64,000 nt of DNA from positions 372,001-436,000 of the forward strand of contig OZ287075.1 in NCBI GenBank assembly GCA_965645245.1, read 5' to 3'. Under the pieces are notes generated by a model. It was not told the DNA's origin. It saw only the letters and a list, made by a program, of their open reading frames with translations, and did no database searches. This DNA comes from Massalongia carnosa. Its lineage: Eukaryota. Positions 1 through 64,000 of the stretch are shown piece by piece. Made by a program: the position numbers and the translations under genes. Each line of letters starts with the position of its first letter. Position 1 is the stretch's first letter.

Positions 1-1669
1 TAGAGGGACTTGCTCGGTCGAGACTGGTTGGATTGGCTGCTGCGTGGTGGGCTGCGGCGGGGTAGGTTGCTGGTTGATTGGAAGCAATCCTGGCAGTCCT
101 GGAGCTTGCCTTGGTGCTGACACGGCTTCGCTTACAGGAGGCTGAGAAGGAAAAACTTGTAGCGCTGGCGCTGGCGCTGGCGGAAGGGCTGCTCTTGGTG
201 CAATCGGAGAATGTTGAGGAGGCTGAGCTCGCGTCTCAGCCTCTTCTCGATCACTGTCAACATCCATATCCTCCGTCGTCCCGTTGAGGCCCATGCTTCC
301 AAACTGTACCGCTGTTCGATCTAATGCATGTTTCCCTGGCATAACAACAGCCTCTTGCTGCTCGAGAATTTTCCTTTGGAAGCTGGCTGAACGTCCTGGT
401 AGTCCTGTTGCCTTGTAAGCGCTCGTTGCGTAACCGCCCAATGGAGGTCGAGCGTTTGAGAGCTGTTGCGAAGCAGGAATGGGCATTCCACTATCAGCGG
501 CACTACGCGGATCGTTCGTGCTGGCCACAGTACTCGCGGCTGTGGCAGAAGCTGCTGGACCAGAGGTATCGAGGACTTGCTCCACATTGGTCTCTGTCAA
601 CTCATCTTTTGAAGGGGTAATATTAGCGGGTTGTTCCGGAGACAACAAATCCGAAGGGGGTGGAGTATTCGGAATCTCCGAGCTACTTGCTTCGTCAGGT
701 ATAGGAGGTGGCAAAGCAGCCATATCAGCGTCTGAAGAGGCTGATGGAAGGGTAATTGACTCTTCCACCATAATCTCATGGGTAGAAGCTGCTTGAGGAA
801 CTTTGGGTGGTGTCGGAGCAGGCGCGGGCTTGTTGAAGATACTTGCCCAGCTTCGAGTACCATCGGGTTTAGAGCTCGCCTGCGGCAGAGTTGCCGCAGG
901 CACTGAGGTCACATCCGGCACTGCAATATTCTCCCATGAAGACTCCATTATCGTATTTTCAGTCTCTGTAGGCTGGTCCCAAGTGCTTTCCCCATCCACC
1001 TTGTTGGTTGTAGTCTCCGAAGCCTCCCAATCTCCTGTAGGTGCGATTTCTGTAGGTCCTTTGGTGATGTTCGCGATTCTCGAGCCATTCGTTGTCGACC
1101 CTCCCCGACCTCCACGACCTGCTCCTCGACCACGGTCTGAACCGCGACCTCGACCTCCACGAGTACCATCAACCCCACCTCTTCCACGTCCAGCCCGGGA
1201 TCCATTGGTAGTTTCATTGAGGGGGCCTGCTGGATCTTTGACCTTTGAGTGGGAACGGTCTTTTGTCTTTTTCTTGACCTCACCCCATTGAGAGATATTG
1301 CCTACGGGTAACAATGCACATTAGCAACTGATTCTGGCTTCACCGCTAAATTTTAAAGCGCACACCTTCAGAGATCCGTTCAATGGTGTTTTCGAGGTTG
1401 CCATCGGTCTCTTGTAGCGCAAAGACTAAATCTTCATCGGTCCAATCTGGGAACATTTCCTTCATGGTGCTGAGCTTGGCCGCGTAAAGTTTCTTCAGTT
1501 GCCCAAGCTCTCCCTCATCCTCATGAGCAGATACCTCCATAATATTTTGCTTATCTCCATTCGTTTGGCGACCACTGCTACGAGCACCACGCGTATTAAA
1601 GCTTCCACGACCTCCCCGACCAGCACCTCTACCCCGTTGGATAGATGGTCTTGATTTGACTTCCGACAT
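1..1669 (-). CDS. DEF1: RNA polymerase II degradation factor Def1 (CUE domain, RGG-rich); 3' part runs off the window
   Basis: ATG at 1669. N-terminal RGRG tract, then CUE motif 'MKEMFPDWTDEDLVFALQETDGNLENTIERISEG'. Splicing the GT..AG intron 1302-1365 continues in frame as 'GNISQWGEVKKKTKDR', followed by RGG repeats. Confidence 0.88.
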
Positions 1670-2333
1670 AGCTTAATTTGCGCTTTGTGGTAAGAAGAAA
1701 TGCAAGGTGACACTGTCCGTTGATGCTGAGAGCTCCGTTACAAACTGGCCGTGTGAACTCTTTGATCAACTACCCAGCGAGCTTCACATGAAACGTGGTT
1801 TGTGAAATGTGCGTTCTGGATGGGTGAATGACAGATTCGGCAGGCGCTGATTTTGGGGGGGTAATGTTATCAAAACCACAAGAAGTTGAGCTTTGACAAG
1901 AGAAGGCAAGTGAAGTACAGAGGAGTTAAGTGAATTGGCTCAGGTGAAGAGAAATGGAAGTGATATTAACAGCAGTATTAGATGTCAACGCTTGTTGAAG
2001 CATAGAAAGCGCGACAACAATTTGGGTCTTAAGAGCAGGACAGCACTAAAGTTGACTTCCTCATCAGATGATTACGATGACGTTAATATGAATGAAGCTA
2101 GATGTATTATAAGTTCGTATTCGCGTATGTATGTTACATACAAAGTCACTTCGAGCATGCCTTTCGCATTGTTTTATCTCAACTCGGGCGCTGCCTCACT
2201 TTTCATTGATGCCACTGTATCTCTATCGGCCATGGGCGTTCTCGATGAAGAAGCCTGATGAGCTCAGATGTGGAGCTTATTATTTGTGACGCCCTGGGTA
2301 GCCATCCAATCCCTTTCGCATCAATAAGCCACA

Positions 2334-3572
2334 ATGAGGCCATCCAACATCTATTGCTGGAAATACTTGGTCTCCAAGATCCATCCACCGCTGGCTGTGG
2401 ACCGGCAAGAGACTCAGACAGTACTTGCAGCTCTCAAATCATCCTTCCAGCAGCATCTTGATCGCGAACATCCAGCCCCTAGGTCTGAAGACACACGTAT
2501 GGTGGACGGCCACATCAGCTCGATATTGAGAAATCCTTTGTTCAGCCACAAACCCAAGAGACGAATCTCCCACCCCAATCACTTTGATGGCCACGTCGAG
2601 TCGTTCAGCCAACTTCGATATCTCATGAAACGGCCCATGGATCATTTCAAGGACGAGATTGCTGCTGGAACAGCGACGATTGAAAGCGCAAAGATGTGTC
2701 TAATCACAGAGCTACAAAAAGCATTGGCATTACCAGATGAGGCTCGACGTGACGCATTAAAGTCTTCCGAAGCGGTATCGATCGTATTGCATTGGGTGTG
2801 GTCATTGCCTGAGCATGGGGCAGGTTCGTTTTTGCTTGACTCGGCTCTTTTTAAACGCCTTGCGCCCTTTCTGAATGCGGGCCATGAGCACCTGATTTGG
2901 CAATGGATAAAACAGTTACAAATGGAACTCGGCGGAGAACTTCATGGGATCAAACGAAGAGGGGTTCGCTACATGCAGGGTGCTATTTTGCTCTACTTCT
3001 TGGAGTCAGAGGTTAGATATGGACTTGACTTAGATTCAGCCATAAACATGTTTCTACGAGGGGTTAGGGGTATTTCATCCTGGTCTGGTGTAACCGAGAA
3101 GGATCGTCATGCGGTTTTAGAGCGAGCAGGACGGTATCTCACGATCCATATCATGGAAAACTCCAAATCCGACCCCGGCATTTCTACTCGGGTAAACTCA
3201 TTGATTGATACTGCCGATATTTGGAGCTCTACTGCTGGAGTACATAGAGCCCTTTTGGGATTGTATTGCCCAAAGTCCGCCAACATAGATGCGGCCTTTG
3301 ACGCTCTAAAGCAGCTGAACATTAGATGGATTAGCCGCCAGGGTTCGAAGAATCGAAGAGACATCCTCCGCTTGAGTCTCATGACCGCCGAGCTGTTCTT
3401 ATCCACCGGATCCGAAGCCAAAGCCATATGGGTCATGGCGTTCCTGCAGGAGTATTTCCCGACCGAAATCGGCTATTCGGACCCCCATGTGTCGGTGGAA
3501 GAGGAGGAACGCCAGCGGCAAGTCGAAGAGGAGTCGAACTTGCGCTTACTGGAAACATTAGCTGCCAGCTAA
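2334..3572 (+). CDS. Hypothetical protein (412 aa), possibly mitochondrial
   Basis: Uninterrupted ATG-initiated 412-codon ORF, divergent from DEF1. The N-terminus 'KIHPPLAVDRQETQTVLAALKSSFQQHLDREHP' resembles a conserved Pezizomycotina hypothetical family. Confidence 0.75.
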   Translation: MRPSNIYCWKYLVSKIHPPLAVDRQETQTVLAALKSSFQQHLDREHPAPRSEDTRMVDGHISSILRNPLFSHKPKRRISHPNHFDGHVESFSQLRYLMKRPMDHFKDEIAAGTATIESAKMCLITELQKALALPDEARRDALKSSEAVSIVLHWVWSLPEHGAGSFLLDSALFKRLAPFLNAGHEHLIWQWIKQLQMELGGELHGIKRRGVRYMQGAILLYFLESEVRYGLDLDSAINMFLRGVRGISSWSGVTEKDRHAVLERAGRYLTIHIMENSKSDPGISTRVNSLIDTADIWSSTAGVHRALLGLYCPKSANIDAAFDALKQLNIRWISRQGSKNRRDILRLSLMTAELFLSTGSEAKAIWVMAFLQEYFPTEIGYSDPHVSVEEEERQRQVEEESNLRLLETLAAS

Positions 3573-6010
3573 CGAAGATATCCTTAATGAGAAATGATCT
3601 GATACACATATGAGTTAACTTTAACCATGTTTACCCTGTTGATGAACTGGTTACCTATCTACGTGTGACCCTCTATCCTTCCATCTACCTATTCAGCCAT
3701 CTACCCACCCACACAACTATCCCATCTAAATACTGGCCCCATTTTCTCATTGGCCGTCCTCCCACGCATCTCCTCGTCAATTATTCACCCTACCGGCAAA
3801 TACACAGAAGATAACCATCCATTCATCGTGGAACATCTCCGGCTAGATGGTCACCGACTGACCTGGGTACTATCTAGATGACTAGATGAGTAACCGAAAG
3901 TAGATATATTCACAAATTATAAAGAGGGGCAAGGGTGTCAGTTAGTCGGGTATCTTAACGTGTTGTAGGCATGACTTACCTACCTTCGTGGCCATTCCGA
4001 GTAATTAGCTAGTTAGGGGTAGGTAGGTAAGGTAGGGGTTATTTATTGGTATTGGATGTCATGTTTGGTTTCTTGCTTTCTCTCATCTATCCCAGTACCT
4101 ACCAAGGTACACAATACATAGATACCTACTCAGATACCTCACTTCTTCTCGGCATATATATCTAAATGCCCTTGATCTTACCTACCTACCTGATAACATC
4201 TTTTATCTTATGCGGACGCCCCCCTTATTATATATGTGCTATACGTCTTATATAAACCCATCTGCTGTTATGACACGTTTCTACTTCTCATCTACCTAGA
4301 CAACTATAGCTTCCGAAGCCCTGCCTTTCCGAATGAATATAGAGAGGGAATTAAGTGTACGATGACCGTCTTTCTCCGAGGGTAAATTATCAGAAGGCAA
4401 AACAGATACCGGTCCTCAACATGTGCTTCGTTCCAAGTCACACCAGCACGAATGAAGACAGTCCCGTGCAACACTGGAAGATACCAATGACATATCCTCA
4501 AGGGCTCCAGAGCGCAATGGCGGAACAAGTACATCAGATTAAGTACAAGCCGATCATGCAAAAACATTCAGTTTTGGTTGTGCGTGCTTCTTGTAAAGTG
4601 AAACGGCCGCAGGAAGACTTCAGCCTAAGCCACGAGAATGGAAATCAGGCTGGACTTCCTTAAGACAAACGCTTGTCAAGGCATTGAATATATGAATATG
4701 ATGGATACAAGGCCGTTGAAGCATACTGTTACCGGGCATATCATGTCCTGTCTTGCTTGGCCACTAACATTCCACGATGCAAAACAGATTAAATGGATAT
4801 ACTCTCTGTAGCCCATGTGCATACGATTTGGTAGTCAACTAGCTTCATGTGGATAATCGGCATTTAGATTGTTTGGTGAACCTATAACACAAGTCTATTA
4901 CGATATATGCCCAACGGTATACCTTTCAACGTGCTCGAGACATGGGCCTATCCATTCGTTTCGGTCTCTTCCCATAGAGGAAGAACGTTATTGATGAGCT
5001 TTTGCCCATATCACAAAGGGAAATAAAGTAGAAATGAATAGAATATTGAGGTGAGTAAGAGATGTTTCTCCTTTAGCATCAATATTATGCCTTTTTGATA
5101 GTGTTTGCTCCAGTCCCTATCGAATGAGTACTATGACAGCGCCAAGGCCCCAAATGAAGAGGGGGATCAGCATTCTGAGAAAGGACAGCGGGAAGGGGTG
5201 AGGGTGCAATCGTAAGAGTACGACGATGAAGATGGAAACTTGAGCTGATGATGAACGATCTTGGTCAATTCATCAGACTCATACGTGTATTACTGTCCTG
5301 TGACTAATTAATAGCACGCTAATTAGAAGGTCAAAGTACCGAGTACCGAGTACCGAGTATCCATAACTACGGAGTACTCTGTATCGAGTTCGGATAGCGT
5401 TGTTGTTTTGAATGACTAAGAAATCTTTGGTACAAATTGTCACAGCCTCTATCAGACCCTGCCATCCAGTCTTTCACCTCCGTTGTAACTATGAGTACGA
5501 GCCCGAGGTAAGTGTGAACATGAACGGTAGTCGGTTTTGCGGGGTTGCTCTTTTTGCTACTCTACACTTTCCCAAATTCAAGCAAAGTTTCGAAGAACCA
5601 GGTTCATCGTCGATGGTGGCTGATTTCCAATGGGGATGGACTTCTCTGCGGCTAGACGCTTCTTTCCTTGTGCTCTCTCTCACTCAGAATTATCAAGCTT
5701 CTCTCTTTGAACCCACCTTGACCCTATCGTTTGGAAATGAATAACTCTTACAATCGGTAACAAATATTTCTGACAACAAGCCAGGGTTTTTCGGTTGCCC
5801 TGTTCATAGCCATTCAACTTATACCTACGTACAGGTTCACTTGCAAGCATCAAGTCGCTAGGACGTGGATAACGGATTCAGCAACGACATTCAGTGATTT
5901 GCGCATGTCAAGAGATTCTACCTGTGGCTTAATACCCCTTTTACATCTTCAATTCTATAATCGCCCATATTCGAAGTATTTAAACAACCAGCTATCAAGG
6001 TAGCCGAGCA

Positions 6011-7233
6011 ATGGACAAACTCACGGCAAGGCTTCGTCAGCTCGAGAGTCTGGAACTCAAATTATATGCCGAACGGGACCGCTTCCTATTCCAACGCTCA
6101 CGCGAGGATGAGCTGCTTCAAAGAAGTCGAGCAAAAGAGGACGAGAACTGGATAGAGAGACTCCGCCAGAGGGATGAAGAGCATACTGTTGGTCCTAGCC
6201 CTGATGCGGATCATTGTGTATCATAAGATAACATTGAACCAGCAACTACGTCAGCGCCGGCGCCAGCTAGCGATATCTTCACCGGCTTCATCAGAACCTA
6301 GAGAGACTTCAGAATTGCCAAAAACGAGCACACCCCGGACGTCACAAAGTTTAAACCCCACTAACAATTTACCGATTCTTAGTACTCACCCTGCTGCGCG
6401 AAAAGTCTTCGTGTCGTCTTCTACTTCGAGTACGATTCTCTTGACCTAGAAGCTCTTTGAGGAGTATTAATAGTTCAACAGGCAATAAAAGACGCATTGA
6501 AGAGAAGAAGAGTTCCAGTACCGATGACTTCCTTGTACCTTTAGTTCTCATCCGACCCTCTGACGGACAAGCTGTCCACCTGCACTGCTGCATAGATGGA
6601 TGTGATAAGATGTATTTCTGTACGATTACTGCTCTTCGCAAACATGTTGCCAAAGATTCGCTTGCAAAACATCATGGCCAGAGGCGTCTCTTCAGCAGTG
6701 TGGACGAGATAATCGAAGCTTGTGGATGTCCTGTTACTCGTCAGAAAGATCAGGCAAGTTTTGATCAAGCTGGGAAGAGTGACCTGAATCGGCATCGAAC
6801 CAGCCTAGACACCCTGCATGCGGATCTAAGTCTTCAGCATAGAAGCCTACCCACTCAGCGTTCAGACCTAGATCCTCAGAATATAGACCAAGATACTCAG
6901 ATTTCACACTTCGATTCTGAGCGTATAGACCTAGATAGTTGGCGTGCAGAGCAAGACCCCCCACGTGCAAACCTAGATCTCCACCATACGGACCTAGACA
7001 CTCGGAGGGCAGACATAGATCCACGACGTACAAACCTTCACAACTTCCTCCGCGAGCTGCATCAATTCGATGTCTTTGCCGGTAATGACAAAACTGTCGG
7101 TACCGTCGACCTAAGCGAAGCAGATATTTCTCGCACGACTAGCTTGGGAGCTGAGAAGAAGACCTTCCCATTATCAGGGGCGGAGCTTTCTGAGCTATGT
7201 ACTAGGGAGTTAAAGAAACTTGTCGAAGAATAA
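6011..7233 (+). CDS. Hypothetical protein with coiled-coil N-terminus, C2H2-like motif and 7-aa repeats; gene model incomplete or frameshifted
   Basis: ATG 6011; intron 6188-6242 joins in frame to ORF 6174-6449. ORF 6457-7233 carries 'CCIDGCDKMYFCTITALRKHVAKDSLAKH'. I could not find a clean in-frame splice across about 6410-6456. Confidence 0.5.
6781..7053 (+). repeat. 13 degenerate 21-nt (7-aa) tandem repeats inside the coding region
   Basis: Units begin every 21 nt (6781, 6802, 6823 ... 7033), most with a GACCTAGA(T/C)-like start. Protein examples: DLNRHRT, SLDTLHA, DLDPQNI, DLDSWRA, DLDTRRA, DIDPRRT. Confidence 0.8.
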
Positions 7234-8267
7234 CTAGAAAAGGGAAAGTTCATTGGGTGAAGATAAATGTGAGTGTTTGACCTTGCCAGCGGTTGAGCAG
7301 GGAACCTTTTCAGCCACTTCAGATTATAGAAGTACTGGGAGTCTGAGAAACATGAGCCAGCTGGCAGAGGAGGCCAGTTGGGAGCCTCGGCCTACTGATG
7401 CTTGATTGCTTACTGGCGTTGTGCTTTGTGTTTAGATTCAAGGGCTTTCTTGCAACTACGAGCTGATTGCATTCAGCTCACGAGGTGCTCCGCCATAATA
7501 GACCATGACAGCGACCTCTAGCCAAAACGACTCCCATTGGGTTTATTTGAAATTTAACAGCAAATCAACAATTTTTATTTACTTGGATACGTGCCTTTCT
7601 ATCCATCATGGCTTCATGACCTGTGAGCCAGACGGCGCGATGATCGAAGTAGGGGCCGCGTAAGATAGTTATGGGTCTATGTCATCCAAGTTAACTGCTA
7701 TGCTCATATTTATCCGTGAAGGTTCATCCTAGCTCGCTAGGCCGATGTTACGGATGCGAAATGGCGGCCACTAGCATTAGTCTATACATCTGTTCAAATG
7801 ATGCTCATAGAGATCCCTAGGCTAGTAATTTGCACCGAGGCCATGTTAGAGAATCACGGTTAGAGCGCGGAATGCTGTCCTTGAGTTGGTTTATAAAATA
7901 TTGCGCATCGGCTTGCCTTGCTAAAGGTTATCATAATCTGAATTTTTCTTCCCGCAGCGAAAACCCCAAGATTTTTGTGATTGTTGAATTCTTGCTCTCT
8001 TTGCATCCCCGTCATTAATTTCCCATGTCATATTCAGCCCGAGTGTCACGTTCTATTTCATTCTTATCTCGTTTCTAAATCTCGTCCACTTATCATGATT
8101 TTGCTCACGAGCCATGGTTAAGGAATGACTTAAAGCACCGATTTTTCTTGAGAATTGGCAACACATCCCTTCATCCACTCGAGCCTTGACTTCTTCGCAT
8201 TCTTAATTTCGCATGTTCTCCTTCACCGTTACGCTCGAGAGAACTGGAAGATAACTATACGATTTAG

Positions 8268-8719
8268 AATCATGAAGCCGAGCAACCTCCTAGCCTCTCG
8301 TCTTTTTTCTTCGCACGGCATTCGCTTTACGATGCGGTATCCCTTTGGTGCATATGAGCTTTCTTTCCCATCAACCATGATTAGGGGGATCCTGCTTCTA
8401 GGAGAAACCTGAAAAGATGCCGATTTTCAATTCCCACCCTCTTTGAAAGGTTGACGCCGAGTCCAAAGCGACCCTGGCCGACCCTACCCACGCAACTATC
8501 CTACCGGAGGTTAACTTTCTGATAAGAGATTTTGATCAAAACATCGGCCATCTGAATTACCATATTTACATCCTTGACGGGGCCAACGACGTTCGCCCGG
8601 CCTCGGACATCGGATCCCTCGAGGATCAAGGTGACGATGACGAAGAAGAGGGAGAGGGAGAGGAAAGCGCCAAAGGCAACAACAACATATGCGAGGGGGA
8701 AAATAACTTTTTGAATTAA
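8268..8719 (+). pseudogene. Orphan or degraded small gene with acidic C-terminus
   Basis: About 90 open codons at 8450-8719 (VDAESKATL...DDDEEEGEGEE). A plausible intron 8337-8449 links them to an upstream frame. No clean start codon found. Confidence 0.3.
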
Positions 8720-9094
8720 GTCGATGGCAAAACTAAAGTCACAGCCAAAGCTAAAGCACTATTATACATACATGTACATACGTAAAGCGCGAGTACCTAT
8801 ATGCAAAAACTCAATTCCCCCTCCCCGCGTCCCTCACTTCACCTACCTCTCCCCCCCTTGCCGCTGCTCTCTAGGCTCAGATCCAGCGACCAGAGCGAAT
8901 CCCACACTCCCGATCGTGGTTTCACGGGCGACGATTTCCTCGGCGACAGCGATTTCGTCGGAGAAGACGGAGCGGGTTCCTAACTCCCCTCCCCCACCCC
9001 CCGGGAACGTCAGCCAAGAGAAGATCTTCCCGCTGGTGAGAGAGGAGAGGAAAGGGGAAGAAAGGGTGGGAGGAGACGCGGCCCGAGAGGTCAA

Positions 9095-12000
9095 TCATGG
9101 GCCCCAGAGGAGGTCTTTGCGTACTTCTTCCGTAGGCTCGCTGCTAGGAGCGGTGATGGCGAGCTCGTGGGGCTGGAGCGAATACGGTGGCCCAAGTGGC
9201 GTGCCGGCGGCTGCAGGTCCCGTGTCCGTCGCGTCGCCTGGCTGCGCGCTGCTGGCGATGCCCACGACGCCCTTCTTCGAATTCGAGCTGTTGCGGCGGC
9301 TGTCGAGGCTTCGCGTCAAGGTGCGAGTGGCTCCATTTCCATCCAAGGCCTTTTTCAGGCGTATGCTGCCTTTCGCGTCCACGTTCGCCGCCGCCACGGT
9401 GACTTTGCTGATGCCGATGTTGATCGGTGCGCCGGGCTTTTCCTCCGCTGCATCCAACAAATACCACCTCAGCCCGTCGGAGAGTTCGAATGGATTCTCG
9501 TCGTCAAACGAAGCCCCTCCGTCGCTTGCCTCGCCGATGGATCTTCGATCGCTGGCGGGATTAAGTCCGTTGATGGATTTCGACAGATCCACCACGCGCT
9601 CCTCGACTTTGGAGATTCTGGCCAAAAGCCAATCTCTAGTTCGAAGTTTATGGGAATCTTGTTCACGTAGAAAATAATGAGGGGCTCCGACATTGAACGC
9701 TGCCCAGGGCCGAGTGGCTTGATTCCTCGTAGGTAGGAACAAGGCCAGATCGCCTTCCTTGAAGCTCTGGAATGCAATCTTCTCATGAGCTTCGCTCTGC
9801 GCGCGATGTGCCTTGTCGCGATAGGCCCGCACTTCCCTTTGCCATTTGCGGGTTGTGTGTTCAGCTTCTTTGACACGTTTGGCGATTGCATCGGTGAAGG
9901 CGTCAATATCAAAGCTTTGTACGTCCTGAATGTATGCGCTAAATTTTGAAGCTTCGACCTCTGGATCGTTGGATGTCCATTTGGTATCAGGATGTATGTT
10001 GCTTTCGATACTGCTCTTTGTCGGCAAAGGGCCAGAAATGCTGCGATTCAATGACCCAGATGGATCAGAGAGCACTGCGCTGGCACTCACAGCTTTTGAT
10101 ATCTTTTGGATCACCATATTCTCATCCTGCCTTATAACAGTAAAGCCGGTTTGTTCTAGCAGTTTAACCAAACTGGCATTCAGCAAATACAGCCGCATTG
10201 AAACCTTCTCCGCTCGTGATGCGCGGGCTTCGGAGTGGATTTTCCCATCATTGTGAATTCTCCGTAAATGCTCCAGGTCGCTTAGTCGAACGGCTAACTG
10301 CTCATCACTCTCTTGAACATGCTTCTGGGCTATTTCCAATTCTCTGGACAGGTGTGCAATTGTAGCTTCTCTATCGTTAAGCTTCTCCGTTAGTCTCTCG
10401 TGGTTCAACTCCGCTTTTGCAGATCCAATTTCCAATTCCCTAAGCTGCAGGCGCTCATCGTCCAGTTCTCCCTGTAAACGCATGAATTGCTTCCTTTGTT
10501 CCGCAAGACTCTCATGGAGACCGGATACTTCTATTTCCCCAGTATCTAGACGCTCTTGTAGATCACTTGTCGCTTTCGCATGATCCATTTCTCGAGCCTT
10601 GAACGCAACAATCTCAGCCTTTGCTGCATCAAGCATCTCGTTGACGTGGTTTAAATGAACAGCGGAGTTTTTAGCAGATAATTCTATCAGATCAACTAGG
10701 GCGCTGAAGTCGTCGGGAATGGATTCAACTTCGGAGAGCTGACGAAGCGCAGCTTTCAGAGTTGTGTAATGATCTAATTGAGCATGCTCTCGATTTTGAA
10801 GGCGTGATGAGAAACTATTGAGCTTCATCTGGAGCTCAGCATTCTCGTCGACTCGATCTTCTACTTCACGCTCCAACTTGTTTGCCTTTTCGCGTTGCAT
10901 AGTGTAGTCGTTTTTTAGAAAATATATCTGCCCTTGTGCCTTTTGTACTTCATCTGCAGCGTCTTGACGAAGCTTATCGAGCTCGCCTTCCAAGATACGA
11001 GCCCTCTCTTCGTGGTCGTGATTATCAAGGACCTTATCTAGCTCATCCTCAGCCTCTTCCAACTTGAGTTTTAGCTTGCTGTTTTCATCCTCTAACGAAC
11101 GACGCTCGTTATCAAACTCTCGCTGCTGAGCCTCTAAGTTCCCAATGAGATCTTCTTTGGTCGACACGGCTTCGCGTACACGAGTTTTAAGTTCATCCTC
11201 TGCGTTGAGTTTTGCCGCAGCATCTTTTTGGAGCGCAGCAGACTGGGCCTTTTCAGCACCCAGCTCCGCCTCCAGACTTGCTACCTTCTGAGCCAGAGTC
11301 TTTTCTTCTGATTCGTGGTTCATGGAAATTTTCCGGGACGAAGTCGAAGATCTCCGGGAAAGAGGGTCTTGAGTCTTTGACAGGGACGAAGTATAATTCA
11401 TTACCGGGGATGTCGCATGGCGCTCAAAACTTGGCCCATTGTTGACACCGAAAGCTTTAGCGGTGGAATTTCTGGATATTTGACTCTGCCTGTGCAAGAG
11501 ATCTTCGAGTTTCCGTATTCGGCTTTCTGAACTTTTCAGCTTTTCTTCCAGCTTAATTTTCTCGCTTTTCATTAAGTGAAGAAGATCATCGTCTCCTCGG
11601 AGCAGGAGAGAGTTCCTTCCAAAGGTTGCCTCATGGACGCTTCCGTTCTTGAAAGCCTTTGCACGTTTAGCTTGCTGCCGCGTGGGTGAGTCAAGGCTCT
11701 TGAAAAGCTGCTCGAGCTCCGTGCAAATATCACCAAAAGATCCCAAATCTCGTAAAGTTTGGATAAATTCTATAATGTCATCCCTGGTAATAACAGGCCA
11801 TCTGTTTTTCTGTGCTTGTATGTTTATCTCAACGCCTAAAGCCATGCCATCAATATTTTCCAGATCAACCGAGCCTCCCATGTCTTTCAACCATCTCTTC
11901 CGGCGTTGTAATTCTTCTTCCTTGTACGTAGCCATTTCTTCCACCAAGCTCGACGAGTCTGTTGTAATCTTCTCATTCCATTCCCGTCGCCTAACACATT

Positions 12001-13360
12001 CAATCAGGAGTGCACCATACACCAAGGGTAGCTTGATCAAAAAATTCAGCATGTCAAATGCGTTTCCATCCTCGATTTCCACTCCTAAGCCTGCTAACTG
12101 CGCGTGGACCTGGGCAACTACCGACTCGAGTGCGGAGACTTTTTGCATATATTTTACAGCTGATATCATAACTTGCTTTTTTCGCTTGGTGGTGCTATGC
12201 AGCAGCTGATCGATATCAGACTTAGTTTCTAAGAGGGAAGGGATTAAATTCCTAGTGTGCAAAAGAGCGGTCCTTGAGACTTGAGAGATGGTCTCTTGGG
12301 TGTTTGGAAGTCTCAGGATGAACTCATAATCACCGTTAATCTTCTTTACGATAACCTCGATTTCCTCCATCAAGCGGTCTACCTGATCGCATGAATCACC
12401 ATCCGGCAGCGGTATGCCCCGACTGAAGCTATCAATAACCTGATGAGCATCTCGAGATACTTTTTCGAAGGCGTTTGTTAAATCATCAACGCTGACTTTG
12501 AATCGCCGAGCAATATCTCTACCAGTATTATTCGCCGTTGTCATTTTGTGGACGTTGACAAAGTCGTTCAACGTACGACCTTGAAGTAACGCTTTTCTAG
12601 ATTTGCCCTCTTGTAGAATCTTCTGGGAACCCTGCAAACAACCTCCCAGCGCTTCAGAAACCGGTATGTGGGAAAAAGAATCCAACATATTCTTCCAATT
12701 TGCGAATAGGAACGTTTGGTCTTCCATGATCTGATGAGCCCATGCCGTTATATCTTCGAACTTTGGACGAAGGTTGCCCACATGTTGTTTGACATTTTCC
12801 ACCGCTATTGCGGCGCTCCGATGAACGACCCTTGTCTCACCATCGAGCTTTCGGATCATATCGGCGATTTGGAGCGATTCTTCGCTGAAATTGATTGACC
12901 AAGCACTTCTCTCTTCGAAAAGCGTCTGCCATGCTTGAAGCTTGTTGCCGTCTGACGGAGCATCAGGGGGATCTCCAGCAATACTCGGAGGCGGCACAGG
13001 GGTTTTGGGCAAGAATATAGCCAGAGTTTCTGGAGATGTGGAGGAAAGAATCCTTCTGTCATAAATAAAGACCTCGTTCTGGAGGATAGATTAGATTTCT
13101 TTATTATAATAGACGTAGACAATCGTACCTCTACATGTAAAGTCTGAAGTTTGACCTGCTTGCCGCGAGCGGTCATAAGAATTTGATTTGGAGCATCAAT
13201 CACACTGTTTTGCGATATCCATGACTGAAGATGTTCAATCCTGCGCAAAGGATTAGCAAATTCAGTACTTTACCACCTCCTGAAAGACTCACGATGGAAA
13301 AAGCTTAAGCTCTGTTGTCAAACAAGTTCCAGTATGGGCGATAAATATGTGTAATGACAT
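9095..13360 (-). CDS. ATG11: Autophagy scaffold Atg11
   Basis: ATG at 13360 ('MSLHIFIAHTG'); introns 13241-13292 and 13079-13128. Long coiled coil, then the C-terminal Atg11 domain 'KIAFQSFKEGDLALFLPTRNQATRPWAAFNVGAPHYFL...DENPFELSDGLRWYLLDA'. Confidence 0.95.
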
Positions 13361-13522
13361 GCCCTCGATTCAATTACCTTCAGCGCATTGAGGCCTGTTC
13401 AAGAGAGTCGAGGAAAATGTCGGCAAATTCCGCAAGCAGTGAAACAAAACAGCGCTAGTAGGCTAGTTGGTTCGTTTGTTGAAAGGCACACGAGCATTGG
13501 CAGCTGGACAGCTAGTTTCATC
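13361..13522. promoter_or_regulatory. Very short shared divergent promoter, ATG11 / CENP-H-like
   Basis: Only 162 bp separate the ATG11 start (13360) from the first in-frame ATG (13523) of the + strand gene. Confidence 0.6.
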
Positions 13523-14399
13523 ATGGGAAAAGAAAGCCTCTCGCCAGGTGGAATGTCCTCCCGCGAGGACTCAATCAGGCACTCTGAAGATGATTCTGCC
13601 TATGCAGAGCTCGCTAACTATCAGTCACAAGACGATTTGTTGCTCTACGGTGCGGAAAGTCAGGTACTCGGTCTATATGATCAGCTGGATGAACTAAGAC
13701 TCGAGAGAGCCGTTCTCGAAGCCCACCAAGAGATCTCATCAGGTGTGCCATGCTCTTGCGGCGCGCTGAACATGCCCACTGATTCGGACTGTTAGTGGGT
13801 GATTTACAGCTCGATTTCGACATAGAAACACGGCTGAAGGCCGCAGAGAATGAATATCTTGAGGCAAGGGCCGCACATTTATTGAGGAACAGCGTTGTGC
13901 AGGAGATCATCATCACCGATCCGGTCCTCAAAGCAATACATTCTAGAGCCAACGCAACTCCACCTGAAAGGTTTCCGCCGCCACCAGCTCTCACCGGTTT
14001 CTCCAGACCATCGTATTGATATTCCATAGGCTTTTGCATCCCTTGGTAGACAGAAGGGATCTTCTCGGGATAGCACAAACCAACTTATCAACTCGGCTAA
14101 ACTCCACGTTCACGGCTTTAGCAACTGTTGAGGCATACAATGTTGAGGCCATGGAGAAGAATCGAGATCTATCTCAAACGCTCGTGGAGCTCGCAAACAG
14201 GAGGAAAAACCAGCAAGTCTCTGCGATCAATGGCTCTAATTTAAGCGAACAGCTTGAAGGCCTAAAAGAGGAGAGTGCAATCGCGAAACGGCGATGGAGG
14301 GTTATGAAAAGCGTGGTAGCAGCAGTCATCGTAGGGAGTGGCGTCGATTGGGCGCGCAACGATCAATTAAGACCCGTGGTGCTTGACGAAGAAGATTGA
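13523..14399 (+). CDS. Kinetochore protein, CENP-H/Fta3 family
   Basis: Three exons with introns 13743-13795 and 13971-14029; start at 13523 or 13553. Motifs 'ITDPVLKAIH' and 'RWRVMKSVVAAVIVGSGVDWARND' are typical of fungal CENP-H. Confidence 0.82.
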
Positions 14400-14650
14400 A
14401 CTATGCTCTCACTTTCAGATCAGATATATCTTTCAAGCCCTCAAAGTCTTCACTAACGCTAAGTACATGCATCTAATACGCGCTGTGTCCATACCAAATC
14501 GTCTTATTCTTCATTCTCTCTTAATAAACAAGACAGTTGATTGTGCCCCGAGTGATAGACTCCAAAACAACAAGCACGCTAACACCCTTTAGCAACGATA
14601 TTCTGTACTTATCATTTACATTCGATGTACTATGCATGACACTAATGCAA

Positions 14651-15071
14651 TCATGACTTTGTGCGTCTTCCGACGCAGCTTCTTATCCAGAGCCGAGCAA
14701 TGCGCTTCTGAACGTTCTTGGCCATGATAACCAAACAGGCAGAATATTCCTCAAACTCCAGGCTATCCTCACAAAAAAATGCACCTTCGAGCCATGTGAA
14801 CAGGCAATTCTTATCCGACTCATCATACATACACTTACCAAAGACCTGAAATAACTCCTTAGCTGCCTCCTCGTATTTGGCTGCGTAGAGATCCTCGAAG
14901 GTTGGTGCCGGTGGCTGTAACGAGTAATAAGGCTTCTTTGGCCGCCGCCGCCGCATCCGCCGCAGCTCCCAAAACTTTCACCTGTTCATCATGAGTTTTT
15001 GGTTGCGGAGGACGAGGTGATGAACGCCGCCTCGTTGTTCTTGCCAATGAGGCCAAAGTATCTTCCCCCAA
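14651..15071 (-). CDS. Small orphan gene, 5' end unresolved
   Basis: GT..AG intron 14915-14981 joins ORF 14859-15071 (...THDEQ) in frame to ORF 14651-14956 (PPAPTFEDL...). No ATG start resolved. Confidence 0.35.
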
Positions 15072-17239
15072 GCTCGTTTAGGGGCATGGAGTACCAATCC
15101 AAAGTCAGTCTTCTTCCGATGATAGATGGATTCTATATTTTTGTCGGTGACTGCCATTCTTTCAGAGTCATCACCACTTCCATGAACTGGTTTATTAGAA
15201 CCTCCCAGTTTGTGGACTTGATCGAACCAAGATTCAGGGATTCTCTCATGAATGGGCTGAAGTTTCTGATTTGCATGAGACTTTGTCGATGCTACATTCT
15301 GTGTACTGCATCTCTACGGTTTCGAAGAATGTTGTTGTCCTAGATGTGGTGTCTCTATGGTTAATGGGGGCCGCACAATACATGAGGCTAGATCTATAGT
15401 GCTCTTGATCAAATGCTCCCGTAACTTCTAGCTTCGGGGATTTGGCGTAAATGACCTATATACTTGCCTAAAAATCCAAGGCATTCGTCGCTGAGTATTA
15501 AATAATGACGAGTTATGTCAATGATGAACTACAATAAAGAACCAGAAGAGCGATGGGAGCAAGATTCGGAATTGCCGGCGCATACTGTGCAGTTGGTGGG
15601 TACGTTTAGACCCTGAAAGGAACGTCGCCACCTGGAGATAGGTATCTTTATGATATAAGCAGACAGACGCCCACAAATGGACCCGAAACAACAGCACTTC
15701 TGAGCAAAGTCCCTGAATCTCCTGACTTTGAAATCGCCGGCTCATATTCCGCAGCATTTTGATTAAATTAAACTCATACCCCGGGCCAGCCTGGCCAGCC
15801 TGGCCAGCCTTTTGAGCCATCCGAACAGGTTCTTGAACTCTGGAAGAACCCTCGAGCCAAGACCTTCCATTCCGGCACGGCCCTATACGTCTCTATACGA
15901 GTTTTCAGAAGGACGAAACCTGTCAGATGAACAACCAAACCGCGGGTTGACCTTGTGAGCAAGAAGTCGAAAAGGCAGAGAGAGGTGGTCAGAACAGCAG
16001 CTAAACAGCCACGTGTACTGTACGTTACCTACCCACGCTAAGCCGCTTAGGGTGGGTTAGGGCAAATCTTCAACAAACGAACAAATTTCCACACTTATTC
16101 TGCACTAAGTCTTTCTCCACGCACTCATTCTCACCAACCATAGAAGAGAAGAGAAAACCCGAAGCAGCGAGCAACGAAGGAGAGGGAACACCTCAGTAGA
16201 AATCAGAACGATCGGAAAGGGAAACGGCCTTAGCTTTAGGTATCTAAGAATCCACCTAGTTAGATACGCGTACGCAATTGGGGTGGGAAGGCTGCTCCTT
16301 TGTTAGGCAGGGGCGGATTCCAATTCTGATTAACGTGCTTCCAGTATATGGTAAAGAGCATTCAAAATCGTCAATAGAGGTGTTTGGAGAGCGAAACGGT
16401 TTGCCTGCGCTCTCGTTTTCTTGTGTTCTGGTTTACGTCTATTGTCCTTTCTCTCTCTCCCCCAACATCAATTCCTTGGGTGCATGAGTACGAAGGACTA
16501 CAGAGTACCCGTGTTCGGATGTAAGGCCATGGAGACGGCACGCTGACCAGAAGATAAAAAAGCTGAAACGCTAATCCTAGAACGGTGCAAGGCTTGAAGT
16601 TGGGATCAACTTACATTCTTCGGTCTACCACCACCAAAGCCGCCTAACCGACCAAGTAAATACCGGTCGTTTGATCTGCTTAACCATTGAAACTCTCCAG
16701 CTGCGAGGCGGTTTCGCCAGCTTGGAATTCCTTCGGCAAGCAATCAACGACATTCTGGCGCAACACACGAATCGGCCGAGCGAGTTCCCATCCGACGCAT
16801 CTACACATCAATCGGCGATGACAGCATGAGGATCCCATTCATGCTCGGCACAGAGTACTCCATCCAGAGTGTTCCATACAAGCTCCACACACCGAGTATA
16901 GCTCCAAGCAATCTCAACGCGGTTACTCGCCATTGGGTGTCGTATTACCATCGCTGTCCAGTCAAACTGCAGTTTATGGTGCTGCGGGACCCAGTGGACT
17001 CATGAAGCCTCTAGTTTGGTCGGTAGTCTGGTCCAGTTATCCGATGCTGAAGCTACCATGAAAGAAGTATCTCCTTTCCCACGATGCAAGAAAGCCTCAG
17101 CAATCAGAATAAGCAAGCAGTTCACAATCAGCCGTGGAATGCCGCTGCCAGCATTGCGCGTCAAAAGAACAAAAGAAAGCAGGCACTACTGAGGGGGGTT
17201 AACGAGGAGGATAATCGCCGTTGGTAATTGGCATTCGTA

Positions 17240-17382
17240 ATTGCCATTCGTAAGGGAAATTCGTAAGGGAAATTCGTAAGGGAAATTCATGTAAGGGCAA
17301 AGGGTGGTGGAAGGTGTTTCGGGTTGGGTCCGTTAGGAACAAGGGAACAAGAGAACAAGGGAACAAGGGAACAAGGGAACAC
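17240..17382. repeat. Short tandem repeats upstream of NHP6
   Basis: About 3 copies of GGGAAATTCGTAA (about 17254-17296) and about 5 copies of AACAAGGGA (about 17338-17380). Confidence 0.75.
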
Positions 17383-18266
17383 GTTAACACGTTAACAAGG
17401 TAGAAACGGCCAAGAGTAGGGAGCAAAGGGAAGGTGCCCGAAAGGAGTGGGAGGAGTGGGGTGAGTGGGGTGAGTTATGAGTGAGCGAGTGAGGGAGGGC
17501 TTTTCGGTGCTTTGGTGCTTTGTCCAGAGTCCAGAGTACGCTCTGTACACGGGCATAGTTACGCTGCCGGTGCGTAAAGGCCAGCACGCCAGGACAAACC
17601 AAGCCCGTAATGACTAAGCAGGAGAGATTGCCCCGCCTTTGGCCTTCCCAGCCCATATTTCTATGTACCCCCGACTCTTCTGCGCTGAGAATTCCCTCAC
17701 CCAAATCTCACCGCAGACCAAATACACTCATACACTCATACACTCATACACACCCCCATACACGCAACCACCCAACACCCCCCCCCCAGCTGCCACCAAA
17801 ACTGCCTCTTTCTTAGTTCTGACAGCAACTCTATCCCAACTGTACGTATTATCACCACTAACCATCAATCATCAAATCATCATGCACATGTGCAATCAAC
17901 TTCATCCATCATCTTTCCACGGTCCATCGTTCGACATGCTTTTACCTCGCATCTGTCATCTTCGACGTTGCAACGTTCATGAGCGGGACTCATGCTCGTC
18001 GTCGCGTATCCTCGTCAAGATTATTGACCAGTTCCGATCGTCGCAGGCCCACCACTTTCGTCTCCGTCATCCATTGGAGTCGATTACTACCTAGGTAAAG
18101 CATTCCCCGTACCGGGCGACTTGCGTGATGCGCGCAACATGTGCATTTCCGCGACCGTGATTGCGGTTGCGCCCATGAACGCGAACCAGATCCAACACGC
18201 ACACCCAGGCCTCATGGAGCAATGGACGCGTCGAAGAAGCTGACCGTGCGAATAGATCTCTACAAT

Positions 18267-18761
18267 ATGCCCAAAGAAAAGGCTACTCGCAAGTCCAAGA
18301 AGGCCGTTGCCGAAGGAGGCAAGAAGAAGAAAGGTGGATCCCCCCACCCCTTCCCATGGCGCTGCCTCTCCGCTAAGCCCCTTACTAGACCCCAATGCGC
18401 CCAAGCGTGGTCTTTCCGCTTACATGTTCTTCGCCAACGAGCAACGCGACAACGTAAGAGAGGAAAACCCCGGCATCAGCTTTGGTACGCGTCTTCCTCG
18501 TGTCCCGGGGTGGGGCGCAGCCGCTAATGGTTCCGCGTTCCAGGCCAGGTGGGCAAAGTGCTCGGCGAACGATGGAAGGCTCTGAACATGAAACAACGCG
18601 AGCCGTACGAGGCGAAAGCCAAGACCGACAAGCAGCGCTACGAGGATGAGAAAGCGAGCTATAACGTACGTCGTTTTGCGTTTCATGCGCGACGTTGCAA
18701 TGTTGCTCGCTAACTCATGCGCGACGTTCAGCCCAATGATGAAGAAGAGGACGAGGAGTGA
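18267..18761 (+). CDS. NHP6: Non-histone chromosomal HMG-box protein Nhp6
   Basis: Introns 18334-18388, 18485-18543 and 18666-18731. Spliced product: [10 protein letters not shown]...[50 protein letters not shown]...[18 protein letters not shown]. Confidence 0.97.
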
Positions 18762-19930
18762 TCGCTCCGTATCCTCACCTCGGCGACCCTTGGTGTTCCA
18801 CCTCTCGACTCGCGTCGGAACGCTCCCACCACCATGCCATACCTTTGCCTACCACGACCCTCCGTTTTGCTTTGAATTTCGCCATGTTCCGGAGAATCGA
18901 CCTTTGATGTATTGTTTACCAGCAGGGTAGTCGCTGGAGAATTTCGCGGTGGCGTCAGTTGGCGCGCCTGGATTTTCTCTCTCTCTCGATCATCATCCGT
19001 CGCGCATCGAGCCGATGATGGTGCCAGGCATGTCGGGGAGCTGAAGCCATCTATTGTACACTAGCTTAAACCCTCATGTTCTCGTTGCATCGGATCTACG
19101 TTGTGACATGTACGTGTCCATCCCATACCTATCGGACGCACAGAGCAACGGTCGTTCTACCGAGATCAATCCCTCCTTCGCCACCATCACCACCGCTACC
19201 AGGTTTAAACGCATTTCTAAAACGCATTTCCAAAGCGCAAAGCACCATCTTCTGGATATGCCCCGACGGTGCGGTAGATGTACGTAGAAATGAATGAATT
19301 ACCGGGTTAACAAACAACCCCACCCTTCCGACCACCATCACGCCCGAAATGCACGTCTGTTCCGTGACATCAGCCACGATGATTTGACAACGGCGTTTGG
19401 TTTCCGCAACGTACCCCGAGTAGTGTTCAGATAGCATGCGCCGGTGCATCATCAACTGCCGCGATTGCCGAAGCAACCCCAAGATCACGACTCGACTCGG
19501 AAAGGTAGGATAGAATCATCCATCCTCGGTCTTGTTGGGGCGTGTGCACCGGCAGAGCGTGCGAGACCCGGAACCGAACAATTGAGGAATCGACTTGCAC
19601 TTGCACCGTTGACTTTTCCTTCCACCAGCGTATCGAGCTCCGGTTCGTCGAGCTGTCGAGGACGTGCTAAACTTCTCCAGTCACACTTCCCTATCCTCCA
19701 ATTAGCATGCAGCATCCTGAGTTGAACTAATCATGCCGGCTCGAACACGTCAATCTGCGTCAGCGTTAGAGGAGCCGCACTAGAGCATTTGAAAGGTAAA
19801 CAGGCGCGATGCCAGATGATTCCCCTCCCCCCCCTTGTAACTATCTCAATGAGCAGCACGCTTCCCACGTTCCAAACCCCACACGATTCACTGGTCGAGG
19901 GAGCGTGCTGACAACGTCACGGAAAAGGCC

Positions 19931-22131
19931 ATGGCCCTCATCGCGACGGCGGAAACAGCGCAGGAGGTTGCGTCGGGCTTGAACAAGTTCCTCGAACCCG
20001 TCGCGGAGAGTTCCACCGACATCACAGGGCTGATCTCGGAGTGTTTCGCCATCAGCTCAACCTTACGCGAACTTGCCACCGCCGTTGGGGACGTCCGGCA
20101 CAACCGACGTTATGCATCGATTGCGGAAGACGTGCGCTTGGTGTTGCGCAGTCTGGAATACACCTTTGACGATGTCCATCAACTCTTTGGAGGTTTGGCC
20201 CGAACGAACCATCTTACCTTGAGCACCGGTTACCGCCAGGTCTGGCGTGATATTGAAATCCACTTTCAGAACGAAAGCCGAAACACGCTATGTGACCGAT
20301 TGCAATACTATCGACGGTTTCTTCAGGATTTAATCTGCATCGTTCTGGAAGGGTGGGCATCGTGTTTCTTCTTGCGCCTGGCACGCATCTAACAGCACGA
20401 CAGATCCCCTCCGGATTACAAGGTGTACGATGATCTCCAGCTGCGCATTGAAGCTCTCCTTGCAGTGCAAGATGCCCGGCTGGACGACGACTTCAATGAT
20501 CTGTCGCTTGGTGCTCCAGGTGCGTGTCCAGCATCCGTTCCCAAGCACATCAGCTCATACATTGTCAGGCAACGCGCGGCAAAGGTCTTTCGAAAGAAGA
20601 CGACCGCTCGGTCCTTATCATATGACTCCCGAAATCCCAATCCCGGCACGTGAAGAAAGAAGACGACCAGTCCTTCCACGTCGAGAGCGAAGCCATCGAC
20701 AACGACAGCGGCACGTACCTGCGTCTCCGCTATACGACCGATATGGTGAGCGACATACACCCATGTCTTCTGGCTTTGAAGAGGACTACTTCTGGCCGCC
20801 GCCTGCACCCGATGCCCCCAGTTCGCCCACCACCACCACCTTTTCCCAATCGTCCAGCACCAGTTCATCCGTTGCGCACTGGGTGCCGAGGTTGTTCGAG
20901 CAAGCTCGATCGACGACTCCTTTTGTGACTACTGGTCCAGTGTGAGTTTTCCGATCCGGTGGAACCCTCGCCCTAACCGTGTTTTAGATCGTCATGTTTT
21001 GGCCAGGACATGCCGGGTGCCAGCGCTCAACTCGCCGATGAATACGATAAATTATTGCAACTGTTAGCCACTATCCAAGCATATCGGCCGGAATTGGGCT
21101 AAAATCTCTAGGCCATTTGAAAACGGAGATCTGCTCGTACGGTTGTACGTTCGATCCTCCGACCAAAGAGCCCGAATTCACTGCCGCAGCATGCGAGTGA
21201 ACCAATCCCGGAAGCAGAGCTGTCTCCCTTTAACCGCGTTACGGGTGGAGAGAGCGGCGTCATCCTTGAAATTCAGCCGAATCGGCCAAAACGGGCGTTC
21301 CCTGGAATTATGGGCATGCCTAAGATTCCCCAGCTACGAGCGTAACGAGTCCCGTTCTCTTTCTCTCTCGCTTGCCGTACCTCCCCAAAATCCAAGCCCA
21401 CGACGCTGATTCATCCGCGTTTGACAGGATTGGTCCTTTTCTTTTGCACCTTCCTCGCCATGAAAGCCGAAGACGCGGCGAACCGCGCCCGCGCGACTGA
21501 AGATTACGAGCTACGCGGGGAAACGATGGAATATAGCGGGTAACCGTCCAATTTGCTGCAATCCCCCCAAGGTCACCACAAGCTGACACGACCGGGCAGG
21601 AAAATCATCGACGACCACTACGAGCATGCGCTCCGCATCTACAGGGATCGCGACTCGGGGGGCATTCGCCTGCAAGCCTCTGTCCTTCATGGCGAACTTA
21701 AACGGTACCTCCCTTCTCATCCCTATCCAACGCCCCCTTTTCAATCCATCATCAACTGACCCCTTCGTTCTTCCCATGCAGAACCCCCGTCTGGACCGCT
21801 TTCATCACGCACTCCATCTCCTCCTCACGCTGGATGCGCAAAGCCGGCGGGAAAACGGTGCATCTGGCCGATCTGCAACGATACGTCTTCGCGTCCGAGT
21901 ACCAACCGCAGCTAGGGCCTGGGGGGGAGCACGAGCTAAGCTTTCTGGTGCCGGAAGGTATGTTTTCCTGTTTACTTTTTTCTTTCTCTTTGGCGTACGA
22001 CGGGGGAGGTGAAATCGATTTTCCGTGTTTTCTTTTGCGTAAAGTTGATTCCTGCCGACTAACTTTTGGATGCTGTGGGCGTAGATGCTATATGTTTCAT
22101 GGATAAGGTCGATGATTTGGCTGGGCAGTGA
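19931..22131 (+). CDS. Multi-exon conserved hypothetical protein (helical N-terminus, PH-like C-terminal region)
   Basis: ATG 19931 'MALIATAETAQEVASGL'. Successive coding blocks are separated by short GT-AG introns ('KIIDDHYEHALRIYRDRDSGGIRLQASVLHGELK', 'HLADLQRYVF'). Stop at about 22129-22131. Confidence 0.7.
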
Positions 22132-22996
22132 AGTGGATAGACAGACCCTCGCAATGTCCCCGATAGTCTCATGTTCTCCATGTCTAGTTTCTTTGTCGTT
22201 TCGATTTCGCAACCCTCATTCCCTCTAAGAAAGCCAACGAGCAGAAGTCCTTTCATGTTCATGTTCATTCCCATCTATATTTCATCGTTCTCGTCAACCT
22301 TCTTCCATTTTTCATCTTTTTCTGTGGCAGAGGAGGATAACCAGAAACGGCCACGAACCAGTCGAATCTTCGACAACACCGGCCCGGAGGGAAGACCGGA
22401 GGGAAGAGGGGGGGGGGGGGGTTCGAATCAGTAATGCTACAGCGCTTTGCGGGGAGGCGGGCCGGCCAAAGCCAAGTTTGGCGTTTACTCCCCCATGTTT
22501 TCATTATTTCACGGCGATACGTTACGCTTCCGTGTCATTTCACGAACGAGACGGTGAGAGAGTGACAGGACAGGGACAGGCAAAACGGAAAGACCGAGAT
22601 CGATCGAATGGAACATGACTGAAAAGGGGAGAAGGGGAGGGGGAAAAGTTTTGTTTTTTTATTTATTTATTTATTTATATATATATATTAAAAAAAAAAA
22701 CAACCAGACAGACAGACAGAAACCGATGGATGGAATAGATTTGAATGAAGTTCTAGCACGATTTTCTTCCCCCTTTCCCCAAACCCTTCTTCCCTTTTCC
22801 TACCAATTCTCTCTTCTCCTATCTTATCTATCTATCCAAACCCATACGTAAATCCAATCCAGTTCTTAAACCCGCCCTCGGGCTTTAACACATGTGTTTC
22901 TTATTTCGTAGCTGGTACGGAGTACTTAGGTTTCGATAAAAGGACAAGTACACATGAAACCTATCGATCACCACAGACAGCACATCGTCTATTATC

Positions 22997-22997
22997 A

Positions 22998-23031
<34 letters not shown>

Positions 23032-23039
23032 CGTCGTCA
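22997..23039. repeat. (TCGTTG)n/(TCG)n microsatellite in a low-complexity convergent intergenic region
   Basis: Directly visible tcgttgtcgttg... run. Nearby homopolymers include a G run at about 22408 and a C run at about 23373. Confidence 0.85.
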
Positions 23040-23424
23040 ACCTAACTGGTTAAACTACATATGGTTTATTAAACAATAACGATGATGATGATAGATGTGT
23101 TCGTCGCTCTCGAGCTATATCTAACCAAGCGCTGCAACGGATCCCCCGGCGGCGAACTGCTGTTCAGCTTGACAGAGGCAAACAAACAAACAGATTGTTC
23201 TGCAGCATCCAGGAGCAAAACACCCCCCACCCCCCCATATTATTCAACTGCACCGAGCAGAACCACACAGGGGTCTATCTGTCTAGCTCGCCCATTTCCA
23301 GGTGCATAAAATTCGCCTTCTCCACAATCTCGCACCTCCTCAGGTTAAAGCATTTTCAGCCCTTTTTCTTGGCCCCCCCCCCCCCCCCAAAAAGCGGGGG
23401 GTCCACCCCAAACCTCCCCTGCCC

Positions 23425-24299
23425 CTAATACCCTCTCTTCAATCTTTCATACTCGACCAATTTCCAAGCTCCGAGAAACTCCCACAGATAATGCAGTTTC
23501 GCCTGGCGCGCGCGGGAGCTCGAGACGGGATAGGGGCTGGTGGGGCGTGATGAAGATGACGGGGAGGAGCGGAGGTCGAGGGGGAGGCGGTAGGATTGCA
23601 TGATGCGGTCGAGTTGGGAGTCTGTTTGTGGAGGGAGTTAGAGGGAGGGAGGAGGAGGATATCGCTCGGGCAAGGAGAAGGGGTAAAAGAGATGAGACGC
23701 ACTATCGAGCACTCGCATTGTTTCTACCGTCTTGGGAGTATTGAAATCGGTCGGGTAGCGGCCGTCGTCGCTCATGTGTGGGAACACCTTGCCATACTTG
23801 GCCGTGGGGCTGATCTGCGCGTTGGCGAGGGTGGCCGCAAGGTTGGTTCTAAATAGAGGAGATCAGGCGTGAGCAACGTGGTTGGTTTGGGATTCAGTGC
23901 CGACAAAATCTTTATATGGGGAAGAATGAACGGAACGCAAACGAACCTGCACACCAGATTGGCTAGGTTAACGGGATTTGACGCGTCTGAAGAAGCGCCA
24001 TAGGAAGCATTCGCACTCGTGTAGGCAGCGCCGCCATCGCTATCGCAGTCGTGCGGGTATGGAGAGCGAGGCCTTAAGTTTCCGGAGAAGCGTGGACTCC
24101 CGGAGAAGTAATCCTGGACTTCAAGCCCTAGCCGAGCGTGAGCCATGGCCGAGTTTATATCCATGGAAGAGACGCTGCGCGGATCCATGCCGAGAGGGGT
24201 GGTGGGAAGGGAACGGTAAGGATCGAGTAGGGGGCGGAGGGACATCATGGTGGCGGCGTAGGCGGAATTGTTGTCAAGTTGGTGGTCTGGGTAGAGCAT
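23425..24299 (-). CDS. Three-exon hypothetical protein
   Basis: ATG 24299. Removing introns at about 23849-23946 and 23622-23702 gives one frame: ...NLVCRTNLAATLANAQ...PKTVETMRVLDNSQLDRIMQSYRL...KLHYLWEFLGAWKLVEYERLKRGY*. Confidence 0.72.
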
Positions 24300-26410
24300 G
24301 GTTGGAAAGCCTAAGGGGAGGGATCGAGATGGGGTTTAAGTAAAAGAAGAGAGAGACTGATAAAAGGGTGGGTGTAGAAAGAGATGAAAAGAAGTTGCCC
24401 TCACCGCAAGTAGGTGGCGTGTATGGTAGCACCAAGACTGATGGATTGTCTTGCTTAACAAAAGAGTGACGTGCTAGCAAACAAACACATTCTCGTTGCT
24501 ACAACAAATATCCTAATACGCTGTTAACCTGCGGAGATAATCATGCCGGCAAGACACTCGAATGAAGGCATGTTGGATATCACCCCGATGAAGAGACTCC
24601 CCCATAACTGATCATTGGCTAAGGTCAGATGCTCTATCAAACGGCTACCTGCAGGATACCATGGAAAAGTATCGTTGAAGAGTATACCGCGGCATGTCAG
24701 GTCGCTTGACTCATGAGCAATCGACCGACAAGGAACCATTGGAGATGTTTGCCCTGGATATTATTCCCAGTTCTGCAAGGAAGAACAGGGTGGAAACGCA
24801 ACCTCGCCAAAGTCTGACTGCAAGGCATGAATTAGGCACGTTAGGCAGAATTGCAGATATCCCAAGAAACAGATCCCTCTGAATGTCCCGTTGACCGGAA
24901 AATGTCCCATTGCATCTGCCGCATGTCCAAGGCTCAACTGCTAGCCCATGAATTGGTCCTGCCTTGACGTGTTCAGAAGGTAGTTTGATTGCCCCAAGAA
25001 TGATCTTTGACGAATCCTGAAACAGCTCCACTCTGCAGCGCCAACTTCAGTTCTGTCCACGAGAATAAGCCACGCTTGCTTGGAGAATATTATTGCATCG
25101 AACGCGATAATTATCTGGACAAATGGCCTCCAAAGACACAATTTCCCGCCACATTTTAGCATTACCACTCCATTCAGTTATCAAACACAGCTCCAATATT
25201 TGCTTGTATATTTGTCTCCTGTGGCCTCCAAAGCGGCCTTTGCCTCTCCTCGCCCCCCCTCCCACTTGTGACGGGCCCGCCAATACTAAACGTTCGAGCC
25301 TTTCCGCTTGGTCGCTCTGCCAAGCTTGGAGCTCTAGGTTTCTGCCGACCACGAGCCCTCCCGCCAAAATAAGGAACTTCATAAGCGACCGCGCGCACAA
25401 TGTAAAGGAGGAGATCGTAAGCGATAAACATTAGCCAAGGTCCTATGGTGATGATGCCTAGGATTAGCTACAAAACATATGTAAGCTTGACATCTAGTGG
25501 CTGGAGAACGGCCTCACAAAGAAGCGTATGATCCACGTCTCTATTACTGTGAGCTGGGCAGGAAGGATTGAAAACCGCGACATTGTGGGCTAGCCGGAAT
25601 GATCGTTGCAAGAAAAGTCAAGTCTAGCTTGATAGGTCGCAAAGGGTTGATAGGTTTTGCGAATGACCTTTTAGCGTAAGGGATATTAAAAGGCTATTCT
25701 ATTCTATAAAAGGGGGTTTTACGCCTGGCCATGATACGAGCAGAGAAGGATGAGAAGGATGATGCAATAGGGATTATGACGGGTCATCTTATCTTACCAC
25801 CAACCCTTGCCCGATAAAACTAGCAGCCCTAATCTTATCAACCGAACCCCTTTTCCTTGTCCATCTCCAATACCCCAAATCTTACCTCATCCCTCCTACG
25901 CGCTTCCCTTCAACCCCTTTTGCCCAGTCCTACATCGCTATCTACTTGATAGCTCCAACTTTATCATCCCATTTCCCATCTAAAACCTCACCTAATTTCC
26001 TCTCCCCAGATACCTCGAAAAGCTCTCGTCTTGTAAAACAAACTAAAGGATGCCTTGGCATTCCAATTGTGGTTGCAAGATACCGGATCTCTGGATTATG
26101 AGGAATCGATGCTGAGAAAGGGGTTTGTGGGGAAGGAAGGGTTTGAGGATGAAGGATTCTTAATACAATGAAAGATTGACGGTGCTGGGGAAATCCCTAT
26201 TGAGAGCACTTTGGCCTAAATCGACAACTTTTGGCCAAGCCAGTGTACATATAAACGTTTCTTTTCATTTTTCACTGTACATGTTACATACACCCTTGCC
26301 ATATATATTTATGTACGTATTTATCCAAAATGACAGTCAACTTTTTTCCCTTTCCCCAACAACCGTCTCTTACTCCACCTAAGCTGACTCTTCCCCCCCC
26401 CCGAAACGGA

Positions 26411-29400
26411 TCACAAATACTCATCATCCATCATGCTCAAATCCGGCCCCCACACCGGCCGCGGAATTCTCGCATCCCGCGACACGGGTTGCCTTATCCC
26501 GGCTCCATTCCCACCTCCTCCCATTTCTCCCCCTCCCTCCCCCCCGAAAACAAACCCAACCAGGTATCCCACCACGGAAGCGAGGATGTGCAATAGGGCG
26601 GAGAGCAGGAGGTAAAACGGATAAAAGATAGTGCCGAGGAAGGATTCGCGCACGAGCCGGAAGAGGACTTTGAAGAGAACGAAGGGAGGACGCGGGGAGT
26701 GGATGTCCACGCCGTATCCGGTCATAGTGTAGGCGAAGCGAGGGTGGCAGTAAAGATCGCTAAAGGGGAGTGATGTTAGCGTGACGGTATGTTGAAAACG
26801 GTAAACTACAGACTGACACGGAAGAATAACGAAAGGGGGGGGAGAATGAATACATCTGTGTATCTTGTAGGATACAACCCAGCAAGAACGAAGACCAAAG
26901 CCCTAGAACCAGACCCAGCGTACAGTCGCCGAAATCAAAATTATATCCTAAATTCTTACCAAGCAATCCACTCCCCAACCCACCAACCCCACGCCACTAG
27001 CGTCACCACCCCCAACCATGTCAATCGAGGCCTCCAATCATCCTTCCGCCACCTCCAGAGCTTTGGCAGAGGAACCTGGACACTAGTCATGTCGCTCGCA
27101 ACGCTATTCGCAAATGCTAGATCTCTTCTGGCCGGACATCCACAGCGCTCGCATGGCCAGATAAAATCATGGAATTCACCCGCTTCATCACATTCACCTT
27201 GATTAACCGTGGGAGACTTGGAGGAAGGTGGATTGGAGACCGTGTTTGAGATGGCTTTTTCGAGCTTGGCGAGGCGTCTTTTGGCGTCTCGGATGGAGGG
27301 ACCTACGTTGCCGAGACGGGAAATTTGGCGGGCATAGGATTGGAGATCGGGTTGTCGTGATTCTTGAATCTCTGTGAAGGGTTCGGGATCGGTAAGATCC
27401 TCGTCTGGACTCGTAATGGAGGGGGATTGGGCGGGTTGAGTTAGAAGTGTTGAGCAGTCGTGGTCGTCGAGGATTTCTTCAAGCGATTGGATAGTTGAGT
27501 CCCCAAGATGAAGGGTAGGATCGTCTTCTGAATCGGAGTTGGAGTTCGTTGCGGTAAAATTGCGTTGGCTCTTAATTTCGGAGTTTGATTTGGCGGCAGC
27601 AATAATGGATTCCAGAGCAGATTTAGGCAATAGTGGACCTGTCTCTTTCAACAATCTTTGAGAGCTTAGCTTCGGGCGTGTGGACAGAACGTTAGGATTT
27701 AGCTTCCTGATAAGATCAGTTGTGGCGATCTTTCTTGTCTGGTCGCCGTTGTCAACCGTGAAGTCTTTGTCATCCTCGAGATCGGCCGGCGTTGGTAGAG
27801 GAGGTCCTCTGTTGCCAGTGGGTAGTGGTGTGTCTATCCAAGCTCCAGTGACCAGGGGAGTCTTGAGATCTGCGGTGGATTTTGAATGTCGAGGTGTTTG
27901 TTGTACTGGCTTCTTGATGCTAGCCTTCTCCGGTAAATGGATGTTTTCAGTTCCGTTCTCAGCCTTGGCCGCTTGCTGCGGGTTTTCCGCAGCTACTGTC
28001 CTGACTTTGGACGGGGTGTTAGTTGATGGCGAACTGTTTGCAGAAACCACATCGCGTTTTACGTCTGGTTGCTGTCCTTCTTTGGTCGGCGTAGGGCTTT
28101 GGCTTGTTACTCTGGCCAACTTTCTGAGCAGGTCACGAGAATCTGTCCGGTCATTAATGGGCCGAGCAGCAGATCCGCTTTCGTCGTCCGTCCTTGGGCC
28201 ACTTTGTTCATTCTCGATGCTGGAGACATCAGAAGTGCCCCGATAAATGGTGATTGGGGAGTCAGGGATAGGATCGCCCCCACTACCAAGAACCGCTTCG
28301 GATATCTTCGAATAACTTCTCTCTTTGACGAACGGCTTAAGAGGAAATTTAAGGGATGATCGCCGGCGTCGAGGTGTCTCATCGTTCCCGTGCTCTTGGG
28401 AAAGATCATCTGTAGATTGGGTTTGCAACCTCGGGCGTAAATTTTCCTCCAAGGTCTTTTCACGGAGTTCGCCAAGTCGACTCGTTGTGACCGCCCTCTT
28501 TGCAAGTGTATCAATCTCGCGTTCCAGTATACGGTCGAGTGTAGCACTTCGGACCCGAATCGGTGGACTATCGGAGACTTGCAATGATCTCCCGGTGAAA
28601 TCATCGTCATTTATTTCCCATTCCGACACTTGATCCGCTGACGTATTGGGGCCTGACACCACAAAGTCCTGATTTGATTGAGCTAGCGGCATTGATTTAA
28701 CTTCCTCTATAGGGTTTAGCACATTTTCCTCTGTATTCACCCAATCTTCGAGTAGCTCTTCACGATCAGGCTTCTTCGTCACTACCGTCTCAACTGGTGG
28801 TTTCTTGGGGGCGTCACCTGTGAGTTTTCCATTTTTGTTGTTGATACGGTTGAGCCAATCCCTACCAGGCCTTGCTTTTCGGCCCCATTTTTGGGGAACG
28901 TTGAGAGATGGATCTGATGTCTTGCTGCTACTGCTTCCCGCCCCATATGCACTACTTAAGGACTCGTTGCTCTCATTTCGGCGTTTTAGATTCTCAACTG
29001 TCAGGCCGACCCTATGACTTATCAGCGCTTTACTGAATACCTGATTCTCGCTTCTCATAGCAACAGTTATTCTTTGTAGATCTTGGGCGTGCTGTGATAA
29101 AGCCACGACAGAGCTTTCCGTAAGATTATCCACATTTGATATAGCAGATTCGCTGTCCGATCCAAGCAGATTGTCTTCCTTTCCCTTTGCTTGATCTTCT
29201 ACTCCAGGCTGCTCCTGGACCAGACCCCGGGGAGAAGCCCTTCGCGATGCTTTCAAAGAAATGGGAGAAACCGCGTCTTGGATTCGTTGCATTCGAATGC
29301 GATCAACCTCGCGTGATCTCTCCCGACTCTCGAAATCGTATGGGTACGTCCCCATGTCGTCATCTATGCAATCCTCTTGCGCAAGGCTTTCTTCATCGTT

Positions 29401-29913
29401 AATGCGCTGATAGGCCTCAGCCAAGCCGCGAGGCGGGGAAGATGCAGAAGATGATGGAGAGACGAGCGATATTTGCCGCCCTCGCGCTGGACTTGGTGTT
29501 CTCCTCCGAAGGATTTGGGTTGTGGGTTTAGTTGGGGAGCGTGCTAGCCGGCGCGCATTGCTTTGCCTATAGCGGGAGTTCGACACAGAAGATTCCAAAG
29601 TCAGATCCGAAGACGACGTAGAAGAGCGTTGATTCTCATGTTTAACCTCTCCCACGGCCTTAAAAGAAGCCGCCAGGGACCCTGGGGTTCCTAGAGCCTG
29701 CCGAGGCTTTGCACGAATGCTGGGACGCGTTTTTTCTCTCGTAGAACTAGGGCTTGGAATGTAACTCGCGTTTATGCTATCTGTGAAGAACTCTGGCGGC
29801 TGCTGCTGCGATGGACCAAACTGACGTGAAGTAAATATAGGTTTGTCGCGTTTTAGAAGGTCAACCGACTGATTCATTTTCCTGTCATTCCTCTCGGGAC
29901 TTCTTGATACCAT
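26411..29913 (-). CDS. Large disordered hypothetical protein with C-terminal transmembrane segments
   Basis: 985-codon ORF plus a last exon after an intron at about 26760-26960 ('EWIACDLYCHPRFAYTMTGYGVDIHSPRPPF'). Hydrophobic stretches lie near the C-terminus. Confidence 0.78.
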
Positions 29914-30436
29914 GGTGTAGCGTTGATATTAAATAAAATGATAGTAACCATGCGATTCAAGCAATGCATCTGTTATACTGCTCTGATAGACAGGAATTTT
30001 GCAGATGAATTTTATAATGATTCTGTTGGTATTGAAGACGTACCTAGATTTCGTAATACAGCCGACCGTTTCCTGAAATGCGAACCAATGAATGTAAACC
30101 GCTAGCGTACGGATAAACTCATTCGGGTAGATTTCTTGGGGCTAACTAACATACCTTATTCTAGCTTCAGCATCAATTCTTATACGGTCAACATTTTGTT
30201 TATGAAAATACCGAGAAATTGTATCAATTTCGTCTCAAACCTCTCCAGAAATAGGGTTCAAATAGAGATTTAATTGTACCATGATCCACTGATCTGGATA
30301 TCCGTACTCCCTACCCTGTAACCTTTTACCCCGTATATATCTCATGGCTCGAAAACGATAGCTCATAAGAGTATCTACAAGTTTTCTATACATAAGGTAT
30401 AAAGCATTATCATATAGTAGTCAATTGCTTGTCAAA

Positions 30437-30822
30437 ACGGCCAAACACGTAATCATGCACTGCCCATTAATGACGGGAAGACAAGAGCTGTTTCGGCGTA
30501 TAAATACCAACGAGTATCGTACGATAATCGAAACATCCAAAACATTGAAACAGGTAACGAGATGGATTATCGAAGCTGGCGTTTTGGCGCAATTTTCTTT
30601 ATCGGCAAGCTTGCTATACAAGCAATAATTTTCTTTTCATTCAAGGGACTCATCGAAAAAGCACACGAGCAGCACAGCTGGAGGTCGTTGGGACCTCGTA
30701 CGCGCAGCGTTGGCAATGGGTTTTTATTCCTCTTAAAGGTTTTCCTGTAGCATAGTAGTCCATCCCGCATAGGCCGGCCTTCGGCCGGTGACATACCGGC
30801 GTAAGAATATATCTATCTATCT
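30437..30822 (+). mobile_element. 5'-truncated Tad-like LINE (386 bp) with 14-bp TSD
   Basis: Encodes the ORF2 C-terminus after the zinc knuckle ('TAKHVIMHCP...RWIIEAGVLAQFSL'). (TATC)n tail. TSD AATTGCTTGTCAAA at 30423-30436 and 30823-30836. Confidence 0.88.
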
Positions 30823-30988
30823 AATTGCTTGTCAAATTATCAATGACGGACAATATATATTTTTAAGAACCACTAGCTACTCTAGCAGAAGCGTAGGAGT
30901 AAATTGTAAGCTGCAAGCGACGGTTGAATTAAGTAGTTAAGCAAACCGAGAAAGATTTCTCTGCAATTGGGCGATTGATCGATATAGG

Positions 30989-31855
30989 GTCAGCCAGATG
31001 CTTGAGTAAAGTTCGTTCCTGCCATTTGTAGAAAGAAACTGTCATGGGCCGTTGTCTCGAATATGAACTCCTCTTCTCTTTCGACTCTGGCTTTCAACAT
31101 TCGCCTTGGGCCCTTCAGGAATAATGCCGTTTCTACGGAGAAATCATCGATTTGAAAACCAAACTGGTAGTGAGCTGGAAGATGTGCGCAAATGTATATA
31201 ACTTGGCGGATTTTGAGAATTAAGTCGATTGGTAGAAGATGCGATACTGTATGAAACCAATCTGTGGTACTAGATATTATTATTTTGTTTGTGCTTGAGG
31301 TTTTTGACGCCTAGAATATTTAATACAAGGATATGGTCTTGTCACAGCCAGTTCCGCGCTGAGAGGTAAGACATGCCCTACCAAGCTAAGATTGGTAGTA
31401 TCTCAATTTTTGTGACTGCTTTTTTCCCACGAAATCGAAATTCAAGAAAATGTATTACGATAGTCCTGATCCATTTCAGAACAAAACTCGTTCAGAGAAT
31501 AAATGGAGATATTATGTGCCCAAAGATCTGCCGCAATCTTTCATGAAGCAAGAGTACGGAATTTTTGTAAAGGCAAGGTCGAAATATCGCAATTGAGGAT
31601 AAACTGCTGCACGGCTATGTGGACATCGAGAAACCCGTCTATACTCAGCAGCCATGGTGTGAGAGTCCTCAACCTACAAAGTGCCCCGATAAACGTCAGG
31701 TGGCCGGAGTAGCTTCCTTTTAGCGCTCGCTCTCTGCTCTGGAGTAGATAGCCCACACTAAGTGGGATGGATTTATCGGCGTGGCAACTCGGACCCAGTT
31801 GAGATGTAGACTTTTCACGTGAAGAAGGCACTAGCGGAGCAGAAATATTCTGCAT
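30989..31855 (-). pseudogene. Possible degraded gene
   Basis: The 104-codon ORF 31541-31855 reads on through in-frame stops. A second block of about 90 open codons (about 30989-31262) follows a CAG acceptor. No family recognised. Confidence 0.25.
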
Positions 31856-31865
31856 GATAATTCTT

Positions 31866-32132
31866 CTTCAGCTTCCATCGTTTTGTACACTGTTTTCACC
31901 TTCAGCCCTTATCAGTTGGTACTATATCCATTAGCCACTTCTTCGCTTGACACTCTCTATCCATCATCAGCTTTAATCACCTGGTGTACTATATCCACCA
32001 TCCAATTCTTCGCTTTGTACACTATACCCATGGTTGGCTTCCACCGTTTGGTGTGCTATATCCGTCGTCCAGTACTTCGCTTCGTGCAATATATCCAGTG
32101 TCAGCTTTTCGCACTTGTTGTGCTATATTCAT
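31866..32132. repeat. Degenerate minisatellite, 8 units of about 33 bp
   Basis: Units end in a recurring G(T/C)(A/G)CTATATCCA(T/C)-like motif and alternate between CAGCTT-type and CTTCGCTT-type units. Confidence 0.7.
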
Positions 32133-32470
32133 CATTCCTTTCATGGTTTCGAACGAGATATCATACATCGACTTGTCCAGCATCAACCAAAGGACCGCTT
32201 ACATATATCATACCTTTTTGTATCCTTCACTGTCGCTTGTAATCCTCTTCCTTAATCTACTCAACAAACTCAGTCGATTCTTCTTCTTTCTCTGCGATCC
32301 ACATCATATCTTAGACCTGGTAACTCCATCTTACTCTTAGAGTATAAATTTCCTTAGTCCTCAGATTCATACAGTAAAGCCAGGTGCCCGCAAAAGGACT
32401 ATCTTGCCATATTGGCTCCTATTGCTCCGCATCTTTACAAAATCCTTCATAGACGGTTAAGGCCTAGACA

Positions 32471-33250
32471 ATGAAGCCCATCATCAAGCAGCTTGAGAGC
32501 CAGAAGTGGATGGCCGAGCTTGAAACAAGATTTCGATACAACTCTGACAAGGTCAACTCGACCAACATCATGACTCGGATGAAAATCCTGCATCAGCAGA
32601 CGGATTTTCTTCAACCCAAGCTGCGAGAAAATCTGGTCCAAGTTCCCTACTGTCTCGGAAACTCCGCCAAGATCCGCCTATCACGAGCTAAGGTCACAAG
32701 GAAATATTGGAAAAGGTCCGCTGAGCTCAAGGAACGCGGCTTGCCCTGGATCTTTGAGCAGCAAGCAGATCCCCTTGTATCAGGCCGTGATAACAGGGAG
32801 TTACAATGCCTTGGAGCCGCAGAGTTGAGACAATGGATAAGGACAAAAACCACAGTTTTCCAGAGATATATTTCCACCGACTCCGTCGATGAACGCATCA
32901 AACCACGGCTGCGACAAATTAGTGACTTCTTTCAGTCCTTTAAAAGGGGTAGAACAGGCGGTGCACTCCTTCGCGGGCGGCTCCATTTAATGGCTCTAGA
33001 AGTCGACAACCTGATGTGGGTTTGCCCAAGGTATCTGAAATACAAGCACCACCTTGACACGTTCCTAATCGCACCATACTTCACTTCTCGCATGAGAGAG
33101 ATTGTACAGATCTTTAAGAAGTGCGACCCTAGATGTGGACAAGATCTCGGCAAGAGCTTAGGCCATCTCATAACAGAAGTGGAAGATCATCTTCGCCAGG
33201 AGAATGTGGACCTGGCAGTTGATAGTGTGTGGAACCCGAACGTAAAATGA
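32471..33250 (+). CDS. Hypothetical protein (259 aa)
   Basis: Uninterrupted ATG-initiated ORF; no family recognised. Confidence 0.55.
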   Translation: MKPIIKQLESQKWMAELETRFRYNSDKVNSTNIMTRMKILHQQTDFLQPKLRENLVQVPYCLGNSAKIRLSRAKVTRKYWKRSAELKERGLPWIFEQQADPLVSGRDNRELQCLGAAELRQWIRTKTTVFQRYISTDSVDERIKPRLRQISDFFQSFKRGRTGGALLRGRLHLMALEVDNLMWVCPRYLKYKHHLDTFLIAPYFTSRMREIVQIFKKCDPRCGQDLGKSLGHLITEVEDHLRQENVDLAVDSVWNPNVK

Positions 33251-33557
33251 ATGCCATTTGACGAATTCTTAATGAAATGACGAAAATAATATGTGGGCGG
33301 TTTCGGAATTTCCTTCATATGGTGCAAGACGCGGAATTTTAGAAGTCGGGCTTTTTTATCGGATGTTTATCCCGGCCGGCCCAGTTGGGCTGAGTAATTG
33401 AGGTTCTACTGATGTCATTAGAAATGACGTTTCACTTGGACTTGAAACCTTATACTGTATCTTAGGAATTCAACAAAAACCCCTATGAATGCCCGTTATT
33501 CACAACCATTCATTATCATTAATAATCATTTACTGATCATACTAATTAAAATAAACT

Positions 33558-34165
33558 ATGAAAAAACTTCTCGTAACTCACGGCTTCCGGCCTATTTCCA
33601 GAGCTCAGGTCATCCCGAGTGTTACCGGACGTTTCACAACAAACCATCAGAGTCGTCAATATGCTCATCAATCTTATGGGGATGGGGAAGGAGACCCAAA
33701 AGGCGAAAATCCTCAGGAACAAGGTTCAAATCCTTCAGCAGAAAAGGAACATCCAGGTCCTCCACCACCAGCGGAAGGACAAGGTTCCGGCGGAGGGCCA
33801 ACAAAAGCTGATGAGTCTGGGCACAATACCCAAGACAACGCGTCAAGCCCCAGCAAGGAAGGTGACGGACGTGGAAGCAAAGAACATGGAAGTAGGAGAA
33901 GCAAGAGCGGTGCGCAGCCCAAGATCCTTGATGAGGCCGAACCAACGGCGCAAAACGATGAGGTGAAGCAACACAATGAGGAAATGACAAACCGATATGA
34001 CCGTGCGGGGACACAGGTGGGGAATCCAGAACAGGACAAAGTAGGCAAGGGATTTTGGAGTGGTGAGGTTTTCACGCATCCAGCATTTTAGGTATGCCTT
34101 TGGCGTACAAATGCCTCCGACTAAACATTTTCGTAGGTCATGGCGGGTCTGATCGAAACCCTTGA
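33558..34165 (+). CDS. Small hydrophilic protein with probable mitochondrial presequence
   Basis: Arg/Ser-rich N-terminus; motif 'YGDGEGDPKGENPQEQG...EHPGPPPPAEGQG'; intron 34063-34136; ends GHGGSDRNP*. Confidence 0.78.
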
Positions 34166-34912
34166 TATTTTTGTTTTTGGTATCATGAGGCAGATTTTTA
34201 TGTCCCACGGGCGTTGATGGGTCCTGGACATCAAGGGCTTCGCTTGGCTATGGTCTGTACATTATCCTCTACACAGAAGCGGCAGGTTTGAGGCATTTGT
34301 GCAGGAATCGGGACGGCTGTTGTAGATAATGTTGGGTGGAGGTGTACATATGACATGTGTTAATCCACCGATTGTGCATGTAATTGTGGTACGAGATATG
34401 ATAAAACATAATACACAACATAACCAATACATAGATCAGGAAGAGTAAAGCACGTGTACCTATCATTATGAAACAAGGCGAACCAGGTACCTGGCGCAAA
34501 TGTCTTAACTTCACCGGTTCGACAGGAATTTTCCCGTATTCACTGTCGTAGTCAGAACGATATAGTGGCTGTCGTGCTCTATCAGTTATCGGCTATATCA
34601 CGCAGTATAGTTAGTTACAAGCGAGGGTCGGTATTGGACTTAACTTTGAACCTTACTTAGACGTGGCAGATTGCATCACAAAAAGAAAGAAAAAGAAATG
34701 TAAAAAAAAATGTAAAAAATAGAAATGTAAGGATTGATACTCTGTACTGAGTACACAGTGCTAATTGAGGGACTCTGGTGGTCTGCTGGTCCTGAAGTCA
34801 AAGGTGCAAAGTACTTCCTGCCACCTTGTGTGTTGGTATGGAAAATACCTTACGGTATGATGCATTCTTGAAATACGGAGAAAATTTCGACATCGGTTGT
34901 GGCGTCATATAA

Positions 34913-34920
34913 TTACGTCA
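34913..34920. promoter_or_regulatory. ATF/CRE-type site TTACGTCA upstream of ISH1
   Basis: Matches the Atf1/AtfA-type consensus TGACGTAA (reverse complement), about 245 bp before the ATG. Fission yeast ish1 is a Sty1/Atf1 stress target. Confidence 0.5.
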
Positions 34921-35162
34921 TTTCAGTAATTTAGCTTTAGCTGCTTTCCGTTGGCAACTCCACTTCTTGTTTGTTGTCTGCCAACATCCTTCATCCATAC
35001 CCGCAACGCTCATCAGATCCAGATCTTTTCCAGGAATCAGTAAGCTTGTCGCATCTCTTCTCCTTTTTACAAATCCTTTTTACAGATTACTGTTTCTCAT
35101 CTAATTTCGTCAAATCCAGCGTGAGAAGCACAACCCGTCAACCTATTCGTTAACGAGGCGAA

Positions 35163-37152
35163 ATGAAGTTCTCTCTATCTTCCGTGCTGGTGTTGGCCCT
35201 AGCTTCTGAGGTCACTTTAGCCAGCACTTGGTTTAGTAAAGCAGGTGGGTAAACTCCCTGCAGAAGTGTTTGATATGCAACCTCCAATGAGAAGGGATGA
35301 TGGTACCCTCTGCTGTTGTATAATTACTCAACTCATGTGGTATTTCGGCAAGCACAGTCACGCTCTCACCTTACGTTTGCTGGTGCTGATGGTTTTTTTT
35401 AAAACCATGTCATCCTATTAATCACCATAACTAAAGTCTCTTCTAGCGTACAACAAATGGCATGAGACTGAACTCGAACGATGGCTCTCCGATCACAATG
35501 TGCCATACCCCACCCCTGCCGATCGAAAGGACCTTGAGAACCTTGTCAAGAGCAATTGGCAGTCCAAGACATCTTCCCCATACGCCGATTGGGAGCCCTC
35601 GCAGTTACAGACTTACCTCAAGTCGAAAGGACAAGATATCAAGAAAGGCACTGAGTCAAATAAAGCAAGTCTTGTGAGCCAGGTCAAGAGTTATTGGACG
35701 GAGAGCGCAGACTCTGCGTCGGATTCTTATAAGAGTGTCAAGGATTGGATATTCAATAGGTGCTCCAATATATCAACGAGGAAAGGCATTCAAGCTAACT
35801 TGTTTCACGCAGCTGGACTGATTCTCAGCTAAAAGCGTTACTAGACAGGAACAAGATCCCAGTTCCCCAACCTCGTAATCGTGACACTCTCCTAGCTACC
35901 GTCCGTCAAAACTATGACTCGATTGCTAAAAAGGTTGGCGAAACTGCTCAATATCCCGGTAATTGGCTTTATGAGGCATGGTCGGAATCGGATCTCAAAG
36001 AATTCCTCGATGAGCGTGGGATTCCCGTCCCACAACCTAGTACACGGGACAAGCTTATCGCTTCCGTGCGACGAAATTCCCGCTTGGCCAGTTTGAACTT
36101 GAAAGACACGGCTGCCTCTGCCTCTGCCTCTGCCGAAGCTTCTAAAGAAAGCCTTAGCAATGCGGTATTTGACGCATGGAGTGATAGCCAGATCAAGGAG
36201 TGGGCAGACAAGAACGGCATTAAAGTTCCACAGGGTTCTAAGCGAAACGAACTAATCGCGTTAGCCCGGAAGCATCGCGATTCTTTGACTGGTGACAACG
36301 TGGTTTCCTCCGCGAGCAGTGCTTTTGGTGCAGCCACCACCAAAGCCGGGAATCAATTTGCACAAGCCACTGATGACGCCGCTTTGAAGACCGAAGATGC
36401 TTTTAATACGGCAATCGGTACTTGGAGCGATAGCCGCCTCAAGGCATTCCTCGATGCTCGCGGGGTCCCCGTTCCACAAGGTGGCAAAAAGGATGAGCTT
36501 ATTGCTCAAGTTCGGCTTCACAAGCATAAGGCAGCTTCTGGCTATTCCGCATGGACCTTTGATACCTGGACTACGGAGAACTTGAAGTAAGCTCAAACCT
36601 TGTAACTGGAAGGGATTAGCTGACACCATCAGGAAATGGCTTCTGACTCAAAACAACAAAGCAGCCAAAAAAGCCGGAGCGTCTCGTGATGATCTGCTTA
36701 AACAGGCCCAAGATACCTACGCAAAGGCCTCCAAATCTGGTGGAAGCAGCTACGCATCTGTTACTTCTTACCTGGCTTCTGCCACTGATGCAGCTAAGGA
36801 TAGCACCTTTGACACGTGGTCCGATTCTGAGCTAAAATCGTATCTCGATTCCTACGGCGTTCCCAACTATCAAGGCAGCACCACCAACGACCTTCGTGCA
36901 TTGGCACGCCGCAACGCCAATTACTTCCGCTATGGCACGTCTACTCCTCAAGGCACCATATTGGCTAGGCTTCAGAGCGGGGTTCAGTGGTTTTTCAATC
37001 AGTTCAAGATTGGTGCCGCCAGTGGTCGAAATGAAGCGGGTTATCAAAGCGAGAAAGCTGCCGATGCTGTGAAGGAGGGTGTAACGGCTGCCACTAATCG
37101 TGCAGGTGAAGCAGCTCAGAGGGCGGGAGACAAGGTGAAGGAGGAATTGTGA
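35163..37152 (+). CDS. ISH1: Stress-response nuclear-envelope protein, Ish1/Msc1 family
   Basis: Signal peptide followed by repeated Ish1 motifs ('WSDSQIKEWADKNGIKVPQ', 'WSDSRLKAFLDARGVPVPQ'). Introns 35245-35446, 35760-35812 and 36587-36632. Confidence 0.92.
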
Positions 37153-38031
37153 GTTCGCCATGGAAGCAAGGGATAGGACGGACAAGATTGTTTGGATCTT
37201 GAAAGATCCGATTTGATACGGGAGGATCTGGAAGTTTCAAAATCGGAGCCGTGTTCTTAGCAATCTGTCTTTTGTAAAGTAGGTGGCTAGCCATGAAAAT
37301 AACCCAATGGACATTGCCATCTCTTTGTCTTCGAATAACGTGCATTGTTGAGGAGCCAGGTAGCTTTCTGTAAGAAATAAGGTCAAGGGATACCTGGTAT
37401 ACTGTATGTACAACACCGAACGGTGTGCCGGCTTGATCTTCAAGGTACATACTCTGTGGGGGATCCTGGACCCCCTCTCTCACTCACCTTACCTTACGTA
37501 AGGTACTCGGCACGCAGTTGAGTACTCGAGTTTGTCGTGTCCGAGCCATGACTAGTTAAATCCGAATCGATGCGGGAAATTTCCACGATCCGGAAGAGGT
37601 TCTGAGACCTATTTCTCTAGTGCGGTATCGAAACGAAACGAACCATGCGGAGGTTTCCCAAGTCACAATCGGTAAGTCGAGCTAGAAACAAGAAGTGTCC
37701 TCTTATTCTTTATTCTGCTTCAGAGCCACCACACATGTAAGCAAAAGAACGATGGAGAACGCCCCGCCCCTCGGCGTCATTCATTTCGACTAGCCAAAAG
37801 GAACAGTATGAACTCTGTATCGTACCGAATAGATACCAACCTACCTCCCTGCTTTATGTCTCGATCAGGACTGCGGCATGAGGTATGGAAGGGAGGACGA
37901 GGAGAGAGTATATCTTTGACCACCTCCCTTCTCTTCTCTGCTACTCTCAATCGATATAAAGCCATCACGAAAACCCACGAAAAGCTGCTTGAGTTGTCAT
38001 TCAAGCTCCTGCTACACCCCTTCACAGATCA

Positions 38032-39229
38032 ATGATGCCGACGAGACCAACGATCCTGCATCTGGGTGATCCCATCCTCTACAATCACGACCTTCATGAC
38101 CGACTCCTCTCTCGATTCAACATCATCAATCCCCCTTGCTCCGAGCTTCATCGGACGGCCTTCATCCGCAACCTCAAAGAAAGAGCATGGGGGGACTTTC
38201 AGGCAATCATGAGACCCTTCTGGAACACTGGAGGTGAGATGGGGAAATGGGATCGAGAGTTGATTGAGCTCTTGCCTCAGACGGTGAAGGTATATGCCAG
38301 CGCGGGAGCAGGTTTTGATTGGGTCGATACCAGTACCTTGGCTGAGTTCGGTAAGTCCAACGGTCCTGCAAATGGTGAAGAAGGGTTGGGCTTCGCTGGG
38401 TTGCCGCTAAGTGGCTGAGTGAAACGAAAATGGTACCAGTCCTGAAGGTGTGAGACTGACAAAGTTCTAAGGGATTCTCTATTGCAACGGCGCAGGAGCC
38501 TCTACCGAGGCCGTCGCAGATATGGCCATCTGGCACATAATTTCGGTTTTTCGGAACATGACATGGTCCTGCCTTGCAGCGCGTTCAGGTGATCCAGACA
38601 AGTGGCTGAATGCACACCGTAACGCACCATGCGCCTCGCATAACCCCCGAAGTCATACTCTAGGCATCATCGGTCTTGGAAACATTGGTCACGCTATTGC
38701 CAAAAAGGCATATCTAGCTTTTGGCATGCGGATCTTGTACAACGATGTTGTCAGGAAGTCGTTTTCCCAAGAGGAGGAAATCAATGCGGAATTTTACAAG
38801 GATCTTGGGGAAATGCTAGGTGCATCCGACTGCGTCCTCATCGCAACGCCCTTCTCTGGTACGATACTGATTACGGAATCTACGTTGGCGCAATTCAAAC
38901 CTGGCTCTCGGTTGGTAAATATTGCACGCGGTAGTCTCGTTGACGAAGAAGCTCTTGCGGACGCTCTGGAATCGGGGCACCTCTGTGCTGCGGGCCTTGA
39001 TGTGCACGCCAATGAACCCATAGTCAGTAAACGGCTCATTCAGTCATGGAATGTGACGTTGACGAGCCACACGGGTGGAGCGGCACTAGAAACAGTGGTG
39101 GGATTCGAGAGGTTGGCCTTGGAAAATGTGGAAAGGATGCTAACGGGAAAGCCAGCATTGACTGGGGTGAATGGGCATCTGTTGCGAAATCAACCAAATA
39201 ATATGCGCTTTGGATCGTGTATGATATAG
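38032..39229 (+). CDS. D-isomer-specific 2-hydroxyacid dehydrogenase (glyoxylate reductase / D-mandelate dehydrogenase-like)
   Basis: Motifs 'AGAGFDWVD', Rossmann 'GIIGLGNIG', 'VNIARG', 'AGLDVHANEP' and catalytic 'SHTGG'. Intron 38351-38471. Confidence 0.93.
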
Positions 39230-41596
39230 GTGTCATGTTGGGACCCCTTCAGGTGTGTTAGGTCGTTAGTATTGCTTGATTGGATGTGCCACACTAGCAG
39301 TGCCTTGCTCAACCTTTTCTTTCGCTCTCATCTGTTCTAGCCTTTTTATGTCCTTTGGTCTTTTCACTCGCGTAATTGAGATCGGAGGACGAGCTTTCCT
39401 TATGGCGGGTATGAAGAGAATCACGGGAAGTCCGGAAATCTTGATCCTAAAGACTAATAACGTCCCAAGCATCACCCGATAGCATCTGCTGCTGCCAAAT
39501 GCATCGCTTGTGTCTAGGTTGAGAAATATACTTCGCTCCGGACGTATAATACAGTGAAATTTTTACAACCTTGGAAGTGTTGTTCAAAGCTGGGATTATG
39601 ACAGCAGCTGCCTGGCCTAATGTATCGCGCTGCATGACTGACACGCGAGAGCAAAAGGTTTATCACCTATATTCTTTGTATCAGATCAGGAAATAGCATC
39701 ATGCAAGGGAGGAAAAGACGTCTTCGGCCTCAAAGCTCTCCTGAACGTACACGGGGCAAGGTTTTTTGCAGCAGACGACTAAAAACAAGGCGGCCATGCA
39801 ACGAGATGATATTCTGCCAGACGCTGGTTCGCACTCACGTAAAGACGGGTCAATCGCTACGGATCCTAGGAGAGCTCGAGTCTATCACCATTCGCAAATC
39901 CTCTTAATCGAGAATAGTTGAGTCCGTTTCTAGCTACAACCTTGGAGCTTGTTACTATCCTCACCCTTTTATCCACATTAGTGCGTTCGCTGATTGCCTG
40001 TAACGGCTGTAGAGATGACCGACCCATAGCCTTAGCTGCTGAAAGCATAATCCACCGCTTGCGTTTTTTGGATTGTCATTTACGTTTTCCCCGGGGGAGT
40101 CCAAGTGAGACGGGTAAGCTTATTCGTTCTAAATCTAATAAGGATTAGGTGTGTTCTACGAGCCTTTCTGATCCAGCATGAGGCTCGAACCGGCATATAG
40201 CTAGAGTTTCTTTCTCTGCTGGTTCTTCTCAATGCGTCGGTGCATCTATTCTACCACAATATGACAGCGTCATGCGCTCTCGCCTGGCAAAACTCTTACT
40301 AGGCAGTTACCCTGATTAATAATGTTTAAAATGATCTAGCACCGGTCTGTTCTATGCAATAGAATGGTGCAATAAACTTCCATCAATAAACAACACAGGC
40401 GTATTTTCTGGGTCTACGCTATTATTGATAGGCTGTATCGATCAGCCGGGCAGCTTCTTTTCTTTTCCAATGGTTTAGCCTCTTAATCCTCCTTTTCCTG
40501 CCGTCATCATGTGCGACTTAGAAAGCGGCTCAATCTTGATGAACTAGGGGAATTACTCGAGGTTTCAAACCCTATATCCGCAAAACCTACAAGATTCTAG
40601 AAGTTTTGACGAATTCGAAGCAAGAGGTAAGTGTGAGTAGGTATTTTTAAATAACAAAGAGTTGCAAGGTAGCCTATTTTTCGGTTTAGGAGGTATCTTA
40701 CCCTCCGTCAATGGCCTATCTTCAAAGACTATATGTAAAACTGGTTACGTACTCAAAATTCTAGTTCAAGACTCTAAACTGATACTGGCAGGTAACAACC
40801 TTACCCAAACATTCGTTGTCGCCCATCCCTCGTGTGCACGTAGGACGCAAAAGGGATTCTTAACATCCGCAGCTTGGCACCTAGGAATGGTCGGCAAGGG
40901 ATAGATAACAATTATGTCATTAGGTTGAACCTCAGAATCTTGTTAGAAGTATCCCAAGGGCCAGTTCACTACATAGCCCCCTTTCGAAACCGTAGTCTTG
41001 GGGATAAAAATACAGCGGCAGTGGCCTTATCAAGCGAGTTCCTTCTCCATCACACATAATATTAAGATCTCTTGATAAGTCTTATCCTTAATATGTTCTC
41101 ATTGACTTACTACTAATAGCGGAGAAGCATTCCCCTGATCCTGTTAAAATAAAAGTTGACTCGTCTCAATTCTATATTTACTACCCGCGTAGTTACTTCT
41201 ATACCGAGCGACGAGATTAATATTATCCGTTCCGATATCAACATTAGCAGCCATGATCAGAAACCTCCTATTGATAGGGTCTGTTGCTTCTCACGTCACG
41301 CTTCTCCAGCTTAGATCATATGCTCCACAGCATATTGCTACTTGGTCAGCGCTACGTTTATAATCGGCTTACCCCTCTCTTCTTATTCAAACCCGTCTCC
41401 TATCTCATCTCTCGGGCGCACATGGCAGGCTGGGGATCTGATAAACCCTCTTTTCACATCCTGAAGGCCTTGGTACCTGTTCGCAACGGCTCTGGAGAAA
41501 ATATGACTGCCGCCTAACGGGATAAGAAATTACCATCGCCAAACTAATTAAAAGAGAATGGAAAATATCTATAATAGAAACCAAAAACAACAACAT

Positions 41597-42541
41597 GATG
41601 ATGATGATTGATTCTTGTACCGATCTGACACCGGCCGAAGGCCGGCCCATGCGGGCTATCTACTTATTCTTACAGGGAAAACCTTAAAGGGATAAAAACC
41701 ATGCAGACTGCGCCATTATCCCAAACGTGTTCCGTTTCTGGACTGCATTCTTCGCTCGATGTTCTGTGAAATCCTTGACAAAATGAGAGTTATCACTCGT
41801 ATAACAGTTGCGATGCTAGTGAAAATTGGGTCAGCAAATTTGCTTTTATTATCCATGTGCTTAGTTTTTCAACATTTTCGACGAGCTCATGATCGTTCGA
41901 TAGTCGTTGGTGCCTATTTGTTTTAGCACTTCGTATCTACCGTCGATTAGCCTACAATGTAGAATGATGTGTTTGGCTGTCTGCTTCTGCCATCCGCACG
42001 AGCAGGCCGGGGTCATAACGCCCGGTACCCGACGATTGAACAGGAAGTTTGCCAAGCCTATTTTTTCGGTGCGGATTTGCGTGGTTAGCGCGCTTTCCGC
42101 TTTCATCAGGTTGTTGTGAATCTTCAGTCTCGTCCTACTGAGAGATCCCAACTGTGCCTCTGTCGGGCGGGGAATGCGGTTCTGGTACGTCTTCCATTTG
42201 GAGTCCCAGCGTTCCTTGATGCGTTCTGTGGTGGCCTTTGTGTGTTTCTCTATGGTATGGCGTGTCGTGGTGCATTTTTCGAGGTGCGCCGGGTCGGGTG
42301 TGGACCAGGGCGGGGGCGATGGGGGCATTGTGACTGGTGCCTCGTTATTCAGCATTTTGCTGGCCCATTCGTATTTCAACTCTCCTGGGGTGAGGTGTTG
42401 CGTTCTTTTGCGTCCTGCCTTACCCCGTAGCTTGTTCGCTATTGTGTTGCAGGCTTTGGAAATCAATGTCGCCTGCCCTGCGGCCCCGTAGACGATACCT
42501 TGCTTTTATCTGTAGATTGTCCAGATGCAACTCCATGGGGG
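41597..42541 (-). mobile_element. 5'-truncated Tad-like LINE (945 bp) with 14-bp TSD
   Basis: ORF2 C-terminus 'SALTTQIRTEKIGLANFL...CSCGWQKQTAKHIILHC' with two frameshifts. (CAT)n tail. TSD AAAAACAACAACAT at 41583-41596 and 42542-42555. Confidence 0.9.
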
Positions 42542-43754
42542 AAAAACAACAACATATATAGTAAAAACAAAAGCAAATACATCCCAAAACACATTAGCAA
42601 ATAAATGGAATGGCAGCAATGGCTGTAGGTGCTCTTATCGCCTCAACTCCCGTTCAGCCGCTGCTTAGGCATATCGGAATCTCATCTCTTCGCTTCCGAG
42701 TTAGCTCTCACTCGCTTTGCTTCTCCTCCTTTCTCGATCTCTGAAGAAAGACAAGTCTCAGCGTAGAAAACGTAGTTATTTTTCTTCTTTTCTCCACACA
42801 AGACCGGAAGAATAAAACCAAGAAATATATAACATCTCTCCCAGCCTTGCCCGTTCCTTTTTCGAGGAATCCAACCAGAATATAAGACAAACAGACTGTC
42901 ATATAAACCCCTCCAGGTCCGAAAGAACTAGGGCAACAACAACAAATCCCAAAAGCCAGGACAGCACCCTTCGACCGCTAGCCATGAAGTATTTAAATTA
43001 TTTTACGCAAATATTAATAAATCACTCCCCAAAAAAAAAACAGTCGGAAAGTAAGAGAAATCTTTACTTGTCCCAAAGTAACTAGATAAATAGATAGGTA
43101 TTCCTTCACATAGGCGTGATAGCTAGGGTATGACTTGTTATCGTTGAGTAACAAGACGTGAGTATGTATGTAAAACAACAATACATATCGAAATGAAGAG
43201 TTAAATAAATAAAATCTGATCTTTGTTATAGATATTAAATATTTACTCTTATCTCTCTTATTTTCTCCTTTCCTTTCCTCTCCCCTCTCGCCTCCTTCCT
43301 TCTTTTGAACCCTCCCCCCCTCATCTTGATCCCCCATCCTTCTTTCCCGTTTTCCGGAAACACCTCTCAAAACAATGATGTTGTATCGCAGGAGGAGAAT
43401 AAAAATAATGATGATGATAAATAGTATCAAGTAAGCAAAGAAGAGAATAAGAGAAAATGGGAAAATCTTGCTCGCGGAGGGATTTCGAGGAAGCGGATTG
43501 AAAGAAAGAAAAAGGGGAAGGAAAAAAAACACGAGGAAAAAAAAGGACGAGAGGGGGAAAGAATGGGGTGGAATTGGGGGGATTGATGGATTTCCGTGGC
43601 CGGGATAACTGAGTAACTGACAGATGCTGCGGATTTCCGGAACTGGGAACTGGGAACTGGATGTTGCAAAAAAACTACATCTGCCAAGAAAAAGCAAAAG
43701 CACAGGAGACAAAACCTCGGTAGGGCCAACCAACTAACTCTTCCGCCAACTCGG

Positions 43755-45278
43755 CTACAGCTTCGTCCCCCCTGAAATCGCCTCCTGCAGCAAGCCCTCC
43801 AAGCCCTCCATCTCCGCGCGCTTATCTCGCATTCGTTGCGCGATTTCTTCGTCGGTGAGCGGGCTTAGGGAAGTGACGTCGACGGGGCTTTCCCGATGGG
43901 ATTTGGCGGCGTGATAGGTTCCTCTTGACTGGATCCCGTTCCCCTGAAGGTCCTCTCCGATCCGCCCGCTGGGATTCTGGTCCTCCGCTCTCCGCTTGCC
44001 TTCCTCCACCACTTTCGCGCAAAACCTAGCCCATAGTGAATAAAACCTCTTGCTAGCCTCCAGGCCAACTAGCAGCTGCGCGAAACAATGCGGCATGGCC
44101 TCCCACTCGTCCCACTCCACGCGAACCCCCTGCCTCGCTGCTCTCGCCGCAACCGCTTTCCCCTCGTCTAGCAGCAGCTCCTGTCCATAACCGAACCAGA
44201 GAGGGCAACTACCACGCCAGCCGCGTGCTGCCAAGGGGGAGACAAGTGGATGGCAGAGCATGCTCACGTCGCAGTAGAGGTCGCCGCGCAGGGGGTCCGT
44301 CGGCCACAGCGCGCACGAAGGGAAGCGAGCGATGGCGGAAGGAGTCAAGGGAGGAGGAAGGTAGTCGTAGGGGGCGTTTAACAGGTTGGAGGGCATGCTG
44401 CGGGTGAGGTCCGTCCAGGCGGAGCTTAGAGCTGCGCCGGCCGGGAGGGGGATGGGAGTGGGGATAATGTAGCTATGGAAGCGGATTGAGGAAGTGGGGG
44501 GCAAGCAGCGGAGGTGAAGAAGAAGCTGGAGGAGGGAGAGGGCAAGGGAGGCACCGGCGGAGTCGCCGGAAAAAACAATGTGGGAGGCGGGAACCGGGGA
44601 GTGAAGGGCGTTCGGAGGTGGATAGAGGAGAGAGAGGTAGGCCAGAAAGGCATCGAGGAGAGCGGCGGGGAAGGCGTGTTGAGGGGCAAGGCGATACCGA
44701 ACGGAGAGGCAGCGGCCCCGCGTGAGACGTGCGAGCCGGGCCACAGGGAGGCGGTGAGTAGCTGGATCACAGAGGTAATAGGCACCGCCATGAAAGTAGA
44801 GGATCGTCACGTCGCTGGCGACTTCGGCCATGAGTCGTTGGTAGTGCTGGATTTCGGAGAGATCTAGGCGAGGGCGGTGGGAATCAACGTTGGCGCGGTC
44901 ACCGGTCCATTCCGCCTCCAGGGGGCGAATGGGGGGGATTGTGAATTTCCTCTTGCCTCCATCCTTTAGCTCTTCAATCGCGGTGACTAGGGCTTTAAGG
45001 ATATCATCTTCGGGTGGTGGTGGAATAGTGGCTTTGGATATCCACATTCTGCCCTTGATGCCTGGATCTCTCAGGGTGAGGGCTTGCTGTCTCGAAATCG
45101 GGACGGAGACTTGAGGGTGGAGGAGCTCGCGGAGGATCTTGACGGTGAGTTCGGTTCTCAGGTCCCATTTCGTGGATGTGGGGGAGAGCCAGAGGGTGTG
45201 CCATAACGCTGACTTAGCCAGGAGGGGCATTTGTGGGAGGAGGAAGCGGAGCAGGGTCGTTGGCGAGAAATCGTCCAT
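43755..45278 (-). CDS. Alpha/beta hydrolase fold-3 lipase/esterase (HSL family)
   Basis: Oxyanion motif HGGAY, 'YRLAPQH', nucleophile GDSAG and 'MPHCF'. Likely ATG at 45278 (MDDFSPTTLL). Confidence 0.92.
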   Translation of the reverse strand: MDDFSPTTLLRFLLPQMPLLAKSALWHTLWLSPTSTKWDLRTELTVKILRELLHPQVSVPISRQQALTLRDPGIKGRMWISKATIPPPPEDDILKALVTAIEELKDGGKRKFTIPPIRPLEAEWTGDRANVDSHRPRLDLSEIQHYQRLMAEVASDVTILYFHGGAYYLCDPATHRLPVARLARLTRGRCLSVRYRLAPQHAFPAALLDAFLAYLSLLYPPPNALHSPVPASHIVFSGDSAGASLALSLLQLLLHLRCLPPTSSIRFHSYIIPTPIPLPAGAALSSAWTDLTRSMPSNLLNAPYDYLPPPLTPSAIARFPSCALWPTDPLRGDLYCDVSMLCHPLVSPLAARGWRGSCPLWFGYGQELLLDEGKAVAARAARQGVRVEWDEWEAMPHCFAQLLVGLEASKRFYSLWARFCAKVVEEGKRRAEDQNPSGRIGEDLQGNGIQSRGTYHAAKSHRESPVDVTSLSPLTDEEIAQRMRDKRAEMEGLEGLLQEAISGGTKL

Positions 45279-45469
45279 GACGATAACGGTGGGGTTGTTG
45301 AGCGGAGGGAGCTGGTTTCCTTTCCACGTCCCGCTGATGAAGAAGCAGGAGTGGCAAGTTTCCGAGCTGGTGGAAAAGGAAGCGCATGGTGGCGACGGAG
45401 TATCGAGCCTGAACGGGACCAATCCTCTGTCGAGAGTCCCTAAAAGGAAATAGCATCGTTCAGGCGCAC

Positions 45470-45620
45470 CGACGCCCCGACGCCCCGACGCCCCGACGTG
45501 CCGACGCGCCTCGTTAATTAGGGCATCGAATACTCCGCACTCTGTACTCTGCACCCTGTACACAGTACTCTGTACACTGTAAACTGTACTCTGTACTTTG
45601 CGCTCTGCACTCTGTACTCT
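45470..45620. repeat. Short tandem repeats in the hydrolase promoter
   Basis: CCGACGCC x3 at about 45469-45498 and a degenerate 7-bp ACTCTG(T/C) array at about 45533-45620. Confidence 0.7.
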
Positions 45621-46243
45621 ACACATCCACCCAACTCAGCCATACAACTCAAAATGCTACTCCACTACAAACATCGGGGTTTTTTTTCAATAATTCCTTC
45701 AGTACTACCTCCCATATTTTGATGCTATTCATACTTTTGGTCATCTTCAACTTTCGATAAGCTTTGGTTTGTTTAGCCAACTTACCCAGTGCTAAAGAAT
45801 ATCACTTTTCCCATGCGATCATTCGATCCTTTTTCCTGAGCCTCCTGATTCTATCTATCACGAATCATTGATCGAGCCTTTCGTGCAATAAGTATGCCCC
45901 CGATCTGAAGTACTTATTGCTCTCTCGTTTGCGTGCTTTTCGAACATTTTCGGCCTTTGTTTGTTGATCCCATCGTTGTTCGAGAAGTTCTCCTTTTCGG
46001 ACTTCCGAAACAGCCCCCTCTGACAAATTTTGCTATCATTTGTGTAAGTTCATCCGAACAACGGGAATGCATCATAATGTCTGCGGCTACTGTACTCAAT
46101 TGTCTGACAGTTCTAGGGGTCTCTTGTATTGATTGAATCGACGAAGGTAGGGTAGTCTCGCGGGGGGGTGGTAAACTCTCTCTGACCTTTTGAAGAACCA
46201 CCTCTGGATTATATGGCAATAGGCCGGTTTTTCTCTATGCAGA

Positions 46244-46394
46244 TACGCCGCGCAACGGGTCGGGTTTCTCTACTGAAAACCCAACCCGTTTGTGGCGAAC
46301 CCTATGATTTTTGGTGTCCGGGTTGGGTTTTGAAAGAAAACCCCGGTGGCGAAAAAGCAATTTGTGGCGAAAACCCAACCAGTTGCGCGGCGTA
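46244..46394. mobile_element. 151-bp MITE, hAT-type (8-bp TSD)
   Basis: TIR TACGCCGCGCAAC is perfect over 13 bp and extends to about 24 bp with 2 mismatches. TSD TATGCAGA at 46236-46243 and 46395-46402. Removing it restores the pogo frame. Confidence 0.9.
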
Positions 46395-47022
46395 TATGCA
46401 GACGTAATCGTTGTTGATTTGAAGGCCTCTGCCCGAAATGTGTTGAATGCAGCTAGAAATTCCACCTTCGAGAACGTTTCATCACCGTTCTGAATGGCCT
46501 TATTGATAGCCTCGGAATGCCAATGCTTTAAAGGCTGAAACATACATACATCAAGCGGTTGCAATAAGTGAGTGGTAAGTGATGGTAATCCAAATGGAAT
46601 AATATTATGAGCGTCACAATACTCTAAAAACTCACGAGTATGATGAGATCCATGTCCATCCATAATCAACAATCTCCATGCCCCCTTTCGAATGTTTCGA
46701 GAGTGTTTATCGAAGTGTTTAATCCATTGCAAGGCCAGCCAGTCATTTGAATAACCTGGTTCAGCAGTAGTAATAAGAACATTATCGCTAAGATCTTTGA
46801 GGAAAAAGGGAGCGAGAATGCTGATACCAGTCAAAATCAGCATAGGGGAAATGTCTCGTCTAGTTCCATTGATACATTCCACTCCGGTCAGTGATTCTCT
46901 GTTTAATGGATCGTTATTATAGATCCTTCGGTCTTTTGATGCACGGACTATCCAATCACTACGTGCCATGCCAATGCGATACCCGGTTTCGTCAAAATTC
47001 CACTGATCTTGATGATCTATGC

Positions 47023-47193
47023 TGTAACGGTTCGACCAAGCGTGGTGCGGACGGCAGGACCTACAGCGAACATAGCAGGAGTCCCAGTTATAGTAGAATA
47101 GAGCTTGGTCTGCGGACTAAGTATTGTGCCTTTTGGTCGGGAAGGACAGGTGGCGCAATGGTAGAAATCTATTCACTATCTCGCTTCGTCACA
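47023..47193. mobile_element. Solo LTR (171 bp)
   Basis: TGTAAC...GTCACA ends; 5-bp TSD TATGC at 47018-47022 and 47194-47198. Removing it restores pogo 'EYSIDHQDQWNFDETG'. Confidence 0.88.
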
Positions 47194-47666
47194 TATGCTA
47201 TACTCATCAATCACCTCTTTTTATTTTGTAAAGTGAGCCATTAGCAACTCCAAATCATGCGCATTTTTTCGCTCAACAGCTAGAGGCTTTCGTCGAACTT
47301 TGAATAAATCGGGTTAACGATTTAACCATCTCTTGGTCCAATGCGACCCGATCAAAGGAGGCGGTTCCGAAACAGGAGCTGTTTGACGAAGAATAGAATT
47401 TGCTGCGATTTCTACCATGTGCAATCGGGCAGCTATGTTCAAAGAGTCCAGTTTCTTGATATACATATATAGGGCCGACTCTTGATCAGGTTTCAGACGT
47501 CTAGTATGCAGTCCTCGTATCTCTGATTTAGATGGGGCCCCATGATATCGAGAACGAAGTCTTTCTCTAGGCACTTCAAATTCTCGTGCAATTGCTCGAA
47601 GTTTCGCGTTTTTCCGCGTGTTTAAGGCGTCAATAGCCCTCTTAATGCGACTTTCGATTTCAGTAT

Positions 47667-49832
47667 CCCTCTCGCTGTCATTCTAGCACCCCCCCCCCAA
47701 GCTAATCTATATTGGACTAGCTTCCGCACCGATGAGTCATCAGAACATTAGTTTTCTCTAGAGTGTTTGCGCGTTTGTTTACTTTTCAAAGAATACTATT
47801 CGGTCATTCAATCAAAATAAATCACATAAATTACTATTCTTCTAGCTTCGGAATTGATATTATAAGTATGACGCTCAATGAAGAAGAAATCCCGAGTGTA
47901 TCAGACAAATCTCCCATTTCAGCGAAGCAACATAAAATAAATCGCAAAAGAAGTGTTCGGGATATTTTAATCGACCTTCCCCCTATTTCCTCAAAATATA
48001 CCCCCATTCGGGTTGAAAACAGGCCTTTTGTTCCGCTCGTTGAAAACGATTCTCGAAATCCTTTGGGATTATTTCGGTTATTTATAACAAGGCAGCTTTG
48101 TCGTATCATCGCAAATCATACCAATATCAAGGCAAATAACTACATGGAAAAGGAGAAGGAGAACAATCATCGGGTTTGGACTGACACTACTGACTCGGAA
48201 ATTGAGGTTTTTTTGGGCATATTAATTCTTATGGGACTCGATCATCTACCTGCTACAGAGGATTATTGGAATCAACGTCCTGACAAACCAGTTATCATGC
48301 CTATTCTGTCCGCGATGTCGCTTGGTCGATTTCAACAAATCAAACGATTTTTGAAAATCAATAATGGACAGACTGAGCCTATCGGACTTGGTCAAGGACC
48401 TGATTGGTGGAAGAAACTGGAACCGTTGGCTACTGATTTCCGAAAGACTTCATTGAAACATTGCAGACCAGGAAGTATGATATCTATAGATGAACAGCTG
48501 GTGTTATTCAAGGGCCGTTCTCGACATACCTTGCAGATTACTACAAAAAGTGCCCATAAAGGATTTAAAATCTACAGTCTCTGTCAGGATAATTATCTGT
48601 TGTCATTTATGTTTGCCTCGAAGAGTAGCAGAATAAGTGAATTGAAAACAGTCAGACAATTGGGATTTTTGCCAAAAGATAAACTAACTCCTAGTGCTTT
48701 GCTAGTGATTCAGTTATGTAAAGAACTTCCATCCTCACTGAATTATCATCTTTTCTGTGATAATTTCTTTACTAGTACGAAATTATTCAAGGCACTTCGA
48801 TCAATCGGAATAGCTGCCAGTGGAACTGCTAAAAAGGGCTCGGGCTTTCCAGAAGAATTGTTGGCCATACGGGACGTCACTTCAAAAGGAAAAGACTGGG
48901 GTCTTCAGGCCCATATGGTGGTCGACGATAAGGTGCTTTGTATGGGCTGGGTGGATAATAATGGTGTGCAGTACATGACCACCGGTCATTCTCCTCAGGA
49001 CTTGTACGAAATGCACTATATAAATCCGCACAAGAGATATGGAATTCCCGAGACCTCTCTTCAACCTATTGTATCGTATTTCCCATCAACTCTGGCTCAC
49101 TCCATTCCCTTGCTCAATCAAGAGGTTCAACGGCCCTTAGGATTACCGATACCAGCCCCAATCAAAGAATATAATCTTCATATGTGGGGATCGGATGGAA
49201 ACGCTCAGCAACGAGCGATTTACTCATACAATCGTCGAACGGATCGTTACTGGTGGCCTTTGTTCATTTTTATTTTAGATGCAGCCGGATTGAATGCCTA
49301 AAAACTTTACTCGCTGAACTCTTTCGATTCCGAGGAGATAAAATTTACTCGTTCTGAATTTCTTCGTCGGATTGCTCTTGAACTGATATCAAATCAAGCG
49401 GGCATCAGGCCCGGCTCATCAAAGATAAGCATCAATACCACGATTGATGCTTTAGTACCATCTCCCATTCATCATTACGTTCGTCTTGAAGGCAGAAAAA
49501 GATGTGTGCAATGTAACGCCGAGAAAAAACGACCTTCAAAGCGGAAGGGAGAGCCACTGGCTGAAATAAGTGTCGATGGGCGTAAAAGAAGGCGAAGGGG
49601 TGCTCAGACTATATGGGCTTGTGGAGGATGTAATCCAATCAGGCCCTGCTGTAAGAAAGCCAGCTGTTGGGAAGCTATTCATATGATAGGGGACGAGTAA
49701 ATAGGTATCTGATACTCCGTACAACTTCTTGTGAATAGGAATAACATTGATTGGTCAAAAGTTTAAGGTTTAGCGCTTTCTAACCAACAATGGTTTAGCT
49801 TGGGGGGGGGTGCTAGAATGACAGCGAGAGGG
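47667..49832 (+). mobile_element. Full-length piggyBac-like transposon (2166 bp) with a non-TTAA target
   Basis: 38-39-bp TIRs CCCTCTCGCTGTCATTCTAGCAC(n)AAGCTAA at 47667-47705 and 49795-49832, differing only in C-run length. Flanked by AT on both sides. Confidence 0.92.
47868..49700 (+). pseudogene. piggyBac-type transposase (DDE_Tnp_1_7-like) with one premature stop
   Basis: Motifs 'MSLGRFQQIKRFL', 'SIDEQLVLFKGR', 'FCDNFF', 'YNLHMWGSD'. TAA at 49299-49301 (NA*KLY). The frame continues into a Cys-rich C-terminal domain (CVQC...CGGC...CCKKASCWEAIH) ending at 49700. Confidence 0.88.
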
Positions 49833-50601
49833 ATATGATTCAGGCATAGTGGTGATGGACGATTTGGGTTGTATGGCTGGCTAGCACTAAGCGAGGCGAA
49901 CCGAGCGATGTGGCCGGTCATCATCAAGCAATCATAGGAGCAATCAACGGAGGTCTGAAAGGACTGAAAGGGACGCATTGGAACGACCTTCTAAGCAAAC
50001 ACAAATGGATGAAAGGGACAAATGGCAAAAAGACTGTTTGATCAAACTGATCACTTATTGATAGAGACACAAGCAGCTGGATCGGGCCAAGCGATTATCT
50101 ATATAGACTCCTAGAGAGGGCACCTTTTGCTTGTTTCCTTTCTGCATCTTTGTTATTTTCTAGTGCATATGGCCGCCCCATTTCCAGTACTCTTCTGCAA
50201 ACGAGCAGTAGCACTTCTGTCGTTTTAGTTTTCTATTGGATGCTATTTACATCTCCTTGCCTTAACTCATGCAGTTTTCTAGAGTTTCTGCGGTCAACCA
50301 CTCTCGGTACACTCTCTCGACATAAGGGAAAGATGTACTTAAAGGTAGGTAGGCGCATCGAGCATATGACTGAATACTCGACGTGATTGTGGTACACTGA
50401 TCAGCAATCCGGATACGAAGCTATGATATAGACGTCGTAAAGCATCACCTAACTCCACACCGCTATCACGCTTACCAGTGCCAGGCTGCGTTACTGTATA
50501 CCAAATTAGCAAGTATCTCAAAGTAACAGAACTCACATTTGGTAATTCCCGTTGAACAAGGCGCTAGAGATTAGTCCGCTGACTGTTTAGCGCAGGCAAT
50601 C

Positions 50602-50837
50602 ATGTGTGTTACCTGGACTATACATTATATTATGCTTGTGGTTGTAGTGAAGCAAGGAGAGAACGTATTAACAACTGCAATGGAAATTGCGTGGGAGAGA
50701 ATATTAGATACGAGGAGAGCAGGGATACAGAGTTGTCGGAGGAATGTCCTGAGCATGTAGCTGCTCGTCAACTTCAAACTCCGCCAACAAGCAGTGATTC
50801 CAGTGCATATATGCGTATTTCTCATCACAAACATTGA
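50602..50837 (+). pseudogene. Small Cys-rich protein, apparently frameshifted near the start
   Basis: Reads 'MC...YYACGC...CNGNC...CPEH'. The ATG at 50602 is 2 nt out of frame with the Cys-rich ORF (ATGTGTGTTAC). Confidence 0.35.
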
Positions 50838-50908
50838 AATAGAAAAGTCGGCTTCAACCCTTATGCCACCTCAATCCTAATCATGATAATGGACTTCTCA
50901 GCATTATT

Positions 50909-51298
50909 GTGTCGCCCGACCGATGCGTTATTTACTGTTCAATGAAGCTATTTGCCAGACGTTCAGAAGACCCATACGGCAAGGGCTTTATGAAAGAAGT
51001 CGTCGAACACGCATCTGGAGATTATCAGAAAGCAAGTATCCTCGGCATTATCACAGGGAAGCATGCATTTATTGTCTTCGACTATGACAATCTGGATCAC
51101 CATAACGACTGCCAGGTGCTTGGATTCAAAATTGGGCAATTCATCAGACCTATTTCTGTCCCTGCAACATTGGTTCATTCAACTGTAGATAGATTGGAAA
51201 CAGGGAGAATGAGCTATGGCAGCTCTCCTTTCCACATCAAGGACAGGTACGCTCTAATTCTACCGACTCTTAAGCAAAATTTAGAAATCTATTATTGA
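50909..51298 (+). CDS. Small hypothetical protein or gene fragment
   Basis: 129-codon open frame with a probable splice donor near 51247; no family recognised. Confidence 0.3.
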   Translation: MSPDRCVIYCSMKLFARRSEDPYGKGFMKEVVEHASGDYQKASILGIITGKHAFIVFDYDNLDHHNDCQVLGFKIGQFIRPISVPATLVHSTVDRLETGRMSYGSSPFHIKDRYALILPTLKQNLEIYY

Positions 51299-51955
51299 TT
51301 TATTATATAAGTCGATACCAGCATCAGCATCAGAGCACAGTCTTACATCAGATTCCATCCAGAGTACTTTCACGAATGACTTAGAGACGACCAAAGATAT
51401 CCCGAAAAAAGGCTAGCATAAGAATTGAAAAGGCGCTTCATCTATCAATACGTTGTACCACAAGGGTATAAGGCTGTTAAGTGGCAAGCTACCACTGACC
51501 AATAGTATGTCGACGTCAACTCAGAGGGTGATGGCAGACGAACGCTGCTACTGTACATGGCAAGGTGCGAGCGATGATACAGGATTGCGATTTATCTGGC
51601 AATAAGGTTAAAGGATCAGCGTTTAGAGTCTGGAGCGCATACGTCTTATGAGAGACACAGTTTTGCCTATCATACAGAGCGGGTTGTGAACAGAATGAAG
51701 CTGAAAGGCATCAAAACATCTTGCACCTACGCCTTCACTCTTGGTCCCGCAATGCTCATGTCATCACAAAAGCTTATATTATAAATGGCCTACAAGTCCC
51801 ATCTCTCATCGTTTCTGCAGATATAGCTAGGAGAGAATACAAAGGGGAGGTATAGTCTGGAAGGGGTCCGAGCGCGTGAGAGAAAGTTTTGGCCATGAGT
51901 CCAGAGTTTAGTAGAAGTTCTAAGTAGAAGTATGTGCGTGCTCCTAGTAATAACG

Positions 51956-54730
51956 TTACATACACACATACACTATAGCAGACCTTGTGGACATGACTAG
52001 TTTTCTAATAAAACTAAGAGTCCGTGCCAGACAACCCCCCGGTGCACAATCCCGAGCAGCTGCATCGAACGCTTCAATCATTGGTCCATACATGATATCT
52101 GGATCCTCATTCTCAAAAGTGCCAGTAAAACATCCATTCCGGTATGGAAATAGAGTATCTCTTATCTTTCGGGCGACACCCTTGACATGCTCGAAGGATG
52201 GTGGAAACCAGGCAAGGAGATCCTCGATCTGAATTTTATCCATTTGCCCTATCTTTACGAGTGCAATGTCCTCGTAGGTTCCACCATACCATTTCTGCAG
52301 TAACCTTGGAACTTCCTTCAGTTTTTGACCAGACAACGACCACCCGTGAATGATGCAGACCCACAGAAACACGTAGAAAAATGACTCAAGGTCATGCCGA
52401 TAAGTGTGTATGAATCCTTTCTTCTGTTTCAACACTTCAATCGCCATGAATTCCATCGTGCCAGTTCGATGCCTGGCACCGCTAGGCATACTACCCCGCT
52501 CTTTCGCAAGGTCGAGGTCGATCAACATGCCCTTGTGACTGATTCCTGGACTGTCGGTGATAATGATGTTGTTCTCAGAGATGTCGCGATGGAGGATGTT
52601 TCCTTTGTCGTAAAGAGACTTATGTGCTTTTATGGCATCGCGGCATGCCTCCAAGAGTTCCCTGATAGATCGAAAGTCGCGGATTGACCGGCCTGGCGGT
52701 GATATGACAAGGTAGCAGAGGATGCGATTGTTGAAGATGTCGGTATTCGTTTCGTATGGACTAGCTGTCTGATTGTTGTTGGCCGCGACTGGCGCACTGA
52801 TAATGTTTTTGTTATGGATGGATGCCTGGCTATTCAATCTCAACCTTTTGGTGGAATCTCTACCATCGTCATTGGCTTTCCGTTTCTGTGAAGCACTTGG
52901 AGTGCCCCTAAGATTATAGAAACTGTTCGATCTTGGTGGTTTAGGAACATCTCTTCCATCGTCGGCTTTTCGTTTTTGTGAAGGACTTTGCATGCTCTCG
53001 GGACTACGATGACTGTTCGATCTTGACCTTTTCGCTTCATCTCTTCCGTAGCCGCTGGCTTTCCGCTTCTTCGTTGAAGTGTCTTGAGTGATCTCTAGGC
53101 CACAAAGACGGTTGACTGATTGGCTGATCACTTTGTTGAGTGCTTGGTGGACTGATTGTGATTGTGTGAAGGATGATGAGGCGCTGCATGTGTGAATTTT
53201 GAATTTGTGTGGTTTGCCAAAGTGTAATCCGCTGCGCAGGTTGGCGATACTGGTAATCTGCTCGTGGGCGAAGATTTCAGCGACACCCTCCACTCCCCGC
53301 TCCTAGGCCAGCTTAAGCAGCTCTCCTTCTACTAGTCGGTTGTCCAAGCGCCATGACAGCTTGACGACATATTCCCATGACTCGGCGCTAGCACTCTTGG
53401 CCCGGTAGCAGACCGTGCCTCGACAGACTACCGTCCGCTGGTACGCAATCGGCTCAGGATCAAGTTGTAGTCTTCTCTCGCCTATACCACTGCTCTCTTT
53501 AACGGTGATGAATTGGTCATTCTTGTGGTGCTCGACGAATGTATCCAATCCAAGCTCAACGTCAGACATCATGAGATAGCCTGCGATCACCTGGACGAAT
53601 CTTTCAGGTTGCTTATGGATGTCAAACTCAGTTGAGCTGTACGGCCCAGACCGGTCGAATACCCAAAGTTGCATCCGCGTAATACGAATTGTGAACCCGT
53701 GAATGAAGCGTCGAGTTGGTTGGCTGGCGAATACTTCTCGTGCATAGCCAGCAAGCTGTATCAGTAAAGGCTTGTCCTCGAAAGGGCCTTCCTTGAGTTC
53801 CCCTATCACCCATACGTCTCTCCAATTATGTTCAGGTGTCGGTGCAGGTGTTGGTGCAGGGGCAGGTGCTTCTTGGTGTCTCTTTCGAACGAGCAGATCC
53901 AGTCGACGCTCCGCATCAGATCCAGCTAACGATCGATTATACATTGTGTAGTAGACGCCGCGTTGATCTGGAAAAAAATCGGATTGGAAGCGGAAGAACC
54001 AGTCTAAGACACGTGCCTGTCCTGGTGGGTTTGGAAAATCGGTCCATTTGCCATCAACATAGCGTGCCATTGTGGCCTGGAAGATCTTGTCAACCTGATC
54101 CACCTTATCTGCTTTATCGAAATATTTCTCAAAGAATCCGCCGACGTCCCGATAAGTGCAGGAGAAGATTTCTTCAAATATGCGACGGTCAACCAGCGCA
54201 TGCGTCTGCTCGCTCCCTTGCTGTGAGGCTGAAGAACGATTGATTGGGGTGTCTTGGTAGCCTGAATCGATTTGCTGTGGAGGGGTCGATGGAGTTCGTG
54301 CGATTAAGTCGAAGACAGCCTTCCAGATGGCTTCATCGGCAGCTTTGTCAATGACCAGTGTGCACAGTGGGACGATCCAATTTATGTTAAATCCACCCGA
54401 TCTGAGTTGAAGGTATATGACTGCGAGATCGTCTAAGAGAGTCATGTTCGAGATCTTGGAGAGTTCCCGAGCTGCTTCTTGAGCCAGCATTGTAGAGATA
54501 AATTGACGTGCCAACTCTCTGCCATCTGCATTGGTTATAGAGAGATATCAATCAGAGCCATCATGCTAGACCACACCATCACTTGAGACAATGCTCTTGG
54601 TGCTCTCGGGAGAGTTGGTAAGGCCAAGCTTGTTGCAAGCCGAACGAAATGACTGTCGAAACGGCTCGAGCGCTCCACCTATCGGATGGCTCGCGATAAC
54701 TTGGATCTCTTCAGCAGAGAGTTCGCCCAT
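51956..54730 (-). pseudogene. FunK1/Sgk2-type fungal protein kinase with one in-frame stop
   Basis: ATG 54730 'MGELSAEEIQVIASHPIG'; intron 54526-54576. Motifs 'QPTRRFIHGF', 'WVFDRSG', 'CRGT', 'HRDISENN', 'LIDLDLA', 'RTGTMEFMAIE', 'HDLESFFY'. In-frame TAG at 53303-53305. Confidence 0.9.
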
Positions 54731-55423
54731 GTTAGACCGTTCTTCTTGGTCGAATAGGTTGGTTTGCCCCATTAAGTTGAGCGTTGTTGATGATAAAGAT
54801 GAATGTTTTGTGAGTGTGTTATGAAGATCGAGTCGCGTAGCCTGCGTTCTGGACTATACTCTTTTGATGGCATTCCTGAGCACGAGTCCTGGATGACCTC
54901 TTTAGACATTGTTTTGCAACCGGATCACACGAAAAATATCACAAAAAGTTAGCGTAATAAATGCGGTTAGCTGATGAGGCATTGTACGAAGGATGACGCC
55001 GAAAGTCCTTGCTAACGCTAAATATGCAGCTAAAAAGCCACTTTACATGGGTATATTTGCATAGATAGATATTTATTAGATATCAATCCATCGAATAATC
55101 GCATGAAGCTATTCAGAATTATCACCATCATTATCTTTATCACTTACACTCATCGCTGTCAGTGCTTTCTCGTTTGAGATGAGCGCGATGATATCGAAGA
55201 CGGCGATCTTCTTTATTATACGGTCGTACGACTCCGATCTTTCTACCTTCTATATACTCGTGTTGAATATTCAACTCCTACCAGTACAGTGAACACCTAC
55301 CAGTTCAATGAACATAGCACCTACGACTGCCCAAGATGGACAGAGCACCTACGTAGATGCCGTATTAGGCTTAGCCTAGAGATTAGATAAGACCGGCTCA
55401 GATAATCTTATCACCTCGCTTAG

Positions 55424-55918
55424 CAGAGGGTGACCAGTTATGGGACAAAACAGCACTCTTCATCCTTAACATCACGGTCATACATACCATTTTATCGTAG
55501 CCATATAGCCATAGTCATATACCTATTTCAACAATTCGTTACCTCCGTCTAACAATAGCACCTCGTCAACATGTCGCTTTATACGTTCAATCCAGGACTG
55601 AATTCTTTTCTGCGTCAACTCCTCCGTCCAGCACTTTGTCCAGGCCTTTTCAGCCTCAATACGAGTCCGCGGAGCACTAATCGAGTGGTTCTTCGCTTCA
55701 TCCAGAACCAGCAAGGCTCGATCATGTTCAGATCAGGAGAATTTCTAGGCCATAATAGACGCATGACGTTGAAATCCACAAAGATCAGATTTTGATGTTT
55801 GGATGCGTGACTGGGGGCCTTGTCTTCCTGTACGATAGTGTTTGGTCGATCTATCATACATTCTTTTGCAAACGGAAGAATGTTAGGAATTAAGACGAGT
55901 TTTGATAACGATACCAGT
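55424..55918 (-). mobile_element. 3' part of a degenerate Tc1/mariner (DDE_3) transposon, cut by the Gypsy insertion
   Basis: 'VQEDKAPSH...WPRNSPDLNMIEPCW' with frameshifts. Homology stops abruptly at 55918 ('WYRYQ'). Possible TIR start CAGAGGGTG at 55424 (weak). Confidence 0.82.
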
Positions 55919-56195
55919 TGTAATAGCGCGGCAATACAGGACTGCGCTAGCTCCTGGGATGACTCACCCAAGAAGACCGGGTGACTGATAATCCGGATGC
56001 TTAGTCATGATAAGGCGGATAGCAATACTAAGCCATCAGCAATCAGCCTTTAGCTTTAGCACCTACCAATCTATTAGCAGTCACACTGAGCATTATAACC
56101 CATAAGGACTAGTGTCTACTGTCCCTCTTATAATTCTAAAAGCTCCATATCTTAGGATAGCTTGGTCCGACTGTTGATAGTTCAATCCTATCACA
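55919..56195 (+). repeat. Putative 5' LTR (about 277 bp)
   Basis: Starts TGTAATAG exactly where Tc1 homology ends. Ends CTATCACA (7/8 inverted match), 37 bp before the gag ATG. The partner LTR is not in the window, so the 3' boundary is inferred. Confidence 0.7.
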
Positions 56196-56232
56196 CCTAC
56201 CGTCCAAACAATTCAACCTATTTATCGTCAAC

Positions 56233-57435
56233 ATGAACACACGAGGACGAAGCGGCCAGAATTCGGCCAATCCCACGTCCAATCAGGGTGATGACCTACT
56301 GGACTACGATACGCTGGAACAAACACCACCAAACCAGCTAATCGACGAGATTAGAGCCATGCAGGCCCATTTGACCGAACAGACAGCAGCCATGCAGGCC
56401 CAGGCCACCTTGTTGACTCAGCAAAGTACCCGTCTCGCTGCCAATGAAAGGGAATTAGAACGACTGCACGAGGAAAGAGAGTCTCGTCGTCCTCGCTCCA
56501 TGGAACGATCTGTCAGGTATAACCTCAAAGCTAAGTCGCCCGACCCGTATTATGGCAAGGACCATAAGACCTTGTTCGAATTCACCAGACAATGCGAGGC
56601 TGTCTTTAACACTAGTGGCATGCCTGAAACGGAACAAGATCGTCGTATAGCCTATGCAGGCAGCTACCTTCGAGACACCCCTAGCGACAATTGGCATGAG
56701 ATACTATCACGAGGGGGTCATCTGAATCTTACCTGGAAGGAGTTCAAAAAGAACCTCATGAATCAACTAGGCTCTACAGAAGTTTTCAAAGATCGAACCT
56801 GGATGCAGTACCATCATGCACAACAACGTCCCAATGATACTGTTCAATCCTTTGCGGCCTACTTACAACGCCTACGAACAATATTAGCCGATGCAGATCC
56901 GGAACATCCTATTACCGAAGAACAGATGGTCCAGAAGCTTCGTACGGGAGTCATACCAATAATTCGGAATTCCTTAGCACTAGGTCATCGACATCCCGCT
57001 ACCATAGCGGAATTCATCAGTGATGCACAACTAGCTGAGGGAGCGGCTGTATTGCCAGGTAGAGGCTACTCCAAGCGGGAGCAAGGTGCCCCGGCTTCTA
57101 ACGATCAGGGCCGCCGAGAACCATATCCAACTAATCATCGCGGAGGTCGAGGCGGAAGAGGTCATCGAGGTAGTCACCACGGAAGAGGCAATAGAGGCGG
57201 AAGAGGCCGAGGCGGCAGGAATGCGGCTCCGGCTGGTACTAGCGCGCCGTCGACCAATAGCAATGCCATTCCGCTAGGCACTGTGACCGAGATACAAGAC
57301 AATAACAAAAATAGCTGCTATAATTGTGGATCCCTCGAACATTGGGTAAAAGACTGTCCCCATCCAAAAAAGCATAGTCGCCGCTGCTGCCTCCCTACCG
57401 GCGACTACTATCAAAGAGGCATCGGCAAGTCCTAA
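56233..57435 (+). CDS. gag: Gag (retrotransposon capsid, RGG tract, CCHC zinc knuckle)
   Basis: 'PDPYYG', 'YAGSYLRD', 'QQRPNDTVQSF' and zinc knuckle 'CYNCGSLEHWVKDC'. Confidence 0.92.
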   Translation: MNTRGRSGQNSANPTSNQGDDLLDYDTLEQTPPNQLIDEIRAMQAHLTEQTAAMQAQATLLTQQSTRLAANERELERLHEERESRRPRSMERSVRYNLKAKSPDPYYGKDHKTLFEFTRQCEAVFNTSGMPETEQDRRIAYAGSYLRDTPSDNWHEILSRGGHLNLTWKEFKKNLMNQLGSTEVFKDRTWMQYHHAQQRPNDTVQSFAAYLQRLRTILADADPEHPITEEQMVQKLRTGVIPIIRNSLALGHRHPATIAEFISDAQLAEGAAVLPGRGYSKREQGAPASNDQGRREPYPTNHRGGRGGRGHRGSHHGRGNRGGRGRGGRNAAPAGTSAPSTNSNAIPLGTVTEIQDNNKNSCYNCGSLEHWVKDCPHPKKHSRRCCLPTGDYYQRGIGKS

Positions 57436-57459
57436 GACATTGGAAGTCGCACCCTGCAT

Positions 57460-59871
57460 TAGGGCTCCGAAAATTTCGCTCTTTTGACAAGATGACACGA
57501 AAAATTCATCACGTGCTGACATGGACCCTGAATTTTTGGAAATTAATTACCTAAGCACACATAACTTATACGACAATTATTAGAATATCGGAGTACCTCG
57601 ATTTACTAGGTAATTGCACTTATAATCAGGAATCTTTCTATTATCATCTATTATGTCTCAACGAGGTGGACGTCAGAAAAATCACCTGGTAGATGAGAAT
57701 TTCAAGGATATCATTACTGAGGGCTTAAAAAATCCTCAACATCAATGCATTCATTGCGGTCATCAATCAACCAGAAATGCTGCTAGGGGACAACAGCATC
57801 TAAATCAATGTGATGCCTATCAAAAAGAGAAAGCTAGAAAACAGAAGAGTATTCTCAGTAATGCCTCTATTCAACTGCCCATCACTACGTTGATTCGTCC
57901 CCTTAATCAAGCCCAAATTGCATCAGCACATCGAGCAGCTGCGATGTCTGTCTATATGACAAATCTGCCATTTAACCACTTCGAAAATCCGTACGTTATT
58001 GCTCATCATCAGGCACTTAATCCGGGCTATAAACCTCCTCATTCTGGCCTTGTTGCTGGCAAGCTGTTGGACGAAATCTATGGCATCGTTAAATCGAAAG
58101 TTATCAAGGAATTGAATGCTTCTAATTACCTGAACTTCTTCACTGACGAGACAGCCAACATTCGAAAAGAACGTGTTATAAATCTCTGTTGTCATGTTCC
58201 CCCGTCCGCCACCTCCAATGGAGGAGGATTTCAATTGAAAGCTGATGCTGATGTTGCCGAGAAGATGAGTGCTGTCGTTCAAGCTCAATGGGTGATAAAA
58301 GGTTGTAGGGAAGCAACCAACGATCAGCTTTGGAGAATCAATTGCATTGCCACTGATACGTGTGCAACCATGAAGGCTATGTGGACGGAGATAGCAAAAT
58401 TTCCAGAGATGAAACACGTGTTTTTCGTTCCCTGCGACAGTCATGGTCTGCAATTGCTGATGGGAGACATACTGAAATTTCCATTCTTTTCGGAGGTTAT
58501 AGAAAAGGCACAATTGATAGTAACCAGCTTTCGGGGGTCGAATAAGGAAATGTCCATTTTAAGGGGTTATCAAATGAAGGTATGCCAAATTCTTGAATTA
58601 TTAAACTTTCTGATGACCAACCTTTCTGATGATCAAACTTCTAGGCCTATCAACAACGTCGTTCATTGATTCTTAACGTTCTTACCAGATGGGGAACGAC
58701 GATAGGCTTATTAAACTCAGTCCTCAGGAATCAGCAGGCCTTATTGGATTATTTTCAACAAAAGAATCCCGGCATTGATCAGGGAAGAAAGAATTCTTTG
58801 AGAAGCTTCGTCAATGACTTTTCTTTTTGGAAAAAGCTGACCATTGTCAAGAAAGTGATGGATCCCATACATCAGTTTCAATACATGTCCGAGGCCGAAG
58901 AGCATAAACTTTATACCATAGCCAACACCTGGAATAAGATTCGATCTCATCTATATTCAATGGCTGCCAATGAAGACGACGAGACGGATTTGAATCACAT
59001 TGCTCAGGTGATTTGGGAAGACAGATATCTCAGTCAGATTACTGAGCTTCATGTGGTAGCAGCTCTTTTGCTTCCTCAGAATCATGCTATAAAGGTGATT
59101 GGCGTATCTACGGAGCCGACATTTGCTCCGCTAATGCATAGATTTTTCAATCAACATCTGACTAGTGCAGAGGCAGCTACTGCCATGAAGCAATGGCTCG
59201 CATTTCGCGATCAAGAAGATGGCTTTCATACAAGCTCCGAATGCTGGACGTATCAAATGGATCCGGAGCTGTTTTGGACATTCAGCAGAAATTTTGCATC
59301 AACCCTTAGCAGCTTAGCCAGAAAGGTGATGAAACTTCCTGGTAATTCGGTATTGGCCGAAAGAAGCTGGTCGGTAATGAATCTGATCATGAATAAAACG
59401 CGCAATTCCATGAGCTCGATAAGCGTAGATAAACTCATGTTTATCTACATGAATGAGCGTACCCTCAACCGACCTGGGGATATCAAAAAGAAGTTACAAT
59501 TTGCTGGCATCGACATTGACGAAAGCGATCTATGTGAAATGGAAGACAGATTGCTGCAGGATGAAATTGTCATTCAGGAGTCCTTGACGTCATCGAAACG
59601 TCCGGCCAGTCAAGAAATAGGAGGTGATTCAGCGAGATCATGGGTAGAAATACATACAATTAATTGTATGACGATGACCGGCAAAATTACGTACTTTTTA
59701 AGTTTACTATTTGCTGACTTTTCCCCGCTTTTCCCCCTTTCCGCATCTCCCTACCCACCCCCTCCCCCCCTGTAAATAATCCATGAAAGTTTCACTCATG
59801 AAGATGACAGTGAAAGTTTCGCCCGATCGGGTTAGGCAAACTTTCAGTGTTCTTTTCAAATCGGAGCCCTA
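57460..59871 (+). mobile_element. Apparently autonomous hAT DNA transposon (2412 bp)
   Basis: Perfect 11-bp TIR TAGGGCTCCGA at 57460-57470 and 59861-59871. Direct repeat CCTGCAT at 57453-57459 and 59872-59878. Subterminal TGAAAGTTT repeats at about 59783-59846. Confidence 0.93.
57653..59775 (+). CDS. hAT transposase (BED-like finger, DUF659-type core, dimerisation domain)
   Basis: Motifs 'CIHC..HLNQC', 'FTDET', 'ATDTC', 'CDSHGLQL', 'TRWGT', 'AERSWS'. Intron 58580-58644 joins the two ORFs in frame. The extreme C-terminus may have a further intron. Confidence 0.9.
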
Positions 59872-62800
59872 CCTGCATAAAGTACGAAATAACACACGCT
59901 AAAGAAACAGCAAAAGCACTAATTGACAGCGGAAGTGAAGTTAACCTTATTTCTAGAGCTTACGCAAATATATGCGCTCTGACAGTGTTACACTCCAGCG
60001 TCAGTTTGGAAGCTATTAATCACCAGCAAGTCATGACACATGGCATGGGTCTGTTGGTGTTCGGGGTAACTGATCAATTAGGTCAGCAACGTTTCTTTGA
60101 GGAAACATTCCTAATAGCAGATATACCTCATAATATCGTGTTGGGCATGCCATTCCTGCAGCTAGCCAATCCCGATATCGATTGGTCAGCAAGGACCCTG
60201 AATTGGCGAGAACTAAGCGTTCAATCGGCCCTGATGACTACTCATCGGATAGAGATTATAGAACCAGAAGTCTTCATAGAAGAGGCGTTATCAGAAGATA
60301 CACCGACCTACGTGGTTCATGCTAAGGCGCTAGGTGTAGATAACATCCATTCGAGCCGTCGAGCTAGAATAGCCTCAGTGAAGGTACAAGAAATCAAGGT
60401 CCCTGAGGCTTATAAGGATTTCGCAGATGTCTTTTCGGAAGATAGTGCAGCCGAGCTACCAGAGCACGGGCTATATGATCATGCGATTGACCTCGTGGAT
60501 GGAAAGCAGCCTCCATATGGACCTATTTATAGCCTATCAGAAACAGAGCTCACAGTGCTAAGGGCCTACCTCGATGCTCACCTGGCTAATGGGTTTATCC
60601 GGCCATCTACCTCATCAGCTGGAGCTCCTATTCTCTTCGTGCCTAAGGCAAATGGTACCCTGAGGCTCTGCGTGGATTATAGGGGTCTGAACAATCTGAC
60701 AGTTAAAAATCGCTACCCGCTACCATTAGTAGGCGAGTCTTTAGATCGACTAGGACGGGCCAAACAGTACACCCAATTGGATTTGACTGCAGCCTATAAT
60801 CGCATCAGAATTAAGAAAGGCGACGAATGGAAGACAGCCTTTCGCACCCGATATGGCCATTTCGAATACTGCGTCATGCCGTTCGGATTATCCAATGCTC
60901 CGGCCTCCTTCCAAGCCTATATCAATAAAGCGTTGGCACTAAAACTGGATGTCTTCTGCATCGTTTATTTGGATGATATACTGATCTATACCGAACAGAA
61001 GGGTAAGGCCCATGAAGATGCTGTGCGATGGGTGTTAGAACAACTCCGCAAGCATGGCTTATTTTGCAACTCACAAAAATGCCGATTCAGCACCGACGAA
61101 GTCGAATTCCTAGGCTATGTCATCAATCCTAAGGGTGTTTATATGCGAAAAGATCGCATCCAAGCAGTGCAAAATTGGCCACGGCCCACATGCGTACGCG
61201 ATGTACAGGTGTTCATAGGCTTCGCGAATTTCTATAGACGATTCATTCGTGGGTTCAGTAAAATAGCAGGGCCACTTACCGCTATGCTGAAAACAAAGCC
61301 CGCTAATCATAGACAGAAACCACCTAAGGGTGTCGAAAGTGAGTTCCTTACGGAGGAAGCTCTAGAGGCTTTTGAGAAGCTGAAAAAGTCGTTCATAGAG
61401 GCCCCGGTACTAAGGCATTACGATGCTAGTAAACCAGTACGCGTGGAAACCGATGCGTCAGGTTATGCTATTGGCGGCATATTGGCTCAGCAAGATGACG
61501 AGGGACAATGGCACCCTGTTGCCTATTACTCACGCAAGATGCTACCGGCTGAGCGTAATTACGAGACCCATGATGCTGAACTATTAGCGATAGTCGAGGC
61601 CTTCAAAATTTGGAGACATTACCTTGAGGGGTCGTCTCACGAAATTCTCGTGTTGACTGATCACAATAACCTTACGAGGTTTATGGATACCAAGCGCCTA
61701 AGCGGCAGGCAAGTAAGGTGGGCTCAAGAGCTTTCCAGGTATAATTTCCGCATCGATTATCGTCAGGGTAAGAGGAACCCAGCCGATGGGCTGTCAAGAC
61801 CTCCTACCGCTGGCGATGATGATGGCGAAGTGCTGGTTGAAAATCGCAAAACGCTCCACCTTTTGCAGACATCCCTAGCAGATAAGAACGCACGCATTTG
61901 TCTAATGAGGGCAATGTCAGGGGAGTCGTTAGATGATGCTTCTGGCCCGACGGGGTCTCACCACGGTGAAATATGGAAGATCATAACATGCGGAACATTG
62001 GTTGTTCCGAAGGTGAAGGCATACTGGAGTTCATTGCGAAACTCTCTCGCACAGCGCGAGTCACCTTATACTCAACCCGCTTCTAGGGGAGTATTAGAGC
62101 GTCTTCCTGAGTTGCAACAGGTTGACGAGGTCGCTATCACTGTTCGGAAAAGGTTAGCTACCTTGAAAGACAGTGACGTGTCGGGGACACAGGAGGTGGC
62201 GCCCTCCAGCGAGCCATGGTCGGACTCGGACCACTGTCTATTCCATGAAGGAAAGGCCTACATCCCAGCCTCCTTACGAGGAGAAATTCTTGAGTTAAAT
62301 CATGATGATCCGCTGGCAGGGCACTTCGGGAAAGACAAGACGATTGAGCTAGTGAGTAGAAAGTACTACTGGCCATCGATGAAGTCAGACATAGCACGCT
62401 ATGTAGAGGGTTGCGACGTCTGCATGAGTAGCAAAGCTACGAGGCATAAGCCTTATGGAAACTTGCAGTCGTTGCCTATACCAACTCATAAGTGGAAGGA
62501 CATTACGATGGACTTCGTCACTGGCTTACCTAAGAGTAAGGACTGGAGGGGAGTTGATTATGACTCCATCCTATTCGTCGTTGATAGGCTCACCAAGATG
62601 GTGCACTATGAGGCAGTGAAGAAAACGCTGACTGCTGAACAGTTAGCTGAAGTGCTAAGGCACTGCGTGTTCAAGTATCACGGCCTACCTGACTCCATAG
62701 TCACCGATCGGGGCTCGCTATTTACATCAAACTTCTGGTCATCCCTATGCTATTACATGAAGATAAAGCGTAGGCTAAGCACAGCCTTCCATCCACAAAC

Positions 62801-63671
62801 AGACGGTCAGACAGAACGTCAAAATAGTACCATGGAAGCTTACCTTCGGTCTTACTGCCGTTTCGAGCAAGATGACTGGGTGCAATGGCTCCCTACCGCT
62901 GAATTTGCATACAATAACACCCGTCATTCAAGCACCAAGCTCACCCCGTTCGAGGCTAATATAGGCTACCACCCAAGGATGAGTTATGAAGATAACCAAG
63001 ACCCTCGATCGAAGTCGAAGACAGCTGAGGAACAGGCTAAAAATCTACGCGATTTGTTAGCAGAGTTGAAAAATAACCTGCAATTAGCCCAAGACAATCA
63101 AGCCAAATATCACAATAGAACGGTGAAAGAACGTTGCTACGCTCCCGATGAAATGGTTTGGCTAAACAGCAAACATATTAAGACGAAAAGGAACAAGAAG
63201 CTTGAGCATAAGTTCTTGGGTCCCTTTAAGGTGTTGAGGCCTGTAGGCACTCAAGCTTACAAGCTAGAACTTCCGAAAAGTTGGAAAATACACCCAGTCT
63301 TTCATGTGTCTCTGCTGGAAAGAGACACCACCAGAAGGGAGGTAGTAGACGAACAAATGGCTGAACAGCTTGAATTCGAAGACGATGACATGCAAGAGTA
63401 TGAAGTAGAGTGCATACGAGATAGTGCAGTCTATGCAAAAGAAGCAGAAGACGGACGACCGGCTGGATTATATTATCTAGTGCATTGGAAAGGTTATCCC
63501 GACGCGGAAGACACATGGGAGCCCGTCGCCGGCGTCAAACATCTACGAAAGCTATTGAGGGAATTTCATGAGAAAAATCCTACCAAGCCAATAGCAAAGT
63601 CCACCCCTCAGGCCACTAGGACTCCCTCATTAGCGAAAGAAACAGGACGACGCACAAAGAGGACTAAATAA
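59872..63671 (+). CDS. pol: Pol: protease, reverse transcriptase, RNase H, integrase, chromodomain
   Basis: 'ALIDSGS', 'YLDD', 'ETDASG', HHCC finger, 'MDFVTGLP', 'TDRG', 'DGQTE', GPF motif, 'YLVHWKGYPDAEDTWEP'. No stops across about 1265 codons. Confidence 0.97.
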
Positions 63672-63846
63672 GGCCAGCACTCTTTTCCTACCACCTGCCC
63701 ACGAAAAAAGGTTGGAGGTTTTTAATGAGGCTGCGCTAGGAGCTCAGCAATGTGTTGCAGTAACGTCATGCTCGATTCCATCCAGGCCAGTAGCTCTTTT
63801 CCTAGCACCTTCCCTAGAAGGGAGGTGGGAGGTTTTTAATGAGGCT
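63671..63846 (+). repeat. Imperfect 63-bp direct repeat in the Gypsy 3' UTR
   Basis: AGGCCAG..CTCTTTTCCTA.CACCT...GGAGGTTTTTAATGAGGCTG at 63671-63733 and 63784-63846. Confidence 0.8.
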
Positions 63847-64000
63847 GAGCCAGAGCATCAAGTTATGTTATCCTAATATCTTCCAAGCTCTTACAAATCC
63901 CAACTCTTGCTAGCCTGCATTCAAGCGGCCATCGGCACGATTAACCGCTTGCAATTACCACGCGATGATGGGCTGAACGCACGAACTACCTGGGATGAAT

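Follow-up and report, generated by a model that had tools for sequence, protein, structure and literature searches.

How does a transposon that resembles piggyBac come to lie between flanks without TTAA, and how many bases does it add to its target? The question is raised by one locus in the window, the whole stretch of 64,000 nucleotides analysed here. Canonical piggyBac duplicates TTAA via 4-nt staggered cuts, and 4-bp ATAT variants have been reported. The TTAA duplication is treated as a defining piggyBac trait, and structural work connects it with seamless excision (PMC7351741). The same fold and catalytic triad with a 2-base addition at TATA offer a natural test of whether the length of the stagger, the choice of target and an exit without a scar are coupled, and the scar-free exit of piggyBac may work differently in this fungal branch.

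The element, its host gene and its transposase

The element is a DNA transposon of the piggyBac superfamily, a member of a family designated F1, and occupies 47667..49832 on the plus strand (2166 bp), with long copies and end matches elsewhere in the genome. Its junctions read CAGTAT-CCC at 47666/47667 and GGG-ATATGA at 49832/49833 (hyphens mark the joints); TTAA is absent, and both can be read directly as the preliminary description had given them. The left terminal inverted repeat (47667..47706, plus strand) starts with CCCT, is about 40 bp long and contains a run of C, and the right one lies at 49794..49832 on the minus strand. For 31 bases the inverted ends match perfectly, and apart from one difference in the C-run they continue to about 40, while the arms 47664-47697 and 49802-49835, which include the TAT and ATA flanks, are 100% complementary.

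The interrupted gene is a pogo-type transposase on the minus strand with HTH_Tnp_Tc5 and DDE_1 domains, and the element sits five codons inside it, both as originally claimed. The first five codons, including the start codon at 49847, are found at 49833..49847, and the remainder (HTH, DDE_1) at 46235..47666, where two small insertions interrupt it. One of these, at 47023-47194, is a TGT...ACA segment of 172 bp that has a 5-bp repeat and looks like a solo LTR; the other, at 46244-46395, is an element of about 150 bp with 30-bp inverted arms. The genes adjoining the F1 element are fungal; elsewhere in the window, a fungal protein kinase frame (Pkinase_fungal, 51956-54547, minus strand) is split by one stop near 53303.

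The transposase gene of the element spans 47868..49700 on the plus strand, with 610 codons in open copies, the residues D208, D298 and D443 and a Cys-rich C-terminal region. The piggyBac identity first suggested for it is upheld by the domain, the triad and the predicted fold. PF13843 (DDE_Tnp_1_7) is the sole Pfam family that passes (E 9e-53); a profile search against the PDB returns piggyBacs only, namely the Trichoplusia ni (T. ni) enzyme (6x67, E 1e-59) and piggyBat (9c0f, E 8e-59). The predicted model (pLDDT 89.8) matches the folds of 6x67 (E 6e-24) and 9c0f (E 5e-22), followed by Tn5 at 2e-3, and the DDD triad aligns in register to T. ni D268, D346 and D447. The pattern CxxC...CxxC...CC...C...H is present in the sequence and the profile of the transposase aligns to the piggyBac C-terminus, where a Cys-rich domain is a candidate feature. 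As for the ends, the first C is conserved in piggyBac elements (PMC5381638), and the CCCT of F1 fits the C-C-Y start of their inverted repeats if the adjacent T derives from the target. By protein and ends, F1 is a piggyBac, but one that lacks the canonical TTAA duplication. It shares with T. ni piggyBac and piggyBat PF13843, the DDD triad, the fold, a putative Cys-rich C-terminal domain, the CCC ends and a palindromic AT-rich 4-bp target, at about 20% structural identity, but the target is TATA instead of TTAA, two bases are added instead of four, and the residues at the Y283 and K290 positions are replaced.

Copies, flanks and empty sites

The F1 terminal motif has 104 end matches in the genome and its reversed control has none. 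F1 comprises about 50 near-identical copies, at least about 40 of which are long matches at 96-100% identity. In a comparison of 29 copies, each differs from the family majority at 1-10 positions, and 17 retain the open 610-aa frame. Judged by this similarity, F1 is a recent burst in which natural open copies exist, and these make a direct assay possible. The copy in the window carries a stop at 49299-49301 and is indeed one nonsense codon away from an open frame; repairing it, as had been proposed, is unnecessary given the natural open copies, and four differences separate this copy from the family majority: the stop and three others, among them a Gly-to-Trp substitution that lies two positions ahead of the third catalytic Asp. 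F1 substitutions show no strong C-to-T bias (29/75), unlike the heavily mutated look of relatives in other genomes (P0013, P0016, P0028, P0035, L183 and L190), which may explain the survival of F1 in this genome.

The flanks are nearly uniform over three positions. In 96 distinct F1 ends, AT adjoins the terminal CCC in 94, with TAT in 91 and CAT in 3 (T at -1 in 94, A at -2 in 94, T at -3 in 91), and position -4 is mixed (A16 T18 G25 C37). A second family in the genome, F2, is intron-bearing, has 95 end matches and shows TAT at 80/82 ends; smaller families show it at 13/14. No TTAA flank is found at any of the 96 F1 or 82 F2 ends. When both sides of a copy are considered (43 F1 pairs), 41 share a 2-base repeat only, one shares 2 or 4 bases, and a degraded copy shares a single base. 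The outcome that the preliminary description had named as refuting, the same 4-mer on either side, occurs in 1/43 pairs, with a chance expectation of about 1.2 from base counts.

Some copies have an unusual arrangement. Three pairs of F1 copies lie 25-40 bases apart (L181:4741-4780, L072:2693-2717 and L075:120-144), suggestive of local hopping or clustered target use, and the L072 and L075 pairs have flanks in common. Other pairs (L013/L076, L014/L163, L168/L169 and L029/L304) have one common and one different junction, or an F1 and an F2 element at one position across different copies of a repeat; such sharing suggests inter-copy rearrangements or target hot spots. A 195-bp derivative of F2 (L271) has both ends and the TAT/ATA flanks, as a miniature non-autonomous copy.

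Filled sites leave the length of the duplication ambiguous: a single one reads TA-TCCC...GGGA-TA and mimics a TA duplication, and this is how the authors of PMC3864998 read their element. The two possibilities already dismissed in the preliminary description, a TA duplication with TCCC ends and a degenerate 4-bp duplication of the ATAT/GTAT type, are decided by empty sites. In uninterrupted copies of the host pogo, all 12 readable places are two bases shorter than both flanks summed, and 11/12 read TATA (a 13th row ended at the locus end). The empty form foreseen by the preliminary description was thus borne out in length in 12/12 and in letters in 11/12, and it is on these copies that we place the two copies of the duplicated AT (target T-AT-A) at 47665..47666 and 49833..49834. 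Its argument from the restored reading frame was weak alone, since the two insertions had disrupted this pogo copy anyway.

The same holds across the family: 11/11 F1 sites with an empty counterpart correspond to the element plus two bases, with all empty sites being paralogous repeats. Besides the window site, a systematic scan gives L013, L016, L018, L019, L022 and L026, and inspection gives L070 and the more diverged L029 (89% identity). L009 (at a TATG site) and L004 are adjacent copies, and here assembled contigs from public runs omit 2168 bases (2166 + 2), in 3/4 and 4/4 runs, respectively; the depth at these joints is high, so they are probably repeat paralogs, and the source sample itself may be among the runs. 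The runs labelled lichen metagenome contain DNA of this genome. For F2, two bases are added at 6/7 testable sites, where the call for the L338/L339 pair rests on a paralog at 82% identity, and none at the seventh, L168. Empty sites of TATA length are therefore found at 17/18 F1 and F2 sites and the shorter form at none. TA and 4-bp duplications are excluded for F1 and F2 because each predicts an empty site two bases shorter than seen; moreover, two F1 ends read GGG-ATG, which breaks a TA duplication, and a 4-bp duplication is at odds with the unconserved position -4 and its single matching pair. We give these two readings almost no credence. As judged from genomic sequence, the net 2-base addition at TATA is a lineage trait, genome-wide for F1 and mostly so for F2.

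Two loci depart from this pattern. L168 sits centrally within TATATA and has a net duplication of 0, and 23/23 paralogs carry the hexamer; it could reflect two overlapping TATA registers giving a blunt product, or a rearrangement, the latter because L169 has one junction in common with it. L139, an older copy, has an apparent 4-5-bp repeat, and is not scorable for duplication length because its flank itself resembles the element end (microhomology). No empty counterparts were found for L028 (an ATAT/ATAT copy) and L017 (a TATG copy), whose immediate flanks are unique, and no long reading frame spans any joint in 14 unique flanks.

Cut geometry and excision

The preliminary description had left two options, a 2-nt stagger or a blunt insertion with TCCC ends. 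The net addition of two bases at TATA that both entail was borne out, and the two predict the same letters; homology of the termini speaks for the stagger, since piggyBac elements have CCC as their conserved end. We regard it as probable that joining of the CCCT ends takes place at T^ATA on each strand, with a 2-nt stagger that would duplicate AT. The fungal lineage would recognise the palindrome TATA, rarely TATG, and its two ends starting with CCCT would each be joined to the target two nucleotides apart, so that the stagger would duplicate the central AT and the added bases would originate from the target. That origin falls short of proof because no copy shows paired variation of the central bases, copies with both of them co-varying on the two sides having been sought and none found.

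In the blunt alternative, the element would enter at TA^TA without duplication and its true ends would be TCCC...GGGA, as in Spy. It accounts for the identical letters at every site with two added bases, TATG sites included, and for the T adjoining CCC in 94/96 F1 ends, both exceptions being degraded; eukaryotic DDE elements without duplication do exist (Spy, PMC4122938). It requires, on the other hand, an extra terminal T outside the conserved piggyBac CCC in every family of the clade, and a 2-base deletion at L168, and we consider it distinctly unlikely.

If the 2-nt stagger is correct, excision would still pass through a hairpin, as in piggyBac chemistry, now with a 2-nt loop, and the complementary AT overhangs left behind would allow a seamless exit. 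A variant that differs from the staggered reading in the excision step only would keep the 2-base duplication but lose hairpin-coupled excision, with footprints left behind. A 2-nt hairpin loop would be strained, and the omega-loop contacts with which PMC7351741 connects the 4-nt loop of piggyBac are altered in the F1 clade, both of which speak for this variant; against it, though weakly, since these are mostly never-occupied sites, no footprint-like variant appears among pogo or other empty paralogs. We find the loss of seamless exit somewhat doubtful.

Relatives, the omega loop and known systems

The clade to which F1 belongs extends beyond this genome. A scan of other public metagenome contigs gave 80 loci, 11 of them at 34-46% identity. 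Termini were found at 9 of these 11, with 11 ends that each read TAT-CCCT, all at filled sites; two of the loci (L187 and L207) have a common flank and may be one insertion, and at L191 and L193 (at least 34% identity) the terminus was not found. Among distant relatives (23-28% identity), pairs of TTAA-CC occur at 21 of the 80 loci, one probably spurious, and these TTAA-flanked ends start with CCCT or CCCA. In other scans, no relative turned up among prokaryotic genomes or among viral contigs.

The TAT-flanked elements group in a single clade that contains no TTAA row (FastTree 0.89; SH-aLRT 90) in trees whose root is an arbitrary distant protein; the SH-aLRT tree dropped 5/104 rows for gaps, four of them TAT rows, and L212 was counted as TTAA although its left flank is ATAA. 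The sister group includes fungal proteins, among them those of Morchella and Hirsutella, and at L206, its one metagenome member, no termini were found.

The comparison of the two kinds of rows points to the omega loop as the part to swap. In piggyBac, which melts TTAA, this loop (R275, Y283, K290) together with Y439 and N440 holds the 4-nt hairpin and the target (PMC7351741). R275, Y283 and K290 align to K215, Q223 and H230 of F1, and Y439 and N440 are kept as Y435 and N436. Among the rows covering the loop, an aromatic at the Y283 position is present in 16/18 TTAA rows (the exceptions being L205 and L210) and 0/14 TAT rows, and the same counts apply to a Lys-Pro motif. A change in the omega loop may be the cause of the shorter stagger. 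This correlation is a lead and no demonstration, because a single branch is set against distant outgroups (23-28%), the proline of the Lys-Pro motif is also absent from piggyBat, and the aromatic is also absent from the sister fungal proteins. A wider proposal, that a widespread fungal branch of piggyBac has shifted its strand-transfer geometry, by way of the omega loop, from a melted 4-nt TTAA to TATA, cut bluntly or with a 2-nt stagger, and has kept seamless excision, is offered tentatively.

The nearest precedent is Ti_tr1 of Tuber indicum, a truffle element described in PMC3864998 as piggyBac-like, TTAA-less, with PF13843 and of unclear classification. Like F1, it is fungal, encodes a PF13843 transposase, has long inverted ends (52 bp, against about 40 bp in F1) and shows no TTAA duplication; its TA duplication was called from one locus, whereas the empty sites of F1 exclude TA. 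Ti_tr1 may be the same phenomenon misread. PMC5381638 mentions rare piggyBac-like TTTT, ATAG, TTAT, ATAT as well as ATAA sites that its authors blame on mutation; those are 4-bp and single-copy, while the F1 trait is family-wide and 2 bp. In PMC4122938, ISL2EU makes a 2-bp duplication, typically AT, and Spy makes none, the footprint types of our two readings of F1, but both are related to PIF/Harbinger, and the F1 transposase is a piggyBac with PF13843 alone. Tc1/mariner-type elements combine a TA duplication with DDE_1 or DDE_3, and F1 has neither.

Repbase has subgroups named piggyBacA and piggyBacX. PMC5751038 lists four fungal piggyBac references in Repbase. The largest mining study (PMC13461360) applied a TTAA filter that tolerated up to two mismatches, and so did not address the TATA trait. 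The available text of PMC4455052, PMC5718144 and PMC5751038 contains nothing on a TATA-type target. Our full-text literature search found no 2-bp AT duplication in piggyBac, with PMC3864998 as the one near precedent; it covered articles, and prior curation in Repbase or Dfam is possible. The joint claim of an undescribed system with an intact, scar-free natural transposase on a new target is made with comparable reserve. A piggyBac that targets TATA would widen a much-used gene-insertion tool.

A second odd family was observed in the same genome. Its 1.3-kb elements have CACGCGG...CCGCGTG ends (L143:455-1780, L151:513-1840, L165:3691-5006 and L344-L359), encode a DDE_3 (Tc1/IS630-type) transposase of about 395 aa and give 216 end matches. 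A 5-bp duplication of variable sequence, and not TA, flanks 13/16 fetched copies and 3/4 others, all at filled sites. CAC ends with a 5-bp duplication are reminiscent of Transib. According to PMC5751038, Transib is absent from fungi; this family resembles it in ends and duplication, but its protein is Tc1-like.
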